Shown here one piece after another: positions 1-64,000 of a stretch of 64,000 bases of DNA. Every line of letters starts with the position of its first letter. Position 1 is the first letter of the stretch. The position numbers were made by a program, and so were the translations under genes. Below the pieces are notes generated by a model. The model saw only the letters and a list, made by a program, of their open reading frames with translations, had not been told where the DNA came from and did no database searches. Source of the stretch: Piedraia hortae CBS 480.64 (Eukaryota). Where the stretch lies: assembly GCA_010093745.1 (NCBI GenBank), contig MU005958.1, forward strand, positions 372,001 to 436,000, given 5' to 3'.

Positions 1-1128
1 CTCGGAAAAAGTCCTCTGGAAATTGCTCCGATGAGACGACAGGTTCCAGTTCACTAATAGCACACTCTCAGTCATAGTTCCATCTGTTCACATGGGGATG
101 GAACCTACCGCAAAAAGGCTGCTTTCTCGCTTTCATTCTTGAGACCAAAACTCTCAACGCCGTTGCTCAATTGGATCAAGGGTATGTCGAAGAAGCCTCC
201 GTGTCTCGTGCCTTGGACTAGGAAATTGGCTACACTCAGCCGCATTTTCGGCAGATTATGGGTGAGACGCTTGTAGCTGGCATGCATGTCAAGCGGGACA
301 TTTTCTGTACTCCCAATCTGTTTCTCGCCTGAATTGTGGCCGTGATTAAACACCTCATGAACCAAGATACCATATTGGTAGGCATCGACAGCATGAGGGG
401 GGTTCTTCTTGACACTTTCCCACCCGTCTCTGACCACTTCAGGAGGGGTATAGTATTCAATGCCAGGAACCAAACTGCCGCGTGAGAACATGATCCCATC
501 GTCCTCTTTCAGCGAGGATAGAATCTCTACACCACCCACCTTCCACTCTCCGCTTTCGCTAGTGAATATCGAACCTAGCCGGATATTGCCATGTACAGAG
601 GCGGCTTCGTCATTGATGAACTTGATCGTTTTGGCAACATCGTGCAGACCCCACTTGATACTGTCTTCTGACAGAGATCTTCGTTTCACAGCCCAGGAAA
701 GCGGTACGATACGTTCCACAGCAATATAGATTAGCTGATCTGTCTGCCTTGAAAATTTTCCAATTAGCTTCTTGAGATCCCTTTTCCAAGGCAGCAGGGT
801 TTTCCAATCCCACCTCAAGCGTGTCAAGCACTTTTACCATGCCAGGGTGTCGCAAAGTACGGAGCTTTCGCAGGGCGTTCCTAGCCAGTGCAAATCGCGA
901 CTTGTCATTGGCATCTGAGAATGAGTAAACGCTGCATTTGGATCCGTCCTCCTATTTCAAAAGGCGTTAAAAGATGCCTAAAAGAACCGTGCATTGGCAT
1001 GAACACACCCTTTTGGTTCCGTTATGCAGATTCCAAATGGACTGTCCGATATCAACACGATCGCCAAAGGTATATGGGAAGGCCGGACCCTTGGCGATGG
1101 ATGCAACAGCAGACTTGAAGAAGTCCAT
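1..1128 (-). CDS. CEX1: SCY1-like pseudokinase (Cex1/SCYL family), 5' part; runs off the window start
   Basis: Spliced MDFFKSAVASIAKGPAFPYTFGD...ARNALRKLRTLRHPGMVKVLDTLE...VHGNIRLGSIFTSESGEWKVGG. GT-AG introns at 952-1008, 744-813 and 54-108 restore the frame. Confidence 0.85.
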
Positions 1129-1357
1129 ATTGCTAGTTGGATTCAGTAACAAGCCAAGGCAAAGTCACCAAACGGAGCGGGCCGAGCCACAGCAAGAGGT
1201 CACAAAGGAAGAGGGAAGGCAAGAGAGGAAGAAAAAGAGGAAAATTTGAGTTTTTCATGGTAGTATGCATACTTTGCTGCCGTGAATTAGACCATAGAGT
1301 AATATACAACATCGCTGGGTATGACTGGTTCGTTACGCACAACGTATCATCCATTGC

Positions 1358-2623
1358 TTAAAAATTGCTTGCCTTGTTCACCGGAACACTGGAATGGTAC
1401 CTCTCCACGTCGTCATTTATCGAAGTCCGCGGATTGAGCTTCTCCCGAAGAATATTGCTGTCTGTCGAATCACGGAAGTCGTCTTGGGGCAGTTTTTCAC
1501 GCCTCTTATTGCCCCATATCCGCCACGCAGCAAACACTAGTCCGGCAATCAAGACGACACCACCGATAGTCCCCACCACTCCACCGATGACTTTTCTGTT
1601 CGAACTCGACATATTCCCTCCACCACTCCCACCACTGGCTAGTGTTGGCGAGATGGTGGCCTTGGCGAGACCAGTAGTACTGGAAACCACATCGGCCTCT
1701 GTGACGGTGGAGGTGAGGATAACGCCGTCCGATGTCCAAACCGACGTAAGGGTTTTCCGTACAGTCTCTGCCACCACCAATGGGGTGGTGATTGTGATGG
1801 CGGAAGAGAGAGTGGAGCGGTCGATAGTAGACGTGCCTACAACAACCAGGTTGCTGGATTTGCCTGTCTGGGTTCTGACAATGGGCAAGGACGTGGTTGT
1901 AGGAGCAGACATAACCGACGTCTTTATGCGTGAGGTGATGGTAGACCCGTCGGAATTGGTGGTAGTCACGCTGATGGTGGTGGGCACTTGGATCGAGCTG
2001 ACAGGAGAGGAAGATGTAGCAGAGGCGTCGTCTGTAGAGGAAGAGCCGGAGGAGAACGAGTCGGCCGACGACGAAGGACTGGTAGTGGCGTCGGTCGTCG
2101 CTGCAGATGTCTGAGTCGAAGATGGAGCATTGGTTGTGGTAGAAGCGTCGCCCGACGAAGACTGAGATGTGTCTGGTGTGGGTGTGGGCGTTGTCGCTGT
2201 TGTTGCAGATGTCGACGGCTCCGTTGTGGATGATGGTGCAGGCGGTGAACTGGTGGACGGATTGCTCGGAGAGGAAGAAGAAGAGGGCGAGGCATTTGTG
2301 GTTGGCGAAGCTGACGAGCTGTCGGCCGTATTGCTTGGGGCCGACGTGGTGGTCTCCGTGGATGCATTGCTTGAGTCAGTGCTGTCTGTTGTTGTCGCGG
2401 GCGTGGTGGCGGCGCTCGAGCCGTCGTTGGACGACGACGATGATTCACCACTGGCGCGCGTCTGGATTGCGGTGCTGGCTACGTCGCTACCACTCGCCGA
2501 AGTCGACTCGTCGGTGCTGGAGGGCGAGACGGCCGTGCCCACCACCTGCCGCTTGGGTACAATGCCATTCGGTAGCTCGTCCGAGTTGATTTGAGCAAAG
2601 TTGGCGAAGAAGGGAACAGGCAT
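1358..2623 (-). CDS. Ser/Thr-rich single-pass membrane protein (Mid2/Wsc-like cell-surface protein)
   Basis: First ATG at 2623. Long S/T-rich ectodomain, one TM segment (VIGGVVGTIGGVVLIAGLVFAAW), basic stop-transfer (NKRREK) and a short cytoplasmic tail. Confidence 0.75.
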   Translation of the reverse strand: MPVPFFANFAQINSDELPNGIVPKRQVVGTAVSPSSTDESTSASGSDVASTAIQTRASGESSSSSNDGSSAATTPATTTDSTDSSNASTETTTSAPSNTADSSSASPTTNASPSSSSSPSNPSTSSPPAPSSTTEPSTSATTATTPTPTPDTSQSSSGDASTTTNAPSSTQTSAATTDATTSPSSSADSFSSGSSSTDDASATSSSPVSSIQVPTTISVTTTNSDGSTITSRIKTSVMSAPTTTSLPIVRTQTGKSSNLVVVGTSTIDRSTLSSAITITTPLVVAETVRKTLTSVWTSDGVILTSTVTEADVVSSTTGLAKATISPTLASGGSGGGNMSSSNRKVIGGVVGTIGGVVLIAGLVFAAWRIWGNKRREKLPQDDFRDSTDSNILREKLNPRTSINDDVERYHSSVPVNKASNF

Positions 2624-3072
2624 GGTGAACAAGGGCCACAGGGAGTCACCGGTCGCTGTTACTTGTTGCTGGCTACGTAGGCACGCTGTGTACGAGGAGA
2701 TTTTATTTTCGGAGATGCGCGTGGTGTAGGCCAATCGGACAGCCGTCAGCCCTATATTTTTAGGTTCCCGGCTAATTGGAGCGGATTCTGTTACGTAATC
2801 AACCACGCATCTGATTGGCTACTCGTGAGCCCTTGCTGAACGAGGCTGAACACACGCTGCGGCTGGGATAAAAACGGCCCAGCCGGCTGCAGTTGATTAA
2901 CTATTCAATTAAAAGCTGTTGAATGCTAGCGGCTTGCGCAACCTCCACAAATAAAAAAGATGGTAAAAGAAAAAATCGTGACCGGCATCGTTTCGTTCTC
3001 AAACGCGTATGGCCTGAGCCCGTAGCATTTCCCCCTTAGATCCTTTCGTGTACATGTTCCTTTCCAGTGCAT

Positions 3073-3504
3073 TCACCGACCTCCTTCAACGATCCGCAGG
3101 ATGAAGTTCACCACTACCGCCGCCACCAGGGCGAGCGCCAGTGCCGTGGGCCCAAAACGATCATCGAAACCGCCGCCCTGTCCACGTGTGCGGATCGCCT
3201 TCGCTCGCCAATGAAACGTGAGCAGGGCATAACACATTGCAGCCAGAGCCACGAGTGTGAACAATCCCGCTGAGATTCGGCCGACTTGATCACCAAAGTT
3301 TAGGAGCCCGACCGCCAGCCCGCCAAGGATGACGGTAAAATTAAGCCATGAGAGGAAGGTACGCTCGTTTGCGAAGAAGACTTTGGGCTCGACGCGAGTC
3401 GGGAGCGCTATGCGCTTGCCTGCGCTCATGTAAGCTATCCAGTTGGAATTCCGTCGTGAGCATGACATACCGGGAGCGGCTTGGAGTAAGGGCTGGGACG
3501 ACAT
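3073..3504 (-). CDS. VTC1: Vacuolar transporter chaperone 1 (polyphosphate VTC complex)
   Basis: [25 protein letters not shown] signature and 3 TM helices. In-frame 51-nt intron 3420-3470 (GTATGT...CAG). Confidence 0.95.
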
Positions 3505-3771
3505 GATACTCTGAACAATGGCGATTGTTCTGCACGTGGTGCTGATGGTACTCGGGTAAATCTCGGTACGAAGTCTAGCACACCGTGTTATCTATCAAGC
3601 CACACATAGTTATCAAATCGCATCCGTTTGCCACCATCAGGAATATATTAGCTTATGAGCCAGACTAGGTAGACTGAATACAGCATGGTACCCGTGTGCA
3701 GTAGTGCCAAACACAACTCTTCATCTATAGCTTGCACAATGCGTTTCGGCAGTGCCACATGATTGAAGATC

Positions 3772-4482
3772 CTATGTGAGCTTCTGCTTGATGAAGAACG
3801 CACGGAGATAGGTCAGCTGCCAGGCGCAAGTTGCAGCAAGAACAATCAACTGAATGATGGACCAGCGCACCACCCGAGCATTGACCGCCTCGCTCTGATC
3901 GCGAAACTCAGCCTCGCGTTCCCGCTGAAAGATCTGCTCTCTCCTGATATCTTGTAGCCTAAGCACAAGGTCTTGGACTTTGGATACAACCTGGTCCATC
4001 TGGCTCTTGTCTGAACTCTCAATCGACGACGTTTCCCCTATCGCCATGTCCAATTCAATCTTGACGCCGCCCGAAGGGGAGCCCGAGAAGAGAAAGCCAG
4101 ACGTCGCAGGTACATTGGTAGGAGTAAAACAGAGACGATGTGTACCCGATTCGGCGGCAGAAAATGCGAATTTCCCTTCGCTGGCGCCGCGCTGCGAGAC
4201 CACACGGTGGTCATTGTCAAAAGTCTCATCGGCAGTTATATGGATGCCCATTTCGGGGTTGTGAATGTACGAGCGCGACTGATCATTCCACTGTGTAGCT
4301 TTGTAGGTGCCTGGATTTGGTCAGCGTACCGGAAACCAGGGCTGTTTTGCTCTGTGCGTACCAACGACCATGGTTCCTTTGGCATACTCTTCCAGAAAAC
4401 ATTTTGGAGCGGATCCGTCCGTGTAGAAGTAGAGTGCCTCTGCTGAAGCTAGCAGCAAAGTGATTGCGGCGAATACTTGCAT
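3772..4482 (-). CDS. p24/emp24/gp25L family cargo receptor (Erp1-like)
   Basis: Signal peptide MQVFAAITLLLASAEALYFY, GOLD domain, REREAEFRDQSE coiled coil, TM, C-terminal FFIKQKLT. Intron 4311-4361. Confidence 0.92.
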
Positions 4483-4759
4483 TGCGCTGGGACGTATGTC
4501 CAAGACCTGTTGACTCGACGAAAGCGTGTTTAATTCCTAACCCTAAATACATGGTCGATGCAAATCGGTATGATACGCACAAAAACTGGAGATGCGGGCG
4601 TTGTCAAAGGGTGGTGACATGAATGATATGAGAAGAACTCTGAATTTTTTCCAATAAGCGAGTTCTGACTGGTACTTTTCTATCTCTCCCCCTCGCCGCT
4701 CATCTCATATATAGGGATACTTCTTCCAGCATTAATCTCAGGGTTTACATTTGCCACCG

Positions 4760-4972
4760 CTGTATACTCGGTTAGTGGTAGCTCCTACCAAAGATTTTTC
4801 AGCAAAGAATAAAATAAACAATCAGATCTTTTCAGTTTAGACCTTCATCCTCCCCAGAGGCTGCGTAGGCTGGGTACGCGACCATCGAAGGGGTTCTATA
4901 GTCAGACCTTTTACCAAAGTCTCATCAAAGTTTTCTAGTCGAAAGAAAGAAGAAAAGGGCTGATTCACTCAC
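4760..4972 (-). other. 213-nt spliceosomal intron of an apparently non-coding snoRNA host transcript
   Basis: Minus-strand donor GTGAGT (4972-4967), branch ACTAAC (4776-4771), acceptor CAG (4762-4760). About four times the local intron size. Flanking exons give only a 9-codon ORF (MLRGGKCKP). Confidence 0.75.
4820..4930 (-). ncRNA. Box C/D guide RNA with antisense elements to U5 and U2 snRNAs
   Basis: C box TTGATGA (4928-4922), guide CTTTGGTAAAAGGT plus D' CTGA (4905-4902), C'-like GGATGAA (4850-4844), guide TAAACTGAAAAGAT plus D CTGA (4825-4822). Lies inside a complete intron. Ends are approximate. Confidence 0.85.
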
Positions 4973-5178
4973 CGAAGCATCTGCTCAAGGGATTATTATT
5001 CTGAATGCTGTGACTGCCAATTGAGAAAGAGCGAAGTGGTCGGAGGTTTCCGCCAGTCTAACCTCATTGGATTTGACAGTCGCTAGCGCGCGATTGACCC
5101 CCGCGACGCGAAACACTACACCTACGAAATCGATCAACTTGACAGCATTCATACTCCACGTCTGCCTGTCAAAGATCA

Positions 5179-5658
5179 ATGATGGCCAACCTGGTAAGGT
5201 CTAGAAAAAAGCGCTTCCAGCTAAAGCTAAACTTGATGTTATCATAGCCTATACCCGTCGATCGCCTCCAGGAGATATGCGATGAGATTTGTCAGTCTGT
5301 CTTGGCCGACGCAACTGCCTACGACCACGTCGCAACTCGCTCCTGGAATGAAGCCATCAATCAGAAAATCCTTTCGGCGCTTGTTGAGTCGTCTTCGAAG
5401 CACAAGTTCTGCGTGAACACCATTATCATGCAACAAAATAGCCCTGGAAAGGAAGGCAATGAGCCCGGCGCTGCTGCTGGAACAGAACACGGCCCCGAGG
5501 GCATTCCACAACGTCCAACCGCCGGCCGTCGTGGCATGCACCACGTTAGCGGCGCGTTCTGGGACAACCAGCGGGACGGCATGTGGAACTACAAGTACGC
5601 GGGCGCAGAGCAAAAGGGAGTCGATGTAATCATTGCCATTACGTGGATTGCTCTATGA
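5179..5658 (+). CDS. Dynein light chain Tctex-1 type
   Basis: Exon 1 ATG 5179-5193, intron 5194-5247 (GTAAGG...TAG). WNEAINQKIL...HKFCVNTIIMQ...GAFWDNQRDGMWNYKY is typical of fungal Tctex-1. Confidence 0.9.
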
Positions 5659-5713
5659 TACAGAAGATTAACGAGCACTGGGTGTATAGAGTACATTGAC
5701 GAACTGACCCTCT

Positions 5714-6466
5714 TTATTCCAGTTTCAGGAATCTTCCCACGCGCATTCGTACGCCTTCAAGCGTGTTCAACTTTGGTCTTACGTCGAGGTAAAAGTTAAG
5801 GCCCTTACCGGGCTCTTTGTTATTATGCCCCGAGTAAAAATCGATCACATATTCGACTCGCTGGCCGCATCGATCCACGACCCAGTCATGACGATCAAAT
5901 GGCTTCTGGTAGCCCATGAGCCAGGTATTCCATAGCGCTCTTGGGGATAGCTTAGAACTATCGCCGCGGAAGCTCACTAGTCTGGGCCCTCCACAGCTTT
6001 CAGACCCTCGCCCTGCTTCCCAGCCTTTGATCTCAGCCCAAGCCTTTTCGTTTACCGCATTGTGAATTGGCACTACGGATGCCATGTCGGTGGCCTGTGG
6101 GGAGTAGCCCTTTCGCTTCATAGCGTTGAAGAACATGTCTTGGGAGGGATATACCCAATTACCTCCAAGGTGACCCGTTTCGGCTTCATGGTTGGCAGGA
6201 TTCTCCCCTCTTCGGCCATGATAGGCGCGGGGAATGGTGGAAATTTCACGTTCGGTAGAGAGCTGACGGATTCGCGGCCTTGTTGCTGATGGCTCCGGCG
6301 CCATCTGCCACGAGAGAGCGTCCAGGGAGAAGCGGACATGCGCGTTGCTTGTGAAGGCCAACGGAGCTCTGTCCGGACTATTCTGCGCGGCCTCGAGCCA
6401 CCGGGAGCGAGTCTGATGGTCCACAGGACATTGTTGTGCAGCTTCCGAGGGCATTTTGGCGGACAT
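5714..6466 (-). CDS. CYT2: Holocytochrome c/c1 synthase (heme lyase)
   Basis: CPVDH heme-regulatory motif; NWVYPSQDMFFNAMKRKG, VPIHNAVNEKAW, PFDRHDWVVDRCG and YVIDFY motifs. CYT2 rather than CYC3 is my best guess. Confidence 0.88.
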   Translation of the reverse strand: MSAKMPSEAAQQCPVDHQTRSRWLEAAQNSPDRAPLAFTSNAHVRFSLDALSWQMAPEPSATRPRIRQLSTEREISTIPRAYHGRRGENPANHEAETGHLGGNWVYPSQDMFFNAMKRKGYSPQATDMASVVPIHNAVNEKAWAEIKGWEAGRGSESCGGPRLVSFRGDSSKLSPRALWNTWLMGYQKPFDRHDWVVDRCGQRVEYVIDFYSGHNNKEPGKGLNFYLDVRPKLNTLEGVRMRVGRFLKLE

Positions 6467-6533
6467 TGTGCGGTGACGTTGGGAGCGCCCCGGTTTTAAC
6501 CCGTTTGGGATTCGCCGCGGGAGTGTCGATGAA

Positions 6534-7691
6534 ATGAACAACAGCCGCGTCTACCGCGCCAGCACCTTTGCTCCAGTCAACATCGCCGTCATCAAGTACT
6601 GGGGAAAGCGCGACGCGAAGCTCAATTTGCCTACAAACTCGTCCCTCTCTGTCACTCTGTCGCAGGACCATCTCCGCGCCCACACCACCGCCTCTTGTGC
6701 CGCGTCTTTCGACTCCGACACGCTGAAGCTCAATGGCCAACAACAAGATGTATCTGGCTCCCGCATACAGTCTTGTCTTGCCGAACTCCGTCGTCTCCGC
6801 CACGCTATGGAGGATGCTGATGGCAGTCTACCCAAGCTGAGCGACATGAAGCTCCACGTTGTGAGCGAGAACAACTTCCCCACCGCCGCCGGACTCGCAA
6901 GCAGTGCAGCTGGCTTCGCTGCTCTGGTGCGGGCCATTGCGAACCTCTACGAGCTTGACGCCTCACCCACCGAGCTCTCGCGCATCGCTCGCCAAGGATC
7001 TGGTTCAGCGTGCCGCTCCCTCTTCGGTGGCTATTGCGCGTGGGATATGGGCAAGGCAGCAGACGGCAGCGACAGCGTTGCATACGAGGTCGCCCCGGCA
7101 AGCCACTGGCCGGATATGTGTGCGTTGATCCTCGTGGCCAGCGCGGACAAGAAAGACGTGAGCTCGACGGCGGGGATGCAACAGACTGTAGCAAGTAGCA
7201 GCCTCATGGAGCACCGCATAAAACATGTCGTTCCCGAGCGCATGCAGGAAATGGAACAGGCAGTGCGCGACCGTGACTTTGCCGCCTTTGCCGACCTCAC
7301 CATGAGAGACAGCAACAATTTTCATGCAACTTGCCTAGATACTTGTCCCCCAATCTTCTACATGAACGACACCAGCAGAGCGGCTGTGCGAGTTGTAGAA
7401 GCCATCAACAAGGCTGCCGGTCGTCCTGTTTGTGCTTACACATTTGATGCCGGCCCCAATGCTGTTGTATACCACCTTGCCTCTAATCGGGCAGCCGTGG
7501 CCGGTGTCTTCAAACTCATACTGGGTGGCAAGCCGGGCTGGGAGGGAAATCAAGGCGCCACCATTGGCTCCACCGCTGCTATTCCCAAAGGAGCCGAAGC
7601 GGCAGCTGGCGTGCTTCAAGCTGGCGTGAGCCGTGTTATCTTGACCGCGGTAGGTGATGGCCCGCGCAAGACGGACCAACATCTCTGTTAA
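6534..7691 (+). CDS. MVD1: Diphosphomevalonate decarboxylase
   Basis: APVNIAVIKYWGKRD, NNFPTAAGLASSAAG, ARQGSGSACRSLFGG and YTFDAGPNAV motifs; intronless. Confidence 0.97.
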   Translation: MNNSRVYRASTFAPVNIAVIKYWGKRDAKLNLPTNSSLSVTLSQDHLRAHTTASCAASFDSDTLKLNGQQQDVSGSRIQSCLAELRRLRHAMEDADGSLPKLSDMKLHVVSENNFPTAAGLASSAAGFAALVRAIANLYELDASPTELSRIARQGSGSACRSLFGGYCAWDMGKAADGSDSVAYEVAPASHWPDMCALILVASADKKDVSSTAGMQQTVASSSLMEHRIKHVVPERMQEMEQAVRDRDFAAFADLTMRDSNNFHATCLDTCPPIFYMNDTSRAAVRVVEAINKAAGRPVCAYTFDAGPNAVVYHLASNRAAVAGVFKLILGGKPGWEGNQGATIGSTAAIPKGAEAAAGVLQAGVSRVILTAVGDGPRKTDQHLC

Positions 7692-7925
7692 AGGGTATTT
7701 GCAGTGCCTTAATGCGATACCTTTCAACCCGGATGGATTCTCACACAGGGCCTATACTGTCATCGTTACGTTACCTAGATCCTATGAGACACCGCCTCTT
7801 AGCGATAGCATGCAACTTTCATAACTTCCCATGGCTTCGTGGCAACGGGGACTTCGTTTCCTTTCTCGTCCGTCGTTTCCTGTCATATTCGCATTCACTT
7901 CCTCGGCCTCGTAGGCAAGCAAAGA

Positions 7926-8641
7926 TCAAACAAGTGTCTGTTTGACCCTAGGGTCCATACTTAATCTATCCGGGGCGTGCACATCAAGGACTCCCTTCAT
8001 TTTCTGTTGAAACTCAGCCAGCTCTTTCCGAACAGCATTCGTCAGATCACTGTTATTGTTGTCGTTTACTGAGCCTGACACTTCAAAGAGATAAGCTCCC
8101 GAGGGATCGAGCGCCGAACATTGATCAACACCAGGTGGAGCTGCTTCGAGTGGTTCGCTCTTTCCCACCTCTTTGGGCGTGCAAAGTATTTGGCCCACGC
8201 GAATGTTGAGGTTGTGGTGGGTGAATCGGTGTCCTTGGAGAAGGTACTGGTTGACGAACCTTGGATGTAAGTCCACAAAAAACATTGCAGAAGAAGTTCG
8301 GCTTACTTATAATTCCCCCCTGCTTCGCGGTACTGTTCAACGACTTCAGTCGAACCAGCTACGTTCACTAACACAGATCTTGAGATTACGGTAGGATTGC
8401 CAGCCACAGGGAGGTCTTCCGCTCGCAAAATCCATGAGCTCCTTTCATTCAAAACGTCGCGTATCAGCTTGTGATATTGCGCACGCTGCTGGCCCTTCGT
8501 GGGGCTTAGCTGTCGGTAGAGGACGGTCTGTTCGCAAATGCGCACAGCCTGCATACCGCTGATGCCGGCCAAGATGGCAAGTACCTGCTCAACGCGAGCT
8601 GCCGGAACAATAGAATGCAAACTGAATTCTTGCAGCCTCAT
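7926..8641 (-). CDS. MED18: Mediator subunit 18 (Srb5)
   Basis: MRLQEFSLHSIV...VLAILAGISGMQ at the N-terminus; LDPSGAYLFEV...PDRLSMDPRVK at the C-terminus. 47-nt intron 8260-8306 (GTAAGC...AAG) joins the two ORFs. Confidence 0.85.
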
Positions 8642-8925
8642 TGTCGTGTTAGCTACAGCGAGGCTACCGCAGAGCCTAGATTGGGGCGTCCTAGACTTCA
8701 CATGCAGATTGAAGTTGACAGTTTCCTTTTCCAGGCTAGTGACGCGAGTAGGTTCGCGTCGCGTATCTTAACGTCGCGGCGGAACAAATCCCGGGCGGAA
8801 AATAACTAGTGGCGTGTGTGGTGGCCCCACCCCAGGTCTCGCGCGTAACTTTTCCAACTGAGCCGCTTATCATCCGCATCATCCCGCAAGACGAGAAGCA
8901 CACAAGCATTCTCCATTGAGCAAAT

Positions 8926-9384
8926 ATGCAAGCGACGAGACGTTTATTTCAACATCGGCAACCGATGATTCATTTTCTTGGCCGTCGAGGCAACGCTCCT
9001 GCGAGCGCACGTAAGTTCAAGCGCTCCCTTGGCCTGCGTGGTAAGCTAATTCAAGGCGTAGAAACTGAGCATCCTCCAAAGGTCCATCCCGCTTCGCCCA
9101 TCGACGAACTACCTGATTCTTTTGCAAAGTACCGCCAACGCGCCCAACAGTACGGCCCGCTTGCATCATCATCATCATCAAAGACCTCCAACGCGAGCTC
9201 AAGACAAGCAAGGAGCAGTGGAAAGAGCTTTGGCGAACTGACTGGCGAGGAACTGGGCTCTCCAGAACCGAAGAAGGGCCAATTCTGGGATCGCAACGAT
9301 CTTCCGCCCAGATTCCATCGTATGACTTGGACACAGGCCGATATTGAAGCTATTGAGAGCGGTGGAGCAACATTGTATGAATGA
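8926..9384 (+). CDS. KGD4: Alpha-ketoglutarate dehydrogenase subunit 4 / Ymr31 / MRPS36 family
   Basis: Mitochondrial presequence-like start with PMIHFLGRR; C-terminal LPPRFHR...DIEAIESGGA family motif. Probable in-frame intron 9011-9061. Confidence 0.85.
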   Translation: MQATRRLFQHRQPMIHFLGRRGNAPASARKFKRSLGLRGKLIQGVETEHPPKVHPASPIDELPDSFAKYRQRAQQYGPLASSSSSKTSNASSRQARSSGKSFGELTGEELGSPEPKKGQFWDRNDLPPRFHRMTWTQADIEAIESGGATLYE

Positions 9385-9763
9385 TTCCCTAATGACGGCA
9401 AGCTCTTGCCATGAAATTACGTGTTCTGGTCCCTCTAACTATACCGATAAGTATTTAAAAGTACTGTCATCTATAAAACAAGATCAATGAACATCATAGT
9501 TGCTCTCTACTTGCCAGTCTCCGAGGCCCGCCCCAGGCTATCAGATGTCAAGCGCCAATCAAACGCAACGTTAATTTTACGGAACGGAAAGCCGGGATTG
9601 TGCGAGCATGACCTTGCAGTGGGGCACCAATCAAAACCCGGGAACCTGTTTTACCCCGGACTGTTTTGCGGGGCAACCAGTAACCAGATGGGGAAACAAA
9701 CAAACACGACTTTGTCTTATACAACAGATACTCTACATTGTGCTCAGTAGCTGAAACATCACA

Positions 9764-11287
9764 ATGATTCGCATGACGCGTTCGAAAGCGGCGCAAGTGG
9801 CCAAAGACGGAGAGCAACTCTCAAAGGAACTAAATGGCAATCACTTTCCAGACGATCTCAAGGATGACCAGGAGCGCGAGACACCGATGATGCAAAGCAG
9901 CGGCGGCAGCGAGCGCAAGCCGCTAGGTGAAATTTCTCCCAACGGCGAAGAGAAGGACAACGTTTCCGCTAAAGCTGTTGACGACAAATCATTTCCCGTC
10001 GTCGACGATGATGCGGGGGTAAATAACAGTCTTGTGACCGATAATCCCGACCGCTCACCTCCCTCGGGGGGAAAGCCATATCTTCCAGATATTGTGCAGA
10101 AGCTTCGCAAGGATACAGGTACACCTGGAAAGCGCTCAACAAGTAACAAGGAAAATGTTTCTCCTTTTGCTGCTACGACAACGCCTGCTGGAACGCCTTT
10201 GGCTGCGCAGGTCCCAGTAACAGGATCTGCATCTGGTGAAAGTGTGCGTGGAAATGGACTTCCTGCAACAGACGAACATCTGGCCTCTGATAGTGCCCAG
10301 GACGATGGCAATGTGGGATCTCGATTGCCAGATGAACAGGAATCGTATACTCCAAAGTCAACTCCCAATAAAGCAGTGGCAGCAACAGCGATAACACCCC
10401 CCAAGTCAGCCGCTCCTGCTGCTTCCACATCTGGTAAGAGCAAGAAGCCTGTCCCAGTCGTGAAGCCGACCAAGGCAAGCCAAGCGCGCATTTCCCTTGC
10501 GCACCCCACCAAAGACGGGAACCATGTCAATGGCAACGCTGCCAAGCCTCGGCCGTCTTCTGTCCACCTTGCCCGCGGCTCCTCCATTGCACCCCGTGTC
10601 AGTACTTTGCCCTCTCTTCCGGAGAAATTCAATCCCAACTCCAAGGTTGAAATCCCTCATTCCAAACCGCGTCCGATATCAATCTCGTTCCCTACGCCCC
10701 CGCCACCTCCAAAATCTTCAAAGCCACCAACGAAGTCTAATTTCCAATTGCCAGGCGAAGCCGTAGCCGCGAAGCTGAAAGCCGCTCGCGAGGCAAGACT
10801 TCTCGCCGTGCAAGAGGAAGAGAAGGACAAGAAAACGTTCAAGGCGAGGCCGGTGCCGAAGAGTTTGAGTCGCGCTCCAACGGTCAAGGGTACGGCTAAG
10901 AGCCGTGCCCGAGAGAGTATTCTTGCTGGTGGCAGTAGCGGCCCTCTGGACCAAACGGCGAAGAGAGCTGTATCCGACAAGGCTAAAATCAATGCTGCGC
11001 CGCGGGCGCGGGCGGCATCTGCTGCTTCCGCCACCAAGGGATCCGTCATAGAGGAAGAACCGGGTCCAAAGAAGGCGACGGGAAAGGAAATTCTGGCTAG
11101 ACCGGCTATTGAACTGCGGGCGGCGAGGTCGGAAAAGGAGAAAAAGGAAGCGGCTGTCAAACTTGCCCGTGCCGAAGCCGCGGAAAGGAGTCGGCTTCTA
11201 AGTAGGGAGTGGGCAGAGAAGCAAAAGCAGAAGTTGATGGGGAAGAAGGGAAGGGATGCTTCGCATGGGAGTCAGATTGGTGCGTAA
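9764..11287 (+). CDS. Low-complexity protein with TPX2-like microtubule-binding motif
   Basis: 507-aa ORF, largely disordered. FQLPGEAVAAKLKAARE...FKARPVP resembles the TPX2 C-terminal motif; charged C-terminal helix ARAEAAERSRLLSREWAEKQK. Confidence 0.6.
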   Translation: MIRMTRSKAAQVAKDGEQLSKELNGNHFPDDLKDDQERETPMMQSSGGSERKPLGEISPNGEEKDNVSAKAVDDKSFPVVDDDAGVNNSLVTDNPDRSPPSGGKPYLPDIVQKLRKDTGTPGKRSTSNKENVSPFAATTTPAGTPLAAQVPVTGSASGESVRGNGLPATDEHLASDSAQDDGNVGSRLPDEQESYTPKSTPNKAVAATAITPPKSAAPAASTSGKSKKPVPVVKPTKASQARISLAHPTKDGNHVNGNAAKPRPSSVHLARGSSIAPRVSTLPSLPEKFNPNSKVEIPHSKPRPISISFPTPPPPPKSSKPPTKSNFQLPGEAVAAKLKAAREARLLAVQEEEKDKKTFKARPVPKSLSRAPTVKGTAKSRARESILAGGSSGPLDQTAKRAVSDKAKINAAPRARAASAASATKGSVIEEEPGPKKATGKEILARPAIELRAARSEKEKKEAAVKLARAEAAERSRLLSREWAEKQKQKLMGKKGRDASHGSQIGA

Positions 11288-11500
11288 GAGCAAAGGAATT
11301 GGGGAAAAGGAAGTTGGGTTAACTTGTCGTCTCTTTTTGTCTCTTTTGCGTGTGTATGTGAAATGTCAAGCGTTGTTGTTTGTGGGCAATTCGTTGGTAG
11401 AGAGTGTGGAAATGGCCAAGATTACTGTGCAATGAATGGAAGCTTGATCATTTGAAAAGTTCGTTGCTTGGATAGTGTACACCGACAAGAACCCACAAGG

Positions 11501-12691
<1,191 letters not shown>

Positions 12692-13034
12692 TCATTCCAT
12701 TCGGCTCTTGCCAACTTTTGTACTTGGTCCTCCGAATAAGCCTGGCTCGAAGGGAATGCTGAAATGGTTTGTGGGCACAGCAAGCTGAACCGGCCTAACT
12801 AAATATCTACTACTGTGATGTGTGGGCCTGGTTCCGAGGGTGGTTAGGCGAAGGTTGACGCCAGTCGCATTCCCGATGGAAGTGTTCCGCCCCAGCACTA
12901 GTCCATCTACTATACCGACTTTAATTGTCATTTATTACAGCTGAAGGCCCATCCACACTCGCAGCTGAATCGACAGATGATCGCGGATTCGTATCAACAG
13001 GTCCAGTAATTCTTTCCCGGAAAAGTGCACGGCT

Positions 13035-13538
13035 TCAAAGTCTTTGTACTGCCACTTTATGATGTTCGCATGTACTGATGATGGCCCCGTCTTTCGCACG
13101 TTGAAGTGTACCCCTAAGCAAAGCCAATTTTTTTCCCATATGTACCACTTCGCATGTCATGAGCAACTCCTCCCCTTGCAGCGCTGGTCGGAGGTAGCTC
13201 ACGTTCAACGACCGGCTTACACCCGCATGCGCCCACCCATTTTGCTCCGCCTTAACATCTGGGTTCTGGGCCAAGCCATAAATAGCCAGACTCGTACAGG
13301 AATCGAACATAAAGCTTTGGGCTCCGCCGTGTAAGTGTCCCCATGCGTTGCAGTAGTAAGGATCGACTGTAAACGCAAAGGTAGCCGTAACGTGCGTTGG
13401 TGACAGCATTTTCACCTCCTGCAGCTTGCACTGTTGCCCCCAAAATGGAGCACTGAAACGGGGCCCATCCTCAAAGGGTTGTGCCAATGCTGCACGAATT
13501 CGCTCCTCGGCCGATGATGAATCGAAGTTCATTGGCAT
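13035..13538 (-). CDS. PaaI/ACOT13-like hotdog-fold acyl-CoA thioesterase
   Basis: YCNAWGHLHGGA...D motif; GVSRSLNVSYLRPA; VVHMGKKLA. Confidence 0.88.
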   Translation of the reverse strand: MPMNFDSSSAEERIRAALAQPFEDGPRFSAPFWGQQCKLQEVKMLSPTHVTATFAFTVDPYYCNAWGHLHGGAQSFMFDSCTSLAIYGLAQNPDVKAEQNGWAHAGVSRSLNVSYLRPALQGEELLMTCEVVHMGKKLALLRGTLQRAKDGAIISTCEHHKVAVQRL

Positions 13539-13642
13539 GTTGATGACTTCGGCGTGCTACAGAACACTGGCCATGAATAAGCGGGGCATGCTTCCTCGGC
13601 TCCACTTGGCTTGCCAGGTTCTTTGCCTTCCATGGACATGCT

Positions 13643-14941
13643 ATGGCCGTACACGAGAGAGGATCGAGGAAGGACTCTATGACAGAGACACGGCGTTCTA
13701 GTTTCTTACCTCCTCCATTTACAGGCCCGGTACGTCCTTTGTCACCTGACACATTTACTGTCGAAGAATGTCAGGGTCTACAATCGCACAGTTCTTCCAG
13801 TCCGTCGCCACCAACCCCTCCGGTTTCTTCCAAATTGCAGCGATTATGGGTCAAAGACAAGGGGCTGGTCTGGATACTGCTGTCGCAAGCCTTTGGTGTT
13901 TTGATGAATGGAACAACCCGAGCACTTGAAGAAAATGGCAAAGGCATGGACCCCTTCCAGATTCTTCTTGCCCGCATGAGTTTGACCCTCCTCTTGGCCA
14001 GCGGCTATATGTGGTATAAGAATACCCCAGACTTTCCCCTAGGCAAGCCCGAAGTTCGTGGTCTTCTTATGGCCCGCGGCTTTGGGGGGTTCTTTGGCGT
14101 TTTTGGCATGTATTATTCCTTGCAATACTTGCCTTTGGCGGAGGCAACCGTCATCACCTTTCTGGCGCCCGGTCTCGCGTGTTGGGCGTGTTCAATTCTT
14201 ATCCATGAGCCATTTGGCCGGTTGGAGAAGTTCGCCTGCTTGGTCTCGCTTTTGGGGGTTGTTCTGATAGCCCGTCCTTCCACTATTTTTGCTGCCTCTA
14301 ACAGTGGCAACTCCACAGTTGACGACGATGCAACGCCCTCACAAAGGCTAAAAGGCACTGGCGTCGGTCTCGTTGGCGTTCTTGGAGCCGCAAGCGCGTA
14401 TACAACTATACGGTGGATCGGAAAACGTGCTCATCCTCTCATTTCGGTAAATTATTTTGCTGCTTGGTGTACGCTCATCAGCGTCATAGCTCAATTCACG
14501 ATTCCTGGTGTCACATTTTCACTTCCGGCTGACTTGAGACAATGGGGATTACTCGTTTTTCTGGGTGTTTGTGGGTTCGCAATGGTAGGCTGCTTGCCAC
14601 TAAGTATGTTGATGGACTGACACGCGCAGCAATTCCTCCTCGCCGCCGCTTTGTCGTATGAGAAATCGTCTCGCGCGACCAACATCGCATACATGCAAAT
14701 GATATTTGCCATAGCGTTTGACAAGATTGTCTTTGGGCATTCACCTGACCTGACCAGCATTGCAGGTAGCAGTCTTATCCTTGGGTCTGCGCTTTGTGTT
14801 GCAACGATGGCAAGCACGGGGAAGCCAGATTACAAGGCATTGGACGATGCATCGCCCGAACATCATGATCAGTCCCGACAAGGGCTAATGACTGCAGATG
14901 TCGAGCTGGCCAATGTTCCGGAAGGTCCTGAGCGGTGCTAA
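13643..14941 (+). CDS. EamA/DMT family membrane transporter
   Basis: About 10 TM segments; RGFGGFFGVFGMYYSLQYLPLAEATVITFLAP. Intron 14585-14629 joins to the second exon ending at 14941. Confidence 0.9.
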
Positions 14942-15852
14942 GAAAGGAATCCTGGGCAGTGAATCGTTGGCCAGGGGAAGGGATACAATGGAGTGCTAAT
15001 GCAGACGTAAGTACACATGTCACGACTGCATGTGAAGAAAGACCAGGGGTGACGATCATTGTCCACGTACTTGCATCTGTTTGAAAGAGGAGGTATTGTG
15101 GATATCAACATCTTTCGAACAGCCTCGTCCCGAAGCCTTTCAAACGCATTTCAGACTTTTCATCCCATCGCCTACGCATCAATTTGGTGGCATCATAAGC
15201 CTCTAGCCATGTTTTCCAGCCTTGGTCGAACCCGCCAGCCAGTGGCGTCTTGTGGGCTTTCATTTGGATTTCACACAACCCCGATACACCGCTGTTTAAC
15301 GACAGTGTATCATACTCTCATTGTGGTTACATTTAAGGTTAAGGTTGGATTTCGCACGTGCCGCTGATCAGGGTGGGACCAGGGTATTGCGAGTCAAGTG
15401 CCTTCCTCATGGGGAATTATTTACGTCACATGACAAAATCTATCAAGGAAAAAAACCCTTGCAGCGTTAGAGCGTTGTCATACCGACCTTGCTGGATCAT
15501 GCTGAGTTTTTCAGTGGTGCACGTAGCTTCTACGCTGCTGTAAAAGCTTAGGGTCCCCAGACAGGGACTTAATCATCAATGCCGTTGTCGTGGTACGTTT
15601 GAGAAAGTGGTCGCTCAGACATTTCTTCTTCATCCGGCGGCACTTTTTTGTTTCTGTTGTTGTGGTGGTGGTGGTTGAGGCGCGTGGCACGCCAGTGGTC
15701 GACACACATTCCGGCGGACTTCACCACACGTTCCAGACATCACTCCACATTGGAATCCGACTACGTCGGTGTGTTGTTCACAGGGTCCAGTGAGCATCTC
15801 GCAAGGGTACTGACCTTATGGCTCGTCGTTTTTCGCACTGACCTTCACAATC

Positions 15853-18800
15853 ATGTCGGCGGAACCGGCTCAAGATCTGAGTCAATGGGGGGCTTCGGCG
15901 AACATGACTTCACACGGCCACAGTGTGTCACATTCACCCGCGGCGTGTGATGGACATGGTCTCTTCAACAATTATATCCGGGCTTTCTACCCGTACGGCC
16001 CATCTAGCAGCTCAACAATCGGTTACAATGGTTCGCTGACCATTGCGACTATCAAGCGGGGTGACTTGATTCTTGTTCACTCGGTACATGCCAGTAAATG
16101 GGCCGATGGAACAGTACTGCTTACGGGAGAGCGCGGATGGCTGCCCACAAACTACTGTGAGGCATATAGTCACGATTACTTAGCCAGCTTGTTGGACATC
16201 ACGACACAAATCTGGGATCTGTCTGACGCCAAAGACAGTGATGCTCTTGCCGTATTCGCCCGCCAGGACTTTTCGCGTGGTGTCATTGCAGGGGTACGCT
16301 ATTTGTTGGTTGAGTCTGGTTGCCTTCATAGCCAGTCGCAGCTGGTCTTGCAACACACAGCTATACGCAGAAAGCGCAAAAGCTTGCTTGCCGACCTGTC
16401 GTCTCTTAATCAGTTTGCAAGGCAGCTACAGCGCATGGCAGGTGAGCCCGTGTCAATGAAAGAGGCCCACACGCTTTTGGATGTCTTCACTGCCAGAGCA
16501 TTCAGGGTCGTGAGCAAAGCAGTCTCATTTATGGATGTGTGGACGTCGGAAACGAGCCCCAGTAGTCCTTGTAGTCCCATATCTGTTGAGATGGCAAACA
16601 CAGTTGCTGCAGTGACCTCGGTCACCCAATCTGAGCAGGTACAGACAGCGAACGAAGGCAAGGATATTGTTAGACCTGGCATGGATCCATTGCCCACAGC
16701 CCTTCAGTCTTGTCGTGGCCTCATGACCCACCGCATGTCTCGACGTGGGGTGAACTATCACGAATCGAAGACGATGGCATCGGAAGAGCTGGCCAAGGTG
16801 CATGAAGAATTCGTCAGGCATATTGGGACTTTCATCGGTCACCATTTGCGGTCGCCACCCTCGGCAGAATTGGCTGCGATGACAGACTGCCTAATAGTAT
16901 CAAACCAGAGGATGCTAGGTATTATGAGGGAAGTGGCCCGCCGCAGTCCGTCAACAGCAGATTCAATCAACCAACTACATGAGCAGCTTCAGGCTCGACT
17001 TCAAGACGTTTTAAATGCCACCCAAAAAGTTCGGGACACCGATACAGCCAACCTTCATTCCCAGAATGATAGGCTTACGCTGGCAACCCATCTCATTCGC
17101 GTTGCCAGCGATTGCGTGGACAAGGCTCGACCGACAATCGAGCAGATGGGAGATTTTGAGCTTTGCTGCGATCTAACTGGAAGATTGAACCAGGCAATCG
17201 GCGAATCGAATACTGCACCCGAGTCTACGGTGGCGATGCTGAATCTTCGATGGGGTCTACGACCTCTTGCAAACTCACCCAGAGAGAGTTTTCAGGAACC
17301 GGTATCGCCCCTTGAATCAGAGAGCTCACAAGAAACAGGCTGCTGTAACAATCAACTTTCTACGGATAAATCCCGGTTGTCACAGCGTCATAATGCCCCA
17401 ACTCCGAAGAGGGGTGTGCGAAGTTTGAGCCTTTGTCAGTCCGAACCATTATCTCCCGCAGTGACTACCCAATCTCCAACCCAATCTCCTACCCAATCCC
17501 TCGCCTTGACCGAGGGATCATTGTCGCCGTTTCCACAGCCCGAGCCCATCAGGCAATATGCTATTGCTACAGACCCCAGCGACTACGATTCTGGTCTCAG
17601 CACTCCGCTCGCGCCTTTCTGCCCAGGTCTGTTGGGCTATTTCACACATCCCTCGATGAACAGCCGTCAGGCAAGTGGTGGTACAGCTGACCGGCGCCGA
17701 CCCATGTCATTAATCAAGGCAGCAACTCGCAAAGACAGCACAACTGAATCGTTTGGATCTACGAATACGCACTGCAGCACCGGGCGCCTATCGACAATTT
17801 CCCATCAGTCAGATATTTCGACAAGAGCTACAACACCCGATGCGTTCCCAGAGCCAAGCCCCATGGAGGGAATGCGCATGGGTAGCATAACGAGTACCTC
17901 TCAGGCTAGCACGACCACACTCGAAGGAATCAACGAAGCTGGGACGGACCTGCTTTGCAAGACATTTGCCAATGAGCTGATCCTCAATAAGGAGGGTAAT
18001 GTTATTGGAGGCAGCCTTCCTGCTTTGGTGGAGAGATTAACATTGCATGATGCATCGCCTGATGGTCAGTTCATATCTGCCTTCTTCATGACATTCCGCA
18101 TGTTTGCGGACCCCCGTCAACTTGCTCAAGCATTGATCGATCGCTTCGACTATGCTGGTGACTCCAAAGCCGTTGGGGCGCCGGTCAGGCTACGAGTTTA
18201 TAACGTCATCAAAAGCTGGCTGGTAACTTATTGGAACTTGGAGGCTGATCACGACGCTTTGGGGGACATTCGCTATTTTGCCCTCCAAAAGCTGACCCCC
18301 CACTTGCCATCTGCGGGCGAGAGGCTGATGGGGTTGGTTCGAAAGCTGACAAGCGTCTACCAAACTGGAATATCTCAGTACCCATTCGTGTCTAACGTCG
18401 GTAAATGCTGCCCCTCCACAGTAGAGGAAAAAGATCAGATCACACCCGAGCCGGAATTGACAAAAAGCCAGCTTAACCTGCTGCGTACGGACATGGAGGG
18501 TGGAGCGACGTGCTCGGTGTTGGATGCAAGTCCGTTGGAGCTAGCGCGACAGATAACTCTGATGGCATCCAAGATCTACAATAGCATTCAAGCTGATGAA
18601 CTGCTAAGCCTGTCATGGAACAAGAAGGAATGTGAGCAAGTAGCAAATGTGCGGGAAATGTGCAGCTTTAGCACATCCCTGGCAAACATGGTTGGAGATT
18701 CCATTCTCAGCCCCGACGATGCCAAGAAGCGTGCGCTGGTGATCAACCAGTGGGCCAGGGTAGCCACTCACTGTTTGGAACTGCACAACTACGACTCTGT

Positions 18801-19395
18801 TATGAGTATCGTCTGCACCATTAACCTCACAACAATTCAGCGCCTTAAGCGGACATGGGATTGCGTTTCGCGCAAAACCAAATCATATATGGAAGTCCTC
18901 AATAAGGTAACAGATTGTTCATCCAATCATAAATGGCTGCGCAGCCAGCTAGAAGATCCCACGGCACCATGCATTCCCTTCCTAGGCATTTACTTGACGG
19001 ACCTCACGTTCCTACACGAAGGATATCCCAAGACACGCGACCTGGGAGATCAAAAGGTCATAAATTTTGCAAAATACATGCGCATGGCAAGCGTGGTTTC
19101 GCAGCTGCAACGCGTTCAGGTGGATTACAAACTGCAAACCGTGCCGGAAATACAATCTTGGGTCGAGAAGCAATTGCGGCGAATGCGCGAGTGTCGCGAG
19201 GATGCAGATACATCCTTTTACAGACGTAGTTTGATGCTCGAGCCGAAGCAGGATGACCCGCGCCGACCGAGCGTGGCAGTCAACGGTGATATCGATGGTG
19301 GCGCTGGCAGAGGAAGTGAGGGACGGCCACGAGTGTCTGGAGGGAAAGAACGATTAGAAGCGCTTTTTCGGCTTGGAGGTGTCTCGCAACGATAA
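15853..19395 (+). CDS. Ras-family guanine nucleotide exchange factor (SH3-REM-CDC25)
   Basis: N-terminal SH3 (WADG...GERGWLPTNYC), REM (GGSLPALVERLT...FFMTFRMF), CDC25 domain (PLELARQIT, PCIPFLGIYLTDLTF, INFAKY). Confidence 0.92.
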   Translation: MSAEPAQDLSQWGASANMTSHGHSVSHSPAACDGHGLFNNYIRAFYPYGPSSSSTIGYNGSLTIATIKRGDLILVHSVHASKWADGTVLLTGERGWLPTNYCEAYSHDYLASLLDITTQIWDLSDAKDSDALAVFARQDFSRGVIAGVRYLLVESGCLHSQSQLVLQHTAIRRKRKSLLADLSSLNQFARQLQRMAGEPVSMKEAHTLLDVFTARAFRVVSKAVSFMDVWTSETSPSSPCSPISVEMANTVAAVTSVTQSEQVQTANEGKDIVRPGMDPLPTALQSCRGLMTHRMSRRGVNYHESKTMASEELAKVHEEFVRHIGTFIGHHLRSPPSAELAAMTDCLIVSNQRMLGIMREVARRSPSTADSINQLHEQLQARLQDVLNATQKVRDTDTANLHSQNDRLTLATHLIRVASDCVDKARPTIEQMGDFELCCDLTGRLNQAIGESNTAPESTVAMLNLRWGLRPLANSPRESFQEPVSPLESESSQETGCCNNQLSTDKSRLSQRHNAPTPKRGVRSLSLCQSEPLSPAVTTQSPTQSPTQSLALTEGSLSPFPQPEPIRQYAIATDPSDYDSGLSTPLAPFCPGLLGYFTHPSMNSRQASGGTADRRRPMSLIKAATRKDSTTESFGSTNTHCSTGRLSTISHQSDISTRATTPDAFPEPSPMEGMRMGSITSTSQASTTTLEGINEAGTDLLCKTFANELILNKEGNVIGGSLPALVERLTLHDASPDGQFISAFFMTFRMFADPRQLAQALIDRFDYAGDSKAVGAPVRLRVYNVIKSWLVTYWNLEADHDALGDIRYFALQKLTPHLPSAGERLMGLVRKLTSVYQTGISQYPFVSNVGKCCPSTVEEKDQITPEPELTKSQLNLLRTDMEGGATCSVLDASPLELARQITLMASKIYNSIQADELLSLSWNKKECEQVANVREMCSFSTSLANMVGDSILSPDDAKKRALVINQWARVATHCLELHNYDSVMSIVCTINLTTIQRLKRTWDCVSRKTKSYMEVLNKVTDCSSNHKWLRSQLEDPTAPCIPFLGIYLTDLTFLHEGYPKTRDLGDQKVINFAKYMRMASVVSQLQRVQVDYKLQTVPEIQSWVEKQLRRMRECREDADTSFYRRSLMLEPKQDDPRRPSVAVNGDIDGGAGRGSEGRPRVSGGKERLEALFRLGGVSQR

Positions 19396-19857
19396 TAACC
19401 AGGAACTCCCGACATCCTCCTTATGGGATGCTTTTTTCATGTTTTATGGAAATGAATGTTATGCAGCTAATGTCATAGTGTGAGTGTAGTTGATGTTCGG
19501 ACGGTTTTACGATATGCCCTCTCTCAGTTCACACGGTATTCTGTTGAAACTATGCGTGAAAAGTGCATAGACATGTTTGATTGCATGTTACGTCTACCTA
19601 GGTCACCTAAGACCCTTAGGCTAACAAGGGATGCAAGACGAAGTTGCCCGCGACAGTGAAGACGCGGAAGGAGCCGCGTGACGAAATGCGCGTGACCGGG
19701 CTTGAAGCTTCGCCACAATTGGCGTCATCGGCAGACACCACCTAGGTATCATAGCTGCATCCACGACGCCTACCTTTGATACATTTTTTGGGGGAGGTGG
19801 TGTCTGTTGTTAATCGCTGGAGGTACCTGCATTTATTGACGTCGCCCAAGGCAATTG

Positions 19858-21864
19858 ATGGACGAGGAAGACTGTTCGAGATGCGGGATGGCGACATCAC
19901 ATGTCAGCGAGGTGACGACAGAGCGGGGCGACGAGAACACCTGGGTGGCCGAGACGAGGGCTGAGAGTCCGACGGCCGAAGTGAGCGAAGGCGATGATGT
20001 CGGACGGCTGCCGTCGACGGCTGATGCGCCGTGGGCCAGCCGCGCACGACGTCGCCAACCTGGCTCCGGCTCTTATTCCTCGTGGCGGTCGTGGCGGTCG
20101 GGGACGCTGGACGGCTCCAGAAGTCTCAACCCGGGTCGCGAGGTCGAGGGCAGCCTCAGGCGAACCGATACGTTGCAGAGCACGACGACCGACACAGCGG
20201 ACATGGCCGCAGTCCAGCGCGCACTGCCACCCGACGATGGCATGAGCGATTTGCGGCAGCAGCTGCAGGAGGTGCGGGCTTTGGCCGTGTCGACAGAGGA
20301 AAAGGCCAGGCGAATGCACCGGCTCATGATGCAGCGTTACCGTCAAAAGAGTCCGGAGGAGCCAATGGCACCGGTGTTGCCAGAGGTGGACTCCAGCAAT
20401 CCCTACGCCGTGCTGGCGGCCGACAGGGAGCCAAGCTACTGCCCCGGCAAAGCTTTCTTCGGCTGTATGCACTACAAGCGCAATGTCAAAGTACAGTGTC
20501 ACGACTGCTGGCGCTGGTACACGTGCCGCCACTGTCATGACGCAGCTGAGCTGCCGTTCCCACACCAGTTGAATCGCAAGAAGACGGAGAACATGCTGTG
20601 TATGTTCTGCCACACAGCACAGCCCGCGGCGGAGCAGTGCACCAGCTGCGGGAAGTATGCGGCGTGGTACTATTGCGCCAAATGCAAGCTGTGGAATGAC
20701 GACGTGAGCAAACGCATCTATCACTGTGACAGCTGCGGCATCTGCCGCGTCGGAGAGGGCCTGGGCAAGGACTTTGTGCATTGTGAGCGCTGCAATGTGT
20801 GCATTTCCATCTCAGCTGCCAACTCGCACCCATGCATCGAGCGTGCGACCGAGGGCGATTGTCCGCTATGTCTGGCTCACCTGTTTGAGTCGCCCAAGTC
20901 CGTTGTGAGCCTTCCCTGCGGCCATTACATGCATGGTGACTGCTACCGGGACCTTATGGCCGTGACTTATAAGTGTCCGGTGTGCAGCAAAAGCGCAGTG
21001 AACATGGACGTTGCCTGGCGCAAGTTGGACGACGAAATCCGCGCTCAGCCAATGCCCGAGGAAGTCCTCAGCACCAGTGTCCGCGAAGTTTTTGTAGCCT
21101 GCAACGATTGCGGTTCGCGCTCATGGTCTCCCTTCCACTGGCTCGGCCTCAAGTGTCAGATCTGCGATAGCTACAATACGATCCACGTGGTACCCACAGC
21201 CCGGAACGAGTCCGAGGCCGAGCGGCTCCTCCGCCAACAACAGCTCCAGCTCAACGTACCCGTGAATGTAGTCCGCAGCGATGCCGCATTTGAAGTGTCT
21301 ACGCCTTCTTCCCCGCCTGCGCAGTTGGCGGTATCAACGCCTTCGTCTGTAGCCGTGGCAGCACCACCCGCAGACGAGGGCATCTCTCGAAGTGCGCCAC
21401 ACAGCTCCGCCCCCACCGGGCGAAGGTATTTTGTCCAGGACGAACCTTCCCGTCGCTCCTCTTTCACCACGGTCAGCTTTCCGACCCCATCCATGCCCTC
21501 ATTGCCTCACCTCCCTGAAATTCCTCATATAATCCCCCGTGCCACAAACATGATGCACTTGCCCGACTTACCAAGGTTTTCCGCGGCGGAAATGTTCGAC
21601 GCCTTTTCCAGGTCTCTTTCGCCTATGCGGTATTACATTCCCGGCATGGAAAGAAGCAGCAGCGTGGGTAGGCCCCCCGGCGAGCCTTGTGCCGGCTCCG
21701 CTTCAGAGGAGGGGGCCGGCAGAAAAACCAGAAGGACGGGCGAGTTTTTCTGGCGGGGGCTGGAGAACAGCGCATTTGGAGACGAGAGCGATAGCGAGAG
21801 CAGCGAGGAAGACGACGACGATGACCTTGATCGTATGGAAATCGAATTACCCGGTCACAGGTAG
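19858..21864 (+). CDS. CHY zinc finger / RING-H2 E3 ligase (Pirh2/RCHY1-like)
   Basis: GCMHYKRNVK...CRHCHD CHY finger, CTCHY, RING CPLC...CGHYMHGDC...CPVC and C-terminal CNDC...FHWLGLKCQICDSYNT. Confidence 0.92.
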   Translation: MDEEDCSRCGMATSHVSEVTTERGDENTWVAETRAESPTAEVSEGDDVGRLPSTADAPWASRARRRQPGSGSYSSWRSWRSGTLDGSRSLNPGREVEGSLRRTDTLQSTTTDTADMAAVQRALPPDDGMSDLRQQLQEVRALAVSTEEKARRMHRLMMQRYRQKSPEEPMAPVLPEVDSSNPYAVLAADREPSYCPGKAFFGCMHYKRNVKVQCHDCWRWYTCRHCHDAAELPFPHQLNRKKTENMLCMFCHTAQPAAEQCTSCGKYAAWYYCAKCKLWNDDVSKRIYHCDSCGICRVGEGLGKDFVHCERCNVCISISAANSHPCIERATEGDCPLCLAHLFESPKSVVSLPCGHYMHGDCYRDLMAVTYKCPVCSKSAVNMDVAWRKLDDEIRAQPMPEEVLSTSVREVFVACNDCGSRSWSPFHWLGLKCQICDSYNTIHVVPTARNESEAERLLRQQQLQLNVPVNVVRSDAAFEVSTPSSPPAQLAVSTPSSVAVAAPPADEGISRSAPHSSAPTGRRYFVQDEPSRRSSFTTVSFPTPSMPSLPHLPEIPHIIPRATNMMHLPDLPRFSAAEMFDAFSRSLSPMRYYIPGMERSSSVGRPPGEPCAGSASEEGAGRKTRRTGEFFWRGLENSAFGDESDSESSEEDDDDDLDRMEIELPGHR

Positions 21865-22092
21865 CTTTGCATACAACAAACCTCTACATGTACGAGTGGG
21901 GAAGGCGTTCAGGGTTCATGAGAGAAGAATCAAAGGGAGGGAGGTGATGCCTACATAGCTTCACTATGGGAAAGAACTGCAAGTGTACACGGACACAATA
22001 CCAAACTCCTGTTCCGTCTGGCATGCCTATGATATATAAAAAACCTCACACATCAAAACCCCCCTCTGACAAGAAGTACGAAAAACAGACTT

Positions 22093-24474
<2,382 letters not shown>

Positions 24475-24796
24475 TCCAACGGCCTGCATCATGGCTGAAG
24501 TTGGGCTTTGCTCGCCTACGTCTACTACCTACCTGTGAGGCCAGCTGTGACACAGCGCCTGTCGGGATTGGTTGCTTTGAAACGCGGGACTGTTCCGCTG
24601 CCAAGACTACACCACAAGTCGCCCATACTCCTGGACGTAAACATGCCAGCTTCACATTACTTCGACAGCCTTGTTCCATCCATGGCAAGTCTGTTTTCGC
24701 GCTGCGCAGAGACGGAGCAACCCATTGCTGGGCACCTGATTTTGATACTCCCGTTCCGGGACATAGGACAAATTGGGAATCAGTGCGGGTTACATG

Positions 24797-26407
24797 TCAT
24801 GTACTACAACTCCCTCGACCGCCCTCTCCTCGTAGAATCTTGTTTGCACTCTGCACCAGGCTGACTGCCATGACGATGCCCCCAAATGAAATGCTTCCAT
24901 ACGCCGCCCATGTCTCCCATGTCCGTCGCTTCGTCAGTTTGACAAAGCACAAGGGTGGCAATATGTAGGCCAATGCACACGCACTGGTGGCCCCCACAAG
25001 CTCAAACACCACTCCCAGATCGCATGTCAAGAGTGCCATGGTCATGGCCGCCAGCACCAGAGACGTTGTGAAGATGAGATGACGGTTGGGGTTATACGCC
25101 TCGCCCGGGAAATAGTATTCGGTCATGACCTCACGGCAGACGAAGCACTCCAACGGTAGCGTAGTGAGCATGTTCAGACCGAAGCAGAGTCGTGCAACGT
25201 TTACCAACAGATTATTGCGCGGAAAGTTGTTCAGCACGTTGCCCTGCGTGAGGTCTCCAAAGCTCAAAAAGCCCGCCAACGCCATGGCCATACAAGCCAT
25301 CATTGAGATAGCTGTGCTGTAGTGCGTCACTCGAGCAAAGCGGTCCATGGTGGGCGTACGAAGACTGCCATAGATGAGCAGACTGTTGTGGTGACAGACA
25401 AAAGCAAACGAAATAACTCCCACGGCGTGGAAGATGCCAGGGTTAATGACGAGGCTGCCCTGGACTTGGCCACGAGCATCGGCTGGCTGCATGGGCCCTT
25501 CTACCACAACCGTCATTAATATGATAAGCATCGATACAAGGGCCAACGTAGAGGCCTTGGCGAGCATGGCAATGTCCCTGTAGAGAGACAGCGGATATGA
25601 GATGCCCAGCACAAAGAGTACGATAATAGCCCTCCGGTCTGTCAGGAGCCACAGCACCGACATGTCCTCCAGCATGGGGAACATGGCCGCCAGCACGTGG
25701 GGGATGGTATCCCCGATGACGATGCAAAATGCCACCATTCCCCCAAATGCAAACGCCCATTGCGCGATACTGATGGTAATCAAGCCCGACTTTCCAAAGC
25801 AATGCTCCATGGTCGCCTGAAACGAGTTTGCGCCGCTAAGCTTGGAGTTTGTGACGATCAGCCGGATCGTCCAATCGACCGTGATGGTCAGTAAAATCAA
25901 AAGCACCACACCGCTCAAAAGCCCGGCTTGCTTGAACGCATAAGGCTGTCCGATAATGCCGGCACCAATAATAGAGTTGGCCATGTTCATGAAAGCTGAC
26001 TTGAGACCGCTCTTCGGCCGCGCAGACTCCAAAAGATCTTCCGGATTGAAGTCCAAATCATTTGCAACGGTTATGCTTGGCGCTTCAATATCAGTCAGGA
26101 GCGGAATGCGCCCTTCTCTGAGGCCCATGAAATCCTCATCTTCTGCCCAGTTGCGCGCCCGGGCTGTATCCTCATCAGGCTCAGCCACATCAAAACGCAC
26201 GCGCATGGGCGTTCGCGGTGTTCCATTTGGCCGTCTCTGCGCAAAAGAAGACTGTCTCTTGCCGTTCACTCGGCCGTTTAGCTGCTCTTGCGGTTTCGCT
26301 GGCAGCGCCTTTACATCCTCCTCGGGTGAGCCGTCTCTTGAGCCTTGCAACAGGCCTTCGTGCTGGCTTGCCCTTGCCGCGTGGGGTGAACCGTCGTCTT
26401 CGGCCAT
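24797..26407 (-). CDS. AVT2: Amino acid transporter, AAAP family (Avt2/SLC38A11-like)
   Basis: SAFMNMANSIIGAGIIGQPYA and GVISFAFVCHHNSLLIY motifs; about 11 TM segments. Confidence 0.88.
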   Translation of the reverse strand: MAEDDGSPHAARASQHEGLLQGSRDGSPEEDVKALPAKPQEQLNGRVNGKRQSSFAQRRPNGTPRTPMRVRFDVAEPDEDTARARNWAEDEDFMGLREGRIPLLTDIEAPSITVANDLDFNPEDLLESARPKSGLKSAFMNMANSIIGAGIIGQPYAFKQAGLLSGVVLLILLTITVDWTIRLIVTNSKLSGANSFQATMEHCFGKSGLITISIAQWAFAFGGMVAFCIVIGDTIPHVLAAMFPMLEDMSVLWLLTDRRAIIVLFVLGISYPLSLYRDIAMLAKASTLALVSMLIILMTVVVEGPMQPADARGQVQGSLVINPGIFHAVGVISFAFVCHHNSLLIYGSLRTPTMDRFARVTHYSTAISMMACMAMALAGFLSFGDLTQGNVLNNFPRNNLLVNVARLCFGLNMLTTLPLECFVCREVMTEYYFPGEAYNPNRHLIFTTSLVLAAMTMALLTCDLGVVFELVGATSACALAYILPPLCFVKLTKRRTWETWAAYGSISFGGIVMAVSLVQSANKILRGEGGRGSCST

Positions 26408-26595
26408 AACATTGTTGCTAGCGCAAGAAGATCTTGGTGAACTTGCGCCAGGGAGTTCCCGCTTTGGGACTGACAGATGCGGCCTATTTACAGCCTTGAC
26501 ATTTGATTGGTCGGTGTCTAACTAATCCCGTGCAACACCTTACCTTCACCGAAACCTTGACAATTGGGACTACTCTTCAATTAGGGAAGCTCTCT

Positions 26596-27300
26596 CTACA
26601 AATCTTTCTTTAGCGGCATGCCCTTGTTTTCACCCTCAACCACTTTGCCCCTTTTCAGTGCCCATATTGACTTGACGCATTCAGAAAGCATGCCGATAAT
26701 GGTCGCGCATGCCATAGCCCACACATTAATGCTGATGCTCCCTAGTGGTGCTCGTGGAAAACTCAGCAGCCACTCTCCATAGTACGGCACCCAGTCTTTT
26801 GGTAGCCAAAACATGGCTTGCTTGCTGAACCAGAAGTTGGCAAGAAATTGAAGGCCTTGGGTGCCCAGCCAGCGAAGAGCACCTACAACAAGGTCAAAGG
26901 TGCTTTTGAAAGACTGCAGATTCCCAGCTAGTGTTGTTATCAGTTATCGTAAGGAGTTTTCTGGAGTGCTGTACCAACATTTTCGATTGTAGGCTTCCTT
27001 GGCTTTGTCGTGTTGCCGGCGGAGACGAGCCCATTTGGCGAAATCATCCTGAGCCGACGTCGCATTCAGCTCTCGGTTTAAACGAGCAATCTCCTTGCGT
27101 TTAGAAGACAGCGAAGCAGCTTCAGCACTGTGAGGCGTGGGTAGTTTGGTGTATATGAACCATATCTGCCCTCAATTTAGATATGCGCGCTGTAAAGTCC
27201 AAGGTTAACGTACAGCTTCATCGACAGACTTGGCACCTAAAGTGTTGATTAGGTGTATTGCGAGCTGCATTACAAACACGGCCAGGAGAATGGAAATCAT
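26596..27300 (-). CDS. GET1: GET complex subunit Get1 (WRB/CHD5 family)
   Basis: Three exons (introns 27166-27213 and 26928-26978). ELNATSAQDDFAKWARLRRQHDK coiled coil; MFWLPKDWVPYYGEWLLSFPRAPLGSISINVW. Confidence 0.92.
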
Positions 27301-27875
27301 TTTGATGGTGTGTTGGTTGAAGATGGGCCTCCAGCGGACTTATTCGGACATGACGTATGTATATGTGGGGGTTTACAGCACGGTGTCACCAACCAGCATT
27401 CATTGCGCTACATTGGACAGCCAAAGGCCTGCCATCTTCTTGCAATGCGGATATCCAAGCCTCAATATCGGGCCGTCTGGGGCATGAGAAGTAGAGGACA
27501 TTCCACGTCCATAAAGCAACCTCACCTGGGCCGCACAAATGGAATATCTTCGTGAACGACCAAGCTATACGACGAAATGCAATGTCATGTTTCTCGATAA
27601 TCAGACGCAAAACCCTCATCGCAGGGCTAGGACACTGCAACACGATCGAGATTTCTGATCTAGGCTACAACATGAACTCGTGGCTGTGGAAGAACGAGGC
27701 CGCCAAGTCTTCGATAGAGCCAATTGATTTCTTACGCTTCTGCCATGACCATGAAGAAACTTCCCAAGTCTAGAAGTACAATCATGAGCGTCTGGTGAAG
27801 GTGTTGAAGCGTGTGTGATGCAAGATTTTCGAGGCGTGGCCCGCTCGGGCCGTGTCGCGCTAAAACGCCGCCACG

Positions 27876-27897
27876 ACGCGTAGTCGCGTAGACGCGT
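27876..27897. promoter_or_regulatory. MCB (MluI cell-cycle box) cluster upstream of RNR1
   Basis: ACGCGT at 27876-27881 and 27892-27897 plus TCGCGT at 27884-27889, about 90-110 bp before the ATG. RNR large-subunit genes are canonical MBF targets. Confidence 0.75.
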
Positions 27898-27986
27898 CGC
27901 GCCAGTTCGCGCTTTGGCCCTGGAGTGCCACGTATCTTAATCTCACGACTTCTCTGTTGTAATCAGGCGTAGATCCCGGAGTCAAG

Positions 27987-30780
27987 ATGTATGTCTTCAA
28001 GAGAGGTACGTGCACCTGCAGCTCGGTGGGAGATACATCTAACAGCATCAGATGGACGAAAAGAACGCGTGCAGTTTGACAAGATCACCGCTCGAGTGTC
28101 GAGACTGTGCTATGGTCTCGACCCTGAACATGTTGATCCAGCTGCAATTACCATGAAGGTCATTGCCGGAGTTTACCATGGAGTCACTACAATTCAGCTG
28201 GACGACCTGGCAGCCGAGACGGCGGCCTACATGACCACCACACACCCAGATTACGCCATCCTGGCCGCCCGCGTGGCAGTCTCCAATCTTCACAAGCAAA
28301 CTAAGAAGCAGTGGTCGTCAGTAGTGTCTGATCTTTATCATTACATCAACCCTAAGACCAAGAAGCCGGCACCCATGATATCGGAGCGCACATACAACAT
28401 CGTCATGAAGCACGCAGATGAGCTAAACAGTGCAATCGTGTATGACCGCGACTTCAACTACCAATACTTTGGCTTCAAGACGCTAGAGCGGTCGTACCTC
28501 TTGCGAATCGACGGGAAGGTTGCTGAGCGTCCTCAGCACATGATTATGCGTGTGGCTGTTGGCATACATGGCGAAGACATTGAAGCGGCCATTGAGACTT
28601 ATAACCTCATGTCGAACAAGTACTTTACACATGCCTCGCCAACGCTATTCTCTGCCGGCACGCCTACCTCTCAGCTGGCGTCATGTTTCCTCATCGACAT
28701 GAAGGAGGACAGTATCGAGGGCATCTATGACACTCTCAAAACGTGTGCCATGATTTCCAAAAACGCAGGTGGTATTGGTTTGAATGTGCATCGCATTCGT
28801 GCCACGGGCTCGTACATTGGTGGCACAAATGGAACCTCCAATGGTCTGGTGCCCATGCTCCGAGTTTACAACAACACAGCCCGCTACGTCGACCAGGGCG
28901 GGAACAAGCGACCCGGCGCGTTCGCAATCTATCTTGAACCATGGCACGCAGATATCTTCCCCTTCTTGGATCTGCGTAAGAACCATGGCAAGGAGGAAGT
29001 GCGTGCTCGTGACCTCTTCTATGCCCTCTGGATTCCGGACTTGTTCATGAAGCGCGTTGAAGCCAACGGATCTTGGACGCTCATGTGTCCGCACGAGTGT
29101 CCCGGCTTGGCCGATGTTTATGGAGATGAGTTTGAGGCTCTGTATGAGCAGTACGAGCGCGAAGGACGAGGCCGCGAAACGATACGTGCCCAGAAGCTGT
29201 GGTATGCCATCCTCGAGGCCCAAACAGAAACTGGCAACCCATTCATGCTGTACAAAGATGCAGCAAATCGCAAATCCAACCAGAAAAACCTTGGCACTAT
29301 TCGCTCATCAAATCTTTGCACTGAAATTATTCAGTATACTTCGCCGGATGAGGTTGCCGTTTGTAACTTGGCTTCTCTCGCGTTGCCGACCTATGTAGAT
29401 ATTGAGAACGAACGATACGACTTCAAGAAATTGCACGAGGTGACCAAGGTCGTTACCAGGAACTTGAACAAGGTCATCGAAATCAACCATTACCCGGTGC
29501 CAGAAGCTCGCAAGAGCAACTTTCGTCACAGGCCCATCGGATTGGGTGTGAGTGGCCTTGCAGATGCGTTTTTGGCGCTTCGCATGCCGTTTGACTCACC
29601 TGAAGCTCGTAAGCTGAACATTCAAATCTTCGAGACCATCTATCATGCTGCCCTGGAGGCTTCCTGCGAGCTCGCTGAGAAATTTGGACCGTACGAGACG
29701 TACGAGGGTTCGCCTGTCAGCCGTGGTGAGCTGCAGTACGATATGTGGGGAGTCAAACCCACCGATCTGTGGGATTGGAAACAGCTCAAGGCAAAGATTG
29801 CACGACACGGCGTAAGGAACTCATTGCTAGTGGCTCCCATGCCAACAGCGTCCACGTCACAAATCATGGGATTCAACGAGTGCTTTGAGCCTTACACATC
29901 CAACATTTACTCACGGCGTGTTCTGGCAGGAGAATTTCAAGTGGTGAACCCGTGGCTGCTCAAAGACCTGGTAGACCGTGGTTTATGGTCGGATAATATG
30001 AAGAATCGCATCATTGCTGACGGTGGCTCCATTCAGCGAGTGCCCAACATCCCCGAAGATATCAAAGCGTTGTATAAGACGGTGTGGGAGATCAGCCAAC
30101 GGCAAATCGTGCAGATGGCGGCAGACCGCGGCGCGTTTATTGACCAGTCGCACTCTCTGAATATCCACATGAAGGAGCCCACGATGGGCAAAATTACCAG
30201 TATGCACTTTACCGGATGGAAGTTGGGCCTCAAGACGGGCATGTACTACTTGAGGACGATGGCAGCGTCGGCGCCAATCCAGTTCACCGTCGACCAAGAG
30301 GCACTCAAGGTGGCCGATACGAATGTAGCACGACTGGTGCATAGAAAGCGCCTCGGGGCATACAGTACCATACCTGCCACGGCTGGAACATCGGAACCTG
30401 CGCCGGCACCTGTTCCACAGCCAATGTACAAGAGAAACGACCTGGACGCATCGGAGACTGAAGAACCAGAGCCGCAAAATGCAGCGCCTCTACCTCCGCC
30501 TCCCTCGCGCAAGCCGCGCTCCAAGATTGAACGGTCAAGCTCGGCCGTTGTCAACCCTCCCTTCCCGGCCGACATTGAAGAGCCAGCGTCCCCCGAAGTT
30601 ATGGCGGTGGATCTTGGGAAAAAGGAAATCGAAGAGCGCCTTGCTTCCCTCTCCGGACCCAATCCAGCCCAGCCTGAAGACGGTGACTCTTCCAAGGACC
30701 GCGAGGGGGACATTTATGCCGATGCTGTCTTGGCTTGTAGCATCGAGAACCCAGAGGCCTGTGTCATGTGTAGTGGCTAA
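27987..30780 (+). CDS. RNR1: Ribonucleotide reductase large subunit
   Basis: [22 protein letters not shown] cone (intron 28006-28051), [29 protein letters not shown] and C-terminal CVMCSG. Confidence 0.98.
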
Positions 30781-31041
30781 GATGGATGAGGCCAAGAAAG
30801 GTCAATGGTTTAATCATGCATTGTGTAAAGTAGGTAATGACGCGAGTCTCGTATGCTGCAACAAATTTGGTCCATTGGAAACTGGGTATCGAAATCTGCT
30901 CGCTCTGGAAGTGGAAAGGTGAGCCAAATGAAGAGAAAAAAAAAATACGAAAGACCTTTTTCTACAAAGGACGAGAAGTGGAAGAATCCCTAAAGTATGA
31001 ACAAGTTTCCCCCATCAACACCTTTCCTTTTTTCCTCGCAT

Positions 31042-33081
31042 TTAAAACCGATAATGTCCCATTCCAGTGGAACTTGCACTAGCAGACGCCGTCGCCGATG
31101 CGGTAGATGTGGACCTAGGCCTGGGGATTGTCGCGAATCCCGAACTGCTATTGGCCGCTACGCCCGATGCCGTTGGCGCTGCGCCAGTTGGGTAGTATCC
31201 ACTTGCGCTCTGCGCGACGGGCGTTTTTGTCGCTTCGTCGACTGTAACGGTCACGGTTTCTTTCTCGGTAACAGTCACGGTTTTGCCCGGTACGCAGGAC
31301 TCGCCAGCCGAAGGGGTGCCCGAATTCGACCCTGACCCATGCGAGCCGGAGCCAGATGAGCCTGGAGAACCTGAACCAGACGGGCCTGATGGGCCTGATG
31401 GGCCAGTTCCTGCACCCGAGCTGGAGGCAGGGGCTCCTGGGGCGCCAGTAGCACCACCAGGATAGACAGTGATGAAATTTGTCACAGTGGAAGTGGAGTG
31501 AAGAGTACGACGGTCAGAGCCGGAAGCGGGAGTATCAGATCCCGAGGACGGACCATTTGTCTGCGTCTGGGAATCAGGCCGAGTCTTGGTCAGGTACAGC
31601 GTCGAGGTAAGATAGAGGGTGGAGGTCGAATGGACCGTGGTCGTGACAATGGTGGTTGATTTACCATGGCCCAGAGTATAGGTCACTGTGGTGTTCGTGA
31701 CGACGGTTGAGGCAGAGACGCTGGTAGCAGTGCCCGTCACCGAAGCTGATGGGTGACTGGATCCAGCGCTGGGGGCAATAGATGATGCCTTACTGGAGAT
31801 GCTTGAGCCGGCGCTCCCAGGGACGCTGCTAGAGGGGCCGAATGAAGCACTAGAGCTACTCAAGGGAGAGTAAGAACTCGGCCCAGTGCCCAGAGGAATG
31901 CCGCTCGAAGCAGAGCGGGTGCTGACACCGGTGCTGAGAGGGATGCTGCTCGAAGCAGATTGAGTACTAGCGCCGGTGCTGAGAGGGATTCCGCTCGTCG
32001 GAGAGTACGAGCTCGCGCCAGTGCCAAGGGGGATGCCACTTGACCGTGAGTACCCTGAGGGACCTGTACCGAGCGGGACGCTGCTCGAGGCGGAAGAGGT
32101 ACTTGCGCCAGTGCTGAGAGGAATACCACTGGATGGAGAATAGGAACTTGGTCCAGTACCCAGGGAAAAGCTGTTTGAAGCAGAATGAGAACTTGGTCCA
32201 GTGCCAAGAGGCACGCTGCTCAGACTGGAAGATGCACTAACGCCAGTGCTGAGAGAAACGGTAGGATGCGACGCAGAACTCGACGTTGGAGCTGAGCTGT
32301 TAGCAGGGGCAGTGCTGCCTGCAGGACCCGATGCGGATGAGGAGTACCCAACTGGGGTCTTGGAACCGCTACTTCCTGAGCCTCCGGTGCTCGAAGAACC
32401 AACATGTGAACTGCTGCTTGGGGTCAGTGCAGCAGAGCTGTTGCCAGTACTTTCAGGTGAGAACACGGCACTTCCCGACGGACCGGTGCTCAAGGACACC
32501 GAATGGGAGTATCCGCTAGGGACATTGGCTGTGGAAGATCCAGGCTGAGAATTGGAGGTGGCCGAAGAGGTCTCAGAGCTGGACGAAACAGATGACGTTA
32601 TCGAGCTAGATGGAACGAAAGATGCCATCGAGCTGGACGCAGTCGAATATCCAGCGGAGCTAGAAGGCGCATCTGAAACGGTCGCTAAATAAGGCGCAGA
32701 CGAAGAATGTGCCGACGGACTAGCGCTAGAAGTACTAGATGCGGTGGAGATGCGAGTCGGGGCATATCCAGTCGGCGTCTTGGACTGAGCCTTGACCGAC
32801 GAGATGGACGATTTCAACGCCTCACTAGCTGACGAGACCGCCGTAACCGGACAGACGGTCGTGTAGTCGCGGACAGTCGTCGCAAGATAAACGGCCGTCT
32901 TACTGTCCGGCGCACAGGAGGAAGCTTCGTATGGGCATCCGGTTGTAGTGATTGTCTGTGTATCGCACACCACCGCCGTGGTCAACGCGGTGCTGTTGCC
33001 CGCATAGAGGCGATTAAAACGGGCTTCCGCAAAGACCACGGCCACGACGCCGGTGGCGACGAGGGAGCGAGCGAAATGCAT
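31042..33081 (-). CDS. Secreted Ser/Thr/Gly-rich cell-wall or adhesin-like glycoprotein
   Basis: Signal peptide MHFARSLVATGVVAVVFAEA at ATG 33081. Cys-containing YTTVCPVT module and internal repeats; no hydrophobic GPI tail. Confidence 0.8.
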   Translation of the reverse strand: MHFARSLVATGVVAVVFAEARFNRLYAGNSTALTTAVVCDTQTITTTGCPYEASSCAPDSKTAVYLATTVRDYTTVCPVTAVSSASEALKSSISSVKAQSKTPTGYAPTRISTASSTSSASPSAHSSSAPYLATVSDAPSSSAGYSTASSSMASFVPSSSITSSVSSSSETSSATSNSQPGSSTANVPSGYSHSVSLSTGPSGSAVFSPESTGNSSAALTPSSSSHVGSSSTGGSGSSGSKTPVGYSSSASGPAGSTAPANSSAPTSSSASHPTVSLSTGVSASSSLSSVPLGTGPSSHSASNSFSLGTGPSSYSPSSGIPLSTGASTSSASSSVPLGTGPSGYSRSSGIPLGTGASSYSPTSGIPLSTGASTQSASSSIPLSTGVSTRSASSGIPLGTGPSSYSPLSSSSASFGPSSSVPGSAGSSISSKASSIAPSAGSSHPSASVTGTATSVSASTVVTNTTVTYTLGHGKSTTIVTTTVHSTSTLYLTSTLYLTKTRPDSQTQTNGPSSGSDTPASGSDRRTLHSTSTVTNFITVYPGGATGAPGAPASSSGAGTGPSGPSGPSGSGSPGSSGSGSHGSGSNSGTPSAGESCVPGKTVTVTEKETVTVTVDEATKTPVAQSASGYYPTGAAPTASGVAANSSSGFATIPRPRSTSTASATASASASSTGMGHYRF
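31855..32259 (-). repeat. Intragenic minisatellite, 9 x 45 bp (15 aa)
   Basis: Unit (I/V)PL(S/G)TG(P/A/V)SxxSxSS(G/S) repeated nine times in tandem. Confidence 0.85.
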
Positions 33082-33496
33082 TTGGTATCCAAAAAGAGTG
33101 ACTGTGAAAGAATGACGTGAAGGAAAGTGGTTGTCGCTGTCAAGGGAACATAAAGACGGGGAGAGAAGGGAAATAGGAAGATGCCCCCTGTTCCTGGCCA
33201 CGGCACAACGCTCAATCCCGATTGGTGCTCGAGCAAGGTACTTGGCAGCGCTATGGCCGTTTGATTGGACGGTTCCTTGCACTAGGCAGGGGTATCTTAC
33301 GCTAAACAGGGGTTTTGCGCGAGACTGCGGCGTTTCTAGTCCGTGCACGGCAAGCCGACTCGTGACTCCAAAGGAGCTGATTGGGGTTGATCTGTGCGGT
33401 GCAACGTGCGGGGAACCGCGTGGCCAATGAGCGCGTGCGCGACAGGATGACATGAATAAATCCCCCGACATGTGGCACAATTTGCTTGGGTGTGCA

Positions 33497-34384
33497 TCAC
33501 AAAATTCCCGGCAGGACTGCCTTGCGGTGGCCCACCTCACGCCCAAATCGCGCAATGTACCACCGTCGACCTTGTAGCGCGCGCGGGAGCATTGTAGAGA
33601 TTTCGTTGAGAACAAAACTGCGCGCGGGCACACAATTGCTGCCGCCCGCGAGCCAGAATCCCGCCCACTCAATCCATTCGCAAAGATAATGTGGATAGAG
33701 TATGTACCGAAACCATCCTCTCGTTGGTATTTCGTAGTGCTTGTCTATGTTCTGATCGCTTGCTTGGCGTCGTGCAACGACACGAATGTCACGCAATATC
33801 TGATCGTGATACACATTACCCAGGAAACCGCAAGCCCAGACGGCAAGTCCTAAATGCAAGCTAGTCCCTCGAGCGGCCCAGTCTTGAGCGGTCGTGGGAC
33901 CATAACCCCCCAGCCAGCCGCCCAGACACAGTCCGTTGATCATCTGCCACGTGAAGGCGGACAGGAAGACAAAGGTGTGGATGGGCGACATACTTGGGTT
34001 TAAGACTAGTGGGCTGATGATGGCTCTGTATATGTAATGAATGGTGTAGCAAGATGCCAGGGCCCAGTTTGGGGTTGGAAGACTGTCAAAGCCAAGCTTG
34101 GGTGGTAGAGCCAGCATGCAATAGAGCACGGTGAGGAATCCCGGCATCTCCATGACACACCACGCGTAGCGCCCCGGAAGGTTCAAATGGCTTTCCACGC
34201 TTGTTTTGCCTTGGGGATACCACGAGATAATCCATTGACTTACTGTCATCTGACTTTTGTCAACCCTTGATAGACAAATTAGAATAAAGGAACGTACAAT
34301 GGGAAAAAACTGCCATGCGTAGGCCAATAGCTGCCAGGTGTCGCGTGATGGCGGAAACCAATTGGATAAAATAGGCGTCATCAT
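33497..34384 (-). CDS. Steroid 5-alpha-reductase family protein
   Basis: AWCVMEMPG, HYIYRA, GNVYHDQIL and YPHYLCEWIEWAGF motifs. Probable in-frame intron 34250-34297. Confidence 0.9.
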   Translation of the reverse strand: MMTPILSNWFPPSRDTWQLLAYAWQFFPIVRSFILICLSRVDKSQMTVSQWIISWYPQGKTSVESHLNLPGRYAWCVMEMPGFLTVLYCMLALPPKLGFDSLPTPNWALASCYTIHYIYRAIISPLVLNPSMSPIHTFVFLSAFTWQMINGLCLGGWLGGYGPTTAQDWAARGTSLHLGLAVWACGFLGNVYHDQILRDIRVVARRQASDQNIDKHYEIPTRGWFRYILYPHYLCEWIEWAGFWLAGGSNCVPARSFVLNEISTMLPRALQGRRWYIARFGREVGHRKAVLPGIL

Positions 34385-34555
34385 TCTTCACCTGTATATT
34401 CTGCCAACTGAATGGCAGTCGGTTCAGAATACTGTATGGCACTCGGGAGCTTGTTCCTCCTTGCGCCGGTTGGGCACTTAAAGTTTGTTGAGTGTTTTCC
34501 GGGTAAGGTAATCATTCTGCAACATAATGTGGATCAGAGACAGGCGTTCCTGTAG

Positions 34556-35110
34556 TTATTATTATTATTGTTATCATCATTATTTCTCTTATGCCGAAGG
34601 AGCTAAAATGTATCATAGCCCCGCCCTGAAGGTCATGCGGTCCATCTACAAGTGTCTAACCAACAATCAGACTTCATCCGCATAGTGCGGGTACCCTCGA
34701 CGCTATATAACCTGGGTCTCTCTCCACCCAGCTTGGTGACGGATACAGAAGGAAGGGTTGGGGGGGATATGAGTGAGGGAACGGCCGGGTTGGGACTTCT
34801 ATAGTTCCCACCGCCTTGGTAGTCTCAGCTGCTGGCGCCTGTTTGTTCCACCGTGGTCGTTCGCCTCCGTGGGGCACCGGTTCGTCATTCTCTCCGCTAG
34901 CCGCTCCACCGCTGTCGGCATTTCATCCATGATGTCCACCGCCAGCCGGTACTCCCTGAGTTTGCCTAGAAAGAGCAACCAGCGGACGATCGTTTCTACC
35001 TTGCGTCGGCTTGCCAGTGCGACACGCACATCACGCATGCTCCTGAAGCTCAACGGCAGTGGCGTTCCTGTAGTACGCAGCGGAAGGGCATCCAACGGTG
35101 AAACTGAATG
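34556..35110 (-). mobile_element. Probable 5'-truncated LINE (Tad1-like) 3' end
   Basis: GC-rich coding fragment DVRVALASRRKVETIVRWLLFLGKLREYRLA resembles the C-terminus of fungal LINE ORF2. It is followed about 210 bp after its stop by a degenerate (TAA)n tail at 34556-34585. Confidence 0.5.
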
Positions 35111-36364
35111 GTGAGGTTTTCATATGCGTAGTTCTATGGCACGCTGCGTGGCTTTCGCTTATCAAGGCAGACGATTCTGCTCCCTACGTAGACAGAACAC
35201 TTTCGATTAAAAACAGTTCAAATTAATCCATTCCAACTCGCCGAGGTGCCTATCGCATTCCCTTTTTCCCAGAGTTTGATATTCTTGACCTGTACAGAAG
35301 GCTGGTCGCATTCGTGCTTGCCAGATCAACGAGGCGAAACTGATGTTTGGGTGATCGGAAGAGACTTTCAAAATTCCGATCGTGAAATGGTCCATTATGT
35401 AGAGCATACTCAGCGACAGCACGGTTTTCATCAAAACACCATGTTGGGGATATGATGACAGTCCCTAGGAGCTTGCATCTTATAGATAAGCATGATTGTC
35501 TTTGTAATGTTCCCAATAACGGTTACCATCGAAGTGCCAACATTCCCAAGAATACGTACCTGCTTGGAGGCTCCGTATCTATCGATTGCCAGTTACAGGG
35601 ATCAATGCCATTGGAGACCGTGTTCTCGCTAGTCATAGTTACATAACGAAAGCGCATTGCCTAGGTTTCATGATCTGCTATCGTATTCTGGTGACATATC
35701 AGTACTCTGGGATTTGTTAAATATCAATTCCAGGGAAGACAGGTAGTTTTTGCCGCTGCTGGGCTCGAAATTGACCATGGAAGAACACCATGGAATCGAG
35801 ATTTAGCGAGTCCGGATATAGTGGTTTGGCCTGACGGGAAGATTCTGTCCACTATGTCGAGGATCCGCTGTATTCAGGTACCTACAGGTGAGTAAAGACA
35901 AACTTGGGGGTACTGAAAATCCGCTATGAGGGGGAATTTGCTGTATTCAGTGATAGCTATATCCAGGTTTGACTGTGACCGGAGCAATATGGTGACCTTG
36001 CTTGAGTTGAGGAATGATGAGAGGGCAGCATTGAGGGAAGCATCCGGGGCGTGGCACCGACACAGGGTCGAGCAAGATATTGTCTTGTATGGAAACTAGA
36101 GAAGATCGAAGGGCCTGCTATATATCCACGGGCTCCTATACTGGAGCGCCTGGCTTGTATAGAGCGCGCCTGGCGAACCAGACCCATGGAACAACCATGG
36201 GACGAGGTGCTAGCCCATAACAGATATCAGTATCTTCCTTCTTTGTTCTCTTCTCTGAAGAAAAGGGAAGCGATTAATGTAGAGGTCGGAAACCTATTCT
36301 AGGAGGCAAAGCCATGTTGTCCAATATAGTCCATGTGGAGATCTGAATCGATCGACTGTCTATC

Positions 36365-37000
36365 AAAAGTGGTAAAGTCTTCCCCACTGCGTGCACAATT
36401 TTGATTACCACTTCAAACGCGAATAGCATCACACACAACCACTCTACATGGCTATATACTATATATTTCGAAAGCGCATACTCTAAGGTCTCATATGGTA
36501 CCGTTTTTGATGGTTAGCGACTCCATTAGAAGCGGGAATTTTATGAATTATGCCAAAATGCGGTCGCGCACACATGATGACCGTACGCCACCATCTCTGG
36601 GCCAAGGCGTATGAGGCACCGACCGTTACAATCTTGAAGATATTGGCTTGTTCGCCTTGTTTGAGGCGCGCGCGACGTCTGAGCGCGGTGGGTTATCGAT
36701 TCAAAGTTGATGAAGTCGTCACGATATCGACACGACAACTTTGAATCAACACAACAGATCGCATAATCATCGCAAACAATCATTAGTACATACATACGAA
36801 CGCTAGCAATGCATGGATCCCAATTATATGCACCGTAAAGGTTGATTCCGTGTCTTGTTGTGCCATTTTGCGAGGTTTGATCATGCACGAAATGGTCTTC
36901 GAAACTTGCAAAACATTGGGCCATAAGCTTACGAAAATCTACATAAAAATCGGTGGGGTATGATCTTCAAGGTATGATCTTCTGCCTCAATCAATCAGCT
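36365..37000. repeat. Left arm of a diverged long inverted repeat
   Basis: Collinear with the reverse complement of 38843-39478. Shared blocks include AAGTCTTCCCCACTGC, TTTCGAAAGCGCAT, TTGTTTGAGGC, CTTTGAATCAAC and AAGGTATG. Confidence 0.85.
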
Positions 37001-38842
37001 AGTGTTTGAGACGCTCAGGTGTCGCGCTACATCGCTCGAAAGTCGGCGAGTTAGAGCGTTTTCGAGGCGGCTCCCTCACGTCCAACGACACCTCACGCCA
37101 ACGTCACGTCCGACCGCTTGTGCGCTACATGGATGACTCTCGTCTCTCCGATACTGTAGGCAATTCAAATACGTCAATCCTGTTACTCTTGCGCCTCGTG
37201 AGTCCTTCAGAAGGCAGTTGGTAGAATGGCAACTCCTAATCCCCTAGCATAAGACGCGTCCGGAGCGACCATAACATTGGAACGGGCCTACTCTGGGTCT
37301 ACCATACAAACAGCCATTTCTGTAACAGAGAATAAGATTGCCAGGATGCGTAGATGCATGTAGATGTTCATATAAAGCCATCTCTGCCGGTCCATGTTGC
37401 GTACAGACGGTCTGTTCTTCTTTTCCTACTCCGTATTTCTTTAATACCGCTTCCTATCTCTTATCATCATGGACACTGCCCTTGGTGAACTGTATGCTCT
37501 GGTCGAGAATGGCATCAAGCCAAATTTCGCGGCTACCGCCAAAAAGCATCTGGTCAATCGTACAACCTTGTTCAAACGGTTCCAGGGCCTCACGGTGGAT
37601 CGAGACACCGCATTGGAGGCGCGCAGGGGCCTGTCACAGAAGCAAGAGGAGGAGCTGATCAAGTACATTAGCTTCATGTGTGATTGGTGCTTGCCTCACT
37701 CACCAGCCACGGGTCGCACCTTAACCTCAAGTTTCTCCAGTATTGCATCGCCCATAAGATTCTGGTGGCCCTTTATCTCCCCCACGCAACCCACCGTCTT
37801 CAGCCCCTGGATGTGGGTTTGTTCTTCCCTCTGGGGAACTACTACAGCCAGGGGTTAAATAGCTTCACAATTATGTCGCTGGGGCAAACAACGATGACGA
37901 AGAGGAATTTCTTTGGTATCTTTTGGCCTGCCTTTGAGAAGGCCTTCACCAAGGAGAATGTACTGTCGGTATGGAGGAAAACGGGCATCTTCCCCTTCGA
38001 TCCAGAAGTGGTCCTAAGCAAGCTGCCTGCTGCCCGACCTGTGGCAGTGCAGAGCAGTGCAGAGCTAGGCACATCCACAAGACAACTACGCTTAAAAGTG
38101 GGAATGGTCTCCCGACGGGCAGGTCCTGAAACTCGGAAGGCGCTACAGGAAATGAGCCAAAGTGCTCTGAACACAGCCGCAAGCTTGACGCTGGCGGGGC
38201 ATTGATGCTCCAATCTTGAGAGATCTTTGGCACTGGAGCGGAGGAAGAGGAAGTGCAACTCCAGATTAATGGAGCAGATTAGGGGTATGGAAGGGCATGG
38301 AGGGGCGCTGTTTGTCGTCACTGGGATCCTTCAGAAGGCTCGGGAGTTGGAGCAGCAGCAGGCAGATGCAAAGGAGCGGGAGGAACAAGAGAAAGCGCAG
38401 AGGGCACGTGAAAGGGTGGAGGCCAAGGCGTTGAAGGCTGCGGAGACGTTGCGGAAGCGACAGGAGCGACAAGCCGCTCAAGATGCCCGTATGGCAGCAA
38501 GGGCACGAAAGAAGGCTGAAGTCGCGGCGAGGAAAGCCGCCGCCCAGCACAGGGACGATGACGATGACGACGACGACTACGTTGAGGAGTGGCAACTCAG
38601 GAGGTCCACGAGGCAGGCGATCGGTAAGAACAACTAGATTTGCATCAGTAAGTAGGCAGTAAAGATATATTCCTATCCGTGTGGCGCACAAGCGGTTGAA
38701 CGTCGAGTTGGCGTGTGTTGTTGGGCGTTGGGGGAGGGGGAAAGGTCCGTCCCGCGCTCCCCCACGCGAAATCCGCCTCGAAATCGCTCAAACTCGCCGA
38801 CTTTCGAGCGATGTAGGGCGACACCTGAGCGTCTCAAACACT
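37001..38842 (+). mobile_element. pogo/Fot1-type Tc1-mariner DNA transposon, internally deleted
   Basis: 70-bp TIRs (37001-37070 and 38773-38842) with 3 mismatches, enclosing transposase remnants. Confidence 0.92.
37469..38637 (+). pseudogene. Broken pogo transposase
   Basis: HTH region (AATAKKHLVNRTTLFKRF...LSQKQEEELIKYI) jumps out of frame into HGSH...LPHATHRLQPLDVGLFFPL...WRKTGIFPFDP. Stop at 38205, then a charged tail. Confidence 0.9.
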
Positions 38843-39478
38843 TGATGTTTGATTTAGACGAAAGTCCATACCTTTGAATCTATATTCCCCTGCTTTCATG
38901 TTAGTATTCAAAGGGCTATGGCTCGAAATCTTGCGGGTTTCTAGAGCCATTAAGGGTCGAAACAAATCTGACGAGATAACAAGCAAAACAGGACATTAAC
39001 CATGCAAATTGCATACCATTCGAGTCTATACAATCCAAGCTCTCGCATGAGACCGCTCACAACTGTTTGCGACAATTTTACGTTGTGTTTGGTTGATTCA
39101 AAGCTGAAAGCGACGTTGCGAATTCGACCGCCAACTTTGAACGGACAGAACACTGCGACCAGACCTCGTGCATGCCTCAAACAAAGTGCACTAGAAACGC
39201 GAGACTTCAAATAGTACGTTCATGGGCGCAAAGTATGTGAAAGATGTTAGCTGGTGCTGTACTGGCGTCATCTCTGCAATGGTGCCATTTGACATGAATC
39301 GCAGTATACAGATCGCAGAAGGAAACATGAACATACAACACTTGAACCATACGAGTCCTTAGGGCATGCGCTTTCGAAAAAGCCGGCCTATATCTATGTA
39401 CCATGGTTGTGCGTGATGTTATTCAAGTTTGAAGTGGTGATCAAGAGTGTGCGTGCAGTGGGGAAGACTTCTAAACAT
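38843..39478. repeat. Right arm of a diverged long inverted repeat
   Basis: Reverse-complement partner of 36365-37000; homology starts immediately at the right TIR. Confidence 0.85.
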
Positions 39479-40611
39479 TGTTGGTGGGCAAGCAATTATG
39501 CTCATTCGGAGATGCCCACGGAATAGCGGGATAGCTCGGCGTCATCACACGTTGTGGCATGTTTAAAGAGGTGTCACTTGTGAAGATCTTGCATGTCCAA
39601 GAACTTGTTGCTCTCACCGCAGCCGACTTGTGAACATTCTGCGACATTTCGGCCCATATGGTCCGGTGTTTTGCCAAGGGATGGTACGGGCTCTTGCAGA
39701 AGTAGTTGAGAAGCCACTATGAACGTGCGTTCGTGCAAGATTAGATGTGTACGCAACATAGTCTGTGCCAAAGCAAAAGCGGTGTTCCGTCATTTAGCCA
39801 TCACAGCATTGCTCTTATGGAAACTCAAGCAAAACCTTGATTGCTTTCGAGGCCATTGTGTTCCGAACAAGAAATGGATACAAGGGCTAGGGAAGTACAA
39901 TGCGAAGTACCTGGGCGTGCAGCTAGGAAAGCGAAGCTCTTCAGGGGCATCCTCCGTGGTGAGATGCATCCCGTCTGAAGGGCTGTGCTGTTGTTGCCGG
40001 CGGTGGCTTGGAGCCCCACATTTCAGTGATCTTCTGACAGTTTAGAACAACACTATCGGGTTCGCTAAGATTTGCTTAGGCATCCCCCACTTCCATCGCA
40101 TAACCAACCATATTATAACGCCATATCATGTGCCGTGATAATACTGATATTATTGGGTCCGACAACTACAATGGCATCAGCACGATGTGATGAAAAAAAT
40201 CTAACCCGCCACCGATTATGCAGCCTCAAATGTGGGGCTCTAGACTTGCAGTCTCGCAAACGTCGTGCTGCGGCCGTGGCACAATTAGTTGGCTCTCGTT
40301 TTTCCTCAGTGAGCCCAGGAAGGCGGATGCGCGTGTGACGAACGCTCAGGGACAGGCGATCGGCCCCGCTAATGTTGCGTTGGGGCCAGAAACGACCTCG
40401 TCATCTTGGTGGCGTTAGCGCAAGTTCCCAACACTGAATTTTTTCATAATTATGGCGAGAGAGTAGCAGGACAGCTCTCGCGCTTTGTCTCACCACCTTT
40501 GGCTTCATCTCTCCTATATAGCTCAGGACTACGCTCCATCAGCTACCCTTTCCTAACTCACTATCTCTTCAACTGCCTCGAGCATTTTCCATCCGAACAT
40601 CACCACTGACT

Positions 40612-40851
40612 ATGGAGTGCTTCCATGACTTTTGTCTTGCCTGCGACAAGGAGTCCAGTGGCCCATACTGTTCTCAGGCCTGTCGGCTTGCCGATCAAGA
40701 CAAGGGCTCTGCGCCTTCTTCACCCTCTACAAACAAGCATCCTCCGCTTAACTTTGCCTTCGACCATGGACTTTCACCACAGGCTCGCGAAGAGTTACAA
40801 CACTATTCACATTCCCTACAGTCAGGCCGACCGAAGCGTCAATCCCGATGA
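40612..40851 (+). CDS. ECL1: Ecl1-family life-span regulatory small protein (79 aa)
   Basis: FCLACDK...YCSQACRLAD four-Cys motif and LSPQAREELQHY helix; TATA-like TATATA at about 40515. Confidence 0.85.
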   Translation: MECFHDFCLACDKESSGPYCSQACRLADQDKGSAPSSPSTNKHPPLNFAFDHGLSPQAREELQHYSHSLQSGRPKRQSR

Positions 40852-41403
40852 TGTGAAGAATAAGATGTTCATGCAAATTGGTGTGAATGACAAGAAGATG
40901 AAAGTACAGTATAAGAGGAAAATACATGGTGTTGTAAAGGTTAGAAAAAGCACTCAGATGAGAAAAATATTCAAACAGCAGCCTAAGATTTCTGATGGAG
41001 CAGATTTGGTGTGGCAAGGCCAATAGAATTCACCGAGTTGAGCAACGTATGGATATGCGTGTCGCAGTACCGTTGAGCTTGAGCTGGCTGGCTCGTTGAC
41101 GTGCAGCCGGCTTATCTTAGTAGAGCACCCAGTGCAGGCTCAGCCCCACTTCAAGATGACGCCATCTCCGGCAGGCTTGTCCCAATCATCGAAGCGATGA
41201 AGATCAAACCCAATGTGAAGAATGAACTATAGACGCCACCAATCATAGGTCGGTCTCCAAGCATGTGGCTGTGCAGATCATTGCAGGGTAATCATGACGA
41301 AGAGTTTAGCGGCTTGTGACGTGACAGATGGGTTTTGGTAGGTCCGAGCCGGTGGGAGCCCCGCAATTCTTTGATGCGCTGCACCCCGCTCCAGTACGTC
41401 GCC

Positions 41404-42371
41404 ATGGCTCGACGATACGTTGACGTAAGTGTGTCTCGAGGAGCACGATCATGCAGTTCTAATTGTTGCAGATTGGAATTAATCTCTCCGACAACGTCTT
41501 CCGCGGCGTGTACCATGGCAAGCAGCGCCATGCCGACGATCTGGACCATGTTGTTAGCCGCGCACGCGGGATCGGGGTGCAGAAAATGCTAGTCACGGGA
41601 TCCGACGTGGCGGAGAGTGCGAGAGCCGTGGACGTAGCACGTGCCTATCCCGGGCTTTGCTATGCGACTGTAGGTATCCATCCATGTTCTGCGCGCGCGC
41701 TAGCCGACCACCCCCACGGCACAGACGCCTTGATTGCGGATCTACGGAAGTTGGCACAGCAAGCGCGCGATGACGGCACGGCTAAGGCTTTTGGCGAGAT
41801 CGGTTTGGATTACGACCGTCTGCCTCTGTGTGACGCCGGAACTCAGCGTGATGCCTTTGCCCGCCAGCTCGACCTTGCTGTCGATCTCGGTATGCCCTTG
41901 TTCTTGCACTCGCGCGCCGCTGCCGATGACTTCGAGCGAATCCTGCGCCCTCGTCTGACCCGATTGCCTCAAGGCGGCGTAGTACACTCTTTCACCGGAA
42001 CCTCTGATGAGATGCACCGCATCCTCGACATGGGCCTTGACCTTGGCGTCAATGGCTGTTCTCTTAAAACGGACGAGAACGTAGCCGTGGTGCGTGAAAT
42101 TCCCATTGATCGGCTGCACATCGAAACGGACGGACCCTGGTGTGAAATGCGGCCTTCGCACGCTAGCGCTGCTTTTCTTCAAGATGCCCCTCGCAACCCA
42201 CCTTCAGTAAAGAAAGAGTCGTGGCGGGCTGATCGCATGGTCAAAGGCCGCAACGAGCCATGTACTATTTCCCGCGTTGCTTGGGCCGTTGCCAAAATCA
42301 AGGCAGTCGATGTCGACGAGTTATGTGAACGTGTCTGGTCGAATTCTACTCGAATGTTTGACCTGGGTTAG
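41404..42371 (+). CDS. TatD family deoxyribonuclease (TATDN1-like)
   Basis: MARRYVD/IGINL (intron 41425-41471), TVGIHP, GEIGLDYDR, LFLHSR, VVHSFTG, ETDGPW and GRNEP motifs. Confidence 0.95.
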
Positions 42372-42512
42372 TGATTCTCCGCAGTGGGTCCAACCGTGAA
42401 TTATATAGGTGGTCCTCGGGACCGATCTATAAGCATGCCGTTCAGATGACACCAACAGTCCAGGATGTTATTCTAGACGGATATTGATTGATAAGGAGCA
42501 GTACATACTTGC

Positions 42513-43775
42513 TTATCTTTCCACATTCTCGTTGATCATCTTTATAATGTCACTCGCATCCGAGTGTGGAATGCCCGTGCCTTTTTCCCACGACAACTCC
42601 ATCGAGTATACTGTGGCAATTTTGAGGTCTTTTACAGAGATACTGTAGGTGCGTACTAAATCGGTTCTCCAGAAGATCTTTGCAAATGGCGCAGCCATTT
42701 TGATATTCCCGTCTGGAAGGCATGGGCATGGTTCGACACATTAACTCATGGTAAATGTCGGTGTTCGCCAGCCCTTTATACCGCTAAATGTATCGAATTG
42801 TGTGGTTATTCGGTTTACTTTGGCAGAAATACACTGAAGTCTTTAACCGACAGTTTGAGCTCTCCATTCCTTGTATATGCACATGATGGCTTACGTATGT
42901 TGCATATGGTTATTCATTTGGTAGACAAGGAAACAGATGGTGCTGTCTACAGGCTAGCATTGACCACTCCCTTGTTTTCAATTTCCGTGGTAACACCAAT
43001 CGATCTCATAGCGCATTTCGTCTTAAGATATGCTTCGTTTAATAGCACGATAGTATTGCTGAAGGTGTTTCGAAGGTTCTTTCATATTACTCTACAGAGT
43101 TGCTCCGGACGGCTAAGATCCTCAGGGTAATTATATTTTACGATGCTCCCAAACACTAAGCTGCATCCATCCATCTTTCTTCCTCCGTGTGTATCTGGTG
43201 GGTTTACATGTCAGTCCTATGTGAAGTAATATATAGTGTCTGGTCCACTTAGACTCGCGAAATACTTCTTACATATATCGTGAGTTCTTAGCCCGGTTTC
43301 TGTCGTTGGTTAGGTCTCTCTGCCTTTTGAAATTAGTTCAATAATTTGTACCTTGGCCTAGTGGTGGACATATTTTGCGGACGCGTCTCTCATTGTTCTC
43401 ATATATGGGCCTCGTTTCCGCGACCGCCGAGCATGCTCACGTTTAGGGCCACAGTTTCACTGTGTTTGAGTTACATCCAACTAACGCGAGCCGTCGGATC
43501 TTTCTATCGGTCCATCTGTGTTCAGTCACCGGGTAGTGGGGATTTGTTTGTGGGATTCCCCACGTTTCGGACAGATGTGTGCTCAAGGCTTGGCATTCAA
43601 CACCCTGGAAATTTTCTCGTCTGGACCAAAAATCATCATGCGCCTCATTAAGTAATTTCTCAATGTGTTCACAAGGGGTTTTTCCAAGAGTAGCTTTCTC
43701 CCAGCGAAGATTTAGGGAAGAAGAAAATGTATGATCCACAACAGATAGTTCAATGACCTACCATGGTGTTGACAT
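42513..43775 (-). pseudogene. Possible decayed lineage-specific gene (weak F-box-like N-terminus)
   Basis: AT-rich broken frames. MSTPW*VIELSVVDH...SLNLR loosely recalls the F-box pattern LPxExxxxI...LxxL. Confidence 0.2.
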
Positions 43776-44901
43776 GTACGCTAAATGCAGGTAAAATAGC
43801 TCAAGTTCGAAAGCTGCTGGGTGCATGCCATAGCAACCGAAACCTTTTCACATAAAGTAGAACCCCGGACATCACTGTTTACTGCTGTACGTGGAGGCTT
43901 GGTTCGTAGCAGCAACCATGATTACATAGTAGGATTAGAGCAGCACCCTCCTCTTAGCACCACACTATTATGGAAGAATGGGAGTCCTACAGGCGCTGGC
44001 TAGGGTATCGAATCACATCTCTATATAAATGAATCTAAGCTTTAGATATGGACCTACCCCCCCTTACCTGGGCATGTATGCGCATAGGCCCAAAGCCGCA
44101 CAGGACTTACGGTGATTATAAAAAATCAACTTAAAGTGCTGTCTGCTTTCATTGTAAGTGTACAAGTCCTATGTTCATAGCGGGCTTCGTGAGCAAAAGG
44201 TCCACTCCCTAAACTAGATTAATAAGAAAGATTGCCTCCTCTACCCCCATGCTCCGCTCTTCATTGTTTGATCGTCCTCATGTACCATCTCGAACGAAAA
44301 TCTAAAAAGCAGAGAGAAAAACCCGAAACTCTTATTTCAAGTCAGTGTTCCCAAACAGGAAGACCCCTATTCACCGAAGGCTCAAGTACCACCATTGATC
44401 ACCACAGATGGGCCCAGCCACATCGAAGCTCTCGTTATGTAACAAATACCGGCGGCACGAATATGAGCCCGATCAAATAAACCACCGCACACATCCTAGC
44501 TAGTGCCTGGAGAGATACAATAAATCTGCCTGTTTGATCATATACGGTCGATCCTAGGCATAGCATATCGATATGGCACGATTTTGCAATCCTCTTTGTT
44601 TAGGTGCCCACGGGTGTATGGAAGCCCCCAAGACAGCGATATTTTTTTTTCTTGGGAAGAAAGGGCAGGGGGGATGGGGAGGGACGGTGTTTTGGGTTTG
44701 AACAGGTGCAAGAAAATGCTGCGTAAAGTTGCACTGATACATATGACAGGGCATTTTCATATTCATTCGCAAATTATCCAGTTAGCTTAGAAAGTCAAGC
44801 TTATATATACGACTCCTTTCCCCCATGACAGCGTGTACAAATGCAGGTGGACCAAAAAGAACGTAAGTTTTCTCAGGACGGGGCGAAAAACGAATGAGAG
44901 A

Positions 44902-46262
44902 TCATGCATTACCGGGCTTTTCCTCCGTGTCAATGTGCCAGACTACATAGTTTGGCAAGCCGTAGACGCCATAGCCGGCTCGTCGAGCCATCTTGGCGAA
45001 TCCTTCCGTCTCCGCCTGGTTTTCAAAGGCGTAGCAGGGGAAGTTGATCCCTGGGCGAGGTCAGTCTAATATGTTAATTGTGACATGGGGAGACTTACCA
45101 GATCGGTGTACATCTGCTTTGACGAGAATGTTAACGCCTCCGATGCCGTCGAGAGGAATTTCAAAGTCCTTATTATCTCTCCAGTCGCCCATTCGCGCCA
45201 TGTACGTTCGATCTGTTTTGTATTCCTTGTAGCCTGCGATCTCTTAGATTGTCTTTTGGCGGTCAACGATTGAGCGGAAACTCACCTTCCGCCAACACAA
45301 CATCGCGGTCCAGCGACGCCGCCAGTTTCCGGCCCGTTTCGGACTCCTGCCAGGAGTTGTAATCAAAGCGGCCCTCAATGTCACGGCCATCCTGCATGCG
45401 GTGGAACCAGACATCTGCAACTTGGTAAGTGATTGACAAAGAGTAGGCTGGCAGGACACTTACTGGGCACCAGTATATCCCGATCGTGCGCAATAAAATC
45501 CTCAATGATAGACTTTGGACTCTCCACGATGTCCACGTCCCGCCAATACACCCAGCTATGGTCGGGCTTCAGAGCTGAATATAGTAGGTAGTTCCGCGCG
45601 CGACCCATGGCTTTTCTCCGCGGGCCCTGCGCGGCGAATCCATGCCTGTCCTCGACATCCTGCCCGAGCGTTACGCCAAAGTCTTTCTCGACAACGGTGG
45701 CGCTGCGGAAGGCCAGCCTTTCGGAGCCTGTCTGCACGCGCTCCAGCTCACTGACCAGCGTAGCCATTGTGTCGTCGGAGGAGTCGCCGACCAGAAAGGC
45801 GAGGTCTATGAGGTGATGCGGATAGGTGAGTTGGGCAAGGAGGTCAAAGTGCTGGGCAAGGTAGGGCGCAGCGTCGCGGAGGGGCGTCAGGATAAGGATT
45901 CGCTCCTCATTTTGCACGGCGCGCGTGGTGGACTGGACGGGATTGAGATCTAAATGGTGGATGCTGGTGTTGTTGACCTCTATGGGCGCATGATGATTGA
46001 AGATGACGGGTGTCTGGAGGTGGCCAGCCCAGCGCGCCTGTTCGTTGACGCTCATTTCCATGGGCGACTTGGCCGGACCAAAGCAGTAGAAGCGCTGCAT
46101 CTCGCCCGCAGTGCCGCTGAAGCCGTTCCATAGCAGCAGCGTGATGCTGGCGGCGGCGAGCGCAAGCAGGACGCGCGTCTGAGTGAGGAACCGCCAAACG
46201 GTGCGGGGCGGAACGCGAGCGCCAGCAGCCTTCCAGCTGACGCCGCCCTTGGGGAGGAGCAT
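44902..46262 (-). CDS. ANP1: Mannan polymerase subunit, Anp1/Van1/Mnn9 (GT62) family
   Basis: Type II TM, ILILTPLRDA, WVYWRDVD, LDGIGGVNILVKADVHR and ETEGFAKMA. Introns 45415-45463, 45234-45285 and 45051-45098. Confidence 0.9.
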
Positions 46263-46604
46263 GTGCGGTGCGCTTGGCGCTTGGGCGTGGTGCGGTTGGG
46301 AAGAATCCGGGAAAGTGCGGGAGAGCGTTTGCAGATGGGCTATGTCAAGCCGTTCATGAATGCGTATAATATACGAATACTCAGCCACTACTTGATAGTT
46401 ACACTCTAAGCCATATTACAATCACGCAGCTGATTCAATATCCTCACAGCCGTTCTAATACATGCTATGCACTCTACCTAATTCAAACGCTCCTCCCAAT
46501 GCCATAATATCCTCCTCTAACCTCTTATTTCACAACGTCCTCTGTAAAAACAGAGTCATATTCGCCCTCGCAACGCAAAATCACTCAATATCACGCACCG
46601 CAAA

Positions 46605-48743
46605 TCACCTTCTAGCATGGCGAGCCACATTGCGCTGCCAAATCTGCATTCGCTGGTACTGACGGCACCGGCGCCAATCACTGGAGTGCGGACCCCCAGG
46701 GTGTGTGGTACATGATTTAGACTTACCCTCGTGGCTGCACATTCTCTCATATCGTCCACCATCCAGCATGCTGCCGGTGAGTGGACTTTGCTTGGCAAAC
46801 CGATTAGCCAGAACCTTCATCCGCTGGTGATAGGCTTCCACTGTGTCCGTCTCAAGAGCCTCGAGGTAGTGCTTATGCAAAAAGTATACGGCAAATCCGG
46901 CAGTTGCCTTTTGAATATCAATCTTCAGCCCCGTCACACCCGCTGAATTGCCATTGCCCGAAGTTTGTGGTCGACCTGAGCTCCAGTGAGCATAGAATGC
47001 CAACGCATCTTCGGAATCGATCACTACGGAGCCTTGCTCTTGGCGATCACGCTTTGCCTTTGTGTTCTTGTGATACCGTCCAGAGCACGAAGCATCGTCG
47101 CTCGCGCTTGCGCCTGGTGTGGCCAAATGGTCCGAAGGAGGACCATGGGATGACGAAAGGCAGCGAGTTAGCGCAGGTGAAGTACCTTCCGGTGCAAGAG
47201 TAATATCATGTGCTCGAGGAAGGAAGTCTTTCAAGCCCAACGCATCAATCCCCGGTAGCTGAACCCTGTGGCTGATAGCTTATTAGTTACATCCATGCAA
47301 GCCATGGTAGCCCGTACTAGTCTGACATTCTTTCTGCAATGAGTGCTGGATGTCCGTCGCAAAGTCGATCCGCAAACAGACATCGAGAGCGGGGGCCAAA
47401 GCATTAAGTGAGGCAAACCTTTGCGGCCGCTGATGACCAACCAAATCGGCATGGGATCGAAGCGCGATGGATGTGCATTACAGCACCAACAACAGGAGCA
47501 TACCTGCCGGCTCATTCCGTTGGAAGCAAGGAGTGCGGAAAGACGGCCTGCAAGGGATGAAATTGCGAAGCCGCATTTGATGGCGGATTTGCCCAACCAG
47601 ACTTGTAGGATGTATGCCAGTCATGCCACCATAGTCATCATATAAGCAGTTTTTAAGCCCTAGGAGTGACCCTGGAAATTAGGACATACACCTGTCCCCG
47701 ACGTTTCATGTAGGTAACTCACGCTATGGTGGCCCCAGCTTACAACCCACCAGTGTAACATTTGATCTGGCTTATCAAGGAGCGAATAGCCCATAAATTA
47801 CGAATTTTTCCGCGTTGTTTACGTAATCTTAGGGGATTATCATCATCTCATCTCAAGGTTAGGCCTAAAATAGACTGACGTATGTCTAAGCATGACTTAG
47901 CGTCTTCCTAAAAGGGTTTAGTCTTTTACTAAACAAGCCTAGTGCCTTGTAACATTTGACTGGGTTCTCATACAACTTCAAACCCATAAGACTCATTCAA
48001 CTCGCGTCCCCAGGGCTTAAGCTTACTACATGACGTTTGGAACCACTGTATCTACATCGTCTAGTAAACTTGAGAGTATACGGGTTTGTTTGGGTGTGGA
48101 GAATCGATTTGAAATTCGTCGCGTGGGGTTAGTGGGTTAAAAGCTGACCACCATAATGGTGTGTGAGTTCCAGCAAGGGCAAGCAACGAATTCGTGAACC
48201 AGATTTCATCGGCCGTCACTGTTTCTGTGCAACATCAGATACGCGAGTAGCTGTTGAAACTTCCAGTCAAGGATACATGCATAAAAGCGTGCCGCAACCA
48301 TGCCGACAAGTCTGGAGGCCTCTCGGCGCTTTCCGTGCGCCGTGTTACACCTTCGACAGTTCTGTGGTCATCAGAAACCAAGCAAGGAATGCTTCCCGCG
48401 TAGGCTTGACGTTTTTATCAAATATCTCCCTGGCTTGTGGGTTCCTCTCTTTCATGCACAATCCGAGCATGAGATTGACCGACCGGGTTCTCGATCCTTT
48501 GCATAGATGCAGCTGACACTGCATACCTGTGGCAGTCCCAAACGGAGCCCGCTTCTGCCTCCCAAGTTCAGACAGAGTCCCCTGAATGTTCAAAATCATC
48601 AGAGTCAGCTTTCCAACGTTCACATCTGCCAAGCAAAATTTGGCCTTTACGCATGTAACATGCAGTAAAGAAGAAAAAAGTCCTGAGGAAATCCCAGCCG
48701 GATAATCTGTCTCATATATGTTGACTGTGTGCTGGCACACCAA
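46605..48743 (-). pseudogene. Possible degenerate tyrosine-recombinase (DUF3435/Crypton-like) remnant
   Basis: Broken frames TREAFLAWFL, spliced DYHRVQL...FLPRAHDI (intron-like 47272-47317) and NTKAKRD occur in the order expected for a YR. Pattern recall only. Confidence 0.3.
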
Positions 48744-50650
48744 TATGGGGTTGTGGAGCCGCTCTATACTCGGCGGGCGAGGTACCCGTGATTGAGGTAA
48801 TCACTTTAATTCGGAACCACAGCTGCACATTGTTATATGTGCCTGGTGGCCGATCCATTTCAGAAAACACGACCTCAGAGCCTGATTATTCTTATAGTAG
48901 AAAGCCATTTGGGCTTGTGTGCAATTCCAAGTCGGAGGTTTGCACACATGGGAGAATAGGAAAAGAATCGACGGAGCAACTCAACAGCTTTAAGAAGGGA
49001 AAACACCAAGCAGGCCGACTTGCCTTTATACCTGCCATTCTGCCCCTCTTTGACAAACGCACATACTGTGCTTTTTCATCCGGTGCTCCTTCCGCGAGTG
49101 AAAACTAAGTGGTGGGTGCATCTAGCTGTGGCGTTTGGACGGATAACAACATGAGCACTACAAATAACGTTTCTATCGTTTGCTGTACCATCGAGAGCTG
49201 CTGGAGCCTGTGTCGTGGGCATTGGATTTGGAACTGCAGTGCATTGCTAATCAAGCCATCTGGTTTCAAGCCCGGAAATGATTCCCACCTTTGTTAATGC
49301 ACGACCATCTCTTCCTTATCAGTTCATCAGAGCGCTGCAGCTTCTCTATCTTCCCAGTCCGTTGAACGTGCGGGGCTGGTATGTACTACATCATATTTCG
49401 TTTTGTCTGCAGGTGATCTGCAACAAGTTTGCCGCCGGCGTTAATCATCTGCAACATACAACTTCTGGGTTCTTGTGCAGGGTATCTAGACGCTGGCAGG
49501 CAGGCAAAACTGTACATTACCTGAAAAGTACAACTGATATTTCATGGAAGCGGGATACTCGCAATCTCAGTAGAACGAGCTGCACCCTAACTGCTACAGA
49601 TGTGTCTAGTCAAATTGGCATGAAGCCATTATACCAGAACCAAGAGCCACCTCAATTATCAAAAAATCAAGAAGGGAATGTTCGTGCGTACATGCATGAA
49701 CAGGCCCCTGCATGCTCAAATCCTGCAACCTGCACCCTGCAAATGTACGAGTGGGGTTCTTGCCCTGCATGGGCTTTTGACTCTACATTAGGGAGAGAAA
49801 GTCTACCGCTCCTCTTCTTTTCCCTCCCTTCCATTGGAGAGGGTAGCGAGAGGGGGCGAAAACACTGGTTGACCTGATTATTCACATGAACAGGTCGGCT
49901 TTGATATTAGCGTGTCATTTCGACCTCGCCACGCTGTCGACACTGGCAAATTCCCGCTTGCAAGAGCGGGGTTCACATTCGGTGTCAAATCGAGAATGAC
50001 TCGACAAACGGCTATACTTAGATCCCAAAGAGAAAATGACATTTAGCTAACTAGCCAACCGTTCGTGAATTTTGAGCTGACACATTACACATGCTTGTGC
50101 AACTAACCAGTCGCCTTGCTCGTGGTGGCAAAGGAGAGAAAAGAAAAACAATTCGGGGCGCAAGTCTGAATTACGACGTTCACGGAAGCAAGCTGTCCAA
50201 AAGACGGGAATTATTGGATGCAGCACGCAAGCATTTTTTTCCATCGCACAATGGTTATCAAACCAACCATGTTTCAGCACAAACGACTTACAACAGAGGC
50301 GGCCACGTCTCAAAGCAGAGGCTAGCACCAGCCATGTCTCAGCGATGGTTCCGCCAACATCCCCAAACGATTAAGCCAGGAGCTTGAAACCAAATCAATA
50401 CTATCTAGGATGTTCCATAAAACTTGCCAAAGAGCGTGTATACACAACTTCCAACCATTACTGTATCAAAGAGTCATGGAGCTGAATTAGTCTATGCAGT
50501 GCAAGCTCAAACCTGGCTCCCAATCCATTATTTCACCACCGACAAACATGCAAACGCCCCGATGCACACCCTTCGAGTGACCAAAGTGACCAGTCGCGTA
50601 GCTCCTACAAACAATTTTCCAACTCATCCACACGCAGACCGTCCATCCTC

Positions 50651-51939
50651 TTACAAGAGACCAAAGACGGCGGCCAAGACACTCATGATACCCGCGCCAC
50701 TAGACACATAGACAGCGGTAGCACTGCTTGACTGGCTTTGTTGACTTCCGCTGTTGCCCGAGTTGGTACCGGGCGAAAGGGTACCAGTGCCGCCAGGACG
50801 CGAGCGGCCGCCCGAACATGTGTATGTTCCCTTGATGACATTGTTGGAGCCGGAAAGTGGCTTGAAGTGGTTGCAAGCATTAGTAATGTCCTTGGAAGAC
50901 TGCAAGTTAAAGGCGCCGCGTACGTCGCTGAGCTTGGGAAGGGCAACACTACCACCGTTAGCAAATCGCAGGTATTCAATAGGCTAAAACTCACTCAGTG
51001 AAATTTCCATAAAAGTCAACAGCACCACCAACAGACTGGAGCTGGGGAAAGCTGATCGCCTTAAGCGCGGTGTTGTTCTGAACGCCAAGACCACCGCCAA
51101 CTTTCTTCAACTGAGGGAAAGAAAGATTTTGCGCATTGGCGTTGCTGACAAATGACAGTGAGCCGCCGACGGTAGTAAGGTTGGGCGCAGCGACGCTATC
51201 AAAGAAGTTGGCGTAGAAGCCCATGGAGCCATTGATAGACGCCAAAGAGGGGGTGCTGACTGTCGAAACATTGCGCATCGTAATGTTGTATGCCCACATC
51301 ATGTTAGGGAAGATGGCACTGACATTACGGCCATTGGCTTCCAAGATTAGACGCTCCGTTACATTGCCCAACTGCATGTTGATCTCATCAAGGTAGTTGT
51401 TGTTCGCGATGATGATGGATGTGACAGTCTCGAGATTGATTCCGGCAAGCGTGTTCAGTTGCGTGTTCTGGATAGAGACCTGGTTGGCCTGTTGAACACC
51501 CGTGCTGAAAGAGAGACCTTGGAGGGCCGGAAGGGCGGTCCAATCAATCGTGTCGACCTTCGTAAGCTGAGGGAAGTTCAAATTTGCCAGCACAGTCAAG
51601 CCATTGAGAGAGAAAGTGTCTCCAATAGTCTGTAGGCTGTCTGCCGACAACGAAGTAAGCTGTGTGACATTGTTGGCGATAAGGCTGCCCGTGATGGCGC
51701 GCACACCGCTGATATCGATGCTATCTGTCGTGCCAGTGGCGATGGCGATGCTGCCGCTGAAAGTGGTGCACGAGGCGAGCTGAGAAGCGTCGCCGGCGTT
51801 TTGGATTGTGGCAGTTGCTGCGCTGCAGGGACCTGTTCATGTCAGACGCGCTGCATCAAACCCATGGATGCATAAACTCACCGGCCACTGCCTGGCTGAC
51901 GATGGCCAGAACCGGAAGAACTTGACGAATGAAGCCCAT
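50651..51939 (-). CDS. ECM33: GPI-anchored cell wall protein Ecm33
   Basis: Signal peptide, receptor-L-like repeats (LSFPQLKKVGGGL, LPKLSDVRGAFNLQS, IKGTYTC) and hydrophobic GPI tail. Introns 51833-51881 and 50949-50994. Confidence 0.93.
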
Positions 51940-53078
51940 TGTGATGTCCACAGAGGACTGCTGTAATTGCTGAAGCTGTCAGAGATTGTCGGTTGCCGTC
52001 CGACGTTGCCACGTACCAAAAAGACCTCTACGAGAACGAGCGGGAGAGGTTGCAAATGATTGCAGGAGAGCAGGAGAAGGGCAGCAGGGTTTTTGTGGAA
52101 TTAGAAGAAAAAGCGAGGGCGAGTGTTGTGTGGTGAGGAAGATTTTCAAGAGGATGAGAAGAAGAGAAAGGGGAGTTGGCGGCCCACGGGAGAAATGCAG
52201 CTTGGCCGCGCAATGCCCTGTGGCGCTAGTCCCTGTCGGGCAATTTGGCGCCGCTAGGGTTGCTCTCCTCGGCAACGGGTGGCAAACTCATCATCTGCCC
52301 CTTCATCAGTGAGATGAGCTTGACGGCAGCCACGGCCGGGAACCATGATTCGTTACTGGCCTACTCTCTCTTTGGGAACAAACGTTTCGCGGTAGATGCT
52401 ACTAACTCGCCGTTGTTCACTGCCATCTGGTACTACTAACAATCGGTGCCACCGCCACACCTCCCAACCAACATGTCCGAGAAAAGCCGCATCAGAGGCC
52501 CGTTCACCCACCAAATTCGGGACATGTCGCGCTTGACTATTGCTGCGGCGGTCCGTGTCAACCGATATGGGGAAGACTAGTCTTGATTGTCGCGAGAATT
52601 TCCTGGGAAAGCGTTGGAAAGCAATTGTTCTCGCTGTAGCTGCGATTCACATGGATACCTCTGCCTTACATTCCACCGTGCGCAGCCGACCACCCTCTCT
52701 ACGTTGAACAGCCAAGGATGGCCAATCGATTAGTCAGCGTGTGATTTTGGTTTAATTACGTTGCCCGAGCCCCCTGTATAGAGGCCGTCTCACGGGCCTT
52801 CCCGAGACACAGCCCTAACCGCACGATGCATAATGCCATTCCATCTGACTCGGTGACGGAGCAAAGAGGGGATGTCTGAGAACCAATGGCTGGTACGGAA
52901 CTGCTCTAGGTAAACTCCGAATAAACACGGACGCGCCAGTTGAAATAGGAGCGTTATCTTAGCGTCTGAGAAAAACTTCCAGAATCCCGATGCTCTGTTA
53001 CCCCCGGCTTTATGCCCCATCGAAACGCCATGCTAATATTCAACCGCATACAACTCGTCGCCCACCGCCTATCTGCGG

Positions 53079-54179
53079 CTATCGTCGTTGGCTGATTTCA
53101 CGTCCCTTTTCCTGCAGCTTCAGTATCGCCTTTTTGGCTGTCTCAAAGGACCACATGGTCATCATAGCGGCTGGCACCGCGCGCACCATATTGGTGCCCA
53201 TACCATGGTACAATGCACGCCATCCTTCTTCGCGCACAATGGTGCGGAACGTTCCTATTACTCCACGATAGTGCGGCCGGTGCGCAAGGCCGTCGCTGTT
53301 GCTCATCCGCAGTACACGTCTCCTTTGCGTTTGCAGTCGCGTACGCAGCACCTCATGCGGGTAGGTCGAGACCGTGGCACACACCTTGGACAGAAAGGTG
53401 GCCGCCAAAATGCCCATGCCGTTGTGTGTCTCGCTGTCTGGCTGCGCCATCTCGCCCATCTCTAGTCCCGTAAACCTTTTCTTAAAATACTCATACAGTG
53501 GAAATTGAATGGCCACATGGGTCAGGCCAAGTAAAGCCGGGCTCAAGCCCGAGTAAAAGGCTCTTGGGCCCTCGTTGGTATATATCTTACGGGCAGCATC
53601 CCAGGTGCTGGTGTAGTGCCAAGGGTTCCGTGTCGCATCCAAAGCCGAACCGGACTGTGACATCAACCTAGTTTTGATAACCCATATGGGGCTTGTTGCC
53701 AATGTACTGGAGCATCCAGCAGCCACAGAAGAGTAAACCTGAGCCAAAATTTTGCCATGACTTGTCTGATCATAGCTTCTGCGATACAATGAGCTTTTGA
53801 CACTCTCGTAGACGGTCATGTAAACGGCCCAAGTGGGAAGGTAGCCCAGAAGCATGGGGCCCAGTCCGCGATACATGCCTTTGAGACCATCATGATGAAT
53901 GATAGTCTTGGCCGTACCTACAAGTCCGCGGTATACTACAGCAGTGGGCCCTTGGGGGGATTGTGGGTGCGAATGATTGAACGAGTTTTGTGCTTGGAGC
54001 TTGGTCTTGATGACGTCGAGCGGGCAAGTCGCAATTCCGCTGGCTAAGCCGGCTGTTGCGCCGGCAATAGTATTAACGCTGGGATCTGGCAGGGTGCTCG
54101 TCCACACGGCCAGCTTCATCGCCGGCGTTCTGAATACTGGGGGACCATGGTTATGCGTGTCGCCCTCCGCCTCGGACAT
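53079..54179 (-). CDS. NDT1: Mitochondrial carrier, NAD+ transporter-like (Ndt1/Yia6)
   Basis: Three carrier signatures CPLDVIKTKLQ, PIWVIKTRLM and YPHEVLRTRLQ; GYLPTWAVY and HVAIQFPLYE are typical of Ndt1/2. Confidence 0.85.
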   Translation of the reverse strand: MSEAEGDTHNHGPPVFRTPAMKLAVWTSTLPDPSVNTIAGATAGLASGIATCPLDVIKTKLQAQNSFNHSHPQSPQGPTAVVYRGLVGTAKTIIHHDGLKGMYRGLGPMLLGYLPTWAVYMTVYESVKSSLYRRSYDQTSHGKILAQVYSSVAAGCSSTLATSPIWVIKTRLMSQSGSALDATRNPWHYTSTWDAARKIYTNEGPRAFYSGLSPALLGLTHVAIQFPLYEYFKKRFTGLEMGEMAQPDSETHNGMGILAATFLSKVCATVSTYPHEVLRTRLQTQRRRVLRMSNSDGLAHRPHYRGVIGTFRTIVREEGWRALYHGMGTNMVRAVPAAMMTMWSFETAKKAILKLQEKGREISQRR

Positions 54180-54416
54180 TGTTCTGCGCCCTCACTGGGC
54201 TACGAATGAGAGTAGGATAGAGCGACGTTCATGCTAGAAGGTCTGACATGCACGACGGCGGGAAGTTGATCCACACGTTGGCATTCATGTCGTCGTCCGT
54301 CGTCGCTGACGGACGCGGGGTGACGCCCGACCAAGAATTCCCACGACTTTTGCCCACTAGTCTCTCCGGTACCGCTCACTCTCCTGCACGCGGCGCACCA
54401 GCACAACACTCGCAAG

Positions 54417-54907
54417 ATGTCTTATCCCTCACTGGCGCCCTTTGTCCTGAAGAGGCCGTGGCTCATGCGCTGGATGAAGCCCATGGCCAGCTGGTACAAT
54501 GATCTTGCTGGCTACCGGAAGCTGGGTCTCAAGGCCGACGACTTGATCATCGAGGAGAATGAGACCGTTCAGCTGGCCCTTAAACGCCTTTCTCCGCAAG
54601 AAGCCTACGATCGCGTTTATCGCATGAGAAGAGCCGTGCAGGTAGGGCCCAATCGTAGAATGACTGATCCAGCCAGCGCTAAGTAGACATATAGTGCTCT
54701 CTCGCGCAGCAAGTTCTCCCGCGAAACGAGTGGACGAAGGACGAGGATGTAAGGATGCACTGCTTCTTTGTGAGAGCAACATGCTGACCGCCCTAGGACA
54801 AGCCATATTTGGAGCCTCTTATCCACGAAATTGAAGCAGAGAACGCTGAACGCGACGCTCTGGATGCACTGGTTGTTGAGAAGCCCAAGGCAAGCGCCAG
54901 CCACTAG
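54417..54907 (+). CDS. QCR7: Cytochrome bc1 complex subunit 7
   Basis: AGYRKLGLKADDLIIEE...AYDRVYRMRRAVQ. Introns 54642-54694 and 54749-54796 complete the frame to TAG at 54907. Confidence 0.95.
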
Positions 54908-55213
54908 AAGAGCTACAACCTCATGTACGTTTCACTGTAGAAGGAATTCTAGTACAGAAATGCAATCATAACCACAGATTGCCATATGGTTCTCAATACA
55001 GGCTCCTTGATGGGATTCAGCAATGTGGGCAATTATATGCATTCAGTGTTAGGTCCGGGAGGTGCGGATTTAACTTGTAGATGGCTTCGAACATGGGATC
55101 TTCAACCTTTTTTGCAGGATGCTCAAGTCACGAATGGGAAAGGAAAGCCATGGCAGAGGCTACTAGTCGTCTACAGACACCTGTTTGCTACATCAAGCCA
55201 ATTGGCCCTCATT

Positions 55214-57209
55214 TTAGCGCAGAGACCTCCGAACTGAGGGCGGTGGTTTGGCAGGCAATGATGGCGGTGCCTCGTACTTCGTAATGGATCCCGTCTGTGA
55301 AGCAGTCGAGGTGACACTGTTACTACTGTGTTGCGGAGTCAATGATGAGCCTGGCTTGGGAGGTAGAGTCACGTTTGGAGTCGGTTGTTGTGCAAAGACG
55401 GGCTGGGGAAGCGGGTGCGTCATCTGCTGCTGCCGTGTTTGCGTCATATTGCCCTTATAAGAGGTGTCATACAGCGAAGCATGAGACTGGTTGGAGCCCT
55501 GGCGTGACAAGGAGCTCGTCGTCGAGTAGCCTTTTTGGTTGCTCGGAACAAATGCTTGACTCTGCGGGTTAAACAGCCTGCCCTTGTAGCTTCCGGGAAT
55601 TGGATGCTCATGTTTGCTGGATGAACGACCCGGAAACGTCTGATTTGGAAGCTGGCCGTACGCGTACGGCTGCGGCTCCTGACTCACTGGACCATTTAAC
55701 ATCATTTGTCCATTGAAGCCTGAGCCCTGTCCGCAGAAACCTGGAAGTAGCGGGTGTATTGGCAAGCGTTGTGACTGCCACCCATGGGGCGAAGTAGAAT
55801 ACGTGGACTGGTTTCCGTCATAGCTAGGGATTGACATTTGCGGCGTGTTTTGTACCGACAGGCGCTGGAAATCTTTGGCCAAGTCCATTCCTGGCTGATT
55901 CTGCTGCCCCGGCTGGTATGCCTGACAAGCCCAAGCCACGTTAGGTGCCTGCACAAACTGAGTCCCGCTAAAACCAGTATTGGGCTCCACTGGAAAGTAC
56001 GAGGGCGGGAACGAATATGCAGTGTACGGTGTAGTGTAGCGCGCCTCAAAGTTGGAGCGAGGCTGGAAATCATCGTCGTCGTCGACGTGCAATTTACGTT
56101 TCGATCTCCTTTGACTGGAAGAGCTCGACTGCGATTCCTGCTTGTCCTTGACCTCATGTTGAGAGTCCTCGGTACCCATGATGCGGTCTCTAGCTGCCTG
56201 GTATTTGGCTTTGCGCTGCTCAAAGGTTTCTGTCTTGGGCCTGTCGCCAGCAGTATCGCCTGCTTCGGACCCATCTGCCGATCGTACACCAGACCCATTG
56301 GTGGTGACTGGATAGCGTCGCAAAATGGTCTTTTGGGGAACAACCGGGGGCGATGTGGTTGTTGTCATTTGAGGCAGCAAAATACTGGTCAGAGGGGGTG
56401 GGTAATTGCGAACGCCTTTCTTGACCAGACGAACAGATGATGTGGACTGTGCTACGCCGTGGCCGAGCAGGTAGTAGTCCGCCATCTTGTAAGCCAGCAG
56501 TCGATGGTACGAGTTACACTGAGGTAAGTCGAGGAACATGTCCGTTTCATTCTTGAGGAAGTCTGAGATATCTTGTTCCAACTTGAGCACCCAAACACGG
56601 TCATGGGCATGAGCCAAAGCCTCGAGAAGCCTAGGATCGGGGCTCACGCTGCTTGGCACCCTCATGGAAGCCACATCCGATGTCGTTAGCGCGGCGTTGG
56701 GGGTCGATGCAAAAGCGCTTTGCCCGGCGACCGGCTCCAAGGATGAAATTTCGCGCAGCTGATCCTCAAAAGCGCGTGATTCTTCTGTACCTGCGGTGGG
56801 CCAGTATCGCTCAACACCGACACCCTGGAAAGCAGAGCTGTCCAAGTTGCCCGTAGTGCTCTTGATATTTTCTGTCTGGTAAGACAAGGTGTCCTTGATA
56901 TGTGACTTGAACACTGAGGAGTTGGTATCTTTCTCCAGGCTCTGGGACACTGCAGTCGCTGCTTCTGTTCCTGGAGAACACGAAGTGGCTTTCTCATGTT
57001 TAGAAAAAGCGACTGGCTCCGATGATTCGGCAGCCACATCAGTCAGCTTCGACCCGACGACGACATTTGCATTAGGTTTCCCTTTGGGGGGCTTCATTAT
57101 AGCAATCTATGGCAGTTGATTTAACGCATTCTTCGAACCCCACTAGACGTACCTTGGCAAGTGGCTGTGGCTGCTTCTGTGCCTTTGCACGAGCTGGCGA
57201 CGAGGCCAT
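55214..57209 (-). CDS. R3H-SUZ domain RNA-binding protein (Rbs1/R3HDM-like)
   Basis: DPRLLEAL...DRVWVLKLEQD...CNSYHRLLAYKMADYYLLGH (R3H), EQRKAKYQAARDRI (SUZ) and FNPQSQAFVP (PAM2-like). Intron 57107-57152. Confidence 0.85.
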
Positions 57210-57599
57210 GGTCTTCGACTCACTGCAGAGATAAGACTCCAGAGATGATCTGCGCCAAGGGCTGCTGTTTCTGCGCCGGACGTAGCTTAGGGGGCGGTGG
57301 AAAGTGTGCGTAGGGTGTTTAGGGAACGGGCGGCTCAAGGAAGACGAAGGACGCCGGATTCACGGATATGGTCATTGTGCATATTGCACGGCTAAATTTC
57401 TCGACGGTTTCGTGAACCACCTGTCGCCTTTATCGCGGGGTAAGGTTGTATCTCCCAGGATTGCGCTGCAATTGCGTGTGAGTGGTGTTCGCGGGATCGT
57501 CCCGCGCGGCCCGGTCCCCGACCCATTACGAAACTATGAGGATGACGCACGTGTGCCTGTCACAGCACGAGCAACAACTTGCATTGCACTTTAGAAGCA

Positions 57600-58589
57600 A
57601 TGTACAATTATCGCAGGCCTGCGGTTTCCAAAGCAGCTCCATCCACCATATGCCAAAAATGCTTGAAAAAGGGTAATTCGACGAAAAAGTCAGCCAGGTC
57701 CATGTATGACTAACTGTTGACAGGGCACTTTTCATACGAGTGCACGGTCGCTGTACAGGACAGGCCATATGTGTCAAGACCGTCCCGGACGCAGCAGCTA
57801 CGAAATCCCCAATTGGCGCCACAGCCCAAAAGCCATGCCATGCCAGCAGCGGATAAAGATGGGCTAGACAGCACAACTGATGACCGTAGATTGCATTCGA
57901 GGCGTCTCCCGTCGCCCGAATCTGAGTCTGATTCAGTTTCGACCATTTCTACTCAATCCCCATCATCTGAGCCACGGCGCAGGGAGCATCGGCCAAGAAT
58001 AAACAGCCCATCTAGGCAATCCAAACGGCTGTCGGACCAAGAAGAGCGTGGACGATCCTCGTGCCGAAGGCAGACATCGCATAGTCCGAATCACTCGCGT
58101 CGTTCCTCTTTGTCCTTGGCCGGCCATAGCAGCTGCGTATCGAGAGAACGAGATGCTGGGAGACTTGGGCGGTCTATGAGGTCCCGGTCAGGTAGGCGTT
58201 TTCGCAGCAGAGAGAAAAATAGACGTCGGGATCAACGGCACGAATCAGGCGAACGAGACATTGGCAAGCACAGTCGCTCGTCCTACAGCCGATCCCGTAG
58301 CCCGTACCGTGTGAGGAAACGAGAAAATGACTATAGACGTCGCCCTGGCAGCCCTTATGGGTACCGAGAGCGAAGGCATGTACGCTCTTTACCGAAACAA
58401 CGCTCTCGAAGCCCTCCTCCAAAGAGAGCTGAGGACGAGGGACAGGCGGGCATCACTCGCTGTCAGGGACGTAGTTCGCGCAGCCCTCGGCAGGGCCGTC
58501 GGCGGTCCCCTGAGACAAAAGAGCGCAGTCTGAGCCCTTACAGTAAACGGGTGGCTTTGACAAATGCATGGAGGACGGGTAATAGATAG
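57600..58589 (+). CDS. Zinc-knuckle RS-rich protein (ZCCHC10-like)
   Basis: Spliced CQKCLKK/GHFSYEC (intron 57673-57723), RPYVSRPSRTQQL, RS-rich tail ending RSLSPYSKRVALT. Confidence 0.88.
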
Positions 58590-58838
58590 ACAGGACCACG
58601 TGGCGTCGGGTAAGAAACCGGTTTCGGTCAGATCAAATGTTGCTTCTAGTCGCCGCGCTCCTGCTGGTTCTGCTGTTCCCCGCTGTCAACCGTTGTCACT
58701 TGGTAAGAACAAGCCCCGCACTGACGCACTAGACCGTATTTGTCTGCGCCATTCAATCTCCCAGCCAATGACCGTGGAGAACTACGTCTTGCTCCGCCGC
58801 AGACGTCTACCTACTGTAGACGCCTGTATTCCTCGGCA

Positions 58839-61056
58839 ATGAAGTACGGGGATACGCTGCGACAGAGGTCAATCCCGGCCTGGAGCCATCGTAAGTTCAG
58901 CGGCGATAGCCAGGGGATGAAGCGCTGACAAAGCAGACAATATTGACTATGACGATATCAAACACATGATAAAACAGCAGACGGCCGATAACAGGAGCAG
59001 AGTAATACCTGGCTGCACCGACGTCGCCGGAGCCGAGTTTGAGGAACAGCTATTTGATGTTTTGGTCGCACAACACGAGCGCATATACCTCTTTGTGAAG
59101 AGTAAGGCCGGTGAGATCCGCCGACGCCATGATCATGCGCAGCAGCAGTTCCAGCAGCTTGTGCAACGGTCGGCGGCGGTGGCAGATGTTTCAGTCCGCT
59201 TCCTGGAGCGCTATGGCAGGTTGGAGAGTGAGGTGATGAAGGTGGGTGATGATATCAGAGCCCTCGCCCGTTTTGCCAGCACCCAACGTACTGCATTTCG
59301 CAAGTTGTTGAAGAAGTACGGGAAATGGTCGGGATCTCGTGGAGTCGAAGACCGTTTCCGAGACGAAGTGATGTGGGACCCAAAAGGGCTTTTTAAAATC
59401 AATCTTCAGCCGCTCTTTGATGACTACTCCAGGCTGTTGGAGCAAATTCGCTCTCGGTATGAGAAAATGCTCCAGCCCTCGGCCGAGACTAGGCTCCACA
59501 CCTCCAAATACAACCCGGCTATAACTCAGTTACAGGCAGCCATGCAGAGTGGCAGCAAGGTGGACTTTGACACAGCCCTAGCCACTGTGCCGCTTGGTCC
59601 CGACGGAACCTGCGCGACCTATTTTGTGCATCCAGAAGCTCTTATCGAGCTGCAAGTCTTGCTACTACAGTATTGTCGCTATCTCACTGCACAGACAGGC
59701 TATCACGTCCTCGAGGCAGGCCATGCTGAAACTTTTGCTCGTGAACAGGCCGCTCTCACAGTCGACGAGCGTGAGCATTGCCCTGGTCTTTGTCCACAAA
59801 AAGCACAACTTAGCGTACGCTGGGCTGGCGACGAAGATGCCAAGATCTCTTTTCGCACTGATTCTGGCTTTCAATATGAGCGCTCAAAACAGAAACACGT
59901 TGGCGCTCTTTTCTCGTCAACATGCAGCAAATTACCACAGTCCGAATGCATCCAAGGCATACAACACGAGGCTAAATCTGGGACATTGAAGCCGATGCAC
60001 ACAATCTCCAGCTTACGCGCCCGCTTGATTGGAATGGACAGTACCAACAACGCAGTCAGTCTTGTGGCAGCCACGATTGACACAAAAATCTCCATCAAAA
60101 GCGATGGTCAAGAAATCACAAAATTCCCTTACGCAATTCTTTGGGTTCGACAAGAAGGAGTACCCCTCAACGATCTCGTCACGATTCTCAATCACACTCA
60201 TCTCACCGAGCGCATCAGGGGGTTCTCCTTGGGCTACTACGCCATGTGGATGAAGGAACAAACCACAGGCCGTTCTTCCGACCTTCCTGCGCCATTCTGG
60301 TTACCATTGTTGCATCAGGATATTCGAAAGCCCCCCAAGGAAGACCAAGGACTCTCTCCTTCTGCATCCCTGTCGCAAACGGGTGCAGACACGGGAACAT
60401 CAGCATCGACGACCATCAAAGGAAGCGACACCTTCTCATCCACCACTGATGCCGCTATTGCCCCGGGCAACATCAAGAAGCCCCAGAGGCAACGAAATCA
60501 CCAATACTGGTCTGAATACGACGACCAGGAGACCGCCCAAGAGCCGTATACGATACTCATCGACCCAGACTACAAATCCCCTTTTGAACGTTTCTTCACC
60601 TCCTTCACAGACCGATTCTTCAGCCCTCGCCATTCACGCAAACCTGGAAATAACGTCGACAGCGACGCTGCCGAACCGCTTTTGCGGTGTCGCAGCGAGT
60701 CATCTTCCCTTTACGGAAGCATCCAATCAGGTTACTCAAGCGAGGCTATCCTACCTTCTAGCCACCGTAACGGTGGCATAGTGGCCATATCTTTTACGGC
60801 CTCCATGGTCATCCTGGCTGTGGGATACATCCTAGCAGCTACCGGTCGCCATCGACTGGAATACGAGGTTGATTTTGGAATCATCGTGGCGGTCGCGAGC
60901 AGCTTGTTTTTTGCGATTCTTGGCTCCCTTGCCGCGTTCATGACGAGAAGGGGTAGGCACTTTTCGCGAACGACGTGGTTGGTGGTGGGAATGGCGCTTT
61001 GTATTGTAATATTGGGCTCGGCGGGTCTGGTGGCTTGGGTTTTGACTCGCACTTGA
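58839..61056 (+). CDS. SPX-domain membrane protein, Vtc5-like
   Basis: MKYG...W..HNIDYDDIK (intron 58891-58936) and TAFRKLLKKY SPX motifs; degenerate VTC-like core (KFPYAILWVR, ERIRGFSL, PFWLPLL); three C-terminal TM helices. Confidence 0.8.
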
Positions 61057-61167
61057 TGAAACTTGCCCGGTTGGGTGAGCCATATGTGAAGTATGTACAT
61101 GTATAGCAACGAAGGAATGTAATTCGGGTCAAATGTGGCAACTCGCATACAATTAGGGTACTTGAAA

Positions 61168-62859
61168 CTACAGTCCCGGTGGTGGAGGAACGTGGCTGTA
61201 TCCTCCCGTAGCATAGCTTCCTTCTGAACCCGGGGGTGGAGGTGGAGGTGGAGGCACGGCAGACTGGTCGCTTCCGCCCGCTCCCACTGGGCTTGCCTGG
61301 GCTGCGGCGTAATACTGAGCCATGTAAGAAGCCCAGACAGCTGCAAAGCCGCCGTAGGCAGTGTAAGGATCTGCCTCGGGGTGCTCTTGGTAGTATTGCA
61401 GCCAGGCCTGATATTGCTGAGGTGTCATGGTCTGCTGCTGTTGCCCTTGCTGGTAGTTTGGCTGATAGGCTTGGTTCGGCGCGTTGGAAGCCATTGGCGA
61501 CTGGATGTTTGCAGTGTAACCGCCGCCAGTGTACGGAGATCCATATGAATCCACCGGACCAGGCGTACGCTCACCACCCAGGACTGGGCGATCTCCTCCG
61601 TTGTGTCTACGCTCCTTATGTGCCTCGTATGATTGTTTGACTGATTCGAGCAGACTGAGGCATTGCTCCTTAGCAGCTTGCACTTGACTGGCATCGGGCC
61701 CGGCTACATGAAGGAACATGGCCTCGTCGCTTTCACGTCCAGTTTCGTTTTCGATAAAGCCACTTCCACGACCTTTGATCTGCACTCGACAGCCTGTTGA
61801 GTTCTGGATATGCTTAACATAGCTTCCTCCCGCCCCAACAACCTGCGCCCGAAGGTTAAAGCCGCTAATAGGCTCCAAATTGATGGGAATCTTCTCCTCC
61901 GGCCACTTACGTCGCCCGAGGTGATCTCGTTCGAATGGGGTCCCACGCTCTTGGCCATCAGGGCCAGCGCCATGGCGACGGAATCGTCTCTCGTCCACCA
62001 AGTTGGGTAGATCGACCTTCATGAGCTCTTCAATCTCTTCAACCGCCTTATCAAGCCCCTCCTTGGTGGTAGAGGTGACATGGAGATACAGTGGAGGGTT
62101 CTGCTCAGTGTCAGCATACCACTTACTCTTTGCCTGCAACACGTACAGCTGCCGTTGCGAGGCTTTTGTCGGGATAATAGTTTCCGCGGGTCGTGACATC
62201 TTTGATTACGTGAGCTGATAACTTACGAACCGAGTCAGTGGGTGCATACCGGCTCCAGTCTTTTCTTTGATCTAAATGGCACTTGTCAGCGAGACTCGAA
62301 GGGGCTGGATATGGTAAGCAATGCGTTGAACACGGCAAGTAATTTGCTGGAGATATCAGTGCATGCATTCGGGAGTAATTACCATCTTCTGTGTTGCTCC
62401 CTTGGTCAGGGTATAGCGGTTGCGCAGGTCATTGACTTCAATGTCCTTGATAAAGTCACCATCCTGTGTGTACACGTCGTTGTTGATATTGCTAGCCATC
62501 GGCGGTTGCGACGGCGACTTTGATCCTGAGCTGGCGGCCTGAGACATTAGTTCCGACCCGACTGCGGCCGACGCTTGGCCTACCGAGCGGATGGGCGGCA
62601 CATCGACGTGCTGCGGGATCTTCTTGGCGTTTATCATGGCATTAATCCTTGCTGCAGCTTCAGCTGCTCGAGAAGCTGCATCTAAAGCTGTTTTACTGTC
62701 CCGCTGCGGACTTGCCGCACCTGCGGGCAAACTGCGCTCACGCTGTGGTCGATGTCTGTCATCGTGACTGGGTGGAGACCGCGAGCGGCGATCAAAGCGC
62801 GTCCTCCTGACAGGCTCAGTCTTGTCGAATCGAGATCGTTTGCGCTGTTCTTCGGACAT
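61168..62859 (-). CDS. KH-domain RNA-binding protein (KHDC4/Blom7-like)
   Basis: DIEVNDLRNRYTLTKGATQ; GFNLRAQVVGAGGSYVKHIQ...VQIKGRGSGF. Introns 62539-62583, 62272-62382, 62200-62249 and about 62101-62146. Confidence 0.88.
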
Positions 62860-62996
62860 TGCAATGGGCTGCTGTGTTGTTGAGTTCAAGGTGAGGTTGA
62901 ATTAGGAATCAGCCGGTGGTCTGCAGGCTAGAGACTAGCGTGGGGCTAGTCTTCTTTGGGTTAGCGTGGCTGTGGTCCACACTCAATCTTTAATGA

Positions 62997-63005
62997 ATGA
63001 CTCAC
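62997..63005 (+). promoter_or_regulatory. Gcn4/CpcA-like binding site before ILV6
   Basis: ATGACTCAC (core TGACTCA) just upstream of a branched-chain amino acid biosynthesis gene, but unusually close to the start codon. Confidence 0.45.
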
Positions 63006-63017
63006 TTCATGTTTTCA

Positions 63018-64000
63018 ATGGCTGCACAACGAGCTCGTCTAGTCTTGGGAGCTGCTAAAACACGCACAACCATTCCAGGCAGACGCATAGCACAGAGAAG
63101 CTGGAAGTCCACCTCTGCAATTGAATACAAAGCGCTTCATCGCCGGATAACTCCATTGCCCACCGCTCCTGCCACTTCTGCCCTCTCGCCCGCTGCTGCT
63201 GTATCATCCATTATATACGAAACTCCTTTACCATCATCTGCACCTCCAACTCGCCATGTTCTCAACTGCTTGGTGCAAAACGAGCCCGGTGTGCTCGCTC
63301 GCGTTTCTGGTGTGCTTGCCGCGAGAAATTTCAACATCGATTCACTTGTTGTCTGCGCTACCGAAGTAAAAGATCTCTCGCGCATGACCATTGTCTTGCG
63401 AGGACACGATGGCGTTGTGGAACAAGCTCGTCGACAGCTAGAAGATCTTGTGCCGGTATGGGCTGTGCTCAATTACACCTCGGCGCCGCTGGTGCAGCGT
63501 GAGCTTCTGTTGGCAAAGATCTGCATCCTCGGCCCTGAATATTTCGAAGAGCTGCTTGCATATCACCAAGAGATTGCAGGCACTTCCCAGCTGCAGGACC
63601 CCGCAGTAGATAATGCAGTCGACCAGAGCACGTCCAAATCCTTCCGTGACTACCACCCTCGAAACCTAACCCCCAGTGAGGCTATGCGTCTAAAGCAGCA
63701 GCATTTGCAGACAATCACCTACTACACGCACCAATTCAAGGGCAAAGTACTGGACATCAGCACGAACAGCTGCATCGTTGAGTTGAGTGCTAAACCGGCC
63801 AGAGTCGATTCGTTCACAAAACTTATCAGTCCATTTGGCATTTTGGAGTCTTCCAGGACTGGTAAGTGGCACCGTTTTCCTATTGGGCTCACTAACAGCT
63901 TTGCCACAGGTTTGATGGCTCTGCCACGCTCGCCACTCGAGTCTGAGACTGAGGAAGAGCAACAAGCAGAGGAGGTAGTAGATACAGCTGCGCTTCCACC
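63018..64000 (+). CDS. ILV6: Acetolactate synthase regulatory subunit; runs off the window end (absent from the ORF track)
   Basis: HVLNCLVQNEPGVLARVSGVLAARNFNIDSLVV ACT domain and QARRQLEDLVPVWAV. In-frame intron 63862-63909. In-frame ATGs also at 62997 and 63009. Confidence 0.95.
   Translation, partial: MAAQRARLVLGAAKTRTTIPGRRIAQRSWKSTSAIEYKALHRRITPLPTAPATSALSPAAAVSSIIYETPLPSSAPPTRHVLNCLVQNEPGVLARVSGVLAARNFNIDSLVVCATEVKDLSRMTIVLRGHDGVVEQARRQLEDLVPVWAVLNYTSAPLVQRELLLAKICILGPEYFEELLAYHQEIAGTSQLQDPAVDNAVDQSTSKSFRDYHPRNLTPSEAMRLKQQHLQTITYYTHQFKGKVLDISTNSCIVELSAKPARVDSFTKLISPFGILESSRTGKWHRFPIGLTNSFATGLMALPRSPLESETEEEQQAEEVVDTAALP

Follow-up and report, generated by a model that had tools for sequence, protein, structure and literature searches.

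A putative double-guide box C/D RNA for the U5 and U2 snRNAs in Piedraia hortae and its long-form relatives

scaRNAs direct the modification of Pol II spliceosomal snRNAs and are recognized by Cajal-body localisation and its signal, either a CAB box or a GU-rich element. Among the vertebrate scaRNAs, U87 and U88 (SCARNA5 and SCARNA6) are composite C/D-H/ACA RNAs. Human U5 carries Gm37, Um41, psi43, Cm45, and psi46, with scaRNA5 and scaRNA6 as the guides for Um41, and human U2 has a known site at Um47, for which scaRNA28 is listed as the guide (PMC7960923). U87/SCARNA5 guides modification of U5 at position 41 and also functions at that position in yeast cells, while 2'-O-methyls are absent from all snRNAs of S. 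cerevisiae itself (PMC5733568); the methyl sites in U5 and U2 are therefore not universal in fungi.

Box C/D guides that methylate snRNAs are already known in fungi, the example being CD29 of N. crassa, whose U2-Am31 modification was confirmed by primer extension (PMC2780460). The same catalogue describes 55 box C/D RNAs, and the snRNA sites in its Table 1 are only U6-Am47, U5-Am62, U2-Gm183, and U2-Am31, none of which matches the sites considered here (PMC2780460). The A. fumigatus study, in its main account, reports no guide for U1, U5, or U6 and assigns Afu-191 to Am32 in U2 (PMC2377427), and the fission-yeast set, as described in the body of that paper, has one U6 site only (PMC4138321). 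Predictions for U1, U2, and U5 are given for T. rubrum; among those tabulated none falls at the present sites, unless the "U2: Um43" of TRnc_3573 is one of them renumbered (PMC3890542). The running text of "The fungal snoRNAome" mentions neither scaRNAs nor a U5 target, and its tables or supplements could list such a family (PMC5824354). In the literature searched, some supplements of which may list one, neither a fungal guide for U5-U41 or U2-U47 nor a fungal composite scaRNA was found, nor was a mapping of the U5-U41 and U2-U47 methyls in a filamentous fungus. Two published RNAs could be orthologues of the RNA described below: Afu-514 of A. fumigatus (AM921937), an intergenic orphan with a length of 105 nt, and TRnc_3573 of T. 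rubrum (KC353276), which is intronic and 95 nt long. Within Rfam 15 and the fungal snoRNA lists named above, the family of the RNA described below is uncatalogued.

The RNA was found in a window of 64,000 nucleotides of P. hortae CBS 480.64, to which all positions refer. The feature is real, lies in a transcribed region, and is conserved. It is probably a double-guide box C/D RNA for the equivalents of U5-U41 and U2-U47, derived from a longer minus-strand transcript; which RNAs it targets in P. hortae, its maturation into a stable small RNA, and the methylation of the two sites are predictions.

Anatomy and genomic setting of the candidate RNA

The minus strand between 4927 and 4822 reads as a complete box C/D anatomy in the order C-D'-C'-D, enclosed by a 4-bp terminal stem (Table 1). 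All parts of the RNA fall within 4934–4815, and its size would be 106 nt from box to box and roughly 118 nt with the terminal stem. The boxes and the stem that mark the class are all present, namely boxes C and D brought together by a short terminal stem and the internal D' and C' boxes, with two departures in detail. The base preceding the C box is a U and not the purine of the class consensus (RUGAUGA), and the C' box is off consensus by one departure in whichever register it is read, either as GGATGA (4850–4845) or as TGAAGG (4847–4842), the register that aligns with TGAAGA and TGACGA in relatives. The folding energy of the RNA is no better than that of shuffled sequences (z = −0.54), as is usual for the box C/D class. 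The earlier note on this DNA had described the C-D'-C'-D architecture on the minus strand; both the architecture and its coordinates were correct, as were the reverse complements of the two guides quoted there.

Table 1. Positions of the candidate RNA, its parts, and the surrounding features in the window
Feature	Position	Strand	Basis and remarks
5' strand of terminal stem, AAAC	4930..4933	minus	Pairs with GTTT 4819–4816, with a 2-nt spacer on each side; co-varying stems at the same place in homologous loci
Box C, TGATGA	4922..4927	minus	Sequence; invariant in the alignment of relatives, but part of the search pattern
D' guide, ACTTTGGTAAAAGGT, 15 nt	4906..4920	minus	Predicted antisense to U5 loop 1; position 5 is 4910; pairing by hand
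Box D', CTGA, perfect	4902..4905	minus	Sequence
Internal spacer, 51 nt	4851..4901	minus	Predicted fold: hairpin of CCCC 4893–4890 with GGGG 4855–4852
Box C' region, GGATGAAGG	4842..4850	minus	Sequence and alignment of relatives; register ambiguous
D guide, TAAACTGAAAAGAT, 14 nt	4826..4839	minus	Predicted to pair with U2 directly beyond the branch-point-binding region, on its 3' side; position 5 is 4830
Box D, CTGA	4822..4825	minus	Sequence; invariant in the alignment of relatives
3' strand of terminal stem, GTTT	4816..4819	minus	Pairs with AAAC
5' splice-site-like GTGAGT	4967..4972	minus	45 nt upstream of the C box; regex scan; RNA contig passes through without a joint
Branch-point-like ACTAAC (4776–4771) and CAG (4762–4760)	4760..4776	minus	45 nt behind the D box
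emp24/GOLD-family gene, downstream	3648..4482	minus	PF01105, E = 4e-38; ATG 4482–4480, intron 4360–4310, poly(A) end 3648
Tctex-1-family gene		plus	PF03645, E = 1.6e-15

The RNA sits between two divergent genes, the emp24/GOLD-family gene on the minus strand and the Tctex-1-family gene on the plus strand. Its earlier description as apparently intergenic calls for refinement: the locus also bears intron-like signals and is covered by an RNA contig. The flanking signals outline a predicted 213-nt intron (4972–4760), and should the RNA lie in the 5' leader of the emp24/GOLD gene, the transcript of that gene could be its host. Of the 14 relatives introduced below, 13 have CTRAY...YAG at 57–70 nt behind the D box, the contig of the fourteenth ending too early. 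That a branch-point-like signal recurs close behind the D box, in the window RNA as in the relatives, suggests an intron-encoded family, and on the strength of these signals and of the relatives the window RNA is itself predicted to be intron-encoded. Studies on the importance of snoRNA position within host introns are cited in PMC2780460. Elsewhere in the window, a RasGEF ORF has its nearest Atlas protein clusters in fungi, most often in Ascomycota, although on very few records; together with introns of 51–54 nt, this is in keeping with an ascomycete.

Two public runs contain this stretch. Over 3600–5700, one of them gave an identical DNA contig and is probably the source of the sequence; from the other, a single RNA contig of 4959 nt covers 3648–5700, including the locus. 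The RNA contig skips 4310–4360, the intron of the minus-strand gene, as well as 5193–5246, a GT..AG intron of the plus-strand gene, and at 3648 it terminates in a loose poly-T end. Because introns of genes on opposite strands have been spliced out and a poly(A) end is present, the contig represents RNA, and because it spans the locus, the snoRNA region is transcribed, the contig giving neither the strand nor the ends of the transcript. The contig is unbroken over 4361–5192, so that the predicted host intron is retained in it; contigs cannot exclude a spliced form.

Predicted targets in U5 and U2

In box C/D guides, an antisense element of at least 10 nt lies immediately before D or D', and the target nucleotide faces its position 5. 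The conserved loop I of U5 is UGCCUUUUACY (PMC6679479). Aligned by hand with this consensus, the D' guide forms a G-U pair, then eight Watson-Crick pairs, and then a G-Y pair; counted from the D' box, the pairs are U-G, G-C, G-C, A-U, A-U, A-U, A-U, U-A, G-C, and G-Y. Guide position 5 falls on the second U in the loop's run of U residues. If the G of the loop is numbered 37, then G37, U41, U43, C45, and Y46 match the human modification list in base identity, and since this numbering agrees with that list, the second U of the run is U41. The D' guide is, moreover, the one that the Rfam SCARNA6 consensus carries for U5-U41 (...GUAAAAGGUCUGA). The SCARNA6 guide and the loop consensus together support the U5-U41 equivalent as the predicted target of the D' guide, as had been proposed from the D'+5 rule with one terminal G-U pair. 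The element upstream of D' would thus pair with U5 loop 1 and place the methyltransferase on the second U, the equivalent of human U41.

Despite the shared guide, the RNA belongs to no Rfam family. At gathering thresholds nothing matched anywhere in the whole window, and the Rfam comparison that had been suggested for this RNA yielded no family for it in Rfam 15. A permissive search of 4500–5300 placed SCARNA6 (RF00478) first, with 16.4 bits and E = 0.022 against a gathering score of 68, and the only other match at E up to 10 was at the chance level (E = 6.9). The 5' end of the SCARNA6 model, UGAUGA..aUaGUAAAAGGUCUGA, holds the same antisense element and D' box as the window RNA. The alignment skips 192 of the 265 model positions, the spacer in the window being 51 nt long without a large internal region. 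Membership in SCARNA6 is ruled out by the sub-gathering score and the absent internal region; the RNA nevertheless has the U5 guide of that family. The long-form relatives score 16–23 bits against the same model.

For the D guide, the comparison was with nt 31–78 of S. cerevisiae U2 as printed in PMC4712673. Guide positions 2–11 form 10 contiguous Watson-Crick pairs with nt 45–54 (U45–U54), position 12 meets G55 in a mismatch, and positions 13–14 pair again, giving an AU-rich duplex with 3 G-C pairs in 13. Yeast U2 reads ...CAGUGUA; for fungal U2 the earlier note proposed ...CAGUUUA. Guide position 5 is opposite yeast U48. Positions 44 and 45 of yeast U2 correspond to vertebrate positions 43 and 44 (PMC5733568), and by this offset of +1 yeast U48 is vertebrate U47. 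The pairing with yeast U2, the numbering offset, and the conserved core of the guide (see below) support the U2-U47 equivalent, previously proposed from the D+5 rule, as the predicted target of the D guide. The element upstream of D would pair with U2 immediately 3' of the branch-point-binding sequence and direct the methyltransferase to the equivalent of human U47.

Conservation of the two guides and the inner domain of the relatives

Metagenome contigs were scanned with a pattern made up of a C box, a 3–8-nt gap, TRGTAAAAGGT, and CTGA, from which the U2 guide was excluded. The scan returned 47 loci. A further search downstream on the same strand found the U2-guide 12-mer (with up to 2 changes), followed by YCTGA, in 21 of the 47; these two-guide loci comprise 19 distinct sequences in 12 clusters, and at least four of the remaining 26 loci have under 500 nt of downstream sequence. 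By our own arithmetic, any one locus would have such a U2-guide match within 800 nt by chance with a probability of about 6 in 100,000. Since a scan that specified only the C box, the U5 guide, and D' recovered 21 loci that also bear the U2 guide, the combination occurs by more than chance.

In an alignment of the window RNA with 14 distinct relatives (15 sequences), CTGAAAAGA-N-CTGA is invariant in all 15, at a mean column identity of 33%. Guide positions 11–13, which face the part of U2 where yeast differs, are variable, yet in 13 of the 14 relatives aligned they hold nothing but A or G, so that pairing with U would persist. That the U5 guide and the C box are conserved in this alignment is circular, as the search pattern contained both; at the R position, where the pattern left the outcome free, all 15 sequences have G and never A. 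The flanks outside the C and D boxes pair at each locus with differing sequences, such as GCGTC with GACGC, GGTCTTC with GAAGACC, and GGCTGC with GCAGCC. Matched flanks (15 sequences) form contiguous terminal stems of 5.3 bp on average and mismatched ones (210 combinations) stems of 2.8 bp, and stems of at least 5 bp occur in 10 of 15 matched cases vs. 10% of the mismatched. Because the flanking stems co-vary, the two modules are the ends of one RNA, and the window RNA shares with the relatives both this arrangement of two guides and the pairing terminal stem. Guide conservation and compensatory changes, which the earlier note had named as signs to look for among homologs, were thus both found in metagenome relatives. 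No match was obtained in tblastn searches of the emp24 and Tctex-1 pieces of the window against the 47 loci with 800-nt flanks, and hence no synteny was seen. A scan of viral contigs with the 14-base guide gave at least 117 matches, which were taken as chance and are uninformative, and a scan of viral contigs and genome contigs for the conserved U2 motif found nothing.

The relatives are far longer than the window RNA, measuring 364–712 nt from C to D vs. 106 nt, and the window copy is the sole compact one among the 22 sequences with both guides. The earlier suggestion of one compact fungal RNA doing the work of two scaRNAs thus holds for the presence of both guides on one RNA; compactness is the exception in the family. 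Consensus folds of two groups (5 and 4 sequences) gave the same plan, in which a long irregular helix connects the stretch that follows D' with the one that precedes C' and encloses a hairpin A, a hinge, and a hairpin B, with ACA within 1–2 nt after hairpin B. The bridging helix and the enclosed domain account for 250–600 nt at the position of the window spacer. In the first folded group (5 sequences), 29 of 122 predicted pairs retain pairing through two-sided changes. Hairpin B with its ACA is present in all 14 distinct relatives; its 7-bp lower stem is compensatory in 6 of 7 pairs, and the conserved strands of its internal loop are ..YGGR.. (5') and CAANGGC (3'). A perfect ANANNA hinge was seen by eye in some lineages only. 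In two GC-rich groups that have no U2 guide, 15 loci show the same hairpin signature, CAANGG[C/G]-N5-9-ACA, 122–135 nt behind D', so the association of the U5-U41 module with this hairpin extends beyond the two-guide set.

Folded in this way, the inner domain of the relatives would be H/ACA-like, and any target assigned to it is likewise a prediction. It gave no match in Rfam at E up to 1, and the pocket of hairpin A, compared with snRNAs by eye, fitted nothing consistently across the groups. The pocket in hairpin B has AANGGC as its 3' strand, 14 nt before the ACA (counted by hand in L125, L130, L131, and L120, fungal-like), and YGG as its 5' strand. This pocket could fit U5 loop 1 and pseudouridylate the fourth U, the equivalent of psi43 and of yeast psi99. 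Position 43 of a U5 test substrate was modified in yeast by an unknown endogenous snoRNA (PMC5733568).

In place of the inner domain, with its bridging helix, two hairpins (A and B), hinge, and ACA, the window RNA has the 51-nt hairpin. The window RNA keeps the motif that follows D' as GATGGT (CATGGT in relatives) and GCAG...TGAAG before the D guide, and its helix is closed by a loop where the domain of the relatives would sit. The window RNA is a stripped-down member of the family, in which a short hairpin replaces the H/ACA-like domain. A more speculative reading makes it what is left of an ancient lineage of composite box C/D-H/ACA guide RNAs that corresponds to vertebrate U87/U88, and we regard such a history as conceivable and rather doubtful. 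Under that scenario, the 3' C'/D module would have gained a U2-U47 guide in fungi, and the lineage of the window would then have deleted the H/ACA core.

Alternative readings, significance, and comparison with known systems

As a member of its class, the RNA would accumulate as a stable small RNA assembled with fibrillarin/Nop1, Nop56, Nop58, and Snu13, and it is likely that one RNA here combines the jobs that vertebrates divide between scaRNA5/6 and scaRNA28. That short box-like motifs have come together by chance, without giving rise to an RNA, would agree with boxes of only 4–6 nt and with a fold that does not surpass that of shuffles, the latter being usual for the class; this explanation is effectively refuted by the recurrence of the architecture with both guides in 21 of 47 independently retrieved loci and by their compensatory terminal stems. 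It is also unlikely that the RNA is a genuine box C/D RNA in which one or both guides act mainly on rRNA, tRNA, or mRNA, the fit to U5 and U2 being secondary. Additional targets have often been reported for the antisense elements of fungal snoRNAs (PMC5824354), the U2 duplex is short and AU-rich, and the fit was judged on the U5 loop consensus and yeast U2. Against this, the D' guide is that of a vertebrate RNA with tested action on U5-U41, the D guide is invariant over exactly the stretch of U2 in which yeast matches, and both guides match positions that are methylated in humans and occur together in 12 clusters.

A decaying relic, in which the H/ACA-like core has been deleted and the remainder no longer works as a guide RNA, would explain why this is the sole compact copy among 22, why its C' box is off consensus, and why the host intron is unspliced in the RNA contig. 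Such decay is improbable for an RNA in which nothing has broken down in boxes C, D', and D, in either guide, or in the terminal stem, the U5 guide is extended to 14–15 nt, and the spacer closes into a hairpin, and in which the intron-like signals and the branch-point distance have been kept in a transcribed region. A working double guide for the U5-U41 and U2-U47 equivalents is accordingly the reading that we prefer, and probably the correct one.

The 2'-O-methyls of U5 loop 1 and of the U2 region adjacent to the branch-point-binding sequence sit at the heart of the spliceosome. Their genetics has been carried out mostly in vertebrate cells, with redundant scaRNAs, because budding yeast lacks snRNA 2'-O-methyls (PMC5733568). 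A short and apparently single-copy fungal gene with both guides would allow a clean test of Um41 and Um47 by deletion or guide swap. The U5-U41 guide module reaches well beyond vertebrates, and the long relatives are candidates for the first fungal composite C/D-H/ACA guide RNAs.

Several described RNAs resemble parts of this system. Vertebrate SCARNA5 and SCARNA6 (U87/U88) have, like the window RNA, a box C, the element ...GUAAAAGGU, a D' box CUGA, and U5-U41 as the site, with the same G-U pair at position 1. The large internal domain of the long-form relatives is a further likeness to these two; in the SCARNA6 consensus, however, the 3' element differs, whereas the 3' guide of the window RNA is predicted to serve U2, and the window RNA is fungal and in an intron-like setting. 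The closest analogue of the long-form relatives is U85/SCARNA10, which has C45 and psi46 as its sites; the window RNA, in contrast, is without an H/ACA part. Vertebrate SCARNA28, compared by its listed target only, guides Um47 of U2, the same predicted site (PMC7960923), and differs in that the window RNA joins the U2-U47 guide with a U5 guide in one molecule. In kind and size, N. crassa CD29 (SCARNA9-like) is similar: this fungal box C/D RNA is encoded in an intron, has two guides and a length of about 100 nt, and methylates a spliceosomal snRNA; its sites are U2-A31 and 5.8S-A42 (PMC2780460), whereas those predicted for the window RNA are U5-U41 and U2-U47.

Transcripts and other features around the window RNA

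At the locus of the predicted dual-guide box C/D RNA, the single RNA contig from X2, a public sequencing run, spans window positions 3648-5700 and continues past 5700, linking the minus-strand emp24 mRNA with the plus-strand Tctex-1 gene. The transcripts of this divergent pair must overlap, or else have been merged by unstranded assembly. On the minus strand, just past the downstream edge of the predicted host intron of the window RNA (4972-4760), Rfam shows weak similarity to snoZ221/snoR21b (14.4 bits, E = 6.9; gathering score 44). No canonical C or D box was seen by eye in this stretch, and the match is probably due to chance. Elsewhere in the window, an intronless 1180-aa ORF is similar to Cdc25-type Ras guanine-nucleotide exchange factors (RasGEF_N and RasGEF clusters).

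Coordinates of features in the window and of related RNAs in metagenome loci (L-numbers)
Feature	Position	Strand	Source
emp24 mRNA	intron 4310-4360; poly(A) end 3648	minus	X2 RNA contig
Tctex-1 gene	intron 5193-5246	plus	X2 RNA contig
snoZ221/snoR21b match	4635-4701	minus	Rfam
RasGEF-like ORF	15853-19395	plus	
Long-form relative	L118:789-1214		
Long-form relative	L125:411-837	minus	
Long-form relative	L153:438-838	minus	
Long-form relative	L146:789-1219		
Long-form relative	L154:619-1006		
Long-form relative	L119:405-838	minus	
Long-form relative	L130:789-1219		
Long-form relative	L136:75-507	minus	
Long-form relative	L131:789-1180		
Long-form relative	L123:321-838	minus	
Long-form relative	L128:789-1318		
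Long-form relative	L137:789-1524		
Shorter box C/D-like RNA	L143:795-893		
Shorter box C/D-like RNAs	L164, L151, L121/L150/L160		

Long-form relatives with both guides

The long-form relatives, whose C and D boxes bound a length of 364-712 nt, carry at their ends the same U5 and U2 guides as the window RNA, and their interior comprises a bridging helix and two hairpins, A and B, with ACA directly after the second. This inner part, for which an Rfam search (E up to 1) returned no match, is an H/ACA-like domain, and the long-form relatives are therefore possibly composite C/D-H/ACA RNAs of fungus-like organisms.

Alignment A3 compares L125:555-636(-) with the corresponding sequence from 13 other loci. 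In it, both strands of hairpin B's internal loop are conserved: the 5' strand carries YGG and the 3' strand AANGGC. The leading A of AANGGC lies 14 nt before ACA in L125, L130, L131, and L120 (four copies, counted by hand) and 11 nt before it in L126; L120 and L126 belong to the GC-rich groups described below. Judged by eye, these strands could form short candidate duplexes with U5 loop 1, pairing with its GCC.UU and CC in the region of the fourth U (psi43 equivalent).

The U5 guide in other RNAs

The shorter box C/D-like RNAs share the window's U5 guide and differ in their 3' guides; the extended U5 guide of L121/L150/L160, CTTTGGTAAAAGGT, is identical to the window's, and the U2 guide of this group may be located past the 800 nt of sequence examined. 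L143 has, on the opposite strand, a weak SNORD94-like match (Rfam; 22.6 bits, E = 0.2).

Two groups on GC-rich contigs (59-68% G+C; group 1: L126, L132, L135, L139, L145, L147, L148, L155, L162, L163; group 2: L120, L140, L152, L156, L159) contain the C box, U5-U41 guide, and D', followed 122-135 nt after this module by a CAAAGGC...ACA hairpin motif, and have no U2 guide within 800 nt. On this evidence, the U5 module combined with the CAAAGGC...ACA hairpin seems to be older or wider than the set carrying both guides.
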